Source: Blastocladiella emersonii ATCC 22665 (taxonomy: Eukaryota > Fungi > Blastocladiomycota). Taken from it: 64,000 nt of DNA. The DNA is taken from positions 3,596,001 through 3,660,000 of the forward strand of contig JANHCV010000001.1 of the NCBI GenBank assembly GCA_025594325.1. The letters run 5' to 3'. A program made the translations under genes and the position numbers. Under the pieces are notes generated by a model. That model saw only the letters and a list, made by a program, of their open reading frames with translations. It was not told the DNA's origin and searched no databases. This document shows positions 1 through 64,000 of this stretch, one piece after another. Each line of letters starts with the position of its first letter. Within the stretch, counting starts at the first letter, position 1.

Positions 1-2
1 AC

Positions 3-905
3 CGCGCCGCCGCCGAGCTCAAGACGGGCGAGTACAAGGAGTGCATCGCCGACGCCGAAGCCGTGCGCCGCATCGTCGACTTCTACGGCGGGATCGCCGG
101 AAACGACGACGCCATCAACGACCCCGCGTCGCAGACCGCCGTCGCCTACGCCGACGTCGCCAAGTCGCTCCTCCGCCAGGCCGCCGCGCTCGAGGCCCTC
201 GAAAAGTACCAGGCCGCCAAGGACATGTACGCCGGCGTCCTCGCCCACGACGCGCGGAACAAGGTCGCCATGGAGGGCATGGCGCGCTGCTCCCGTGCCC
301 TCAACCCGTCGCCCGTCGCGCAGCAGAAGTCGGCCGCCGCGTCCCCGGCGCCCACGTCGCTGCTCGGACCCGAGCCCGCTGCCGCAACCGCGGCGCCGTC
401 GGTCGTGTCCATGTTCGACACCCTCGCTCCTCCCGCCGCCTCCACCGCGACCACCGCCCCGGCGGGCGTCGCGCTGAATCCGGACGGCCAGCCGGCAGCG
501 CCCGAGGCCAAGGAGATGTCGCACGCCGAGGTCGCGCAGTCGACGGCGGTGCAGGAGATGCGCGCCGCGGACCGCGCGGCCGAGGTCGAGGCGGACCGCG
601 CCTTCGCGCTCAAGGACCAGGTCGACGCGGCCATCGCGGCGTGGCGCACGGGCAAGGAGGGCAACCTGCGCGCGCTCCTCGCGTCGCTCGAGACGGTGCT
701 GTGGGCTGACCTCAAGTGGCAGAAGGTGACGCTCGCCGAGCTCATCACGCCCGCCCAGGTCAAGGTGCGCTACCTCAAGGCGATCGCCAAGCTGCACCCG
801 GACAAGCTCGCGACGACCGACGTCGAGCACAAGCTGATCGCCGCCGCCGTGTTCGTGTCGCTCAACGAGGCGTGGGACGCGTTCCGCGCTCAGAACGGCA
901 TGTGA
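3..905 (+). CDS. SWA2: Auxilin/Swa2-like clathrin-uncoating co-chaperone, 3' part (TPR + C-terminal J-domain); 5' end lies outside the window
   Basis: Open frame from base 3 (RAAAELKTGEYKECIADA, TPR-like) to TGA 903-905. The C-terminus WRTGKEGNLRALLASL...VKVRYLKAIAKLHPDK...LNEAWDAF is the auxilin-type J-domain with HPD. Confidence 0.85.
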   Translation, partial: RAAAELKTGEYKECIADAEAVRRIVDFYGGIAGNDDAINDPASQTAVAYADVAKSLLRQAAALEALEKYQAAKDMYAGVLAHDARNKVAMEGMARCSRALNPSPVAQQKSAAASPAPTSLLGPEPAAATAAPSVVSMFDTLAPPAASTATTAPAGVALNPDGQPAAPEAKEMSHAEVAQSTAVQEMRAADRAAEVEADRAFALKDQVDAAIAAWRTGKEGNLRALLASLETVLWADLKWQKVTLAELITPAQVKVRYLKAIAKLHPDKLATTDVEHKLIAAAVFVSLNEAWDAFRAQNGM

Positions 906-1023
906 TGACGATGGATCGAGACGATAGTCGGATGGAGACTAAGAAACATATATGCGCAACACAATATAAACAAGCACAAAATCACATACACTACTACGGC
1001 GCGCCGCCGGGCCGGGCCAGGCC

Positions 1024-4000
1024 TCAGTGCGCGCGGACCGCCTGCAGGGGCTGCAGCACGTCGAACGAGCCGGTTCCGCCCTCGACGACCTTGCCGACGA
1101 CGATGCGGGCCGACGGCGAGTTGATGGCGTCGAAATCGCCGGCCATGGTCGCGGACGTGAGGAACCCGCACGTGGTCTCGTACGACATCTGGAGGAACGG
1201 CGACGGGTTGGAGCCCATGCCGATGCGGTTGAAGGGCTTGTAGCCGCCCTCGAACGTCATGTAGTCGGCGATGAGCGACAGGTGGCGCTTGTCGACCGAG
1301 ATGCCGTACACGTCGAAGACGCCGCCGATCTCGCGGATGATGGCGGCGCGCGCCGCCTCGACACCGTACACGCGCAGGATCGCCGCAATGTCGTTGGTGT
1401 AGATGGACGTCTCGTCGATCACGTCGGCGTGCTCCCACATGCCGTGGATGTTGACGCCCTCGGTCGCCACGCGCATCGCCGTGTCGTCGGCCGCCTCGTT
1501 CTGCGACGCAAAGCACCGGTCGATGCCCTCGAGCTCGTGCAGGATCGTCTTGTGCACCGCCTGCTCGGCGAGCTGCACCATCATGAGCTTCTTCCACTCG
1601 CCCGGCAGCGACAGCTCCACCTCGAACCACGCGCCGTCCTTGAGGTCAAACGACATGGCCGTCACGAACGACGTGGCCGCCATGGCCATGTTGGTCTTGG
1701 CCTTGTCCTCGGCCGACTCGGTCGCGGGGGCAGCCGACTCGTCGTCCTCGCTGTCCGAGTCCGAGTCCGAGTCGCGGTTGATCTGCTTGCGGATCTCGAC
1801 ATCCTCGTCGTCCTCCTCGTACGACGCGAGCTCCTTGCGGCGGCTCGAGTACTTGGACGCGGACGCGTCGCCGTCGCCGCCCTCGTCGTCCGAGTTGTCC
1901 TCGTCCTCGTCGTCGACGTTGGCCGCGTCGGCCTTGGCGGCGGCGCGCTTGGACTTGGGCGCGGGGGCCGCGTCCTCGTCGTCGCTGTCGGCGCCGGCGG
2001 CCTTGGCCGACTTGCGCGCCTTGGACTGGATGGTGATGAGGCTGTCGTTGACGGACGCGAGCGCGGCCTCCGAGTCCTTCTTGGTCATCTTCTTCATGTC
2101 CTTGAGGATGAGCGTCTCGAGGCGCTTGAGGAAGCCCGACTGGACCGCCGACCGCACGTCGCGGGCCGAGATGTGGTACACCTGGTTGTAGTCGGCCTCG
2201 GCGAACATCTCGAGCTTGATCTTGTACTTGCGGACGCGGGACGCGCCCTCGCGGACCAGGCGCTCGCGCACCTCGACGCCGCGCGTGATGGCGCCGAGCG
2301 TCAGCTTGGACAGCTGCTTGCAGAACAGGTCGCGCTTCTGCTCCGAGACGCCGTCGCGCAGCACCAGCGTCATGGTCGGCGTCTTGATCTTGGCAGACGC
2401 CGTCATGACGATCTCGCGCAGACGCGGGATACCGAGCGTCACGTTCTTGGCACCGAAACCGGCGAAGTGGAACGTGTTGAGCGTCATCTGCGTCGACGGC
2501 TCGCCAATCGACTGCGCGGCGAGGACACCGACCGCCTCTCCGGGATCGACGAGCGACTTGAGGTACTTGAGGCGCATCAGGGCCTGGAACGACTTGCCCT
2601 TGACCGTGTGGTTGAACCGCTTCTTGTCCTTCTTGAACAGGAGGTCGTCGGGGTTCTTCTCGAGGTACGCGTCGAGCGCGGACGCGAACTTGTCCGAGGT
2701 CGAGCCGAGGTTGCGGTACGGCGACAGCCGCGACAGGACCGTGTCCGAGGAGCCCTTCTTCTTGATGGACTTGGCGAGCTTGGCCGCGGCCTCCTCGTCG
2801 ACGCGCCCGACGAGCTCGTGCGGGCGGTACCGCGCCTGGAGGGCGACGTGGTTCTCGGCGCAGAACCGGAACGACGTGAGGTGCTTCTGCTTGGTCACGT
2901 CGAGGCCGTCCTCGCCGTAGAAGAACTGCATGATGGACCCGTCCGAGTCGCGCACCGTGCCGTCGTAGTGCACGCGCATGCCCTCGAGGTGCTTCATGAG
3001 GCAGCGCTGCAGGTAACCCGAGCGCGACGTCTTGACGGCCGTGTCGATGAGACCCTCGCGACCGGCCATGCAGTGGAAGTAGTACTCCTGCGGCTTGATG
3101 CCCGTGAGGAATCGGCCGGCGATGAAGCCACCGGCGCGCGCCGAGGGGTCGAAGGCGACAAACGACGGCAGCGACTTGCCCGACACCATGATGGGGACAC
3201 GGCGGCCCTCGAGCTCCTGCTGGCCGAGGCAGCACGAGATCTGCGACACGTTGACGTTGGAGCCCTTGGCACCGGACACGGTCATGAGCTGCATTCCGTT
3301 GTGCGGGAAGATGCGCACGAGGCCCTCGGGCAGACACTTGGAGATGATCGACGACGTGAGCCCGTTCATCTTGGACTTCATGGCCGAGTCGAGACCGGCG
3401 AGCTTCTCGTCCTCGCGCAGCACGCCCTCGAGCTGGTCCTTGAGCTCCTCGGCCGACGTGGCCTTGGTGTACTCGTGGGCGACCTCGCGGCCAAACTCCT
3501 TGCCGCCGTCGATCAGGTCGCGGCGCCACTTGTCGCCCTGGGGCGTGAGGAGCAGGTCGTCCATGCGGCACGAGAAGGCCGTCATCTGGACGTACTTGGA
3601 GAAGAGGCGCGACAGCGAGCCGAGGAGGTGGCCGGCGTACTCGGCGCCGTACGCCTCGTACACGGAGTGGACGAGACCGAAGGCCGAGGCACCGAACTGC
3701 GACTTGTCGAGGACACCGGTCATGAGCTCGCCCTCGCAGAAGATGACCGTGGCCTCCTCGGGACCGAGGTGGCCCCAGTACTTGGCGCCGACGCGCGCCT
3801 TGGACGTGAGGTTGAGCGGGGGCTGGCCGCGCGTCAGGTTGAGCAGCAGCGTCGACAGCACCTGCTTACCGGTCCACAGCGGCTTGGGCTTGCGCAGCGC
3901 GGGCGGGAGGAGCAGCACCTTGCCCTTGCGCATGGTTTCGGCGGGGAGCGAGCCCATGATGAGCTGGTGGTAGTCCTCGCGCGACAGGAACGTGTCGCGG

Positions 4001-6429
4001 GCCGTGAGGCGCACCGCCGTGATGACGTGGTCCTGGATGAGACCACGCAGCGGCGAGCCGTCCGTGGGCACGAGGTACTGGTTGTCCGTGTTGGCGATGG
4101 TGTAGGCCTCGGCGCGCGCCACCTCGTTCTGCGGGAAGTGCACGTTCATCTCGTCGCCGTCGAAGTCGGCGTTGTACGTGTTGCAGTTGGCGTAGTGCAT
4201 GCGGAGCGTCTTCTCGCCGGGCAGCACGCGCGCCTTGTGCGCCATGATCGAGGGCTTGTGGAGCGTGGGCTGGCGGTTGAGCAGCAGGATGTCGCCGTTG
4301 CGCAGGTGGCGGTACACCTTCTTGTTGGTGTGGGCCGCGTACGAGGGGGCGTTGGACCCGATGCTGGGCTGCGGCGTGAGGAGCTGCGCGGCGAGGGCGG
4401 CGCGCTGCTCGAGCGTCAGGTCGCTGAGCGACTGCAGCTGGCCGTCCTCGAGCTGGATGTGCGAGGCGCCGGGCCAGTTTTCGGGCCCGTTGATGACCGA
4501 CTGCATCATCCCGCGCACGTTGTGGCCGGTGACGGGCTCCGGGTACGTGAGCTTCTTGGCGAACACGGGCGGGATGCCGATCTCGGACGTCTCGATCCAC
4601 GGGTCGGGCGAGATGACGGAGCGCGCCGCGTAGTTGACACGCTTGCCCATCATGTGCTTGCGGAACAGACCCTCCTTCTTCTCGAGCAGCTGGCGGATGC
4701 CGGGCGCGGGCTCCTTGCCGCCCTTGCCGAGGTTCGGGTTCTTGGTGCTGTCGATGAGCCCGTTGGCGGCGAGCTGCATGGCGAGCCAGGCCTGGTTGAG
4801 CTGGACGAGGGTGCGCGAGCGCTCGGCGGCGCGGTCCTTGGCGGCGAGCGTGGTGGCGAGCGCGTGCGAGTAGTCGCGGATGAGCTGCGCCGACTTGAGC
4901 ACCTCGACGAGCGCCGCGTTCTGCGGGTGGTCGAAGGTCATGTCGCCCATGACGGCCGCGGGGCGGAACTTGGTCGGGGCGACGGGGAGCGCCTCGATGA
5001 AGAACTTGTTGGGCGACGTCATGGGGAGGTAGTCGCGGGCGGCCTTGGCCGACAGGTCGAGCACCGCGTCCTCGATGCGCGACAGGAACACGAAGTCGAG
5101 GAAGTGGGCCTCGTTGAACCACATGAGCTCGAGGATCGAGTAGGCCAGCGACGGGTTGACGTACTTGTCGGGGTTCGAGTTGGCAGCGGGCGCGGCGGTC
5201 TTGGCGGCGGCGGCGGCGGTGCGGCCCGACTTGGCCTGGTCGTCGCTGTCGACGTCCATGGACTCGGTCTCGGACTGCTCCTCCTCCTCGACCTCGGACT
5301 CCTCGTCCTCCCAGCTGCGGCCGGTGGCGGCGGCGCCAGCCGACTCGACGACCTTCTTGGGGTCGGCGGGGACGACCGTCTTGCCCTCCTTGATGGCGGC
5401 GACGCGCTCGCGGAGCTGCTGGCGCTTCTGGTGGACGAGGGCCTCGTTGAAGGACAGGCCCTTGGCCTCGTTGATGGCGGCGACGCGGCGGGCGGGCGGG
5501 GTGATGAAGACCTTGGCGGCGCCCTCGCGGCGGATGGCGACGGCGGGGGCGGTGCAGTGCGAGCAGTTGGGGACGGCCGTGATGCGGGCCATGATGTCGC
5601 GCTGCAGGGTGCGGCGGTAGTTGGCGGCGGCCGTGACCTTCTCGGGGGTCGGGGCCGTGGCGTTGGCGCGGGCGAGCGCGGCGTGCACGTACTGGCTGAC
5701 GCGGACCATGAGCTCCTGGTCCTTGAGCTTCTTGCCCGACGAGGCGCCGGCCTTCTTGCCCTTCTTGGCGGGCTTGGCGTCGTCGTCGTCGGATGCGTCG
5801 GCCTCGAGGCGGTTGTCCTCCATGGCCTCGTCGTCGTCGGACGAGTCGTCGTTGGCGCCGTCGAGGTACTTGGGCATGGGCATGTCGGGCTCGGGGCGCT
5901 GGCCCGTCACCTCCTCGAAGATGGAGCGCTCGACCGTGTCCTCGAGCCCCATGGCCTCGACGACCAGGCCGCGCGACAGGAGCAGCAGCTTGGCCTTGAA
6001 CGTGTGGATCACGACGGGGCTGAGGCGCAGCTTGAAGCAGTAGAAGCACGTCGCGCGCAGGTAGTTGAACATCTGGCCGAATAGCGTCGGGTTGTAGATG
6101 GGCAGGGGCAGGTCGACGTGGCCAAAGTGGCCGGGGCAGTCGAAGAAGCTGAGCGAGCAGGTCGCGCAGCTACACGGTGGGATTGTGGGGGGACCAGGGT
6201 CAGCGACCGGTCCGCGAGCACTCTCTCGAGAGGACGCAACGCACTAGCTGCCCTTGTCGAACGGGCCGAGCGCGGGGTCGTAGAGACCGCCGCGGGCGGG
6301 GTGGCCGTGGACATCGAAGACGGTCGGGTTGGTGATGGACTTGACCGAGATGGCGCGGATCTCCTCGGGCGAGTAGAACCCGAAGGACACGCTGTCCAGC
6401 TGGCGGCCGACGGGCTTGGCAATGTTCAT
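1024..6429 (-). CDS. RPA190: RNA polymerase I largest subunit (A190); exons 6245-6429 and 1024-6169
   Basis: Contains the catalytic motif YNADFDGDEMN, GKRVNYAARSVISPD, LNRQPTLH, the clamp zinc motif CATC...CPGHFG and TQMTLNTFHFAG. Pol I-type N-terminus (MNIAKPVGRQLDSVSFGFYS) and acidic expander region. One 75-nt GT-AG intron (6170-6244) restores the frame. Confidence 0.96.
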
Positions 6430-6978
6430 GGTGACGGCGCGGTGCGGTCAACACGAGCAGTGCGCGGCGGCGAGATCGGGGCGGACTGTCGCCGATGGAA
6501 GGCGGCCGGCCAGTTGCGGTGCTGGCGGGCGGCCGATGGGGAGAGTCGGTCTCGAGCGATGGGCGGCGACGCGCGACGGAGGGCGCGAGGGCAGCTCTCG
6601 AGGGGTGGGTCGGAGGTGCAGCTGCGCCACTGTGCGACGCGAACGGCAACAGGGATCGGCGGGGGCGGACTGCGGGACTGGATTGCGACGACGAGGGCCG
6701 CGGCCGCGCGGGGCGCGAGGACGGAGGGGTGGAAATGTGTTGCGTCCCCGCCAACGTGGGCCCCACATGACCTGTTGCGATGCTTACAGCCAGCTCACGT
6801 GCGCCGCCTCGAATACGCAAATCCTCTGCGCAGTTTGGCGCGTGCCCTGCAAGGATCATACAACCGGCTTTCTGCAACGTATCAACCCGCACGCGCGACG
6901 AAACTTGCCGCAACGCGCTCCGTGGGCCCTTCTATATCGCCTCACCCGCCAACGACCGACCACCGACCACCGACCACC

Positions 6979-7502
6979 ATGCTGCACCTGCTCGGCGTCA
7001 ACCTGCCCGACAAGAAGAAGGTCCCCGTGGCGCTGTCCTACTTCTACGGCATCGGGCGCCCGCTCGGCGAGAAGATCTGCCACCAGCTGTCGATCCACCC
7101 CGAGTGCAAGCTGCAGGAGCTGACCGACGCGCAGATCAACCAGCTCGGCGAGCTGCTCAACAAGATGACGATTGAGGGCGACCTCAAGCGCGAGATCAAG
7201 AACCGCGTCCTGCACCACCGCCAGATCGGCACCGTCACCGGCCGCAAGTTCGAGCTCGGACTCCCCGTGCGCGGCCAGCGCACCCGCACCAACGCCGAGA
7301 CCGCCAGCAAGCTCAACCGCCGCTGGCTCGCCAAGGACTACTCGACGTGCGTTCGCTCTCGGTCTGTTGCGTCGTTGCCGTCACGCTAACCCTCTCGCTC
7401 GCTCCCGCTAGCATGGCCGTCCGCCCCGCCCTCGAGCCAACGCTGACCCAGCGCCTGATGCCCGCTGCCATGCGCGCGCTCAACTGGTTCAAGCGCATCT
7501 AG
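6979..7502 (+). CDS. SWS2: Mitochondrial ribosomal protein uS13m; exons 6979-7346 and 7412-7502
   Basis: MLHLLGVNLPDKKKVPVALSYFYGIG...GLPVRGQRTRTNA is the S13 signature. The intron GTGCGT...CTAAC...TAG (7347-7411) keeps the frame to TAG 7500-7502. Confidence 0.92.
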
Positions 7503-7591
7503 ACGACCACCAACAACGCCATGTATTTTTCTCTGTTCCCTCCCTACCCGTACCAATCAGTAGCACCCCTGATCTTTGTTACACTGACGGC

Positions 7592-10500
7592 TCACATGAA
7601 GTCGGGCTTGAGCCGCCACCACCCGGCCCCGTTGCGCTTCTCGAACCGCGCGATCCCCGACAGCAGCTTGCGGAACACGACCACGTCCTCGGACGTGAGC
7701 TTGAGCCGAAACCGCCGCACAATGTCGGCGCTCGTCGCTGCCCCGCCCAGGCTCGCCAGGTGGTCGCGCATGTCGAACAGCAGGTCCTCTTGGTTGACCG
7801 CGTCGAGCCGCACCGGCGGGCCAGCGGACGCCGCGGCGGCGGGGGAGGTGCTCGCCGTTGCCGGCGCGGATGAGCTGCCACTCGGCGTCGCCGGCCGCGC
7901 ACCACGGAGTCCGGCGAGAAGACCCGCCGAGCTTGCCGCGCCACTGCTGCTGGGTCCAGTCGCCGCCGCACCGCGCGCAGCTGCTGCACCCACGCGCCGG
8001 CCTGCGATCGTCGGTCCCGCCGCCGCCGCTCGCTGCCCCGGCCGCGCAACACCCGTATCGCCGGACCGGCCGGTCCACGTCGGCACGCTGACATCGATCC
8101 CGCGTCGCGTGGCGCGGGACGCCTTGAGCGCCGCGATGGCCGCGTCGGCGACGCGCTGGGCCTCCTGCTCGACGATGATGAACTCGGGCCGCGTCGCCGA
8201 CATGGCCGCGTCGTGCTGGATCGCCGTCTCGACGCCCGTCGAGCCCATGAGCGACGCGAGAATGTGCGTCTCGCTGCTGGCGGCCGCCGACTCGGCACCG
8301 CCGCCGCCGTTGGCCTCGGAACCCGCGGCCGCGGCCGCGGTGGTGGCACCGTTCTCACCCTCGCCGATGCGCAGCGGCTCGAGCCGCGCGACGCCCTCGA
8401 TCTCGCGCACGAGCTCCTCGTCGGCCTTGGTCTCGGGCTGCTGCGCGGCGCGGCCCTCGGCCGCGAGCTTGGCCGTCTCGCGGCTCGGGCCCTCGTGCTC
8501 GGGCGCCAGCGTGAACAGGTCGCGCAGGTCGTGCAGGCGGAAGTACCGCCGCTGCTTCGGGTCCGAGAGGACCTTGGCCGATAGGTGAGTTTTCTACATT
8601 CGGTTCGCTTCGTTAGTCGTGATCTGCGTACAGCACAGGAAGCAGCCACGGACAAAGATTTGGCGATGGTAAATCTTCTCCTCGAGCGAGCCCGTCGTCA
8701 TGAGCCGGTAGATCGTCACATGCCGCGTCTGTCCGAGTCGCCACGCGCGGTTCATGGCCTGCAGGTCGCTACACGGGGAGGCGCGCGCATCGAGGTCAGT
8801 CAGTTCCGCGAGCTCGCCGCTCCGATATCCCGGCAACGCACGTCGTCGGGTTCCAGTCGGGGTCGTAGATGATGATACGGTTGGCGCCCGTGAGATTGAC
8901 GCCGAGCCCGCCGACCTTGGTCGTGAGCAGGAACAGGAACAGGTCGGGCGTGTTGTTGAACTCGTCGACGAGGGCGGCGCGCGCCTTGACGGGGGTGTTG
9001 CCGTCCATGCGGCGGTACTCGTACCCGATCTCGCGGACGACGTGCTCGATGATGTCGAGCATCTGGCGCGTCTGCGAGAACAGGAGCACCTTGTGGCCGA
9101 GCGCGCTCCAGCTGCGCAGTAGCTCGCGGACGACGACGAGCTTGCCCGACTCATCGACGGTGAGCGGGTGCGACGACGACAGGAGCCGCGGGTGGTTGCA
9201 CACCTGTACGGTTCGGGGCGTCAGGTCCAGCTCCCGAAAAAGCGGCGGAAGGAAGGGAAGGAAAGGAAAAGGGAGGGAAAGAGGAAGACGCGTATACCTT
9301 GCGCAGGGCGTCGATGCCGTAGAGCGAGTTGCGCTTGCCCTCGAGGATCTGGCCGGCCTCCTTGGACTCGAGGAACTGCTTGTACAGGGCGCGCTGCGAC
9401 GGCGACAGCTTGCAGAACAGGACCTGCTCCGACTTGGTCGGCAGGTCCTGCGCGACGTCGGCCTTCATGCGCCGCAGCATGTACGGCTGGATCAGGTCGC
9501 GCAGCACGCACGCGCACTTGTACGCGGTCTGCACCTGCACGTTGGACGCGTTGGCGTACCCGCCGATGTTGATCGGGACCGCGAACTCGCTCTGGAACAC
9601 GGGCAGCGTGCCGAGGCGGCCCGGGTACACAAAATCGAACAGCGACCACAGCTCGGCGAGGTTGTTCTGGATCGGCGTGCCGCTGAGGATGATGCGGTGC
9701 GGCGTGCGGAGCTGCTTGCACACGATGGTGATCTCGGCGTCCGGGTTGCGGATCTGGTGGCCCTCGTCGAGCACTACGTAGCCCCACTCGACGGGGAGCA
9801 GGTCGGCCGAGAAGTGCCGGATCCCCGCGTACGTCGTCACGAGAACGTGCCCGTCGCGCACCACGCGCTGGACCAGGTCCCGCACCCACGGCACGCTCTT
9901 GCGCTTCTGCACCTTGCCCTCGTCGTACTGCGCGACGACCGCGCGCGCGTCGGCCTCCTCGTCGCGGTCGCCCGGGAGCACGCCGGCGAACTTAGCGAAC
10001 GGGTCGTCGGCCGCGCCCTCGTCGTCCTCCTCCTCGCTGTCGACGCTGATGTCCTCGTCGTCGTCGTCAGCCGCGCGCCGTCTGCGCTTGTGCTTCTTGC
10101 TCGCGACCGCCGCCGCCGCCGCCTCCTTGCGCCCGCGGACCCCGGCGCCGCTGCTGTGGAGCACGACGACGCGCATGGGTGCGAACCACTGGTGGAACTC
10201 CTTGACCCACTGCTGGAGGACGGTCGCGGGGCACACGATGAGCGATGGCCGGCGCATCTGGCCCGAGTAGACGAGCGACGCGAGGAACGAGACGGTCTGG
10301 GTGGTCTTGCCGAGCCCCATCTCGTCGCCGATGATCCCGCCGACGCGCTGCGTGTGTAGCTCCCACAGCCACCGCAGGCACGTCACCTGGTACTGGAACA
10401 GGTGCGGGTGGATCGCGCCCGGCACTGCAAACTCCTTGGTGATGGCGAGGTCGGGCGCGCTGCCGGGGAGGTGGATCTCGGCCGCCGCGTCGAACGTGTC

Positions 10501-11854
10501 CGACGCGGAAGCCGACTCGCCCGTCCGCTCGCGGTAGTTGCGCTTCGCCCACCGCCGCAGACGACGCTGGTAGTGCTCCTCGAGCCCGTCGTCGGTCACC
10601 TCGCTGTAGTGCGTCTGCGGCGCCAGGGGCTCGGCGCCGTCGGCGGGCGCCTCGCGGCGGGACGTGCGCGCGCGGGTGGGCTTGGACTTGGACTTGGACC
10701 GGGCACGACTGCGCCGCGGGCGGTCCTCGTCGTCGAGCGCAAAGTCGCTGTCGCTCTCGGCCGCGTCGAGTCCCTCGTCGTCGTCGCCGTCAGACTCGAC
10801 GCGGTCCGGGTCAAACTCGCTCGCGTCCGAGTCCACGGCGGCCGCGTCCTCCTCGTCGCTGCTCGCGTCCGACACGATGAATCCGTCGTCATCATCATCT
10901 TGTCGGCGGGAAGCACGTTGCCGCGGCGGCCGAGGCGGCGGCGACGAGGGTGCGGCGTTTCGTTCGCGCTCGGCGCGGGATACGAGGCGACGGCGTTTGG
11001 CTGGTTTACTCGCGGCGGCGGCGTCGCTGCTGCTGCTACCGGCCTCGATATCGACCTCCTCGTCGTCCTCCTCGTCACCGTCCGAGTAGTCGACAAAGTC
11101 GCGCTTGAGCGTGGCGACGTTGGTGCGGCCGGCGGCGACGGCCTGGCGCACCTGGTCGTCGGACGCGAACGGGGTGATTTTGCCCTCGCGAATGAGGCGC
11201 GCGCGCTCGGCGAGAGGGTCGGGCGACGTGTCGCGGCGGCGTTCCGGCCGATGGGGTTGCGGGCGCGATGAAGAGGAGGACGAGGCAGTGGCGGCGGCGT
11301 CGCGCGCCTGCATGCGCTCCTTGACGGCCTCTTCCTCCTCGAGGAGCACCTGGATCTCGTCGCTCTACACGACGCGGGTCACCGGTAAGCGACCGAGTCG
11401 CATTGAAAACACGCGCGAGCGAGTAGGCGAGCATACCAGTGTGCGCATCTGGCGGCGCAGCGTGCTCCGTTTCGACGTCGGCGCGGCCTCGACGCGGTCC
11501 TCGAGCGTGCTCAGTTTCGCGTATGCAGTGCTACGCGAACGCAACACGCGTTAGCGGAACGCCCTCCCCCGCTCTCAATCGGACCTCATACTTGATCTTC
11601 TTCTGCACGGCGGCCAGCCGGCGAGCGTCATCCTCGCGGTCGTGTTCTGCCATCTGGCGTTCGACCTGGTCAACAATCGACCGCTCGAGGGCGTCGGCTG
11701 ACGCGACACCGACGCCGCCGAGGTGGCCCTGCAGCGCGGCGAGGTCGTCGTCGGGCACGCCGTGCGCCACCACGCCCGCAGCGGTGCTTGCGATGCCCGC
11801 GAGGAGCGACCGCGACGAAGACGACGATGACGATGCAGCAGGTGGCTCAGACAT
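7592..11854 (-). CDS. RAD26: SNF2-family ATPase Rad26/ERCC6 (CSB), transcription-coupled repair; 6 exons
   Basis: Motifs [75 protein letters not shown], plus a CSB-type C-terminal winged helix ([13 protein letters not shown]...WRLKPDF). Five GT-AG introns traced in frame. Confidence 0.93.
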
Positions 11855-12076
11855 GGTCGTCGGTGTGGGAGAGATTCATGGATGCGAGAGTGGAGTGCGA
11901 TCATGTCGCTCGATGCCGCTTCGGCTTCGACTCGATCGGGGCTCACTCAGCCACTCTCGTCAGCGTCACGCCGTGGCGCATCGCGTCCCTTCGCACGCTC
12001 TGTGTGGTTGATGGGAGAAGCGTTGATACATGAATGATACACACGACGAGACACGACACGACAGCCCACCCACGCC

Positions 12077-12608
12077 TCACTGCTTCTTCTTGCTCTTCTT
12101 GACGGGCGAGGTCGCCGTCATGACCTTGGCCCTGTGCTGCCGCGCGGGCAGCAGCCGCTCGACGTCGGGCGAGTCGTCGTCCACGTCGACAACCTCGTTG
12201 TTCTCCTTGTCGCCGCCGTCCGCGTACTCGTGCGGGTGGTCGAGCTTCTTGCCCTTGGCCGACGCGGCCGTGGCGGCGGCAGTTCCCTCCAAGGCCTCCG
12301 CGGCCTTCGGGTTGAGCGGCGAGAAGCGCCACTAGACCGCACGCGAAGAGTGTCAGTCTCGGCGCCATCACCCGCATTTCGCTGAGGAGGTGGAGCGTAC
12401 GTTGTAGGCGGCCGTGCGGAAGGCGTCCTTGTGGTTCATGGACGGCGACTCGACCTTGACGCGCTACACGGCGCGGTGGGCGGGCATGGTGTCAGCGGCC
12501 GTGGTCTCAGCGCACGCGCACGAGACGGAGACGACGTACGCGCAGCTCCTTGGACATGTACACGTTGTACGGCGACAGTTTGCGCGGGGACTTGTACGCC
12601 TTGGGCAT
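12077..12608 (-). CDS. Small YABBY/HMG-like domain protein; exons 12540-12608, 12401-12463, 12077-12331
   Basis: Spliced product MPKAYKSPRKLSPYNVYMSKELRRVKVESPSMNHKDAFRTAAYNWRFSPLNPK... matches the YABBY C-terminal pattern (SAYNxFIKEEIQRIKAxNPxISHREAFSxAAKNW). Two phase-0 GTACG-AG introns. Only the last exon appears in the ORF track. Confidence 0.85.
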
Positions 12609-13030
12609 CGTGGCGGTGATGACGGTGGTGTGGGGTGCTAGCGCGGGTCGGCCGGCCGAGTCAGCCTCGCGCGTCGTCATCGTCGGCGGCAGTGGCTCAA
12701 GGGCGCGTACACGGCGGTGATCTGAAGATGCAAGCTGAGCGCTGTCCGGGACAAGAGGAGAAGACGGGACGCGGGGGCCCGCCGCAGTCTTATGCGGGCG
12801 AGGGAGGCGGCCGTGGCCGTGGCCGTGGCCAGCTGCGCGCTTGGGTCCAAGTCCGCGCGTGGGCGCGTACGCTCAAACAGCCGAGTCACTGGGATTTCAA
12901 CACCGGATTTTCTTGATTCCACTCCGACTCCGATCCCACACTCATCAGGCAGGCAGGCCATGCCGCGGTCCCCACTTGGACTCTAAACCACGCGTGCCCA
13001 CAGCGGCCCGCGCGCGCTTGGTACCGGCGA

Positions 13031-13847
13031 CTAGGATCCGCCCTGCGGCGTCGACCCCGCGGTCTGCTTGAGGAAGTCGTTGCGGCACAGGAACTTGTCG
13101 CCGAGTGTGAACGCCTTCATGTCCTCGAACCGGGCCCCGCAGTCCTACAGGTCGCCCGCGCCCGCGTCGTCAGTGTCTCCGGTCGTCGTCGCAACGCAAC
13201 ACCGCTACCTGCGACGTACGTAGCACGAGAAGCACGCGGCGTGGTACTTGCGCTCGTTGATGACGAGGTACTCGGCCTTGCCGTTGGCGCCCGCTATCTT
13301 CTGCTTGCAGCGCTCGCACTCGGGCGCGAGCATGTACTCGAAGCACGGCTTGCACATGAGGGCGCCGCCGTTGTCGTAGACGCCCTGTCCCGCGAGTCCG
13401 GCCTTGCACCGCGCGCACGCCAGGCACGCCGGGTGGTACGACTTGTCGGCGATGTTGAGCATCTCGTGCCGGATCGGCTGCGCGCACGCCGCGCACTTGG
13501 GCAGCACCGTCGCGGCGTAGCACGGCTCGCACATGGGCGCCGTGTCGCCGTCCGTCAGGATGAACCCGCAGTTGATCAGGCTCGATGTGCACGCGACGCA
13601 CCGGAAGTGCTCCTCGTGGTACGGGTTGCCGCTCGCGTACGTGATGGTTTCTTTTTCCTTGATCGGGTCTACGCTGGCCGAGCTGAGCATGCGATCGCGA
13701 GGTAACGAAGGCGAGGGAGGGCGTACTGTGGCACGACGCGCAGTACCCGCGGATCTTGCCGAGCGACCCGTCCTTGACGGCGGCGAGGTCACGCAGCAGG
13801 ATGTCGCGGATCCCGCGAATGTCGGACAGCTGAACTGCGGCAGGCAT
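13031..13847 (-). CDS. LIM-only protein (three tandem LIM domains); 3 exons
   Basis: After removing two GTACG-AG introns: CASC...YHEEHFRCVAC...CEPC; CAAC...YHPACLACARC...CKPC; CERC...YHAACFSCYDC...CRND. Short N-terminus, stop TAG at 13031-13033. Confidence 0.85.
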
Positions 13848-14041
13848 AGTTTCATCAAGTTTGCATGGGTCGCTGATGAGTGAGTATCTGCCGTGACGGC
13901 GCGAAGGCTCGAGGCGCAGGGCAGCGACGCGTTGCGCCACACGGCGGAGCGACCCGCTCGCGACGCGTCCCGGCAAAAGAGACGAGCTTGCGTTGCCTGT
14001 GAGTGATATACATTCTTCTTCTCGCACTCTCACACGCCGTA

Positions 14042-15291
14042 TCAAGACATGGGGAACAGCAGGTCGCCATACTCGGCCGTCTCAGCCATCAACTCGCGCG
14101 CCTCGGCGTAGGTCGGTTGAGGCTCACCCTTGGGAATCCTCGCGCACATGTCCTGGTGGATGATCATGACGGCAGCGGTGGGGGCGAGGACCTCGGTGAC
14201 AAACTCGTCCTCGCGGAAGGGTTCGGCCTCGTTGGGGGCGAGGCCGTGGTCCGAGTCCTCGAGGTACATGAATGACAGGGTGTCGAAGATGATCTTGGCG
14301 CCGCGCGGGCCGTAGTAGCCGGGGCGGTTGGCCATGAGGCGGTCCGAGACGGACTGCGGCTTGCGGAAGGCGTTGGGCCCGCCGGCCCGCCACACGTGCA
14401 TCGCGTCCTTGTACATGAAGTCGAGCTCGTGGCCCAGGTGCTTCTGCTCAACGAGGTCGTCGAGTGTTGGGCCCAGGTCGGTGACGCGCGCGGCGAGATG
14501 TTTGAAGTCGATGTCGTGCTGTTTTGGCCAGTCTAGGGTACGCGTGCGGCGGGGGATCGGGTCAGCGTTCGAGCGACCTAAACGAAGCACAGCAAAACGG
14601 ACGGACCCTTTTCCTTAGCCTTGTGCAGGGTGGCGCGCTTGCGGTGCTCGTCGCAGATGATCTTGTGCTTCTCGTGGTGCTGGGCCAGGTTCATGGAGAT
14701 CTTGGGGTTGGTGCGCTGCTCGCGGATGAAGGCGAGCTTGTTCTCGAGGGTCTGGGGCTTGGCGCGGGCCGCGTTGCGGACCATGGGCGCGACATAGGAC
14801 CGCAGCAGCAGGTCGTAGATCTTGGTGACGATCTCGGCCCACGTCTCGGGGAAGTTGTACCCGCACAGCGGGCAGTGCAGCTCGCCGGGGCCCTCGGCGT
14901 AGATTGGCACCCGCTTGGGCGTCGACGTGCCGCTGGCACCGCCCGCGGGCGACGCCGTGTACAGGTCGTCGTCCGACTCGTCGTCCGAGACGACGATCGG
15001 GTGGTCGAGTGACAGGCCGAGCAGCCGTGGCGCGGGCAGACCCGAGTCGTAGAGCGCGTCCATGTTGTTGTTGTGCACGGGGAGGACCTCGTCAAACTCC
15101 TCGTCGTAGAGCGACGAGAGCGGCGACAGGGAGCCAACCTCGTCGTCATCCAGGTCCATGGCCTCGGCGATGCGGCGGTTGGCGTCGGTGGTCGCGTTGG
15201 CGGCCGCTTGGCCGTTCGGGGCGGAGGCGGTGACGCGCGGCGGCGACGAGCCGGAGACCATGTCCAGATCCATGTCGTTGTCCGAGTGCAT
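14042..15291 (-). CDS. RTC4-like domain protein; exons 14609-15291 and 14042-14532
   Basis: C-terminal RPGYYGPRGAKII...FVTEVLAPTAAVMIIHQD...EARELMAETAEYGDL fits the fungal RTC4 domain pattern. It is preceded by CPLC and an acidic low-complexity N-terminus. A GTCCGT-TAG intron joins the two ORFs. Confidence 0.7.
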
Positions 15292-15985
15292 AGTGCCGCG
15301 TGGGTGCGCGCGATCGTGGCGCAGATGGCGTTGCGTCGGGTCGGCCGTGGCGCGGCGCAAGGATCAAGGATGAATCGGCGGCCGTGCGCGCGGGTACGGC
15401 GGGCGCGACGACGGTCGACTCACCGGTCGCCCCGTACGCTGCATCACGTGCCGTGCGAGGTAGAGCCAGTTCGCTTTTTTCATGCCCCGCCGACGCCGGC
15501 CGCCGTCGCCAACGAACGCTCTCCGACCTCCGGGCAAGCGACCCGCCGTCGGACCGCCCGCGCTCGGCTGTCGCTCTCCTCTCTCCCTCTCCTGCGCCAG
15601 CGCCAGCGAGTCCGAATCGCAGCGTCGCACCGCTCCCCCCTCTCTGCACCGCTACGCATCGACCTCGGCTTCTGCCGCTGCCGCCGCGCTTCTCCGCCTC
15701 CACGAGCCCTCGGATCCTCGGCCGACAGCTTGTGCGCAGCGCCTCGACCGCGACCCGCGAGCAAGCCGCCCGTCGCTGCCGCAGACTCGCAGCACTTTAC
15801 GGGTTGGCATCACCGCTTGCATCGCCTCGCCACACTCGCCGCGGGCGCCGCCTCTCGTCTCGGCTTCGCCTCCTCCTTTCCTCGGTGGACCCGTCGCCGC
15901 TCCGCTCCCTCCCGACCATCGTCGCCGTCACCAACACCATCAGCTCTGCGAGCAGACCACCGAATTTGGCACCCGGTCGCTGAGG

Positions 15986-16514
15986 GTGCGTTCGCCTCTC
16001 GCTCACCCGCTCGCTGCCTCGCCCTCTTCTCCTCTTCCTCCTCTCTCTCCCACGGATCCCGGCCGACACCGCCCGCGCCGCGCCGCTCACAACGCGCCCT
16101 GGACCAATCGTGCGCTATGGCTAAACCTGGGGTCTCGCCGCCCTTCCCCGCGGCGGTATTTTTGCCCGCGCGACCGCGCCGACGCAGGGAGCACGCTCGC
16201 CCGCGTGCGCGCCACCGTCTGCGCGCGCCGTGCATCGCGTCGTCGCTAGGTTTGGCGGGCGGGCCCGGTGCTGGCTGGGTTTCGCGGGCATGGCGCTGCG
16301 CTGACCGGGCGGGACCGTGCTCCCCAACAGCCTGGACCCCGCTCGCTCGGCCCGGTCTCGCCTTGCGACTGCGCTGCCTCGCTCGCCAGGGTCCCACGGC
16401 CCTGCTCCATCTCTCCCTCGTCCGACTCGATTCCGAATCCCACGCTCGCCCGCTCGTCGTCCGCGTTCGTTGCTGACGCCGCCGTTCCGCCTGGCCCCGT
16501 TCCGCTCCATCTAG
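15986..16514 (+). other. Putative ~530-nt intron in the 5' UTR of the bHLH gene
   Basis: Donor GTGCGT at 15986, branch GCTGAC near 16471, acceptor CTAG ending at 16514. It lies in a pyrimidine-rich leader upstream of ATG 16637. No transcript evidence. Confidence 0.4.
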
Positions 16515-16636
16515 ACTTGACCTGACGCAGCTGCCGCCGCCACTCCGCTCTCCGCTCTCCGCTCTACGCTTCACCCTCCCTCTCTTCATCCCCCACGCCC
16601 GCACCGAATCTCGACCCGACTCGCCGCACCGTCACC

Positions 16637-18817
16637 ATGAGCTACTTTGGCTTCGGCCAGCACATGCCGCAGCAGGGCGCCAACGGGTCCGAGAGCACGC
16701 CGGCGCCCACCCCCGTCTACGTCTACGCCTACCCGAGCGCCATCGCGGCCCCGCAGCAGCAGCAACAACAGCAGCAGCAGCTCTCGCACTCGTACCAGCA
16801 GCAGACCATCCAGCTGCAGCACACGGGCCAGTCCATGGCCGGCCAGCAGCAGCCGTCGCAGCAACCGCAGCAGTTTGCCTACTACGCGCCCGCGCCCGTC
16901 GGCACCCCCGGCGCGCAGCCGCAGCACCTCGTCTTCGAGCAGCCGCAGCAGCATCACCAGCAGCACCAGCAGCAGCAGCAGCCGCAGCAGCCGCAGTACC
17001 AACAGGGCTTCCACGTCCAGGGCGGCCAGCACGTCCTGCAGGTGCAGACCCACGGCACGGGGCAGCCCGCCTACTACGTGACGGCCGGCCCGCCGTCGGC
17101 CGGCATCGTCCCGGGCACCCCGAGCTCGCTGCCGCGGTCCCACTACTCGGTCCTGCACACGTCGCCGCCCATGCCGTCGCCCGGCATCCTCGGCGAGATG
17201 GACGAGGACACCATGAGCCACTCGGCCGCTGCTGCCGCCGCGGCCGCCTCGTCGTCGTCGCAGTTCGGCACCTCCCCGCCCACCGTCACTCCCAAGGTCC
17301 AGGAGGGCTTCTTCGTGTCGACGGCCGCCGCCAACGCCTACACGGGCGCCGGCTCGCAGCCGCCAGGAACGCCCACGAACGGCTCTGGGCCCGACCCGTC
17401 CTCGCCCATGCACTTTGTCGGCGGGTCCTCGGTCCCCAACTCGCTCATCCAGTCGGTCCGCAACGTGTCGATCGCGCCCTCCAAACCCGCCTCGGGCACC
17501 ACCTCGCTCCTCAAGCAGGCCCAGGTCGCCGCCGCCGCGAGCGGTAGCATCGCCGCATCGGCCAACGCTGCCGCAGCCGGCATGCACTCCATGTCGCTGC
17601 CCAACGCGAGCTTCGAGTGGTTCCAGTCGCCCGGCAGCAGCAACCCCGCCGGCGGTCCCGGCACCGCCGCGTCCTCGTTCGACCCGTCGGGTCTCGCCGC
17701 GGTGGCGGCGGCCTCGGCTGCGGCAGCCGTCGGCGGCACCACGCCGCAGCAGCAGCACCCGCTCGCGATCCCGATGCCGTCGGTCGGCACGCCGCTGACG
17801 GTGATTGGCAGCCAGGCGAGCTCGCTGCCGTACTCGATGACGGGGTCGCCGATCGCGTCGTCCTTTTTCGAGAACGACGACCTCGACCCGAACAACAAGA
17901 ACCTGCAGATGATGTTCGAGAAGCGGAGGAAGCGGCGCGAGTCGCACAACGCCGTGGAGCGGCGGCGCCGCGACAACATCAACGAGCGCATTGGTGAGAT
18001 CGCCCTGATGCTCCCCGAGTACTACGTCGGGTCCGACCCCAACATCAAGCCCAACAAGGGACAGACCCTGCGCAAGGCCGTCGACTACATCCGCCACGTC
18101 CAGCAGACGCTCAAGGAGGCCCACGACCGCTACGCCGAGCTCGAGAACGCGCTCCGCAACCTCGGCGTCGAGCCCCCGGAGAGCACCCTGCTCCAGACCA
18201 TCCAGACCCTCCTCGCCGTCCCGCCCCACTCGGTCGCCGCTCACCAGCAGCTCCTCGCCCAGCAGCAGCAGTACACGACCGCCGTCTCGCCCGGCCTCCC
18301 GCAGTCCCAGCAGCAGTCGCAGTCGCAGCAGGAGGGTTCGTCGGCCCAGGACAACTCGAACGCGTCCGCCGCGCTGTCGCCGTCCCAGTCCACGACAAAC
18401 CCCGGCACCCCCGCCGTCAACACGGTCTCGCTCCCGTCGCCCGGTGCCAACACGCTGACCGTCAACACGGGCGGAGCGAGCGGCAACGTGTCGGACGCCA
18501 TGAACGTCAGCGTGAGCCCGACCATGACCACGGCGTCGCTCGACCACCACCAGCAGCAGCAGCAGCAGCAGCACCAGCAGCAGCAGCAGCAGACGCCCGT
18601 GTCCGCGACCGAGCCGTCGTTTGGGATCCTCGGCGAGGCGCACCAGCACTACAACCCACAACAGCAGCAGCAGCAGCAGATGCAGTTCGCGCAGTACCAG
18701 CAGCAGCCGGGCTCGAGCCAGCCCCAGCAGCCCGTCATGGTCATGTACTCGTCCAACGGCGTCGGCATGCTCCCGCTCCAGGGCCACGGGCTGGTTCCGG
18801 TGCTGCCGCAGCAGTAG
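16637..18817 (+). CDS. bHLH(-Zip) transcription factor, MiT/TFE-USF-Rtg3-like, with polyQ tracts; single exon
   Basis: KRRKRRESHNAVERRRRDNINERIGEIALMLP...PNKGQTLRKAVDYIRHVQ followed by a heptad-like helix. Q-rich N- and C-termini; strong GC3 bias. Confidence 0.9.
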   Translation: MSYFGFGQHMPQQGANGSESTPAPTPVYVYAYPSAIAAPQQQQQQQQQLSHSYQQQTIQLQHTGQSMAGQQQPSQQPQQFAYYAPAPVGTPGAQPQHLVFEQPQQHHQQHQQQQQPQQPQYQQGFHVQGGQHVLQVQTHGTGQPAYYVTAGPPSAGIVPGTPSSLPRSHYSVLHTSPPMPSPGILGEMDEDTMSHSAAAAAAAASSSSQFGTSPPTVTPKVQEGFFVSTAAANAYTGAGSQPPGTPTNGSGPDPSSPMHFVGGSSVPNSLIQSVRNVSIAPSKPASGTTSLLKQAQVAAAASGSIAASANAAAAGMHSMSLPNASFEWFQSPGSSNPAGGPGTAASSFDPSGLAAVAAASAAAAVGGTTPQQQHPLAIPMPSVGTPLTVIGSQASSLPYSMTGSPIASSFFENDDLDPNNKNLQMMFEKRRKRRESHNAVERRRRDNINERIGEIALMLPEYYVGSDPNIKPNKGQTLRKAVDYIRHVQQTLKEAHDRYAELENALRNLGVEPPESTLLQTIQTLLAVPPHSVAAHQQLLAQQQQYTTAVSPGLPQSQQQSQSQQEGSSAQDNSNASAALSPSQSTTNPGTPAVNTVSLPSPGANTLTVNTGGASGNVSDAMNVSVSPTMTTASLDHHQQQQQQQHQQQQQQTPVSATEPSFGILGEAHQHYNPQQQQQQQMQFAQYQQQPGSSQPQQPVMVMYSSNGVGMLPLQGHGLVPVLPQQ

Positions 18818-19496
18818 TCGTCGTCGTCCGTCATCATCCTTGTCATCATCACCATCACCACATGTATTAGAGTGTCACCCCCACCCCCGCCGTCGTCGCG
18901 TCGCACCGCCTCTGCGACGTCCCTCTCCTCCCGCATCTCTCCCGCCCCTCTTCTTGGATCTCACCCCCCCTTGTTCTGAATACATACACGTTCGAGCAAC
19001 CTGCTTCGCGACTCGGCCAGCATGCGTGGCGTTGCGTTCACGAGGAGCCGGCCGTGGCCATCAACGGGTTCCACCATGGCCAAGGACGGGAGCGGCGGGC
19101 CACGCGAGCGCTTCAGCAGCATCACGGACGGCCAGTCGCGTCGACACATCGAAGCAGTTGAGCTCGCCCGGCGTAAAGGTGTCAGAACATTCGAGTGGGC
19201 ACGAGCTCGGGACGACTCGAGCCCGCAACGGCGCATCAGAACAGCCGCGAGTTCGCGAGAGCTCCAACACGACCGGGACTAGGTCCCGCAGTAACGAAGC
19301 CTGCGGTCAACGATGGCCGAACTCTCGCGTCGTGAACTCACGGTGCACGCTCAAGACGACGATGCGAAGAGGATCAGAATGTACACGGTGTTGAACCAAC
19401 AAGGACTGTATTCCCAGAGAAACATCGCAGCGTCCCGACTCCCCGCTAGAGGGCCGCAACACGCAACGCCAGACACATGGCAACGATGGTGGTTGC

Positions 19497-20485
19497 TTAG
19501 TACTGGAGGGCCTGACCCTTCTGCTCTGGAAGCGGGCAAGTTGGGCACGGTTAGCGACTGATCGCGGACTCGACGCAGCAGCAGCAGCAGAATCAACGTA
19601 CTCTTCTCACCGCCGAGCTCGAAGTGCTTGCAGCGCTTGAGGGACAGCTGCTGCTTGTACTTGCACGAGGTGCACTCAAGACGGAGGACAACCTTCTTGG
19701 TGGTCTTGGCCTTCTTGTGGAAGACGGGCTTGGTCTGACCACCGAAACCCGACTGCTTGCGGTCGTAACGGCGCTTACCCTGGGCGAAGAGCGAGGCCTT
19801 ACCAGTCTTGTACTGGGTCACCTTGTGGGCGGTGTGCTTGCGGCACTTCTTGCCCTTGCAGAAGGTGTTGCGGGTCTTGGGGATGTTGACCTGTGCGCAG
19901 CGAGGACAGGGGGGTTTCCGTCAGCACACGGTACACCACGGCGGGGAATCGAGCCAGGGTCTCCGCGCAACAGCACACGCGCAACACGACGCTCGGCACG
20001 GGGCCGAAACAAACGAAGCCAGACCAGCCGTCCGCCAACCGCGGCAAATGCAGCCAGGCCGCAATTCGACGAGACGGCGATCGTGGCAGCGGGAGCGACA
20101 GATCAACCGGCCATCACACGGACGTGCGGCGTGAGGCCGTTCCGTGATCGGCGCAACGGAGCCGTCTCGGACGACGGGAAAATGCGATGGACCGGCTCTA
20201 GCGGCGTTCCGCGAGCGGCGTGCGTGCGCTTCGCGTCGGCGACGAAAACGGTCATCTCGACGGCGGATGGACGTGCGTGACTGCCCCAGCAAACCGAACA
20301 ACGATAGGTTCCCCGGGCAGAGGTTCAGCAGGAAACCAGGGCGGTCGACACAGCCGTCCATCACATGTTTGGCGGCGTCTCGACGGGCGGTCGGTCGTGG
20401 CGGCGGTCGGCGGCGTTTTTGCGTGTGCGCGCGCGTGTGCGTAGCGCAGAGATACATGGCGGGTGCAGCGCAGTAAAAGCACCAT
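19497..20485 (-). CDS. RPL42: 60S ribosomal protein eL42 (L44/L36a); exons 20483-20485 (ATG only), 19602-19890, 19497-19525
   Basis: M|[73 protein letters not shown]...FELGGEK|KQKGQALQY. The ATG follows a pyrimidine-rich leader; intron 1 is 592 nt. Confidence 0.95.
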
Positions 20486-20800
20486 TGCGAAACGACGAAT
20501 CGGAGAGGGGGCGCAAGCTGTGTTGCGTGCGATTCGTTAGGCGCGGCGCCAGCGCAGCGTGGCGGCCGGCGGGAGCGACGGTCGGCGGGGCGCGAGCGGG
20601 CGTGGCGCCGCGGCGAGGGTCGCTCGCTCGCCAGGCTCGCAGCCACACCATGGCAGGTCAGGTGACCAGATTCGAGCCGTTGACGCTCGTTCGGGTCGTC
20701 CGCTCGCACGCCGTGCGCGTCGTCGCTGCCAACCCCCCGAGCAGAGACGCGCTCGGTTCTCACCGCCGCCGACTCGCCGCATCGCTACGCACCGACCACC

Positions 20801-23199
20801 ATGGACGCACACGCGGGAGACGCGACTCCGCGGGCGTCGGCCTCGCGGCACCGCCCGTTCGACGCGGCCGCCTTCGCCTCGCAGCAGGCACCCCCGACCA
20901 TGCGCAGTTTCTTTGCCGAGCGCGCCGCTCCCGGCCCCGCGGCCGACGGCGGCCTGCCCAGCGCGCCCAGCAGTCCGACGCACGTCGAGGACCTGCCGCC
21001 GCTCACGTCGTACCAGCCGACGCGCGCGATCCCGCTCAGCCGCGGCGCCCCCGTCCCCGGCACCACGTTCAAGGCGCCCCGCCTTCCCGCCAGCGCGATG
21101 CGCGCGCGTGCTGCCGCCGCCATGCCGGCCACGCCCGCGCTCCCTGCCATCTCGCCTGCTCCCGCGCAGTCCAGCCCGTCAAAGGGGGCCTCGGGCAAGA
21201 GTCCTGCAGGCTCGGTTGGCATTGACGACAGCGTCTCGAAGCTCGCCAACCCGGGCCTGATCCGCGCCAAGTGGCAGCAGGTCAAGCTCAACGCCAAGGT
21301 CGTGGCCGGCGTCGCGCTGGTCTGGGTCGCGTACCGACTCATTTTTGGCCGGTTCCTTCCTTACTCGGCGACGTGGGCCGTCACTCTGCTTGCGAAGAGT
21401 TTCGGTATGGTCTCGGCGTGCTGCCTAGCGATTTGGGCCGTACTCTGACGCTCCCTCGTAGGCTGGATCTTTGCCACCTTTGCCCTCCTCAACGCCATCG
21501 AGGGGCTCTTCATGCAGTACATCAAGCCCTTCAAGTGGGCCAGCGTGCGCGAGACCGTGAGCCAGCTCAACCCGCGCCAGCGCAAGCTGCTCGCCGTCGA
21601 CGAGAACGTGTCGCGCCTCGTCGACGCCGTGTCCGCGCGCAAGCCCAGCAGCACCCTGCCTCCCGTCGACCGCGTCCCCGCGACCCCCGCCCTGGCCAAG
21701 GCCGAACCCGCCACTACCCGCCGCACCAACGACGTGCGCATCCAGCTCCGCAACAACACGCTCGCCGCGCCGACCCCGTCGTGCATCCCGACCACCTCCG
21801 ACGTCCGCTACACGAGCCAGAACGCGCTCCTCCGCGCCGAGCGCGACGGCAACGCTGCCGCCGCCGAGGTCGAGGAGATGGCCGCCGCCGCTGCTGCTGC
21901 TGCCGCCGGCGGCGCCTCGGTCACTCGCCCGATCAACATCCCGCTCAAGCCCGTGTTCCAGACGTATCAGCTCAGTTCGGTCCCGACCGCCGACGAGCAG
22001 CAGGTCGCTGACGCCGACAAGCCCAAGCTCGTCAACGCACTCGAGACGCTCGCCCAGTGGAGCGTCGACGAGAACCAGCTCAACGTTTGGATCGAGAACC
22101 TGCGCGAGGTACACTCGCTCGCGGTGTCTCGTTTTCGCTCGCGGAAACTAACCTCGTCCTCTTGATCGCGTAGTGGCTCGCCCTCAAGGTCTTCCAGCCG
22201 CTCGTCGCCGACATCCGCAAGGTCGAGGCCCACCTCGACGAAAAGGGCTGGCAGCACCTGTCGATCCGCAACGTCGTGCCCGCCGTCGACCCGGCCCCCG
22301 TCGCCCCCGTTGCCGCCGCCCCCACTTCCTCGCTGTTCGGCGCCAAGCCGGCCACAACGTTCACCGGCTTCGGCACGGGCACCTTTGGCAGCACCGGGTT
22401 CGGCTCAACGGCGTTCGGCGCGCCGAAGCCCGCGGTCCCCGCGGGCCCGCCGACCTCGCTCAACGGGCTCGCGCAGCTGTCGGCTTCGGACCCGCTCGCG
22501 CGCCTGCGCGTGCAGCTCGAGCGGTACCTGTTCCTGACGCAGTACCCGGTGACGATCCGCAGCTACGTGCTGCGTCGCATCGGCGAGCTCGCCTCGGGCA
22601 GCGGCCTCGCCGCGTACCGGTGGGACGCCGGCGGCCACCACGAGGACGGCAAGCCGTGGACCAACGCGCTCCCGACCGACGCCGAGCTCGTCATGCACAT
22701 CTTCGCCACGTGGATCGACCTCCAGATGCCCGGCGCCGGCGCGGGTGTTGCGACGTTCGCGCCGTTCTCGACCAAGTACGTGTTCGCTGCCGAGGCCGAC
22801 GCGGCGGCAGGTGCCGCGGTTGCGGGTGGTGCGGCTGCGCCGCAGCCGACCGAGCAGCGATGGGCGCTCCTCCTCGCCAAGAAGTCGCCGCCCCACTTCC
22901 GCGTGTCCCAGGGCAAGGTCGTGTACGACGTGTTCCCGGTACGTTTCGCCGCGGTCTGGACCGTGGTTTGCGCGCGCGCTTACTTGTCGCCGACGTGTAG
23001 AAACGGAGCAACCTGTTCGCAACGCTCGCGCTCTTCACGTTCCTGGTGCGCCGCGACTACGCGAGCTACATCGAGTACGTTCCGGCTTCTCCGAGTCTTG
23101 GTGCCGACGCACACTGACCATTCATCGCGCGCGTGTAGCATGCTCGACATTGGCGGCAACGTCATTGGCCTCACGGATATCCTGACCGACGACGAGTAA
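20801..23199 (+). CDS. TMEM209-like nuclear envelope membrane protein; 5 exons
   Basis: N-terminal TM segments, then LNPRQRKLLAV, WIENLRE|WL, YVLRRIGELASG...YRWDAG...WTNALPTDAELVMHIF and NLFATLALF, a TMEM209-family pattern. Four GT-AG introns traced in frame. Confidence 0.75.
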
Positions 23200-23346
23200 C
23201 CGACCGGTCCATCCCTTCCCTCCGTAACAACAACAAACACTTCATAATGCACGTTTCTTATCATTAGTAGTCAACCAAATAGTACACATCAAGGAGAACG
23301 ACCAGGTATCCACGACACTGCCACAGCACCCCGCACCACCGACCAA

Positions 23347-25701
23347 CTACATGCGGTGGTTGTGGTTGACGGTCGACGTGCGGCGGCGGTTGAGCGAGAC
23401 GAGCCCGGTGGCCTTCTCCTCGGGGCTCTGGTCGATCGCACCGGCCGCGAACCGGACCGCCGGCTGGCCCTCGCGCGCGCCGCCGCCGCTACCCCCACCA
23501 CTGCCGCTCGCGGGCGCGCCCTGGCCCGCGGGCAGCGACGGCTCGGCGGGGTTGAACTTGGTGACGATGCCGCTGCGCATCGGGTTGGTGAGGACCGTGG
23601 GCGCGCCCTTGACGCTGGCGGCGGCCGTGGCCGCGAGCACGCGCACCTCGTGGCGCGAGATGGCGTCCTTGACGCGATTGACGAGCGTGGCCGCGCTGCG
23701 CGGCGCGATCAGGTCGTTGAGCATGGTCCAGATGGGCAGGACCTTGGTGCGCAGGAAGTCGACCTGCGACCGCGAGACCGTCGCCGTGTCGACGGGGTTC
23801 AGCGGGCGCCGAAGCTGCTTCATCTCCCGGTTCAGCTCCTCGTACAGGTTGCCGCTCCACGCGTCGGCGACGGGGGCCGGGCGCAGCTCGTTGCTCAGGT
23901 CGGCTGCCTTGAGGATGGTTTGCAGGAGCTACGGGCGCGGGCGAGGAGGGAGTGAGTGATCGGTCATGGCCACGGTGCAGCCGCGCGAGAAAGTGTACGC
24001 ACCACCGTGAGATGCGCGGGGTCGGCGACCGAGAGCTTGGTGCCGACGAGGCGGAGGCCCTGGGCGAGGACCTGGTCGTGCTTGCCCATGTCGGTGGCGA
24101 GGATGAGCTGGGTGATGACCTGGCGGAAGTGCTTGGCCTCGGACGGCTCGAGGTTGCGCAGGATGCTGTGGCGCGACTTGAGCAGGGCCATGGTCAGGCC
24201 CGCGTGGTGGTTCTCCATCGGGCACGTGTCGTTGTACATGGTCGCCAGCGTCGACTCGGTGTTGACGTGGTACATGTTGGTCAGGCCCTCGTGGTCAATG
24301 TCGTGGCACACTGGACGCGAGGGGAGAGCGTGAGTTGCAGTGGTTCGGGCGAGCGGCGAGCGCGCAGGGTGACGACGTACGGCACGCGATGATGAGCATG
24401 GTCGACACGGCCTCGGAGAGCTCGTCGATGAGCCCCGTCTCCTTGAGGATGATGAAGCCCTACACGCGATGGCCATGGCTGTGGTCAGCACAGTCCCGAT
24501 CCGAACCCACCACCCCCGAGACGCGTACAATCTGGGTGACGCAAAAGGCGTGGGCAAAGTTGTGGAACGGGGGCGTGTTGTAGTTGACCTGGACGCTGCG
24601 GACAAAGTGGATCAAGTCCTCGCTCGTAATGTCCGGGAGGCACGCGAGGGCGCCGACCTCCTCGAGCATCCACGCGATCGCGACCGCCTGCTGCTCGCTG
24701 CTGAGGTCAAAGTTGGACATGAGCACGCTGTCAAGCGTGTGCTGCTCGCGCAGCCGCGTCGTCGCGACCATGCGCGACTGGCGCCGCTCGAGCGTCGAGG
24801 TCGTGCCGTTCACGTCGTCGCGCTTGGACGGGCTGCGCGTCATGCCCTGCGACCCGGCCGCCACGGGCACCGGCGCCGGCGGCGCGTGCAGCGCGGTCCG
24901 GTTCACGCGCAGCTTGCGCGGGATGTACGCGCGCGCCGAGCTGCCCATGGTCGCGGGCGCAGCCGGCGGGCGCGCGGCGCCGCCGCCGCCGTTGGCCGAC
25001 CCGCCGAGCGGCGTCGGCTCGCCCGCGCCATCCTCGCCCTCGTCTTCTTCCTTGAGCGACTCCTTGGTGGCGGCGGCGAGGGCCGCGCTGGTCGTGCCGG
25101 TTGTGGTCGAGGTGCCGGCGGCGGCGGCGCCGGTGCCGCTACCCTTGGCCTTGAGCGAGTGGTGGTCGTGGTGGATGGGCTGGTCGGGGATGAAGTCGCG
25201 GATCAGGTCGTAGGCCTGCAGGGCGCCGGCGATGCTCGAGGCGCGGCGCTTCTTGCCCTGCGGGGTCTCCTCCTCGTCGAGGCCGCGGCCGTCGGCGACG
25301 GCGCCCGTGTCGGGCAGCTCGCGGTACGTGATCGCATAGTTGGCGGCCTCGACGACGCGGTTGGGCCCGTAGACGCCCGAGGTGGCCGAGGGCATGGCGG
25401 CGGCGGTGGTAGTGGTAGTCGAGTCCGAGATAGCGGTGGTCGGGGACGGGCGCAGGAAGCGGGTGCGGACGGCGCGCAGCTCGCGGCGGCGATGGAGCGC
25501 CAGCAGGTACGAGTCGAGAACGGAGGCGGGTGCGGCGCGCGATGAGGCGGGAGGGCGCTTGGACGATGCGGATGGGAGATGGGACGCGGCGTTCTGCTTC
25601 TTGTTGCTGCTCTTGGCGAGGACAGGGGGCTCGGCAGTGGATCGAGACTGGTGGCGGGAGCGGGGGGAGGACGAGGGTGCGTTGCGGGGGGTTGCCGGCA
25701 T
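23347..25701 (-). CDS. Class I (HD-domain) cyclic nucleotide phosphodiesterase, divergent; 4 exons
   Basis: FHNFAHA, CHDIDHEGLTN, ENHH, LATDM, KAADLSN, SQVDF. Long low-complexity N-terminus, so the start codon is uncertain. Three GT-AG introns. Confidence 0.85.
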
Positions 25702-26191
25702 ACTAGCAGGCCATGGTCTCGCTGCGTGAGGCGGGAGGCGATGATATTGCCGGATGTCTGCGGTCTTTATACGCGGCGGGGGACACGATCGCGATCAGGG
25801 ACGGGTTCGGCTTCGGCGGGCGGAGCAGGAGCGGGGGCGGTTACCTCCGGACTGCAGGGAACGACTGTGCGCTGGCGAAGCCTCGGTGGACGAGCGGCAG
25901 GGCGGAGGTCCGATCACGGTCCGGGACGGGACGGGCGATTAATTGCGTGTAGTGTGGTTCGCGAAAAGCGTGCCGAGAAACGACGCTCGCGGGGCGCAGC
26001 GCACGACGGCGGGTGGCGGAGTTGAGGGGAGACGCGTCGTGTCTCGCACGCGCGTCTCGCACCGGTCACGCCGCGCTCGGTCAGCGCCATCGGATCCCCG
26101 GCGAGCTCTCAAGACGCCTCTCCACGCGCTGGGACGGGGTCAAAACGAATGAGGGGTCTTATTACATGTACAGGGGAGAGGGGTTGGGCGC

Positions 26192-26537
26192 TCAGTAGAG
26201 CATGGACACGGCCATGAGGACGCAGCACAGCGACACGTATGGGCTCAGGCGCTCGCCGATGCGCGAGAACTTCCAGAAGACGCCCGTGAACCTACACACG
26301 ACGGTAGGAGTGTGGTCAGTGCAAGGCGGTCGAGCAGCGTGCGAGACGGAAGAGTACCCTTGGCGACTACTGAGAAGAGATGGGACCTGGGCCTTGACGT
26401 AGGCGCAGGTGCAGATCAGGAGGAGCAGCGCGAGCAGCAGCGACTGGAAGTTGAACAGGGCCGACTGTGGTGGTTAAGGTGGGGCGAGGTTAGGACTCGT
26501 CGCCAAGGCTGGCCGGGTTCGAGAGACTGCGTTCCAT
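26192..26537 (-). CDS. KSH1: Protein Kish (TMEM167/Ksh1), 69 aa; exons 26535-26537 (ATG), 26358-26464, 26192-26291
   Basis: M|SALFNFQSLLLALLLLICTCAYVKAQVPSLLSSRQG|FTGVFWKFSRIGERLSPYVSLCCVLMAVSMLY is unmistakably Kish. Absent from the ORF track. Intron 1 as sequenced starts GA, not GT. Confidence 0.9.
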
Positions 26538-26641
26538 GGTAGACTGGTTGACGTTGCGCCAAGTTGCGTTGCGTGATGGCTCAAAGGTCGAACGAGGGCG
26601 AGGGGTGGCTCGGCAGCGCACGGCGCACGGGCGAGCAGCGT

Positions 26642-26659
26642 GCGTGGCGGCCGCCACGC
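26642..26659. promoter_or_regulatory. Perfect 18-bp palindrome in the KSH1/CSN1 divergent intergenic region
   Basis: GCGTGGCGG|CCGCCACGC is a perfect inverted repeat. Its function is inferred only from position. Confidence 0.35.
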
Positions 26660-26795
26660 GTTGACCGTGTCGATCTCCTCGGCGAGCGACTCACTTTCGT
26701 GCTGCCGCCGCTCCCATCCTCTCTCCTCCGCTGCTCAACGACGACCCGACGCGGACGTCCCACCTCCTCCCACTGCAACGCATCGACCCAGCACC

Positions 26796-28277
26796 ATGGA
26801 TAGCTTCCCCGACCTGACGGCGACCGACGTGTACCTCGAGGACGCCTCGAGCCCGTCCAAGCGGCAGCGCAACGCGCAGGTGGTGGTGCAGAACCCGACG
26901 CTCGACCTCGACACGTACATTGCCGGGTACGAGGGCCGCGCCAAGATCGGCCGCCTCATCTTCATCGCGTCGCGGTGCCCGCCGCTCGCCGCCGACGCGT
27001 ACAAGGCGGCGCTGGCCCTCATCAAGGACGAGACGCTCGACTCGGCGCTGTACCTCGACATTGCCGCGCGGTTCAACGCGCACCTCGCCGACGCGGGGCT
27101 CCCGCCCGCCGAGATCGACAGCGCGTGGGTCGAGGACGCGCAGCGCCAGGCGCGCACGGGCGCCAGCAAGCTCGAGGCCGAGGTCAAGTCGTACAAGGCC
27201 AACTCGATCAAGGAGAGCATCCGCATGGGGTACACGGACCTCGGCAACCACTACTACAAGTGCGGCGCCATGAGCGACGCCGTCCAGGCCTTCTCGCGCG
27301 CCCGCGAGTACGCGTCCGACCCCAAGCTCGCCGTCGGCGTGACCGTGCAGCTCGCCCAGTGCTACCTGCAGCTCGGCCAGTACAACCCGCTGCAGGTCCA
27401 GGTGTCCAAGCTCGCCGGCATGGTCAGCGACAAGTCCAACGCCCCGACCCACTCGCTCGTGCGCGTGTTCCGCGCCCTCACGGCGCTGCGCGACACGCAG
27501 TTTGCCGAGGTGGCCAAGGAACTCGCCCAGCTGCAGCTCGCCGACACGGCCGACCACATCACGCAGGTGATGACGGCGGCCGACGTGGCCGTGGTCACGG
27601 TGCTGTGCGCGCTGGCGACGTACTCGCGGTCCCAGCTCAAGGCGCTGATCGAGAACTCGTCGTTCCGGTCGTTCCTCGAGCTCGACCCGCCGATCCGCGA
27701 CACGCTGCTGCACTTCTACCACTCCAAGTACGCCAAGTGCCTGGAGCTGCTGGCGCAGTACCGCGACGACCGGCTGCTCGACACGTACCTGTCGCAGCAC
27801 GTCGAGACGCTGTACAAGAAGATCCGCGACCGCGCGCTCGTCCAGTACTGCTCGCCCTTCTCGTCGGTGCACCTGCCCAAGATGGCCGCCGTGTTCGCGT
27901 GCAACGTGGACGCGCTCGAGGCCGAGCTCGTCGGCCTCATCGAGAACCGCGTCCTCGACGCCCGCATCGACTCGCACGGCAAGATCCTCCGCGCCAAGCA
28001 CACGGACGAGCGCATGCGCGCCTTCCGCAACGCCCTCGACTACGGCGACCAGCTCGCCCTCACCCAGCACCAGGCCATGCTCAAGATGTCGCTCATCCAC
28101 CACGGGCTCGCCGTCGTCCCCGCCAAGGGCAACTCCGGCGGTGGCCAGGGTGGGAGCGGTGGTAACGCCCGCGACATCCAGCGCGAGTTCTTTGCGGCCG
28201 GCCTCGCGGGTGGGCCGTTCATGGACAGCGCCGGGTCGATCGGCGCGCTGTCCGACGAGGACGCCATGATGGGCTGA
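26796..28277 (+). CDS. CSN1: COP9 signalosome subunit 1; single exon
   Basis: LDLDTYIAGYEG...RLIFIA, DSAWVE, YKANSIKESIRMG...DLGNHY...A...FSRAREY, FRSFLELDP and a PCI domain ending LDARIDSHGKILRA. Confidence 0.93.
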   Translation: MDSFPDLTATDVYLEDASSPSKRQRNAQVVVQNPTLDLDTYIAGYEGRAKIGRLIFIASRCPPLAADAYKAALALIKDETLDSALYLDIAARFNAHLADAGLPPAEIDSAWVEDAQRQARTGASKLEAEVKSYKANSIKESIRMGYTDLGNHYYKCGAMSDAVQAFSRAREYASDPKLAVGVTVQLAQCYLQLGQYNPLQVQVSKLAGMVSDKSNAPTHSLVRVFRALTALRDTQFAEVAKELAQLQLADTADHITQVMTAADVAVVTVLCALATYSRSQLKALIENSSFRSFLELDPPIRDTLLHFYHSKYAKCLELLAQYRDDRLLDTYLSQHVETLYKKIRDRALVQYCSPFSSVHLPKMAAVFACNVDALEAELVGLIENRVLDARIDSHGKILRAKHTDERMRAFRNALDYGDQLALTQHQAMLKMSLIHHGLAVVPAKGNSGGGQGGSGGNARDIQREFFAAGLAGGPFMDSAGSIGALSDEDAMMG

Positions 28278-28577
28278 GGAGCTGTTGGAGAGGGTTTTGT
28301 ACACGCACACGCAGATATACCGCCGCGGTTTGATTTTCACACTGATGCAGGCCAAGCGAGAAGAGAAGAAAAACGCGCGACGCGGCGCGCGCCTACGACC
28401 AGTCAGGTGACGCCACCTGAGCCGCTCGCTCCACGCCCCTCACGCTGCGCTTCCCCTGCTGCTGCCGTGGTGGCGGCTGCCCGCGGGCGGGGCGCGCGCG
28501 CACGATCGCGGCCGTGATCCGCGCGTGCATGGTGACGCGAGTGCTCCGTAGCTACCTGCAACCGCCCCGCTGCTGCC

Positions 28578-29764
28578 ATGTCTGACCACGAGATCAACAA
28601 CGTCGAGAACGAGGAGGCATGTCCTTGCGCTCGCGCCACGCTGCTCTTGCGATCAGGCGCTAACGGTCGCGCCCTGCTGTTGCGTAGGTCTTTGACCCCT
28701 CGCTCATGAAGAAGAAGAAGAAGAAGACCAAGAAGGCCGTCCCCGCCGCCTTCGACGAGGAGGCCGCCGCCGCTCCCGCTGAGGCCGCCCCCGTCGAGAC
28801 CGCCGCCGCTCCTGAGGCCGACGATGAGGAACTCGACCTCAGCAAGATGAAGAAGAAGAAGTCCAAGTCCAAGAAGGTCAAGGTCGTCCCCGCCGAGCTC
28901 GTCGCCGATGACGAGGACGAGGAGCCCGCGGCCGCCGCTGAGCGCGACGGCGAGGCCGAGGACGAGGACGAGGAGCCCCTCGAGGATATCGAGGACGAGA
29001 TCCCCGACGAGGAGACCGGCATGGTGTTTGCCGCCGACGGTACGGTCCGCGCGAGATCGGGTTAGTGCTGGAGGAGAGCTGACTCGAGCTCGCGCTGTAT
29101 AGGCGAGGCCACGGCCGAGACCTGGCTCGGTACCGACCGCGACTACACCTACGACGAGGTACATTCACCCGTCACCGTACAATCCTCGTCGACGGATCGC
29201 TGACCCCGCCGTCCCCGCCCCGCACCAGATCCTGTCCCGCGTCTTCCGCATCCTGCACGAGCACAACCCGGCGCTGGCCGGCGGCCGCAAGCGCTACACG
29301 ATTGTGCCGCCGCAGGTGGCGCGCGAGGGTTCCAAGAAGACGGCGTTTGCCAACATTGCCGACATCTGCAACCGCATGCGCCGTAACTTTGACCACGTGG
29401 TGCAGTTCCTGTACGCCGAGCTGGGTACCTCCGGGTCCGTCGACGGGTCGCAGCGCCTCATCATCAAGGGCCGCTTCCAGCCCAAGCAGATCGAGAACGT
29501 GCTCCGCCGCTACATTGGTACGCTCTTGTTTGGCTGGCGTGGTGTGGCGGATCGGGGACTGACGGAGTTGTGCGCGCGTGTGTAGTCGAGTACGTGACGT
29601 GCAAGACGTGCAAGTCGCCCGAGACGATCCTGCGCAAGGAGAACCGCCTCTTCTTCATGCAGTGCGAGTCGTGCGGCTCGACGCGGTCCGTGTCGGCCAT
29701 CCAGACCGGTTTCAAGGCCCAGACCGGCTCGCGCAAGGCCGCCAAGGCCAAGGCCGCCGCCTAA
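28578..29764 (+). CDS. SUI3: Translation initiation factor eIF2 beta; 5 exons, first intron GC-AG (28617-28687)
   Basis: Polylysine K-boxes, [41 protein letters not shown]...LIIKGRF and the zinc ribbon [10 protein letters not shown]...CESCGS. Confidence 0.95.
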
Positions 29765-29880
29765 GCTGTCGCCGTCCACTCGTCGTCGTCATTGCCTACC
29801 CCATCGCGTCTCTCGCTCGCTGTCGCCCGTTAGTCCTCGTTTTGATGTATTCTTTCTTGTCTGCTCCCCGTCGTCCCATG

Positions 29881-29918
29881 TCGTGTCGTGATTGTGGAGT
29901 CGTGTCGTGATTGTGGAG
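29881..29918. repeat. Exact 19-bp tandem duplication (TCGTGTCGTGATTGTGGAG x2)
   Basis: Units 29881-29899 and 29900-29918 are identical. Located between the eIF2beta stop and the TYR1 start. Confidence 0.9.
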
Positions 29919-30056
29919 TCAAGACCGCGAGCGCGCTGATTGGCCGCGACGCGCAAAACTCGAGTCACCGACCACCGACCGACCCTTCAAGAGCGCGCTT
30001 GGCCGCCGCGTTGCGTCCCTTCTCTCCCCGCCGCATCTTTGCAACGTAGCACCACC

Positions 30057-31588
30057 ATGAATCCTATGTCAAACGGACCAGCAGCGGCCGCCGCCGTCGT
30101 CGACAAGTCGACCTTCGAGATCGGGATCATCGGTCCGCGCCCACCCTCACCACCACCACCGCGTTCCAACCCCGCCTGACAACCGTGGACTCTAGGCATG
30201 GGCGACATGGGCCGTCTGTACGCGCGGCGGATGTACGCGGCCGGGTGGACCAAGATCAACGTGTGCGACCTGCCCGACAAGACCGAAGCGCTGCGCCGAG
30301 AGTTCCCCGAGTACAACGTGGTCGACAACGGGCACCTCGTCAGCCGCCGCAGCGACCTCGTCATCTACTCGGTCGAGGCCAAGTTCATTGCTGACGTCGT
30401 CAAGGCGTACGGGCCGTGTACGTTTCTCGGAGGGGGAGGGGTTGGAAGGCGGGAGCTAACGCGCGCGCGTGCGTGGGTGGTGCAGCGACCAAGGTCGGCG
30501 CGATCGTCGGCGGGCAGACGTCCGTGAAGGCGCCCGAGATCGCGGCGTTCGAGGCGTACCTCCCCGCGGACGTGCACATCGTGACGATGCACTCGATGCA
30601 CGGCCCCAACGTGTCTCCGCGCGGCCAGCCGCTGGTCCTGATTCCGCACCGCGCGACGCCCGCGGCCGCGTCGACCGTCGAGCAAGTCCTCGCGTGCCTC
30701 GAGTCCAAACTCGTCCGCCTGTCCGCGGCCGAGCACGACCGCGTGACGGCCGACACGCAGGCCGTGACGCACCTGGCGTTCAAGTCCATGGGCAGCGCGT
30801 GGAAGACGCGCACGTCGTACCCGTGGGAGGACGTGACGTACGTCGGCGGCGTCGATAACGTCAAGGTCGCCATGACCCTGCGCATCTACTCCAACAAGTG
30901 GCACGTGTACGCCGGGCTCGCCCTGCTCAACCCGGCCGCGCGCAGGCAGATCGCCCAGTACGCGAGCTCCGTCGAGGCGCTGTTCGCGCTCATGATCACC
31001 GAGAACGAGGCCGCGTTCCGCGCACGGGTCGAGGCGGCCGCGCAGTTCGTGTTCGGCGACCCCGCGGTCAAGGACCGCCCGCTCCTCCTCGCTGACGCGC
31101 TGCTCGACCAGTACACGCTGGCGCAGCACGACACCCCCACTCCCACGCCAACGGCCCGTCCCTCGACCGCCCCCTCCATGGCGCGCAACAGCCACCTCTC
31201 CCTCCTCGCCATGGTCGACTGCTGGCACGCGCTCGGCATCAACCCGTACCAGAACCTGATCTGCCAGACCCCGCCGTTCCGCCTGTGGCTGGGCATTGTC
31301 GAGTACGTGTTCCGGACGCCCGCGGTGCTCGAAGCCGCCGTCGACGCGGCGCTGCACTGCAAGGAGCTGCGCGCCGACGACCTGGCGTTCGTCGCCGCGG
31401 CCGCGGGCTGGGCGCAGACGATCCTGCAGGGCCACTTTGACAGCTACCAGGCGCGGTTCGAGGACACGCAGGCGTTTTTCGCTGACCGGCTCGAGGACGG
31501 GCGCCGCGTGTCGGCCAAGATCATTGAGACGGTCGCGGCGAATATGCGCGCTGAGGAGGCAGCGGTGGCCGCGGGTGGGGCGAAGTAG
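30057..31588 (+). CDS. TYR1: Prephenate dehydrogenase (fungal TYR1 type); 3 exons
   Basis: Rossmann motif EIGIIG|GMGDMG, GGQTSVKAPE, HSMHGP, EHDRVTADTQAVTH, YSNKWHVYAGLALLNP, CQTPPFRLWLG. Confidence 0.93.
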
Positions 31589-31714
31589 GCAGAGCAGAGT
31601 GAAACGGTATATAGGGTGTTTGGTTTATGGTGTGCGGCTCCCTCGGTCGGTCGACGGACGATGGATGCAATGATGGTCAAAACTAGGCGAGTATCAGTCG
31701 AATTCTGCTGCTGC

Positions 31715-34700
31715 TTACGAGGGCGACAGCAGCGTGATGTTCTGCGCCGACGTCTCGCGGCGGAACGCGCTACACGAACACGAGTCAGCGTCGCACCAGC
31801 AAACCAACGACCCCAAAGAAACGTACCCAATGTTGTTAGTCAACCGGTCGCGCGACTTGGACGTGAGCGCGAAATCGACGTCCTTGAGCAGGTCCGCGAC
31901 GAGCTCGGCGACGAGCGGCTGGCGCGCGGGGAGCTGCGACCGGACGAGCGACGCGCAGTACGAGTCGAAAAAGTCCTGGTTGAGCAGGATCAGCGGCAGG
32001 AGCGGCCGCGACAGCGACCACTGGATCTGCGTGTCCTCGAACAGCAGCGCGTTGAGGATCAGCGTCATCCAGTACGTCAGCAGGTCCGGGAACTGCGAGA
32101 AGGCGACGATCACGCAGTGCAGCGCCGGCGACCGCGCCTGCATCGGGGACCCCGGGCCGCCCTGCTGCTGCTGTTGCTTGACGGCGCGCATCTGCTCGCT
32201 GTACAGGAACGTGGCCACGTTATCCACGACGTTGGCGGGGACCGCGACCGCGGGCTGCTTGAGCGCCTCGGCGATCGCCTGGCCCATGTACGCGAAGAAG
32301 TTGGCGTCGAGGTTGGTCACGAGCGCCAGGTGCTGCGCCTGCGTCAGCGTCTCGCACAGCTCGAAGAAGGCCTGTGCCAGTTTCGGGTACGACATGAGGT
32401 GCGGCGTCGGGATGCGCAGGCACAGCGCCGAGACCGACGCGAGCGCGCCCTCAAACGCGTCGTCGCGGTACAGCCCGAACACGCCGAAATTGGCGTACCC
32501 GCCCGACAGACTCGCCTTGAGGATGCGCATGGTGACGGCGATCCCCTTGTACATGGTCCGGTACGCGTCGTGGTCCGAGGTGGGTGCGGGCGCGGCGAGG
32601 ACGTGCGTCGCGTAGACGCGCAGCAGGCGCGACGTTTCGCGGAACAGGAGGATGCCGTTGACCGAGTTGAGGTCGAACACGAGCCGGTTGCTGCGGTTGA
32701 GGACGAGCTCGCTGAAGAACTTGAGCAGGGCGACGGCCACCTCGGGGGTGCCCGCGAGCGCGTCCATGGCGGCGACCACGAGCTCGATCTTGCCCGGGTA
32801 CAGCCAGTCCCAGAACAGGCTGAAGTTGCTCTTGTTGGTGACGGACGTCAGGCACCCGCGCAGGTCGCGGAACAGGCCGATGAGCGTGCGCTGCGCGAGC
32901 GGCGTCTTGAGCGCGTGCGCGTCGCCCGACGCGTGGATGCGCGCGAGCGCCGCGAACCGGTCGTCGAGCGGGCGCACGAACGCGGCAAACTGGTCGTCCG
33001 ACACGTCCTCGCAGAACAGGATCCGGGACAGCGTCGTGTAGTACCCGGTACGCGTGGACGGGCACGCGTCGAGGAAAGCGAAGGCGTGGTCCTGCAGCAG
33101 CGCCTTGGTGGCGTCGAGCTTGGCCATGAGCTTGACGCTGACGTAGCCGAGCGACAGGTCGTGCAGGAGGCGCAGCGTCTTGTCGATGAGGGTGCGCTCG
33201 GACGGGTGGGTGCGCAGCACGCGCACGATCTGCCGCGTAAAGACCTCCATGGCGTGCTCCTGCTCGGCGATGCCGAGCGCGGAGCTGAGCGGGTCGTACA
33301 CCTTGGACGCGCGCTGCGCCGACTCGCCAATGTACGACTTGCGGAATTGCGAGTAAAAGTACAGGAACGCGTGTTCCGTGTACACGGGCTTGGACGGCGC
33401 CGACTGCTGCAGCTCGAGCGCCTTGAAGATCAGGCACGCGAGCTCGCCGTCGAGCTGGTCGTGCACGTCGGGCGACTGGTACGGGATGCGCGAGCCGACG
33501 AGCGCTCCTGCGACGTAGATGAGGTACGTGAGCTGGCGCTCGGCGAGCGGCGAGTAGGTGCTCTACGGGTTGAGGGGTCAGTGAGAGCGCGGCGGATCGT
33601 GAATGTGAGAGGAACGAACCTGGTACGACATGAGGACCGTGTTGAGCGTGGACAGGACAAACTTGGCGAGGTCGTCGTAGACGCGTCGGGCGAAGGTGGC
33701 GAGGGTCTCGATGTTCACAATCATGGGCTCCTCCTCGTCGAAAAAGTCTACGGGAGCGCGCCGTGAGCTGGTTAGCGCAAGCGCAACGCACACGCGAAAC
33801 ACGGCAGAAGCGTACTCTCGAGGTCCTTCGCAATGATCGCTTCGAACGCGTCGACCCTGGAAGCAATGTAGTTCTGAGCGACGTGGAGCGAGTACTGGTC
33901 GAGCTTCTCGTTGTTGGGGATAGCGGCGGTGGCGCTCTTGGCCCAGAAGGTGAGGAGGTAGTGGTCCGAGTTGGGCGACCAGTTCCACGAGACGAGTCCC
34001 TGGGTCGAGAACTGGGTCACGGCCTCGAGCCAGGCGGGGAACTCGTCGCGCGACGAGAGCTCCGTGTGGTGGTAGGTGGTCTTGAAGCGAGCGAGCGTCT
34101 TGCACACCTCGTGGTAGTTTTCGGCCTGGTCGAGGCCAATGTTCTGGGACATGACGGCGACCAGGTTGTGCATGATGGCGCCGGCCCACACCAGGCGCTC
34201 CTTGTCGTTGTAGAGCGAGCGGCGGACCGAGACGACAAACGAGATGCACTCCATGATGGCGGACGCGGTGGCGACGGTGGCGGATGCGGAGGACGGGGGG
34301 CTCATGCCCATGGACATGGCCGAGGACCCGTCGGTCATGGCGTTGGCGGCGTCGGTCGCCTTGGCGGCGGCGTCAATGTAGCAGCGGAACAGCAGGTTGA
34401 CAAAGTTCTCGTCGAGGATAGAGCGCCACGAGGAGGGGACCTGCAGCGAGCCGACGTCGTCGGACGACTCGTCGGGCGAGGTGCCGATGAAGTCGAAGCT
34501 GAGGCAGGCGCGCAGCAGGGTGACGGCCGAGGAGACGTAGGTTGTCCGCTCGGCGTCGGAGGAGAAGGAGAGCGAGTTGCCGATGACGCGCTGGAGAAAG
34601 GAGACGCCGGTCTGGAAGACCTGGATGAGCTGCGAGTCGCGGAAGGCGATGACGGCCTTGCGGTGCTTGGCGACGCGGGTGGAGCTCGACGAGGGCGCGT

Positions 34701-35244
34701 TCATCTCGGAGACGAGGGTGTAGAGGACAAAGGCGCCCGAGATCTGGTGCGGGATCGAGGCGTGGATGAAGGCGTTGAGGTCGGCCATGACGTCGGTGAA
34801 CTCGTCGGCGTCGAACCAGGCCATCTTGAGCATGAGGGCGAGGACCTGGGCGAGCGCGGACGTGACGAAGCGCTCGGCGTGGACGTGGGTCTGCAGGAAG
34901 TTGAGGACGTAGGTCTTGAGCTGGATCTTCTGCTCGAGGGCGAGCAGCGAGAAGTGGTTGAGGACCAGGGCCTTGAGGTGGTTGATGGCGAAGGTCAGGA
35001 CGTAGGGGTCGGTGGCGGCTTCAAGCAGGATCGAGGTCTGGGCGATGCCGTCGATGGGGGTGGTGGCGGTGAAGGCGAGCTCGGCGCCTGTGGGCGGCAG
35101 CGCGGCGACGGCGGCGTCGGCGGCCGTAAACGACGGGAAGGCGCGGGCGAGGGCCGTCTCGGCGCGCTTGCGGTCGGCGGGCGACGCGGCCGTGTACAGC
35201 TGGCGGCACAGCGCCTGCACGCTTGCGAGCGTGGCGTCATCCAT
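31715..35244 (-). CDS. XPO7: Exportin-7 / RanBP16-17 family karyopherin; 4 exons
   Basis: LCRQLY...RKRAETAL, LKTYVLNFL, KMAWFD, HRKAVIAFRDSQL, CLSFDFIGTSPDES...LQVPSSW, FYSQFRKSYIGE, LIGLFRDLRG, VLNRSNRLVFDLNSVNGILLFRE, WSLSRPLLPLIL. Confidence 0.9.
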
Positions 35245-35628
35245 GGTGTTGGTGGTTTCTTGTCGCTGGCGCCGGGGGTCGATGCGTGGCAGCTCCGTCG
35301 CGTTGCGTAGCGTTTCCGTGTGCGAGCGTCGCGTCGATCGGCGTGTGGGATGTCGTGAGGGAGGGGAGGAGAGGCGGCGTGGCGAGCGGCCGCCGCAGGA
35401 CCGACCGGGGGCGACCGGCGACCCGAGGGGGCCCGAAAACGCGGCCACGTGAGCCCCTCTGGCGCGCGCGTTCCTCTTGTCGCGGTGGCGCTCGCTCGCG
35501 CTGACTTTTTGCCCCGCTCGCTCTCCCCTCCCCGCTCAAGGGACACTGCGCCGCACCGCCGGCTCTCCCTGCAACGCAATCAGCACCACGCATCGACCCC
35601 TGCCTGAGCGCGATCCACTCGCGGAACC

Positions 35629-37805
35629 ATGTCCATCTCGACGCTGGACGACCCCGGCTTCGGCAACCCGTGGGCCGACGAGTCTGCGCCCGCCGTGCCT
35701 GCTGCTCCGACTGCCGTTGCACCGGCGGCCGCTGCAACGTCCACGGGCGACGTGAGCGCGGCACCCGCCCAGTTCAACGCCTTTGGTACGGGGTCTCGCA
35801 CCTCGCACCGCACCGTGCCTCGTCCTCGTCGCGAGCCTGACCCCGCGCTTCTCGACTGGGTTTAGCTGATCCCGCGCCCTTCACGAGCGCGAGTGCGAGT
35901 GTGAGCAACGGCGCCAGCCCGCTCGGCTCGAACACCAACCTCGCCGACAAGCACGGCTCGCAGCTCGACATCTTCCAGAGCCTGCCGTCGCTCGCTGCTG
36001 CCACCGCGACCGCGTTGCCCACTACGCCGCAGACCGTGACCGTCGACCCGGCGTTTGTCGCCCTGCCCATCGCCTCGCCCGCCAGCGCATCGCCATCGGG
36101 CCCCTCGGCGTTCGGCCAGTTTGACGGACTGGACGCATTTGCCTCGGCACCCGCACCACCTACTACCACCGCGGCACCATCGACGACGACGGCCGACGCG
36201 GGCTTCTCGGCGTTCGGGTCCGACGACGACCCGTTCGGCCTCGGCACCGCCGCCGCTCCTGCGCCTGCTGCGCCACCCGCTGCGGCGACCGCGCCAGCCG
36301 ACGACCCGTTCGCCGGCTTCAGCGCCGCCTTTGACTCGAGTCTACCCGCCCCCGCTCCCGTGGTCCCGACCAAGGATGCCGACGTCGATCTCTTTGCCCC
36401 GCCCGCCCCTCCCGCACCATCCGAGCCCGCTGCTGCGCCCGAGCCAACGACCACCGCCACGGACGCGTTTGGCGCTTTCGGCAGCGACGCGGGGGACGCG
36501 TGGACGACTGCCGCGCCCGCTGCTGCTGCGCCAGTCGACGCTGCCGCGGTACCCGCTGCGGCCACCGCCGACAACGAGTTTGCCTTTGTCGACGCACCTC
36601 TCGCACCGCCGGCTGCTGACGCGCCTGTGGCAACCAACGACGACTTTGGCGTCTTTGACGCGGCTCCCGCCCCCGCGCCAGCAGCTCCGCCAGCACCCGC
36701 CGCCGATGACGACTTTGGTTTCTTTGACGCCGCGCCTGCACCCGCTCCTGTCTCGCGCGACGTGACCACCGCCACCGATGACGATGACGGGTTCGGCGAC
36801 TTTGGCGGCTTCTCGACCGGCACCACCGCCGCCGCGGGCCAGGGCGGCACCGGCGACGACGATTTCGGCGACTTTGGCGATTTCTCGACCGGCGCGGCAA
36901 CCACGGCCGCGGATGACGACTTTGGCGCGTTCGGGACCCCCGCCGCACCCGCGGCCGCCGCACCACCAGCGCCGGTCCCGGCCCCCGTGCCCGCGATCCC
37001 CGCCCTCCCCGCGGTCCTCGGCCACCTGTCGCTCGGCACGCTCCCGACCACGGGCGTGTTTGACCTGCAGTCCTTCCTCGCCGAGGGCCCCGGCGCCACC
37101 CCCGTCACTTCATCCATGGTCCCAGTCCCGACGCTGCACGTCGGCAGCACGTACACCTCCCCTGGCGAGGGCCACGAGTACGCGCGCGTGTCGCTGAACC
37201 CGCAGTTTGCGCGGCACGCGTATTTCGCCGACTTCCAGCGCCTGGCCGGCGAGCCGCTGTTCGACGAGAACATCAACCAGCGGATCCGGTGGCGCCGGTC
37301 GCTCGCCAAGAAGCTGTTCCTCGCCGCGCTCGACGTGCCCGTCGACTACGACGACGCCCGTGACGACGCGCGTGCGCGGACCGAGCGCAAGATCAAGGCC
37401 GCGGGGGCCTCGCCGCCGGCGGTCGCGACGACCAACATTGGTGGCGGGTCCTCGTCCAACCAGGCGCTCGCGGGTACCCCTGCCGCGGACCCGGGCCAGA
37501 TCCCGCTACCTGTATCGGTGCTGTCCCCGGCGTCGCCGCTGCCGAACCTCGAGACGCTGGCGGCGCTGGCGGCGCTGTCCGAGGACGAGCTGCGCGGCAA
37601 ACCCGACCGCGAGCTCGCGGAGCTGCAGCAGATCCTGGCGCACGCGGTGCAGGGCCTGCACGCGCAGATCAACTACTTCCTCGACGCGCGCGAGCAGCTG
37701 CAGCTCGACGCCGAAATGCACAACAAGATGATCAGCGTGCTCGTCCAGCAGGCGCAGAAGTCGCACCAGCGGCTCAAGAAGGGGTCGCCGCCCAAGCGCA
37801 AGTAG
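35629..37805 (+). CDS. AP-1 accessory protein, Laa2/YBL010C-like, with many DFGxF adaptor-ear motifs; 2 exons
   Basis: Repeated DDFGVF, DDFGFF, DGFGDFGGF, DDFGDFGDF, DDFGAF motifs. C-terminal WRRSLAKKLFLAALDVPVDYD followed by a coiled coil (LQLDAEMHNKMISVLV). Intron 35786-35865. Confidence 0.65.
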
Positions 37806-37874
37806 TTGGGCGATGGTTTAACACATGTGGATGGTCTAATTGTTGCTACTACGATGCTAAGTACATAATACTCG

Positions 37875-38712
37875 TCATGCCTCGACGCGCTCGCCGCCCT
37901 CGTCCTGCGCGGCCTCAAGCTCGGCGATCCGCGCGCGCAGCCGCGCCATGGCCGCCTCGTACTTGGCGATCTGAACCCCATTCCGCGCGACCTGGTCGTC
38001 GAGCGAGGCGAGGAACTCGGCGTCGGTCAGCATGCGCACGGGGAGCCACTTGGTGTTGACCATGACGTCGTTGGCCTGCGCGCGGAGGCTCTCGAGGAAC
38101 GACGGCTGCTTCCTCTCCTCATCCCCCTCCTGCCGGTGCTTCCACAGCAACACCTCCTGGCGCGTGTGCCGCGCCCACGTCACGGTCGCCTGGCCGAGCC
38201 CCGCGACGCCCGCCGCGACGAGCGTCGCCGGGACCAGCCCGCGCCGCCCGTACACGAGCAGCGTGCTCACCGCGCCGGTCCCCGCGCCCGCGCCGATCGA
38301 CGCCAGCAGCGCGTGCCGGTCCTGCGCCGTCGAGCCTTCGCCGAGCTCGGCGGTCGCGACGGCCCGGTTGATCATGTACCGCGAGGCTACACGAGATGGC
38401 AGTTAGCGAGGGCGGGAGGGAACGACGGGGGGTCCGTAGTGCGCACAGAAGAAGCCGAGGCCGATGCTGCCCCACATGAACGCCATGCCGGCGGCCGTGG
38501 GCGCGACGGGGAGCCGCTTGTACGCACCCGTCACGAGGCCGACGCCGTACCCGGCGACCGCTACGGGGAGGGCGGGTGTGAGGACTCGGCGCGAGTACCT
38601 GGACCGAATCGGCCGTACTCGCAACGACGCTGTTCTGCACGATGCTCAGCGGCGGAGCGCCCGCCGGCTTGGCTGCCGTCTGTTGCTGCGTGTTAGCGGG
38701 TTCCGCTTGCAT
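37875..38712 (-). CDS. Tim17/Tim22-family-like membrane protein; 3 exons
   Basis: Gly-rich TM helices (VAGYGVGLVTG, ASIGAGAGTGAV, GVAGLGQ) and a C-terminal KWLPVRMLTDAEFLASL coiled coil. Two GT-AG introns keep the frame. Confidence 0.65.
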
Positions 38713-38843
38713 GGTGTTACTCTCGCGATTCATGGGATGTCGGTGTGACGAGAGGAGCAGCGACCAGTCGAGGCCGCCGTCAACACGACTCGTCGCCGCG
38801 CGTCGTCCTCACTCTCCCCTCAACCGATACTAAACGTAAACTA

Positions 38844-39473
38844 ATGCTATCACTTCCAAGCTCCACAAGCCCGCGCTTCCTGGCCGTCTGCGCGCTACTC
38901 GCCGTGCTATGGCCACTGGCCGTCCCGCTGTTCCTCCCGGGTCTCGCCATCACGGCCGTCGCGCTCGGGCTCGGCGCTCTGGTCCTCGCCGGCCTCGCAC
39001 TCCAAACCGTCGCGGCGTCGGCATGGTCGCTTGCGACGCTCGCCGCCAAATCGCTCGTCGGCACGCTGTTCGCCGCGACGCAGGCCGTGACGCGGCCCGT
39101 GCGCCGCAAGCCGCCGACGAAGCGCGCGCGCCGCCTGAGCTTACGTGGAGACCGCGTCGACGCGCTGTACCGCGGGTTCATGCCGCCATCGCGTAGCGAT
39201 GACCTGGATGCGGGCGCGCTCGCGGTCGCGGTCGCGGTCTCGGTACCGGGGAGTCGCCGGAACAGCGGCCGCCGAGTGGGCGCCGCGGGCGCGGCTGTCG
39301 CGAAGCTCGCCGTCGAGTCGCTCCCGCTGCCCGCGGCGGGGTCGTCGTGGGACGGGGCCACGGGAGGAGGAGGTCTCATGGCGCGGAAACCGTCGACGAC
39401 GGATCTCGGGCACCGGCTCAGCGTCGCGACCACGGGCATCGGGAACGAGATGCCGCCGATGCGCAGCGCGTGA
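38844..39473 (+). CDS. Uncharacterised protein with a long hydrophobic N-terminal hairpin
   Basis: A ~65-residue, almost uncharged stretch (FLAVCALLAVLWPLAVPLFLPGLAI...LFAA) followed by a basic/low-complexity tail. Codon bias resembles host genes. Confidence 0.55.
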   Translation: MLSLPSSTSPRFLAVCALLAVLWPLAVPLFLPGLAITAVALGLGALVLAGLALQTVAASAWSLATLAAKSLVGTLFAATQAVTRPVRRKPPTKRARRLSLRGDRVDALYRGFMPPSRSDDLDAGALAVAVAVSVPGSRRNSGRRVGAAGAAVAKLAVESLPLPAAGSSWDGATGGGGLMARKPSTTDLGHRLSVATTGIGNEMPPMRSA

Positions 39474-39546
39474 GCTCGTAACCCATGCTGGTCTGGACTT
39501 CTCTCTCCATTGACTCTTGCAATATACCCCCGCCTCCAATGATCCA

Positions 39547-41874
39547 TTACAACGACCCGGCGCGTCGCGCCGCCGAGACCGCGCCGAACGAGCGCGAGTA
39601 CGACCCAGGCCGGATCCGGCCCATGGTCGCCGCCGCCGCCCTACCCCCCGGCACGCCGCCCCAGACCGCGGTACACACGCGCAGCCAGCACCGGATACTG
39701 CACAGGTCCCACGCGACGGGGACAAAGTTCCCGACGCACGCCTGGACCGCCGTGAACGTGATAGCGTCCGCGTCCTCGTCCTGCGGCGACCACCGGTAGA
39801 TGCCGCCCTTGCACGACCCGCACGTGCCGCGCGGCACCGTCAGCGCCAGCAGCAGCGGCGTCGGCAGGATCTGGAACACGCAGTAGTGCGCGTACGCCGA
39901 CGGAGGGCTCGGGATCGACATGCTCGCAAACGACGAGGCCGTGGACCCGAGTGTCGACGACGTGGACGCGGGCGATGGGAGCTGTGCGAGCGGCGTTGGG
40001 AGCGACGCGGCGCGCGGCGTCGCGGGCGGCATCCCCGCGCACAGCGGCTGCGATGCCGCCGCGGACCCGCGCCGCATTGTTGGAGACAGGGACGGGATCA
40101 GCTGGCTCGACATGGACATGGACGACGTCGACGACCCGGACCCCGCGGATGTCGCGACGTGCAGCTGCATGGTCGCGCGCGGCCGCGTCCGCGCCATCCC
40201 CGCACGCACGGCCGCCGTGCCCGGCGTGGACGTCTGCCCGTGGGCCGGTGGCGGCGACATGGCCTGGTCGATGCCCGTGGTCGTGGACGCCGAGTGCCAC
40301 GTCGACATGGTCGAAGCCGAGGGGGACACGGCGGCCGGCGCGCCTTTCCCCGCGGGCGCGATCGCGGGCGTCGAGATGGCGTGGATCCGGCCAAACGAGA
40401 CGCGTGTCGGCGACCCGCGGCCCGACTTGCGCGACGGCGCGGGCGGTGGGGAGAAGAGGCTGCGCGACGAGTCGAACGTGTCGCTGTCGTCCTGGTCGCG
40501 GTTGCCGTGGTCCCGGCTGCGGTCGTCGTCGTCGGAACTCGCGCTCATGGGCAGCGGCGACAGCTCGTCGACCGACACATCATCGGCGGCCGCGGCGCGC
40601 TCGTTGACGTCGTCGTGGTGGTGCGCGAGGACCGCGCCGACGTGGTCGCGGACCTTGGCCCACACGGTGCGCGCGTAGTCGACGTCGACGCCCGACCCGG
40701 GCCGGCGCGCGATCCGGGACGCGACGGCGCGCGCAGTCGGCTCGCCGCAGTACGGGTCGCACTTCCACGTCACGTCGCCGGTCGCCAGGTCCACGGCGTC
40801 GGCCCAGTCGGCGATCCGACGCGCCACCATGGCCGCGGGGCTCTGGTCCGCGTCCCCGCTGTCGTCGTCGTCGGCCTCGTCGTCGCTGCTCGCCCAGTGC
40901 GTCTCGTGCGGCTTGCTGCTGCCGCCGCTGCCGCCGCGCCCGCCGCCTGCATGGTGATGGTGGTGGTGGTGGTCCGAGACCTGCGCGAGCCAGTGCTCAA
41001 TGACCGCGCGCGGTGCTCCGGCGGCCTGCAGCTCGGCGACGACGTGGCGCGTGACGCGGCGGTGCGACGGGACCTGGACACCGCGCGGGTGGCGGCAGAA
41101 CGCGTGGAGTCCGCGGGCGCGCAGTGCAGCGGCCGTCGCCTGGAGCGCCATGGTGCGGAGCGACGGCGGGTTGGCGATGGGCTGCAGGATGCGGCGGACG
41201 GCGGCGGGCTCCATGGCGGCGGCCTGCTGCGAGTCGAGCGGGATCGGCGCCGTGACCGCTGCCGCGCCCGCGGTCGCAGCGAACGGGCCGAGCGACGACG
41301 TGAACGGGTTGCCGTCGACCCACAGCCGGCGCAGCGAGCGCATGCCGAGCAGCGTCGCGGGGACCGCCGCGAGCTGGTTCTCGGACACGTCGAGGACCGC
41401 GAGCTGCGTACACCGGACCAGCGAGCACGGCAGCGTCGTCAGCGCGTTGCCCGCGAGGTGCAGCTCCTCGAGGTTCGCCAGGCACGCGACCATGGGCGAC
41501 AGCCGCGTCAGCCGGTTGTGCCCGACATTCAGCTCGCGCAGCTCCGTCAGCGACCACAGCGTCAGCGGCAGCGACGTGAGCCCGTTGCTCGACAGGTTGA
41601 GGACGCGGAGGTGCGCCGCGAAGAAGGGCACGTAGGTCGGCGGCACCAGCAACGTCGTGAGCGGCGGGTCGTGGTGCGCGCACGTCACCTCGCGTAGGTC
41701 CGTGCTTGCCGGCAGCGGCTGTGAACGCTGGTGCTCCCCGTTGGGCGCAAAGACTTCGAGGACTGCCGCGTCCGTCGCCTCGTGCTTGCGCAGCAGGCCG
41801 ACCACGCCCGTCAGTGGCGGCGACGCGGCCTGCTGCTGATGTTGCACTTGCTGATGTGGCGCTGATTGATCCAT
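39547..41874 (-). CDS. Leucine-rich repeat protein with an LRRC58/LRRC28-like C-terminal Cys motif; single exon
   Basis: About five LxxLxLxxNxL repeats (LRVLNLSSNGLTSLP, LRELNVGHNRLTRL, LEELHLAGNALTTLP...), then PPSLRTMA, a long disordered insert and CGSCKG...VPVAWDLCSIRC. Confidence 0.8.
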   Translation of the reverse strand: MDQSAPHQQVQHQQQAASPPLTGVVGLLRKHEATDAAVLEVFAPNGEHQRSQPLPASTDLREVTCAHHDPPLTTLLVPPTYVPFFAAHLRVLNLSSNGLTSLPLTLWSLTELRELNVGHNRLTRLSPMVACLANLEELHLAGNALTTLPCSLVRCTQLAVLDVSENQLAAVPATLLGMRSLRRLWVDGNPFTSSLGPFAATAGAAAVTAPIPLDSQQAAAMEPAAVRRILQPIANPPSLRTMALQATAAALRARGLHAFCRHPRGVQVPSHRRVTRHVVAELQAAGAPRAVIEHWLAQVSDHHHHHHHAGGGRGGSGGSSKPHETHWASSDDEADDDDSGDADQSPAAMVARRIADWADAVDLATGDVTWKCDPYCGEPTARAVASRIARRPGSGVDVDYARTVWAKVRDHVGAVLAHHHDDVNERAAAADDVSVDELSPLPMSASSDDDDRSRDHGNRDQDDSDTFDSSRSLFSPPPAPSRKSGRGSPTRVSFGRIHAISTPAIAPAGKGAPAAVSPSASTMSTWHSASTTTGIDQAMSPPPAHGQTSTPGTAAVRAGMARTRPRATMQLHVATSAGSGSSTSSMSMSSQLIPSLSPTMRRGSAAASQPLCAGMPPATPRAASLPTPLAQLPSPASTSSTLGSTASSFASMSIPSPPSAYAHYCVFQILPTPLLLALTVPRGTCGSCKGGIYRWSPQDEDADAITFTAVQACVGNFVPVAWDLCSIRCWLRVCTAVWGGVPGGRAAAATMGRIRPGSYSRSFGAVSAARRAGSL

Positions 41875-42166
41875 GTGTCAAGGTCAAGCTTGCCAACAGG
41901 AGAGCAGGGCAGGCGAGGAGAGGGGGCAAGCGGCCTGCTCGCGCCTGATCGGGGGACATTTGAGCGCGCCTCGCTCGTGGCCGTGACGCGTCTCGCAGTG
42001 AAATGAACGACGCGTCGCGTCAGCCGAAAACGCGTCGCTCATCCCTCAGTTACTCTCAGGAAGCGGCGGACGCGAGATTGGGCATGGTTTAGTTTTGAAG
42101 GCATGAGTTCGTTCCCGCAGAGGGCTATATTCCAACAACGAAGGAGCGAGCACGCATCGACACCGC

Positions 42167-43161
42167 TTAGGCGAGGACGGCGAACGAGCGCTGGGGGAAG
42201 TGCGTCGCCTTCTTCTGGGCCTTGACGGTCTTGATCTTCTTCTCCGAGGCGGTCAGGGCGCGGCGGATGGCGCGGGTCTTCTTGGCGCGGAGGTCCGTGG
42301 GGATGTACTTCTTGCCAGCGTACTGCTCGCGGACGGCAGCCTTGGTCTGCTGGTTGATGACGGTCAGAACGCGGGCAATCGAGCGGCGGACGTTGCGGCT
42401 AAAGATTTTGGGGGTGGGGTGGGGTGGCGCAGTCAGCACTCTGGTCTGGCTCGCGCGGGTGGCGAGCGGCCGCGCAGGGTTTCCCCCGGCCTCAAGGAAA
42501 TCGCAGTGACGACGCCGCACGGCGAAAATCCGCCGCGCAGAGTTCCGCTGGGCCGAGAGGAAACGCAGCGTCGCCAGAGCGACGAGAAAAAGGTACACAC
42601 ATCTCGAGGGGCTTCTGCTGCGACTGGCCAGACTGCTGCTTGACGCGCATGGCGAGCAGGTCGCGGCGGAGCTCGTCCAGCTGCTTGTTAAGCTCGGCCT
42701 TGTTCTTGCCGCGGAGCTCGAAGGTCTTGATCAGGCTCTACGGGAGCAAGAACCAAGACGCAGCGAGCAGCACGCAGAACAAGGACGCAGAGTAGGGTGT
42801 AGGTTCAGAGGTCCGAGAGGGACGGGCGAGCAGCGATTCGGCGCAGTGCGAGCGAGCGAGGCGGATGGTTGTTGGTGGTCACCGTGCGAGTTTCAGCGAA
42901 ACGGCGGCGATTCGTGCAGTTTCGAGTGCACATGCGAGCGTGCGGGCGAGCGAGCGAGCGAGCGGCGAGCGATAATTCCATGGTGCCGATAGCATCGAGG
43001 TATACACGGAGGGCGTGCGGGTGGTGGTGGTGGTGGGGCGGCAGGACGGCGAGGTCAGCGTTCGTGTCGCAGACGGTGGCCGCGCGTTTTCCGCCGTCTT
43101 CGTCTTCGTCGACGGCGGCGTTCGTTCGCGGGAAGTTACATGGGCGGCAGAAACTTGCCAT
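42167..43161 (-). CDS. RPL35: 60S ribosomal protein uL29 (L35); exons 43159-43161 (ATG), 42601-42737, 42167-42398
   Basis: M|SLIKTFELRGKNKAELNKQLDELRRDLLAMRV...I|RNVRRSIARVLTVINQ...KKYIPTDLRAKKTRAIRRALT...FPQRSFAVLA. The ATG follows a pyrimidine tract. Intron 1 is GC-AG (421 nt); intron 2 is 202 nt. Confidence 0.93.
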
Positions 43162-43727
43162 GGTGATTTTGGGACCGACCGAAAAGAAGGAGGCGGGCCG
43201 AACAGCGTGGCGGCTCAGCGGTTGAGGCCTGGCGGCGGGTCGTTGCTTTCAAAGTAAAAATGCGCCACGCACGTGTGAGGTTCAGCCACTTCGAAGGCTG
43301 GCGACCGCCTCCATCAGAACTCCCGTCCTCCATCCCTGCTACCTTGCATGTTCGCTTCTGAGCCTTAAGTTGGAACAAGCACCGTGGAGCGTGAAGGCTA
43401 CTCCGCTGGCCACTCGTGGCAACAACCGCTCGCTGTGGTGGCGCGCCTCGACGCTGGCCATCCATCGGCCTTCAAATCGCTGCCGCACCGCCTTGCTGCC
43501 TCGAACGACACGCTGTACTCACCAACTTGGAGGTGCCAGCAACTCGCCGTTACTGCTGTGACCTACCGAGCTGAGAACCAAGCTGAGAACGCCTCACGGC
43601 CCCGGTTTGAGGATTCCTGCCCCGCGCGACTCACTCGAGTGACTCGAGCTCAGCTGCTGGTCGGCGTGTTCGAGTTGATCGCGGACTCCTCTCGCCCCCT
43701 TGTGGCGGCGTCGACGGGGTCACTTGC

Positions 43728-43755
43728 GACCGACCGACCGACCGACCGACCGACC
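43728..43755. repeat. (GACC)7 microsatellite
   Basis: Seven perfect GACC units, upstream of the H3-variant gene. Confidence 0.9.
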
Positions 43756-43941
43756 GCCGCCTCCAAGTGAGGCTGAGCCACCTCGTGGGTCAGTGGCGGC
43801 GCTCTGGCGCTGTGGCGCCGAGCGAACAAGAACCGGCCTGAGCCGCGCCGGGTCCTCGCTCCCTGAGTAACCCGCAACCCATGCAACTTGAACCTCTCAG
43901 CGAGCCGTAACTTGCTGCACTATCTTCATCCAACACTCAAC

Positions 43942-44911
43942 ATGTCCGTGCCCGATCTCATCTGCGAGCTTGCGCCGTCTTGGGAGTCGGCCTTGAGCGG
44001 GAGGAGCCGAAGCAACCAAGTACTGATGCTCGCGCGCGTCACTTTTCGTGTCTGTAAAACGCAGGGCGCGTACTAAGCAGACTGCCAAGTACGTTGATGT
44101 CCAAACACGATCACTCTTGAGCGATCCCTGACACTTTGTCCCTCCCTCGCAGGAAATCCACGGGCGGGAAGCAGTCCCGAGTCATGGAGGCCCGCAAGTC
44201 GCTGCGAAGCTCGGGCCTGGTCACGAGCGAACCGCGCTTGGCTGGGCAGCTCGCTGCTCGCAAGGGTCCCATCATCACTGGGTACGCGACTTGATCCTGC
44301 TCGCGTGTGCACGTAATCTCGAAGCTCACGCTCGAACCACACTAGGGCCGCGCACTTCAAGGCTAAGCACGCCAACAAGTCCGTGAAGCGGATCGTGCCG
44401 CGGGCTAACCCGGGCCAGAAGGTGCGGCTGCCCCGAGTTATGACCGATTCCGACTCCATCTCACCTTCTCGCGATCTGTAGGCCCTGATCCAGATCCGCG
44501 ACCTCCAGCGTTCGACGAACCTGCTGATCCCGCGACGGCCGTTCCAGTCCCTGATCCGTACGTCCTACCAGCTGTTTGCCGAGCGTCCGCTCGATCTCAC
44601 ACTCGCCCTCCCGCCACGAACAGGTGAAACAATGCAGGAAGCCCTCCATGCGCTTCGCGGCACGGGCGTGGATTTTCGCATCCAGGCCACCGCGCTCGAG
44701 GCGCTGCAGGAGGCGTCCGAGGCGTTCCTGACGTCGCTATTCGAGGACGGTACGCACGCTGATCCGACTCTTGAGCATCTCTCGGAACTACAACTCACGC
44801 TTCTCGTCTGTAGCCAACCACTGCGCGATCCACGCCAAGCGCGTCACCGTGTTCCCCAAGGACATGCAGCTTGCGCGCCGCCTCGCTGGTCCCGTCCCTG
44901 GCGCTTTGTGA
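43942..44911 (+). CDS. Divergent histone H3 variant (CenH3-like fold), 176 aa; exons 43942-43943, 44065-44088, 44153-44281, 44346-44421, 44482-44557, 44624-44749, 44814-44911
   Basis: Spliced: [176 protein letters not shown]. Six GT-AG introns, all in consistent phase; the ATG is split AT|G. Confidence 0.88.
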
Positions 44912-45349
44912 GCGACTCCGCCCACACCTCGTCCCTCCCTCCCTCCATGTACCACGATCGATCTCCTTCTCTGCTCCACACACGCGCACAACGTATACAC
45001 GCTTGCTGGCGCAGCGCCCAAGGCTCAAATTTGTCACTCGCGCAATACAGCAATGAACCCGTCTCATGCCCTGTGTTCGCTCAGCCTTGATTGTCGATCT
45101 AGTTCACGGAGCGTTTATCCCGCAGCGACGGATGGACGGAACAGCTATAGCTTCACCCGCGCGGGAGTCGCATGTATCGCCTACGCCAAGCGGAGTGACG
45201 CGGCTCTCGCCCGTTCGACGATGTCGACAACTGTACGACGCCGCTACGACCGATACCACGAGTACACCGCTCGCTCGAGCGCGCTTCCGAACCCGTCATC
45301 CTGTCCGTCCCGACCACGGCGACGGCCACAGCTGCGATGCCCGCGATCC

Positions 45350-46157
45350 CCGCTGTACTTCAACCCGGATCACGACTCGCCGTACTTCTCCAACCCGAGC
45401 GACCAATTGTGCGTGTTGCGAAACGGACGCTCTACGTCGGCCCCGAGCGAGCCGAGCTCGTGGTCCCCGGGGCCGCGCTGACAACCAACTCGCGAATGCT
45501 CGCGCACTGATTCAGCGCCGCGGCCAAGGGCGGCTTTCGCGAAGCCCATGCCCTCCATCTCGCCGCCCGTCTTTGCCGCGCTCGTCGAGCAGCTGCTTCT
45601 CCTGGGTGCTCGACGAGCGCGGCGTGGTCACCGCAGCCCAAGCACGTCCTCTGACTCGCCGTCGCGCGCTTGTACCTCGACCTGCCGCGCGCCGTCGACG
45701 CGTGCTTCGATCTCTCGACACCGCACATTCTCGACATTGAAGAGTTTGGCAAGTTGCCAGCCGCCCTGATCCGCGCGCTCATACGCCGCACCGACCTCGT
45801 CGGACTCGTCCACGTCGATGCGCTGATTCGCAGCGACCCGGACCTGCACGCTCGGCATGGCTCGAGCAACTCGCCCGGATCCCCGACTACGACCTGTTAC
45901 TCTTTACGACGGCCGTTGACTGCAGCGTGGACGCGGCCGATGGATCCGCAGCGGCTGCAGCGGTGATACCCCCCTTTGATCTCCTTGCTTCGCCGCCGCG
46001 TTATCGCACACACGCCGCTCCCGCCACGCGTGACCGCAACATTGAAGCCGTCCATCTGCCTAAAATCGTCACCGACGACGACCTGCGGTGGATCGCGCGG
46101 CGTGCGCAAGCGCGTGGTGGGCGAAGAGCGGCGCGCACGAGCCGCACTTGCGACTGA
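45350..46157 (+). pseudogene. Decayed BTB/POZ-BACK-like gene
   Basis: Fragments in shifting frames: YFSNPSDQLCVL / MLAH*FSAAAKGGFRE / PSISPPVFAALVEQL / LAVARLYLDLPRAVDACF / ILDIEEFGKLPAALIRALIRRTDL / WLEQL, in BTB-then-BACK order. In-frame TGA at 45508-45510 and several frameshifts. Confidence 0.5.
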
Positions 46158-47240
46158 CGAAGTCTGTGTGACTAACTCCTCTCGTCACGCCGTTTCTTTC
46201 ACCAAGGAAGGTGGTAAACTCGTGCGCAACCAATCCGACAACTGCCGAGCCGGCCGACGAGTCAGTGACGATCGATACGAAACCTGACTTCGCGTCTGTT
46301 TCATGTGGCGCAACACGGTCACGTGGATCAGAGACGCGTCCTATCACCCTGAAGGTCGAAGCAAGTGCATCGGGCTTTCCACGCAAACTCTCATGTTTGT
46401 TCTCGGAACGGAATGATTATCACGAAAGGATTGCTGATGCAGATCAAGGAGCTCAAGTCATTGGGGCTCAGCCGCGCGAGTGATCGCACGCCTGATCCTG
46501 CTGCGGCGGGGGCACTTAAACCGCTCATTAGTGCGAGGGCGAAGAAAGGCTTCAATGAGTGCAGCGGGGTTCGCTCCTCGTGGCCAAGTCCCGGCGTGCA
46601 GAGCGAGAAGCGCATCGTTCGCCGCGAACGCTGCGCGCTCTCGCAACTCTGCGGGTCCACAACTCGCTTTCCTGATTACCGGCCAACATGCTTGATAACG
46701 CGAAAGGGCATCCCTCCGTACGTGCCTCACTCGCGCTACTTGCCGTGTGCCACCGCTCCGTCCTCGCAGGGTTTCCTGTCCCTGCGCATTCAGATTCCTC
46801 TCGAACTCTTGTCACGGACTTCACGCTGATTAACACGGACTCGTAAACAGAAGTGTGAGTGCAGCACTTCTCGCGAAAGTGACGGGGAAGCCATCGTCCC
46901 CCTCATCTCAAGCAGAACCCTCCCATCCTCGCATCTTGTATCGGAGCGCCGCGGTACGCCCGAGCCGAAACTCTTGTCTGTTTTAGCGCAAAAAGTTGAC
47001 CTCTTGTTTGTCAAAGGGGCTTTTGCGCTACTCGCTCACCATGCCATGGTCAACCTCAGCTGGTTTGTGTCATCCTCGTGCGCGATGCCGTTAGCGTCAG
47101 TCAAGATGGTCTACCGCGGCGCCTCGCTCCCCTGGCTCGTGATCGAGCTGACAGCAACGCGACACCTACGCATCGCCTCCTACTCGAACGAAGATTCTGA
47201 TTCCCATCACCGCATTGAGCCGTGTCCGCCACAGTTGGAG

Positions 47241-47494
47241 ATGGCTCGCATTTTGACGGGCGTGGCGGTCCTCGTTGTCCTCATCGTCACTTGGGCTGCT
47301 TTCTGGATCCAGACGGCCTCGGTGGTCATGGCACTGTTCGGCGGTGGCGGAATACTTGCTGCTGTCTTGCTCTACAGGGCTGATGTTGCGGTGAGGCGCT
47401 ACCTTTTGAGTGCTCCACGGGATGATGAAGTACGCGTTTCTCCGTGCTCGCCGCGCACGATCAACTCACTCTCTCACAGGCACCTGCTGTGTAG
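47241..47494 (+). CDS. Possible small two-TM orphan protein (2 exons; start uncertain)
   Basis: MARILTGVAVLVVLIVTWAAFWIQTASVVMALFGGGGILAAVLLYRAD...DDE|APAV*. A GTACGC...CACAG intron (~47430-47479) splices in frame. Confidence 0.35.
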
Positions 47495-47684
47495 ATGGGC
47501 GGGCAACACGGGCCAGTAGTCGCGACAGGACCTTGTGGACGGAACAGGATATATAGAAAATAGTAGCAGGGAGACAAAGAGGTTAGGGAGGGAGAGGGGG
47601 ACGTGCGACGGGCGCGCGCGTGGCCGCGGTCGCGGTGCGTCGCGAGCGACCATGGTCAGCCACTCGCGGCCACACACACCCGAC

Positions 47685-49561
47685 TTACATGGGCTTCTGC
47701 ATCTTCTGCTGGAGCTCCTGGTAGTAGGCGAGCGACTTGCGGATCTGCGGGATCACGTCGCCCTCGAGCTGGGGCAGGACGCGGGCGAGGTGCTCGAACA
47801 GCGGGATCATGACGAACTGGATGAAGCCGACCTGGGCGCCGGGCTTGGTCACCTTGTCGCGGTCCATGAAGGGCGCGACGGGGAGGCCCTCGGCCTTCTC
47901 GCGGTCCGACTGCGCAAAGTACTCCTCGAGCAGGCAGTCGAGCCACGGCTCGGCCACGTCGGCGGGGCGCGCCTCGTTGCTGATGTCGGCGCACTTGACC
48001 ATCATGACGAGCAGCTGCATGCGGTGCTCCGGGTCCGTGAACGAGAAGTTGTCGGCCACCACCTTGAACTTGGCCATGATGTCGCCGTGCTTGGTCAGGT
48101 CCGTCGACAGCACACACCGCACAATGCCCTTGCGCGCCGCGTCGTACTCCTTGTCCGTCAGGTTCTTAAAGATGTTGCAGTCCTTGTTCCGGATGATCGT
48201 GAACCCGACCGCGCAGTGGTGGTTCTCGAGCGGCGACTGGTCGTTGTACACGGTCGCCAGCTCCGTGCGCGCGTTCACCTGGTACGCGTTGTTGAACCCG
48301 GGATGGTCAATGTCGTGGATGATGCTACGTGTTCGGGCGCGGTTGTGACGGGTCAGTGTGGTGTCGAGTCGCGGCGAGCGCGTCGATCAGTCGATGGCCG
48401 TGGCCAGCGTCCGTGCCCGTGCGCGCGGGAGTCGAGAGCGAGCATACCAGGCAACGAGGCCGATCAGGAGATCGATGGGCTCGACCTTGTCCATGATCTT
48501 GGTCACGTTCACGATGCCGTAGAACTAGAGCGACGAGCAGGAGAGCGAGGGTCAGCGTCGTCATCGAACCCAGTCCACACGGCCGCGCAGAAAAACGTAC
48601 CATCTGCGTGACGCAGAAGCAGTGGCGGAAGTTGTGGAACGGGTTGTTGTTGTAGTTGTCCTTGACCGTGTGCAGGAACCGCTTGAGCAGCGGCAGCTCG
48701 ATCTTGAACCGCTCAATGAGGCCGAGCTCGCTGAACATGTGCTCGATGAGGGCCACCATCTCGTTCTCCTCCCACTGCCAGTTGTTGAACGACGGCTGCT
48801 TGAGGTACGCCACCGTCTCGTCCGTGAACACGTACTTGGGCTGGTGCGTGAAGATGGGGTCGATCTTGGAGATGCGCTTGATCGTCTTGGACGTGACCTT
48901 GGTGGCGGGGAACTGCGACATGGTTAGGTTCTTCTCGGCCACCTAGACTCCACGACGACAACGATGGTCAGTGCTGTGGCTTCGGATCGCGGTCACAACA
49001 GCAGGAGCGTACCTCGACGCGCTTCTGGAACGAGACCAGCTGCTCGCGGAACGCCGAAATGTCGCGCAGCGGCTCGAGCTGCTTGGCAATGTCGTTGAGC
49101 TTGAGCTCGAGCGGCGCGAGCTTGCTCGCGATCTGCGCGTTCGTGTCCTTGGGCGAGGCTACTCGCGACGACGACAACGCTCGAGTCAGCATCCAGGCGG
49201 TGCAGCAGTGGCTATGGCCGGCGGCCACGGCGATCCACGCGTACCCGTCGCGCGCTTGACGCTAAGCACGTAGGGGTCCTTTTCCGTGTTGCCGGGGAGC
49301 AGCGGGCTCGGCGGGACCACGGTGCCGTCGGGCTTGGTCAGCTTGAAGACGACATCCTTGTCGTCGAGTGACAGCGACGCGAGGCTACACGCGAGCGGAG
49401 CGTGGTGAGCGGCATGGCCATCACCTCACCCCCACCGCGTACGGCGCGTACCTGTAGAGGATGGCGCGGACATCGTCGTTGGACGAGCCCGGGTACAGCT
49501 CAAAGGCCTCGGTCTTGTCGTCGAGCTTGACGTGGATGCGCGTGGGGCTCACTTTGGCCAT
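47685..49561 (-). CDS. PDE9-like cGMP phosphodiesterase; 6 exons
   Basis: Catalytic FHNFRHCFCVTQ, HDIDHPGFNN, ENHH, STD, KCADISNE, EEYFAQSDREK, AQVGFI. The N-terminal segment DGTVVPPSPLLPGNTEKDPY and KYVFTDETVAYLKQPSFNNWQWEENEM resemble animal PDE9A. Confidence 0.9.
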
Positions 49562-51181
49562 GTTGAGGGGTCGGGGGTCGGGTTGGATCACGGTCGCAGC
49601 GAGCGGGGGGAGTCGGCAGGCAGTGGGATCCGGGCGAGCGGGATAATGCAAGGATGCAGCTGCAATGGATCTGGAGCAGCGGTGGTGGTCACGGGCACGC
49701 GAGTGTCATACACGATCAAGCGAGAGAGCGAGGACGGCGTGAGCAAGGAAGGTCCGGGCGGCAACGTCGTCGAGTCCATCGCGAATGATCCATGGCGCGG
49801 GCAGCGAGCGGCGAGGGATCGAGGGTACCGACCGTGACAGTGAAGGGAGAGTCGCAGCACGTCGACGTCGTCGCGATCGAGAGAGCCTGGGTCGAGTGCG
49901 AAGAGGCGGCCCGAGTGTCAGAGGCAGGGTTCAGGGACGGCGAGCGGGGGAACGGGTGGCAGCAGCGGGTGCAGGGAGTCAAGTGTGCAGGGCGGGGAGG
50001 GCGAGCGTGTGCGTCGAGTCGGGGACGAAGAGCAGCAGCAGGGCAAGTGAGGCACGATCCAGGAGGAGGCGGTCGACACGCGGCTGGCCGGGGGGCACGG
50101 ACGCGATGCTTTGCTGAACGGGGCAGTCGGGTCAGGCCAGCACTCGCTGCTGCTGCTGTGGCGCGCGGTGCGGGCGAAAACGAGGGCACAAGGGGGGAGG
50201 GGATTTAGCACATACGAAGAGTTTTTCGTGCGGCGCGTCGGGCTCGCGAAATCAGAGGGAGCGAATGGAATCGAGGCGGGGCAGGGCGGACAACGAGTAG
50301 TGGGTGAGCACGAGCGGGCGGGGCGGGGCGGCGGGAGAGGTCACTGGGCGGCCGACTGGCGTGCTTGGCGGCGGGCAGCAGCGAGTCGGAGACGATTTTT
50401 GTTCCGCGCGTGGGCCGGTGCGGTCGGTGGCAGGGAGGAGCGGGCTGCGGGCAGCCCGATTGCGGGCGGCGGCGTGGGTTGAGATGGGGGGAGAGACGCG
50501 CCGCGGGCGGGAGACACGTCGAAACACGGTCACGCGTCGCGGCCGCCTTGACGCGTCGGGCAGCCCGCAAACGTGATTTACGCGTGCGCGTCTCCCGCCG
50601 CCGCGAGACACTTGCGTGCGTGTGCGAGACGCGCGCGCGCGGCCATCGTGATCGAAGATCCCCTCCCTCCCTCGCTCACGGACGGGCGGCCGACGCGACC
50701 AACGATGGCAATCGTGCGCACCGCGCCCGGCTCCCTGATCCGATGCACACCTTGGACCCGATTCGATGGTGCCGGCCTCGGCGGTCCCCAAAATCTCGAT
50801 CGATGCATGGCGCGGATCCCACACCAGGGTGGCCATCGTCTCCCTCGCCGTGAATGAGCACAACGGGCGACCATACTGGCAGGGTTTGGGGAAGCACGGC
50901 TCGGTGCGCGACAAGGTGCGCGACCCCGCCAAGTTTCGGTGCAACTGACGGGTATCCGGGCCTGAGCGAGATGCCGCGCGAGGAGATCCAGCATTGCAAC
51001 AGATTGAACGTTTACTCGAGAAAGGGAAGAGGGTAGTAGTAGGTGGGGCAAAGGAAGAGGGGGGGGGGAAGTTACGAGGATCACGGCGGTGGTCGAGCAC
51101 GCGGACGGGTGCAGAGTCGATCGGCGAAGCTGTACGCCGCCGCCACATGACACAACGCGACCGCCGCCCGGACGAGGCCAC

Positions 51182-52750
51182 TTAGTGCTTCTCCGTCGGG
51201 AGACGGCCCGGGAGATGGTACGAGTCGTGGCGGCGGTAGCGGCGGACGTACTCGATGGCGGCGTACTCGAGGATGGCGGGCTTGGCGACGCCGGCGTCGG
51301 CGAGGGTCAGGGCGCCCTGCTGCTGCGGGTGCTCGTCAATGTGCAGGCGGGTGACGACGTCGGGCGAGATCTTCGGGTAGGGCGAGATGGCGTCGACGAA
51401 CTTGGAGTACTGGGTGAAGGCCCACTTGGGCGGGTACACCTTGGAGATGGGGTTGCGCGTCAGCTCGACAAACAGGTCGACGAGCTCGTCGTAGCTGTAG
51501 GCCTTGGGGCCGTACAGGTCGTAGTTCTTGCCCGCGGCGGTGCTGTCAAAGGCAATGTGGGCGAGCGCCGAGCCGACGTCGCCGACGTACACGGGGCGGC
51601 GGATCGTCTTGCCCTCGTTGGGGACGGGCAGGGCGGGGAAGTTGGCGAGCCAGCCGATCTGGTGCAGGAAGCGGTCCTCGTGGCCGAAGAGCGTGGCCGA
51701 GCGCACAATGGTGGCGGAGGCAAACTCCTCGCGGACGGCGGCCTCGGACTGGGCCTTGGTGCGCAGGTACGCCGAGGGCGAGTCGGCGTTGGCGCTCAGG
51801 TGCGACATGTGCACGAGCGCGGGGACGCCCTCCTCGCGGCACACGTGGGCAATGTTGCGGGCCGAGTCGACGTTGGCGTTGGCGAACGAGTAGTTCTTGG
51901 TCTCGTAGTCGCGGCCAATCAGGTTGAACACCACGTCCGAGTTGCGCACGCACTCGGCGAGCTGCTTCTGGTTGTAGATGTCAAACTCCTACACGGCGGA
52001 CGAGCGCGTGCGTGTGTGCGTCAGGCGTCGCGTCGCGTCGCGGGAGACTCGCGCGCAAATGGCACGAACCAGCGAGGTGATCTGGCCGAGGTCGCCCATC
52101 ACCTTGAGGTGACGCTTGCTGTCCTCGTACGAGCGCCACGGGGTGACGACAGCCGAGCCGACCTGGCCTGTTGCGGGGATCAATGCACCCGACGGGAGCA
52201 AGGGCGGTATACACGGAATGGCGCGAGTCGGTGAGCTCTCGTCGCATTCCCGTGGACGTGAGGATCCGAGCGCGTACCGAGGCGGTTGACGAGGTAGCGA
52301 CCGAGGAAGCCGGTGCAGCCAAAGACGGTGACGGTCAGGCCCGAGACGGACGAGCGGCCGCCAGCGCCATACTTGATGGTGAGGGCGCCTAAACCAGCGC
52401 GAGTGTGCGAGTGAGCTCAGGTCACAGGGACACGGTGATCGAGGAGCAGGCACACACCCTGCTTGCTCGCGCGCGTCAAGTCCGAGATGTTGCGCTACAC
52501 GGACAAGCGGACGGCGATCGTCGGGCATGGTTATGTCGGGGTCCCCGAAGCGCTACGGCGGAGCGACGATGCGGGTGGAAGGTGGACCTACAGTGAAGAC
52601 CCGAGCTAATTTGGATCGAGCGGGCGATCGCCGAGGTGGTCAGCGAGCGCTCGTCAAGAGAGGGCCAGTGGCGGGTCGGCGGCCTCGCGCGCGACGGCGC
52701 CACCCCATGCATTCGGCGGTGCTCCATTGTCCCAACGCACCAGGATTCAT
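51182..52750 (-). CDS. NDUFA9: Complex I 39-kDa subunit (NDUFA9/NUEM); 6 exons including 10-nt (52741-52750) and 14-nt (52592-52605) micro-exons
   Basis: MNPA|RVFT|RNISDL...G|[64 protein letters not shown]. Five GT-AG introns traced; the N-terminal exons are less certain. Confidence 0.9.
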
Positions 52751-52993
52751 GTTGGCAAAGGCGCAGATGGGAGGCCACCGTGGGGGGCCGTGCCGGCTCG
52801 AGTGGGTCGGCGATGCAAAGGGCCGGCGCCGCGAGGGCCGACCGGAGCGCCGCTCCCAACAGCATCAGGTGACCGCAGCTGAACGCCGCCGCGCCGTTCG
52901 CCTTCGTCTGCTCGCCGCGCGTCGTTTCCGCACAACCGCCCTATGCATCGCGCTCGACACGAAGCTTGACCCCCTGCAACGGAATCAGCAACC

Positions 52994-54560
52994 ATGGATC
53001 TGCCCCTCCCACCAAGGCCGTCGGTCGAGGCCCTCCTCGCCGCGTCCACGAAGCGCACGCGGACCGCCTTCCCCGAGTTTGCGCCCGGTGTCTCTGTGCT
53101 CGAGGAACCCGCGAGGTACTCATCGCTCTCTGGTTCACCTTTGCAACGCGTCCTCACCGTGTGACCCTCCCGCGTAGTCAGCGCATGAAGCTGTCGAGCA
53201 AATACCAGTCCGAGTACGCGGCGGTGCAGGTCCTGCCATCCGCTGCCGCACCGCAGCCGTCACGTCAGAAGCAGATCCCCGGCGCACCCGCACCACCCGT
53301 CTCGGCAACTTCGGCCGCCGCCCCCAAGGCTGGCCAGCTCGCCCTCACGGCACCGCCATCCGCCGACGGGGCTGCATCTACAAAGGCCTCGTCCAACGCC
53401 CTCGCCGTCATCCCGGCACCGACGACGGCGCAGGGCAAGACGAACCCGAACGCGCTGATCCGGCTGGGCGAGACGCGCACGACGCCTGTGCCGCAGTGGC
53501 ACGCGCCGTGGAAGCTGATGCGGGTGGTGAGCGGGCACACGGGGTGGGTGCGCAGCATCGCCGTGGACGTGTCCAACGAGTGGTTCGTGACGGGCGGCGG
53601 CGACCGCCTCATCAAGCTGTGGGACCTGGCGTCGGGCCGGCTGCGGCTCACGCTCACGGGCCACATCTCGGCGATCCGCGGGCTCGCCGTCTCGGAGCGG
53701 TCGCCCTACCTCTTCTCGGCCGGCGAGGACAAGATGCTCAAGTGCTGGGACCTCGAGACCAACAAGGTCATCCGCCACTACCACGGCCACCTCTCGGGCA
53801 TCTACTCGCTCGCCCTCCACCCGACGCTCGATATCATGGCCTCGGGCGGTCGCGACTCGACCATTCGCGTACGTTTCTCCGTGTTCCCGTCGTCCGCCCC
53901 CCAAAGCTGACCTCACCCCCCCGTTCGTAGCTGTGGGACATTCGCACCAAACACCAGATCCACGTCATGACGGGCCACAACTCGACGGTCAGCAGCATCC
54001 TGATGCAGGGCGCCGAGTACCAGCTAATCACGGGGTCCAACGACGCGACCGTCAAGCTGTGGGACATCCGCATGAACAAGTGCAAGGGCACGCTGACCCA
54101 CCACAAGAAGTCGGTGCGCGCCCTCGCCATGCACCCGACCGAGTCCACGTTCGTGTCGGGCTCCCCCGACAACATCAAGCAGTGGGCGCTGGCCAAGGAG
54201 GACCCGCAGGCCGAGTTCCCCGCGTGCCGCTTCGTGCAGAATTTCTCGGGCCACCAGGGGATCGTCAACTGCCTCGCGGCCAACGACGACGGCGTGCTCT
54301 TCTCGGGCGGCGACAACGGGTCCATGCACTTCTGGGACTGGCGCACCGGGTACAACTTCCAGTCCGATTTCTCCAAGGTGCAGCCCGGGTCGCTCGAGTC
54401 CGAGGCTGGCATCTTCGCCGCCACCTTCGACCGGTCCGGGTCGCGCCTCATCACCTGCGAGGCCGACAAGACCATCAAGGTGTGGCGCAAGGACGAGCGC
54501 GCGACCCCCGAGACCCACCCGCTGCAGTGGAAGCCCGAGCTCAAGCGCACGCGGTACTGA
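52994..54560 (+). CDS. PRP46: Splicing factor Prp46/PLRG1 (WD40); 3 exons
   Basis: [85 protein letters not shown]. Confidence 0.95.
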
Positions 54561-54596
54561 GCGCGCTGGTGTCGTGTGGGTGCAATTGAATGATAT

Positions 54597-55158
54597 TCAC
54601 GGTTTTGATCCCTCCTCCGCTTCCTCAACAGCCCGTCGCGGCCGCCGGAGGTGCAGGTTCCGGCTCACCTCGCCGAGCGGCAGATCGTACAGGTCATACG
54701 CGTGCGAGACCCGCGTCCGCGCAAAGCAGTCAGTGACGCTCGCGGCCTCGCTCGGGTCGGGCGTCCCGCGCAGGATGTGCAGCTGCGTGTACACGAGGAC
54801 GAAGCACACGGTCACGATGCCCCACGACGGGACCGCGATGGCCCACCAGCTACGCGAGCGAGGGTGAGCCAGGGTTCGCCGTTGCGAGCGCTGGGCGTAC
54901 GCACCGGTCAGGGTAGTAGTAGATGCCGACGCGGTGCAGCACGCTGTCGGGCAGCAGTGCCCACGCCAGGTACGCGAGCCACGACAGCAGCGACAGCACG
55001 TAGACCACGAAGCCGTAGTACTCGGCCGACTGCGCCGGCGCGTTGTCGTCCTCGGGACCCGCCGTCAGCGGCCGCCGCGGGCTCGGCGAGCGCGGCGACG
55101 CGGTCGCGCTGCTGCTGCTGCGCGTGGTCTCGATGCGTGGTGGATCGCCGGCGGGCAT
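54597..55158 (-). CDS. GPI19: GPI-GlcNAc transferase subunit PIG-P/Gpi19; 2 exons
   Basis: AEYYGFVVY...YLAWALLP...L...GIYYYPDR|WWAIAVP...DLYDLPLGEVSR, the PIG-P signature. The start could also be 55182. Confidence 0.85.
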
Positions 55159-55258
55159 GTTAGGATGATCATCGCGCTTCATGATGGTCGGCGATGGCGA
55201 GAGAGCAAGGGTAGGTCGATGGCCGCTCGCTCTCTACTCCTCCGACCGAAGCAGCACC

Positions 55259-56278
55259 ATGACAACGAATGCAACTGCTCGCAACATGCTAGTCCCCGTG
55301 GCAAGCGAGCGCTGCCCCGTCCCCATCATCGGCCGTACGGTCCCTGCCTTCGCCATCACGAGCGCCGACGGCCCTCGCTGATCCCTGACGGCGTCGTAGT
55401 CGGGACGTACCGCATGACCGAGACCGAGTGCCGCGTCTCGGTGCCCGCCGCGATCCGCATGGGATACCGGCACATCGATACGGCCGCCGTGTACCGCAAC
55501 GAGGGGGCCATCGGCGAGGTTGTCGCCGACCTGGTCGCCAAGGGCGAGATCGCCCGCGAGGAGCTTTTCATCACGTCCAAGATCGGTACGCTGCGCACTT
55601 TCACATCCGCGGGCTAGACTGACACATCTCCCAAAAGCGCCCGCGGACCAGGGCGAGGACAAGGCGTACGCGGCGGTCCTGACGTCGCTGTCCAAGCTGC
55701 GCCTCGAGTACCTGGACCTCATGCTGATCCACTGGCCGGGCGCGTCCAAGCTTGCGCCCAGCTCGCCCGAGAACGCCGCGCTGCGCGCCGGGACGTGGCA
55801 GGCGCTCGAGCGGCACGTCCGCGAGGGTCGCGTGCGGCACATTGGCGTCTCCAACTATACCGTGGCGCACCTGGACCAGCTCGTCGCGCACGCGACGATC
55901 CCGCCCGCGGTGCTGCAGATCGAGCTACATCCGTGGTACGCGCCGGCGGATGTCCTGGCGTGGTGCAACGCGCACGGCGTCGTCGTCGAGGCGTACAGCT
56001 CGCTCGGCGAGGGTTACTTTGTTGACCGCGAGCGCGTGCCAGAGTTCCCCGAGGTCGACGCGCCCGCGGCACGGCTCGGCACGTCGCGCGCGGCGGTGCT
56101 CCTGGCGTGGGCGCGCACGCGCGGGTGGGTCACGCTGCCCAAGGCGCGCAGCGAGGCGCGGCTCCGCGAGGACCTCGCGTCCGCGGCCGTCGAGTTGCTC
56201 CCGGCCGAGGTCGCGGCGCTCGACGCGCTGACGGCCAAGGGGCACAAGTTTTGCTGGGATCCGGTGAGCGTGCTGTGA
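55259..56278 (+). CDS. Aldo-keto reductase; 3 exons
   Basis: PIIGLGTY, GYRHIDTAAVYRNE, REELFITSKI, LRLEYLDLMLIHWP, VRHIGVSNY, LQIELHP, VEAYSSLG, TLPKA. Confidence 0.93.
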
Positions 56279-56318
56279 GAAAATGTACATGTACAGGGTG
56301 TATTCGTTCCTCCATCCA

Positions 56319-57500
56319 TCAGTCAAGATCGTGCTCGAGCTCGAACCCCTCGGCGTCGCCCTCGACGTAGCTCTCGTTGACGTCGTCGCCGTCGCCGCGG
56401 AAAAAGTCTTCGGTGCGGAGCGGGCGCACGTTCACGTTCTGGGACTCGAGCGAGGCGACGTTGCCCTTGGCGGAGCGCAGGTACTCGCGGACGGGGATCA
56501 TGGCGGCGTTGCGGCACAGCTCCTTGAGGTCGGACCCCGAGTAGCCCTGCGAGTGGAGGACGATCTTGTCGAGGTCAAAGTCGCCGTCGAGCACGGTGCC
56601 CTTGAGCATCAGGGTGAGGATCTTGCGGCGCTGGTCCGAGTTGGGCAGCTTGATGGCGAAGCGCTTGGGCATGCGGCGCAGCACGGCCTTGTCGAGGTCC
56701 TGCGGGCGGTTGGTGGCGCCGACGACCAGGATCCGGTGGTTCTCGCCCGACGCGAGCCCGTCCCACAGGCACAGCAGCTCGGCCTTCATCATGCTGGTGG
56801 TCTCGTGGTCCGACGACCGCCGCTCGCGCAGGAACGAGTCGATCTCGTCAATGAAGATGATGCTCGGCTCGAGCTTCTTGGCCAGCGAGAAGAGCGCGTT
56901 CACGAGCTTCTGGCTCTCGCCAAACCACTTCTCGGTCAGCGTCGACACGTGCACGTTGATGAAGGTCGCGCCCGACTCCTTGGCAAGCGCCTTTGCGATG
57001 TGCGTCTTCCCGCAGCCCGGCGGCCCGTAGAGCAGCACGCCCTTGGGCGCAGTGAGCAGGGAGTTCTTGCCGCCGACGCCCGAGAAGAGGTGCGGGTAGA
57101 CGAGCGGGTAGATGACCGACTCCTTGAGCGAGTCGACAATGTGGTCGAGGCCGGCGATCTGGTCAAAGCCCGACACGGACTCGTCGGCCGAGCTGACAAT
57201 CTCGCTGGCAATCACCTCCTCGTGCTCGGTCAGGCGCAGCGCGCGCAGGCGGTCCTGCAGCTCCTGGACCGCCGAGGCCGGCGTGGCGCCGGCGACCTGC
57301 TTGCGGGACAGCTCCTCTTTGCGCTTGCGGTACATGTTCTTGATGGGGTCGTTGCGGGCCATGATGTACCGCACCGTGTAGTACAGCGCAAGGTTGCTGA
57401 ACCCCAGCAGCAGCACGTCCGCAAGGTACTTGCCCTGCGGCGTCAGCCGGAACGACAGCAGCTTGGAGAAGAATTGTGCGATGGCGCCGCGCTCGGACAT
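56319..57500 (-). CDS. MSP1: AAA+ extractase Msp1/ATAD1; single exon
   Basis: N-terminal TM anchor, LTEHEEVIASEIV, KGVLLYGPPGCGKT, KWFGESQKLVNALFSLAKKLEPSIIFIDEIDSFLRER, HETTSMMKAE, GATNRP, LRRMPKRF. Confidence 0.93.
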   Translation of the reverse strand: MSERGAIAQFFSKLLSFRLTPQGKYLADVLLLGFSNLALYYTVRYIMARNDPIKNMYRKRKEELSRKQVAGATPASAVQELQDRLRALRLTEHEEVIASEIVSSADESVSGFDQIAGLDHIVDSLKESVIYPLVYPHLFSGVGGKNSLLTAPKGVLLYGPPGCGKTHIAKALAKESGATFINVHVSTLTEKWFGESQKLVNALFSLAKKLEPSIIFIDEIDSFLRERRSSDHETTSMMKAELLCLWDGLASGENHRILVVGATNRPQDLDKAVLRRMPKRFAIKLPNSDQRRKILTLMLKGTVLDGDFDLDKIVLHSQGYSGSDLKELCRNAAMIPVREYLRSAKGNVASLESQNVNVRPLRTEDFFRGDGDDVNESYVEGDAEGFELEHDLD

Positions 57501-57807
57501 GGTGTTGATTCGTTCGGTTGAGCGATGCATGTGGTCCCGTATAGGGAGCAGGAGAGGGAGCCTTGGTGGACGGCAGTCGGCGCTAGAAAGTGTTGAGCGA
57601 CGCGCCGCGGTGATGCCATTTTCGGTCGCGCTGACTTCACGTGGCGTGGCGATCGTCTGTGCGCCACCGGCCGCGCGCTTCTGCAGCGCAGCGACCCCTG
57701 CTGCCGGCCATCAACACGGCCCGCGCTCCCCGCTCTCGAGAGGGCCCCTCCAGTGCTGCCCGTGGTGCCGCCGCTACTCGCCCACTCGCACGCTGCTACG
57801 CATCGCA

Positions 57808-60149
57808 ATGACCAACGACAATACGCGCAAGTGGCTGATCGCCGCCGTGCTGATCGCCTCGCTGGCTGGCATCGGCGCCCTCTACGTCTCGCGCCAGCAG
57901 GGTGCCGCCGCCGGGTCGGCTGCTGCTGCGACCCGCGAGGCGCCCAAGAAGAAGAAGGTCAAGGCCGAGGAGCCCGCTGCGCCCGAGGTCAAGAAGGCCG
58001 AGGAGCCCCCGACGCCAGCACCTGTCGCGCCTCCAGCGGCTGCTGCGCCCGCGCCCGCGCCTGTCGCCAAGGAGGAGCCCGCGAAGGATGTCCCAGTGGC
58101 CAAGAAGGCCGAGCCCGTCGCTGACGGTACGCTGCGCCGTGCTGCGCATTGCGAGACCCCCGTCGTCTAACGCGTCGGCATCCTGCGCATCTAGTCGCGA
58201 CGGAGGCGCCCGCCGTCTCGATCGCGTCGCCCGAGGTCCAGGCCAAGCTGAGTCCCAAGGTACTCGCTCGCGCCCACGCCCGCGCGCCTCGCCCCCGCGC
58301 GATCGCCTGCTCACCCCTGTCGACTCGAACCCGTGTAGCAAAAAGAGGAGATGGCCCAGAAGCTCAAGGCCGAGGGCAACGAGCTGTACAAGGCCGGCAA
58401 GTTCTCCGAGGCCCTGTCCTACTACTCGCGCGCCATTGACCTGCAGCCCACCAGCTCCGTCTTCTGGTGCAACCGCGCCGCGTGCTACTCCAACCTCGTA
58501 CGCGCTTTCTTGGGCGGACTGCTTTCGCCGAGTCGCGTCACTCACGCCGTTGTCTTCGCCGATTAGAACGACCCCGCCAAGGTCATCGAGGACTGCACCA
58601 AGGGTACGCGTGCCCGTCGCCCGTGCCGAGATGCTCCAATGCTTACGCGTCACCGCGACGTGTAGCCATCGAGCTCGACCCCACCTACGTCAAGGCCCTG
58701 CATCGCCGCGCCATCGCCTTCGAGCAGCTCGGCCAGCTTCGCGACGCCCTCAACGGTACCGCCGACCGCTTCGGACCTCGCGTCGTGCGCAACCACTCAC
58801 TCCGCTGTTTTCGATCGCCGTAGACTTCACCACCATGACCATCCTCGACGGCTACAAGAACCCCTCGGCCATGAACTCGGCCGAGCGCCTCGTCAAGCAG
58901 CTGTCCGAGGAGCAGGCCATGGAGCTGCTCCCCAAGAAGACCCCCGCCCTCCCCTCGTCCACCTTCGTCTCCGCGTACCTCGAGGCCTTCCGGCCAAAGC
59001 CCTGCGCCGGCCTCCAGGGCGAGCTCGCCGCCGACTCGGCCGCCTTCCACCTCGCCCGCGGCCTCGACCTCATCAAATCGCACGACTACGAGGCCGCCGA
59101 CGCCGCCATCTCCAAGGCCGTCGCGCTCCTCGCCAACGACCAGAAGGACGACGTGGCCGCCTACGCTCACAACATGCACGGCACCTTCTTCTTCCTCAAG
59201 GGCCAGATTGACGCTGCCGCCGAGGCGTTCGAGAAGTCGCTCCTCATTGACGCCAAGCACATTAACACCATGAGTACGCTTCTCGCCCGTGCGACGGGAA
59301 GAATCCGGTGTACTGACGACGCGTCGCGCGAACCTCTCTCTAGTCAAGTGCTCCAACATCCTCATGGAGAAGGGCGACGCGACCGCGACGCTCAGCACGT
59401 TCGAGAAGGCCCTGCAGGTCGACGAGAACGACCCCGATATCTACTACCACCGCGGCCAGGTCAAGTTCCTCATGAACGACTTTGGCGGGTACGGCTCGCC
59501 GCTCGCCGCTCGCCGCTCGCCGCTCGCGCACGAACCCCGCATCGATTCGGAACTCAAGCTGACATCTTCTCGTCCACGTTCCGCCTGTAGCGCGTGCCTC
59601 GACTACCAGAAGAGCATCGACCTCGACCCGGCGTTCCCGTCGGCGTACATCCAGCTCGGCGTCAGCCAGTACAAGCTGGGCTCGATCCAGACGGCCATGG
59701 GCACGTTCAAGACGGCCATGACCATGTTCCCCAAGACGTCGGACGTGTTCAACTACTACGCCGAGCTGCTGCAGGACCAGGGCCGGTTCGCCGAGGCGGT
59801 CGAGTACTACGAGAAGTGCATCGAGCTGTCGCCCAACCAGCCCATGGGCTACATCAACAAGGCCATGCTCACGTTCCAGGTGTTCCAGGACGGACCCGCC
59901 GCCGAGAAGCTGCTCCGCACCGCGCTTGAGAAGGACCCGCGGTGCGACATCGTGTACATCCAGCTCGCCAACTTCCTCCTGCCCCAGGGCAAGACCGAGG
60001 AGGCCATCTCGTACTTTGACCGCGCCATCGACCTCGCACGCACCCTCCCCGAGCTCGTCAACGCTATCATGGCCAAGGAGTCGGTCCTCGCCCAGTACCA
60101 CGTCACCAAGGTCCTGCCCGCGTCCGTCATCGCTGAGGGCTTCAAGTAA
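57808..60149 (+). CDS. TOM70: Mitochondrial import receptor Tom70; 8 exons
   Basis: N-terminal signal anchor (WLIAAVLIASLAGIGALYV), a lysine-rich linker, then TPRs (LKAEGNELYKAGKF...NRAACY, YVKALHRRA, LPSSTFVSAYLEAF, DIYYHRGQV, AYIQLGV). Seven GT-AG introns. Confidence 0.93.
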
Positions 60150-60249
60150 GTAGTAGACTGCGTGTGTGAGTGTGTCGTTTTTTTGTTCTGTCCCTGTCAT
60201 TCGTTTCCTTGCCCCACCCACCATCAATGATTAGTTCTTACACGCTACC

Positions 60250-62300
60250 CTCTCTTTCGCGATCAATCAAGCTCAGTTAGCGACTCTCGGACGTAACGCG
60301 CTCCCGCAGCGAGCGTGCGGGCAGCGATCGCGACGCGTTGCTTCCGATCCGCTCGCAGCCTGCTTGCCACCTCGGATAGAGGCTTCTGGCAAATCAGGTT
60401 CTCGATCACGTCCGTGGTCATGCACACCAAGCCGGGCGCGAGCGCTGCGCCTCGCACCAGCAGGAGCAGGTTTCCGCTCCCGCGAAGAACACGGACGTGG
60501 CCATGAACAGGCCCGCAAAGGTCCTAGTCACAAAGTCCAGCGCCATGATATCTTCAGGGTCTCCTTTTCTACATTGAGGTTGTATCTGACCTGGACCGGC
60601 TCAACTGTGGTCACACCAATGTCCGTAACACGAAGGTTCTCGTCAAGCTTGGAGCGGTGGATCAAGGTGCTGCCACACTTTGCAAGCGTTGGAATCACTT
60701 CGATCATCATCGTTGCTACTCGTGTGATGGTGGTAACGGCATTTTTCGGGTGCGGCCATCATCTACTTCAGGTCGAGAACCGGGTCCAAGTTGCTCCGCA
60801 GTCCCGGAACTCGCATCGTGGTCGTTGATGCGCTGTCCGCGTGGCCAGGAGTACTGGTTTCTCGAGCCAAAGTGTTGGCAAATTTTAAGTGCTACCGCTT
60901 GAAGGACCCTGCTTATCATGTCACATGTCGTCCGCCAACGATATAGTCAAATTTCTGGTCAAACCGAGCTGAGTGACCGTGGCCAGGCACGCGACGATGG
61001 CCATGGCCATGGCCACCGTGGCCACCGCGGCCGGCGACTCGCAGCGAAAGTTTGCAGTCTTCGAAGAAAGGCTTGCATGAAAACGGAAGCTTAGAGCATG
61101 TTATGAAATCAGCATCTCCGTTGACCCACGCAAGGCTTGACATCGTATGTATGCATGTCATGCGCAATAACCGTCGCGTGCGACCGACGCGTTGCGCCAC
61201 GCTGATCATCGCCCTGATCGCGGCTCGCCCTGGATTCATTGACGCACATCGAGGCGCGAAAAGTCAAGATTCACATCATGGAAGCGGTAAACGCTACTCT
61301 TTCGCGTAATTACGCTCCTCAGGTACGACCACGTTTCAGCGGCGCGCAGCTTCTCACGTCAGCTTCGTCGACGCTGCAGTCCACAAGGCTAAACCTCAGC
61401 CACCTTGAACGAATTGCTGGTAAACGCCGCCCGCGACCGCCGGAACAGCAGTACAACTCACGGCAGCGTTTATTCGCCGACAGGGTGGTGAGCTTGTCGG
61501 AGCGATCGAGCCGAGCGACCGTAGCCAGGATCGCGACCACGGCCATGACCACCGCGGTCACCGTGGTCACCGCGACAAGCAATTCATGAAGTCAACACCT
61601 GGGACGCCTTGCTTTAAAGTGTTAGAGCGCATGTGTTTTGCACTGGGATGACTCGGGTACGATGAGGTCGCGGCAAAAAAGGTCGCCGCGACCCAAGGGC
61701 GACGCGCTGCGCCACTCACCTGACCTGAAACGCGACCTGCTTTCACGCTCCGCGATGCGCGCACTGCGACCCAAACCCGGGTCTGTTCGTAATCGTCCTT
61801 GGACAAGTATCAGCGGAGGTCCTGCCATAAGCCGTAGGCGGGCTTGAGCCCGTCGCGGCTACCGATGGCGTTTGACCGCGAGCAGAGCAGTTTCACGGAG
61901 GAAAAGGGCGAGTCCAGCAGTTCCCGTCGCAGGTTGAGCCCGACTGCCAAACATAGCTGATCTTCCTTGTCAAAGACGACAATACTACACGGCTTCCCGA
62001 GCCGCACGATAGACGCGTCGAGGTAGTCGCACTGCGCCCGTGCAGTGCTATTGCTCAAGGCCAGCACTCGCGTTGCGAGGATCAGTGAGTGACTGCACTG
62101 CAAGCCGTTCAAGGAGGCGAAGCGAGCGGAGAGCGATTTCACGCCGCTGACCGCAAGCGTGATGAACGATCACAGCTCGATCACGAAGGGCCAGGCTGGA
62201 ACCTAACCGCGGCAGTCGGGCGCGACCCACATGGGGCCAGCTGTCCGTTTCAGGGTCGTTTACCCGCGGTCGGCCCCGAGGAGGAGGTGGCGGCCACCAA
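60250..62300. other. Compositionally atypical segment with short broken ORFs and an internal degenerate duplication; no family recognised
   Basis: Visibly less GC-rich and lacking the host GC3 bias; stops in all frames. Segments 60966-61031 and 61508-61576 are similar to each other. Confidence 0.4.
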
Positions 62301-62952
62301 CCGTTGTTCGCCGGCCATGACGTGTGCCGCCACAAGCGGGCAGTCGCCGCCGTCGCCGACCTTGATTGGTCCCTGCCGGCGCGAAACGGCGCCGGCCGTT
62401 AGAGATCGGGCTTCGGGCATCGCCGGCACGGCCGCAGCGTCGCGCACGCGCAAGCTCCGTTCCTCCGAGTTGGGATAAGCTAGAGGAAACGCGTCGGAGA
62501 AGCCCGAATTTGGGGGCACGATGGCGCTGCCTGGGCCGGGAGTCGGGAGGCGACCGTAGCCGTGCCAAGGCCGATAGCCGTGGGGCGATGACGTGAATCG
62601 CGACGCGGATAAGCAGGCGCGGTGGGCGACCACGAGGGCAAACCGGCCGACCTGGGCCGCTGTGAAAAGCAGCAAAGTGCTTCGCCACCATGGCCGGCCA
62701 CCGGCCCGCTCCGCTCCGCCTTGCCTCGCCGCAGTCCGCCTCGCCGGCTCGCACGCGCGCGATCTCTTCTCTCTCGCGCGAGCGAGCGTCTGAGCGAGCG
62801 TGAACTTGAGCGCCGACCATCCCGGGTCTCCCACCACCGCACCGCCGCCGAGCCTCCCCCGTTCTCCTCTCTCCCTACCTCTCTCTCCTCTCGGTCGACG
62901 GCTCCGTGCTCGCGAGCGTGCTCTGACCCCGCGCCCACTTGCGATCGCCAAG

Positions 62953-63024
62953 GTACGCGCTCCTCTGCTGCTCGCGACGTTGTCGCGGTCGCGTCGTACA
63001 CCTTTTCTCTAACGGGTGGCTCAG
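62953..63024 (+). other. 5' UTR intron of the terminal gene
   Basis: GTACGC donor, CTAAC branch (63009-63013) and CAG acceptor; 72 nt, inside a pyrimidine-rich leader. Confidence 0.65.
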
Positions 63025-63355
63025 CGCGTCCCCTCCAGCCCGCCACCAGCCCGCGCCACGACGTCACCCTCGCCCCGCCGCCGCTTCGTCATCGGGAAGC
63101 CGCGTTCCCGACTACCGCAGCGCGCCCTCCAAGGTCGGCGTAGTGCTCGTGCTCTACGACGCTCTCCCCATCCGCCTCGCGCGCGCGCACTCGCACGCGG
63201 TCCATCGCCTCGGCTCGCCGGTCCCTTGCTTCGGCTCGCGCTCCTCTCTCCATCGACGCCATTCGCCGCCGCCACACTCGAACCACTACCGCCAACGACG
63301 CCGTCGGCCCTGCCGCCCTCGCCACCCTCTTCCACTTGACGCATTGCCCTCGGCC

Positions 63356-64000
63356 ATGCCCGCCAGCGCCGTTGCGCACGGAACGGGTCCCGTTTCCGAC
63401 CATCACCACCACCACGGCCATGCTGCCGAGCCGCACGCGTCGCTCCGGCGCACCCGCAGCGGTGGCGCGGGCAGTGACTCGCTCGCCGCCGCGGCATCGC
63501 ACGACAGCAGCCGCGACGCGTCTGCGCCACCACCACCACCACCACCGCCGACGCTCCTGACATCCGGTGCAGCAGCAGCCAAGTCAACTGCCGCCGCGGC
63601 GGCCGTGAGCCCCGTCGTGCCGCTGACGCCGAGCGCGCTGTTCGCCGCCGCCGCCGCCGAAACGCCCTCAACCACCACCGCGGGCTGGGCGTACTCGTCG
63701 TCGCTGCCCGTGTCGCCCGCGACGTTCATGGGCCGCGTCGCGTCGCCCGCCGCGTGGTCCACGTCGCTGCCGTCGGCCTCGGAGCTCGCCGCCACGCACC
63801 CGCCGTCGCCGCCCATTGCGCTCGCGCCCGTGTCGATCCATGGCGCCGCCGCGACACCGCCGCGCTCGCCCACGTCCGCGGGCATCGTCCCGCCGCCGCC
63901 CATCCCCAGCGAGCACGACTCCGGCTCGGTCCCGCGCCTCGTCGACCCCGTCATCCCGCTACCCGCCTTCTCGTCCGAAGCCCTCGCGACGCCCGCACGG
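63356..64000 (+). CDS. 5' part of a Pro/Ala/Ser-rich protein, truncated by the window end
   Basis: The frame from ATG 63356 (MPASAVAHGTGPVSDHHHHHGHAAEP...) stays open to base 64000 with host-like codon bias. No domain is visible in this part. Confidence 0.6.
   Translation, partial: MPASAVAHGTGPVSDHHHHHGHAAEPHASLRRTRSGGAGSDSLAAAASHDSSRDASAPPPPPPPPTLLTSGAAAAKSTAAAAAVSPVVPLTPSALFAAAAAETPSTTTAGWAYSSSLPVSPATFMGRVASPAAWSTSLPSASELAATHPPSPPIALAPVSIHGAAATPPRSPTSAGIVPPPPIPSEHDSGSVPRLVDPVIPLPAFSSEALATPAR

Follow-up and report, generated by a model that had tools for sequence, protein, structure and literature searches.

Blastocladiella emersonii ATCC 22665 carries a seven-exon gene for a histone H3-family protein in which an H3-like N-terminus is joined to a histone fold with centromere-histone-like changes, and a gene of the same architecture is present in Catenaria anguillulae PL171. 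On balance, we favour the view that the gene encodes a functional, fast-evolving H3 variant which, judging from the databases, is restricted to the Blastocladiella–Catenaria lineage and is distinct from canonical H3 and most likely also from the classical centromeric H3 (CenH3). A variant of this composition, probably restricted to the Blastocladiales, appears to be undescribed in the literature searched; it was already present in databases without a description and probably also in one published tree. The gene had been picked out in a first-pass annotation of a 64,000-nt window (contig JANHCV010000001.1, positions 3,596,001–3,660,000; the coordinates below are those of the window), which suggested either an unusual CenH3 or a lineage-specific H3 variant.

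Gene structure and annotation

In-silico splicing of the plus strand joins seven exons of 2, 24, 129, 76, 76, 126 and 98 nt into 531 coding nucleotides, which translate into 176 aa followed by a stop codon. The six introns (121, 64, 64, 60, 66 and 64 nt) are all bounded by GT..AG and contain branch motifs of the CT[CG]A[CT] type. The intact 176-aa H3-family protein encoded by seven exons and six canonical introns, as proposed in the first-pass annotation, was thus reproduced exactly. The features of the locus are as follows.

43942..43943, plus strand: coding part of exon 1, comprising the A and T of the start codon; donor GTCCGT; after splicing the ATG has a good context, cAAC-ATG-G
43944..44064, plus strand: intron 1, 121 nt, phase 2, interrupting the start codon; the homologous Catenaria intron has 167 nt
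44065..44088, plus strand: exon 2, a 24-nt micro-exon with the G of ATG, ARTKQTA and part of K; Catenaria exon 2 also has 24 nt
44153..44281, plus strand: exon 3, 129 nt, encoding KSTGGK, both modules (ARKS and AARKG) and the lengthened part of the tail; free of Pfam domains, as a tail region should be
44346..44421, plus strand: exon 4, 76 nt, the last part of the tail, as far as the Pro-Gly that precedes alphaN; from splicing and the intron comparison with Catenaria
44482..44557, plus strand: exon 5, 76 nt, alphaN and the start of alpha1, with Q68 kept and R49, R53 and K56 replaced; from the alignment to H3
44624..44749, plus strand: exon 6, 126 nt, covering the last part of alpha1, loop 1 including an insertion of 7 residues, and alpha2; Pfam Histone E = 3.9e-7
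44814..44911, plus strand: exon 7, 98 nt, of which 44909-44911 are the stop codon, with T107A, C110 and H113 kept, alpha3 and the C-tail AGPVPGAL; Pfam Histone E = 3.7e-8
43881..43910, plus strand: upstream ATG of the GenBank model, a 9-codon uORF ending with TAA at 43908-43910 if transcribed and left unspliced; poor context
47688..49561, minus strand: PDEase_I gene, PDE9-like, the synteny anchor; protein-level match to the Catenaria PDE

The GC content is 58% in the introns and 0.65, 0.49 and 0.825 at the first, second and third codon positions of the coding sequence. As anticipated, codon bias is weaker than in the neighbouring genes, with a third-position value (GC3) of 0.825 compared to 0.89–0.97 in the clear coding ORFs of the window; the low or stage-specific expression suggested from this bias in the first-pass annotation would be a prediction. 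The four sequencing runs listed for the locus, none of which is an RNA run, consist of genomic contigs that are colinear with the window and contain no joints. One short genomic contig stops at 44919 and runs on into CGTAATAACTTCGTATAGCAT, a loxP-like linker; this join is probably a mate-pair library artefact rather than biology. A microsatellite, (GACC)n/(CGAC)n with some six units (43727-43753), is located 190 bp upstream of the start, and the read layout skipped 43719-43765 as a repeat, at which reads seem to be cut.

The first-pass annotation regarded the gene as hidden, and it is indeed invisible to the ORF track. However, it is hidden from that track only, because the locus is already annotated in GenBank: a search with the frame of exon 6 returned a sole 100% match, the 184-aa hypothetical protein H9P43_001382 of B. 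emersonii ATCC 22665. The GenBank protein is identical to our spliced model except for exon 1, where it reads MQLEPLSEP+ARTK instead of M+ARTK. The GenBank exon 1 extends from 43881 to 43906, its ATG has C at both -3 and +4, and its donor, GTAACT at 43907, has C at +5, whereas the donor GTCCGT of our model keeps the C4-G5 of the other donors in the gene (GTACGT, GTACGC, GTGCGG). The start context, the donor and the split start common to the Catenaria orthologue (see below) make the M+ARTK start the better supported one, suggesting that the first exon of H9P43_001382 was mis-modelled and that its N-terminus is probably wrong. The genome annotation of B. emersonii was produced ab initio with funannotate, and RNA-seq is unmentioned (PMC9730499). 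Given that ab initio annotation missed the split start and 24-nt exon structure in Blastocladiella, comparable genes may have been modelled wrongly, or be missing, in the genomes of relatives, e.g. that of Allomyces.

A search for the histone 3' stem-loop (Rfam RF00032) gave no match with E <= 1 at positions 43000-46000, a region that includes 1 kb downstream of the gene. Such stem-loops have been reported at histone loci of Blastocladiomycota (preprint 10.64898/2026.10.14.759114), and the absence of one at the H3-variant gene fits a replication-independent variant.

An orthologue in Catenaria

An exhaustive phmmer run against 1.84 billion representatives yielded a sole match above the level of canonical H3 (P0136; 134 bits versus ~107 for H3), which aligns in one stretch with query positions 10-178 at 54% identity. 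This protein is ORZ39603.1 (A0A1Y2I0U5) of C. anguillulae PL171, labelled 'histone-fold-containing protein', and no characterisation of it was found in the literature searched. The two proteins are 56% identical overall and 63% in the fold, and have an identical stretch of 21 residues in common. ORZ39603.1 starts with MARTKVTAFKSQGGK, and its long tail contains AKKSVGGKGP; loop 1 is extended by 8 residues, Q68 is kept, and positions 84 and 107 are occupied by Val and Ala, respectively.

Threading ORZ39603.1 through the DNA of its locus defined exons of 2, 24, 123, 58, 76, 45, 84, 22 and 73 nt. The Catenaria start codon is split (AT/GT) as in Blastocladiella, exon 2 measures 24 nt in both genes, and all six Blastocladiella introns have a Catenaria counterpart of the same phase, five of them at the same alignment position and the remaining one, intron 3 in the tail, matching to within some three gapped columns. 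Furthermore, a PDEase_I gene is found 2.8 kb from the variant in Blastocladiella and 6 kb from it in Catenaria, with exons that are 63-89% identical at the protein level (at best 88.6% over 211 aa). Collectively, the split start, the 24-nt exon 2, the intron positions and phases and the PDE microsynteny indicate that the two genes are orthologues, and the preservation of this architecture in Catenaria, including the 2-nt coding start, is the best available support for the splice model. The Catenaria PDE gene (L001:15314-17079, plus strand) has an orientation relative to the variant opposite to that in Blastocladiella.

Both orthologues have the ARTK..KS.GGK start, a long tail and a second module, A-K-K-S..GGKGP in Catenaria. 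The Catenaria gene differs by two additional introns, and its product by a basic C-tail (GRRQPTH versus the hydrophobic AGPVPGAL) and another loop-1 sequence, in which the R-G present in loop 1 of the B. emersonii variant is not kept. The AT/G split start, the 24-nt exon 2, the six introns, the loop-1 extension, a 12-residue motif and the synteny are all common to what we propose as a Blastocladiales variant group. From this comparison, the H3-variant gene is real and conserved, and its predicted splice junctions rest on the Catenaria counterpart.

Histone fold and N-terminal tail

The Pfam Histone family (PF00125; cut-off 26.4 bits) matches exons 6 and 7 separately, with 30.8 and 34.1 bits, respectively. 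In a HMMER search against PDB sequences, residues 78-178 of H9P43_001382 align to residues 40-133 of H3 (108 bits, E = 4e-30), and residues 1-14 of the variant align with the H3 N-terminus as a separate domain, whereas the rest of the tail does not align. Thus, by PF00125 and its H3-type fold, the protein is a member of the H3 family. Pairwise alignment shows 56 of 93 residues of the fold to be identical to those of canonical H3 (60%), close to the ~58% estimated by hand in the first-pass annotation. The AF2 model has a mean pLDDT of 68, rising to ~90 in alpha2, and contains (mature numbering) alphaN at 75-87, a lengthened alpha1 at 94-112, loop 1 at 113-122, alpha2 at 123-153 and alpha3 at 158-168. 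The best Foldseek matches are all H3-type chains, namely, nucleosomal H3 and the H3 or H3/CENP-A-type chains of CENP-A nucleosome entries; the structure comparison resolves the H3 fold and no finer class, and the protein atlas label is 'histone H3/CSE4-like'.

The residues of the H3-H3' four-helix bundle (C110, H113) and the H4-facing core of alpha2 and alpha3 are retained, as is K122. By contrast, both orthologues have other residues in place of R49, R53 and K56 of alphaN and of Y41 and R42, which immediately precede this helix. The C-tail AGPVPGAL of the B. emersonii protein displays a G-P-x-x-G-A-L pattern similar to the GPxGGLG ends of fungal and holozoan CenH3 entries.

The tail features noted initially are all present in the spliced protein. 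The first 14 residues are nearly those of canonical H3, with K4, K9, S10 and K14 kept and R8 changed to Lys; the tail is about 30 aa longer, as the Pro-Gly preceding alphaN occurs 30 residues later than in H3; exon 3 encodes the two K27-like modules, ARKS and AARKG; and the extended tail lacks the GVKKPH (K36) context. Between the two genera, A1, R2, T3, K4, T6, A7, K9, S10, G12, G13 and K14 are kept, and both tails also keep another A-[RK]-K module with Gly-Pro after it. Position 8 is not conserved, being Lys in Blastocladiella and Phe in Catenaria.

Relationship to CenH3

Centromeric H3 proteins are typically distinguished by a long loop 1, replacement of T107 by Ala, Cys or Ser, loss of Q68, a residue at position 84 that is usually Trp rather than Phe, and an N-terminal tail that cannot be aligned with that of H3. 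In the B. emersonii variant, loop 1 is 7 residues longer than in H3 in both the HMMER alignment, where it appears as a single 7-residue gap, and the pairwise alignment, and the retention of Q68, the change of F84 to Ile, T107A and the KDMQL motif were all found as the first-pass annotation had read them. Position 107 is Ala in both orthologues, as it also is in several H3 variants that do not look centromeric. The alpha1 glutamine (Q68/Q69), which is replaced by Ser, Ala or Thr in classical fungal CenH3 members, is present in both orthologues; position 84 is Ile in Blastocladiella and Val in Catenaria, not Trp, and the chytrid CenH3 P0340 has Val as well. The N-terminal tail does align with H3, over residues 1-14.

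A different Catenaria protein, CANG003656, has been assigned to CenH3 (120 aa, with PFTRLVRE, a long loop 1 and YRWQAS; van Hooff et al. 2017, PMC5579357, CenpA.fa), and displays the classical fungal CenH3 pattern of replaced Q68, W84 and LVHLFEDANLC (PMC5579357). Similarly, Allomyces AMAC008895, with PFARVVRD and FRWQSS, conforms to the classical fungal pattern and was assigned to CenpA; both assignments are computational (PMC5579357). The assignment to CenH3 of a protein other than ORZ39603.1 in Catenaria, along with the Allomyces one, favours a lineage-specific variant over a classical CenH3 orthologue, and, by descent, B. emersonii probably possesses a separate classical CenH3 too. The H3 tree of the same study includes three Catenaria entries, with CANG003656 in the CenpA cluster, CANG006043 among canonical H3, and CANG007225 elsewhere, on a branch of 0.46 outside the CenpA cluster where it is joined to a Giardia sequence with a support of 2 (PMC5579357). 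Our guess is that CANG007225 is probably the ORZ39603.1 protein. The literature searched yielded no publication dealing with either CenH3 or H3 variants in Blastocladiomycota; the supplement of van Hooff et al. (2017) was the only relevant material. A CenH3 with a tail module like that of H3 would have precedents, given that ARKSTGG is found in Cyclocybe P0304, which is named CSE4, and in a Cryptococcus CenpA entry.

In a search with a profile built from the pair, both orthologues scored ~290 bits and the next single-domain proteins at most 148 bits; the proteins below the pair were protist-type H3 variants, canonical H3 and a few classical fungal CenH3, and there was no match from Allomyces in this search. 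In a maximum likelihood tree of 45 H3-family proteins, the two orthologues form a clade (support 97/94, stem 0.66), and the classical fungal CenH3 of Entophlyctis, two agaricomycetes and two further relatives form another (93/89), which does not include the pair. The tree does not fix the position of the pair among the 45 proteins: forcing it together with the classical CenH3 clade costs only 0.46 lnL (AU p = 0.48), so that a CenH3 origin is neither supported nor rejected. The histone-fold phylogeny called for at the outset thus places the pair outside the classical fungal CenH3 clade, although joining it to that clade is not rejected. Of the two possibilities raised in the first-pass annotation, it is accordingly the Catenaria orthologue and the separate Catenaria CenH3, not the tree, that favour the lineage-specific variant. 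The pair has diverged to an unusual degree: fold identity to H3 is 60% for the variant and ~78% for the two named classical fungal CenH3 compared (P0340 and P0304).

Database names are of limited help in this family. Full-length searches against NCBI and UniRef are swamped by well over 100 entries (P0002-P0120) that are 270-320 aa long and bear the name 'histone H3-like centromeric protein CSE4/CENH3/cid'. Judging from their length and doubled bit scores, these entries appear to be fused tandem models of canonical H3; therefore, CSE4/CENH3 names were not used as evidence, and on such fused models they would mislead CenH3 calling by best hit. In addition, many metagenomic H3 (P0296-P0344) combine a full canonical ARTKQTARKSTGG tail with 2-9 residues inserted in loop 1, Leu or Ile at position 84 and, in some cases, T107A, showing that loop-1 insertion, change of F84 and T107A are not specific to CenH3.

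Alternative explanations

The long loop 1, T107A, the divergent C-tail and the R-G in loop 1 resemble the features by which CenH3 are called and, as such, speak against a separate variant. The protein could instead be a functional histone of the centromere, or one associated with it, serving as the only CenH3 of B. emersonii or as an additional CenH3 paralogue of the Blastocladiales; it would then have kept the ARTK end and the K9-S10-K14 module ever since Blastocladiella and Catenaria diverged. Second CenH3 paralogues do occur in barley, cowpea, C. elegans and Drosophila. This possibility, which we consider real but rather unlikely, draws on the 7-residue extension of loop 1, T107A and the loss of the alphaN arginines, as well as on the lack of a 3' stem-loop and the fast divergence (63% identity between the genera, 60% to H3), and the AU test allows a clade with the classical CenH3 (p = 0.48). 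The hydrophobic, Gly-rich C-tail is also reminiscent of the GPxGGLG tails of CenH3 entries, but neither this tail nor the loop-1 R-G is kept in Catenaria. The first 14 residues, which align with H3, set the protein apart from most CenH3, even if entries filed as CenH3 can hold ARKSTGG modules, and both orthologues retain Q68 and have Ile or Val at position 84. Most pertinently, Catenaria has the orthologue plus a separate protein of the classical CenH3 pattern, and a CenH3-pattern protein exists in Allomyces too.

A further possibility is that the locus is a decaying, non-functional H3 copy with relic exons, or an annotation artefact. A GC3 below that of neighbouring genes and an unusual 2-nt coding piece at the start might be taken as signs of decay, but the frame is open across seven exons and six canonical introns, the exons are more GC-rich than the introns, microsynteny is preserved, and the split-ATG architecture and the fold residues critical for the nucleosome are kept in another genus, which makes this explanation very improbable; the conserved architecture likewise speaks against a pseudogene. 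Two established H3 classes were also considered and rejected: an H3.3-like replacement histone, because the protein bears no likeness to H3.3 across residues 85-92 and its fold has diverged far too much, and a canonical replication-dependent H3, because of the 60% fold identity and the lack of an RF00032 match.

Predicted function and implications

As a lineage-specific H3 variant, the protein would pair with H4 and, in a replication-independent manner, take the place of H3 in some of the nucleosomes. A dedicated chaperone might recognise its altered loop 1/alpha2 surface, as happens with the CENP-A targeting domain. In CENP-A nucleosomes, the loss of alphaN contacts with the DNA ends results in looser terminal DNA, and the lost alphaN arginines of the variant may loosen the DNA ends likewise. 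Removal of the initiator Met would expose a free, H3-like ARTK end and the K9-S10-K14 module. With the same free end and module as H3, the variant could be acted upon by H3-tail enzymes and readers, for which its tail could thus have kept docking sites; the additional methylation sites proposed in the first-pass annotation would likewise be a prediction.

To our knowledge, histone H3 variants are few, each with a defined job, and a variant of early-diverging fungi that mixes a CenH3-like fold with an H3-type N-terminus would provide a new case for the study of variant origins. If it is centromeric, it would represent a CenH3 that retains canonical H3 tail marks. Centromeric nucleosomes could then be direct targets of the H3-tail machinery, in place of the H3 nucleosomes beside them; this machinery includes phosphorylation of T3 as a mark for the chromosomal passenger complex, phosphorylation of S10 by Aurora-type kinases, and modification of K4 and K9. 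If it is not centromeric, long loop 1 and T107A are unreliable markers of CenH3. Should B. emersonii have no classical CenH3, the variant would be its centromeric histone.

Comparison with known H3-type histones

Variants of the CCOR002899 type from Conidiobolus coronatus, an early-diverging fungus with additional H3 variants, were assigned to the CenpA group (van Hooff et al. 2017, PMC5579357) and are similar to the Blastocladiales proteins in starting with ARTKQTARKSTGG, keeping Q68, having Ala107 and occurring beside a classical CenH3. However, they have no long loop 1, are absent among the phmmer and profile matches listed and show no sign of orthology with the Blastocladiales pair.

With canonical H3, the variant has in common the nearly identical first 14 residues, the fold itself, and C110, H113 and K122. 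It differs in that the tail is 30 residues longer and without GVKKPH (K36), loop 1 is 7 residues longer, 40% of the fold residues are changed, and the gene contains six introns and no 3' stem-loop.

The variant is similar to CenH3/CENP-A/Cse4 proteins (Entophlyctis P0340, Cyclocybe P0304, Catenaria CANG003656) in its longer loop 1 and Ala107, and to the classical fungal CenH3 in its altered alphaN basic residues and non-H3 C-tail; an intron-containing gene lacking the histone stem-loop, as in B. emersonii, is a further likeness to the CenH3 family, and some classical fungal members have an ARKSTGG tail. In contrast to the variant, with its Q68 and Ile84, the classical fungal CenH3 have Q68 replaced by Ala, Ser or Thr and mostly W84, and they form a 93/89 clade of their own from which the variant is absent, with Catenaria encoding both kinds of protein.
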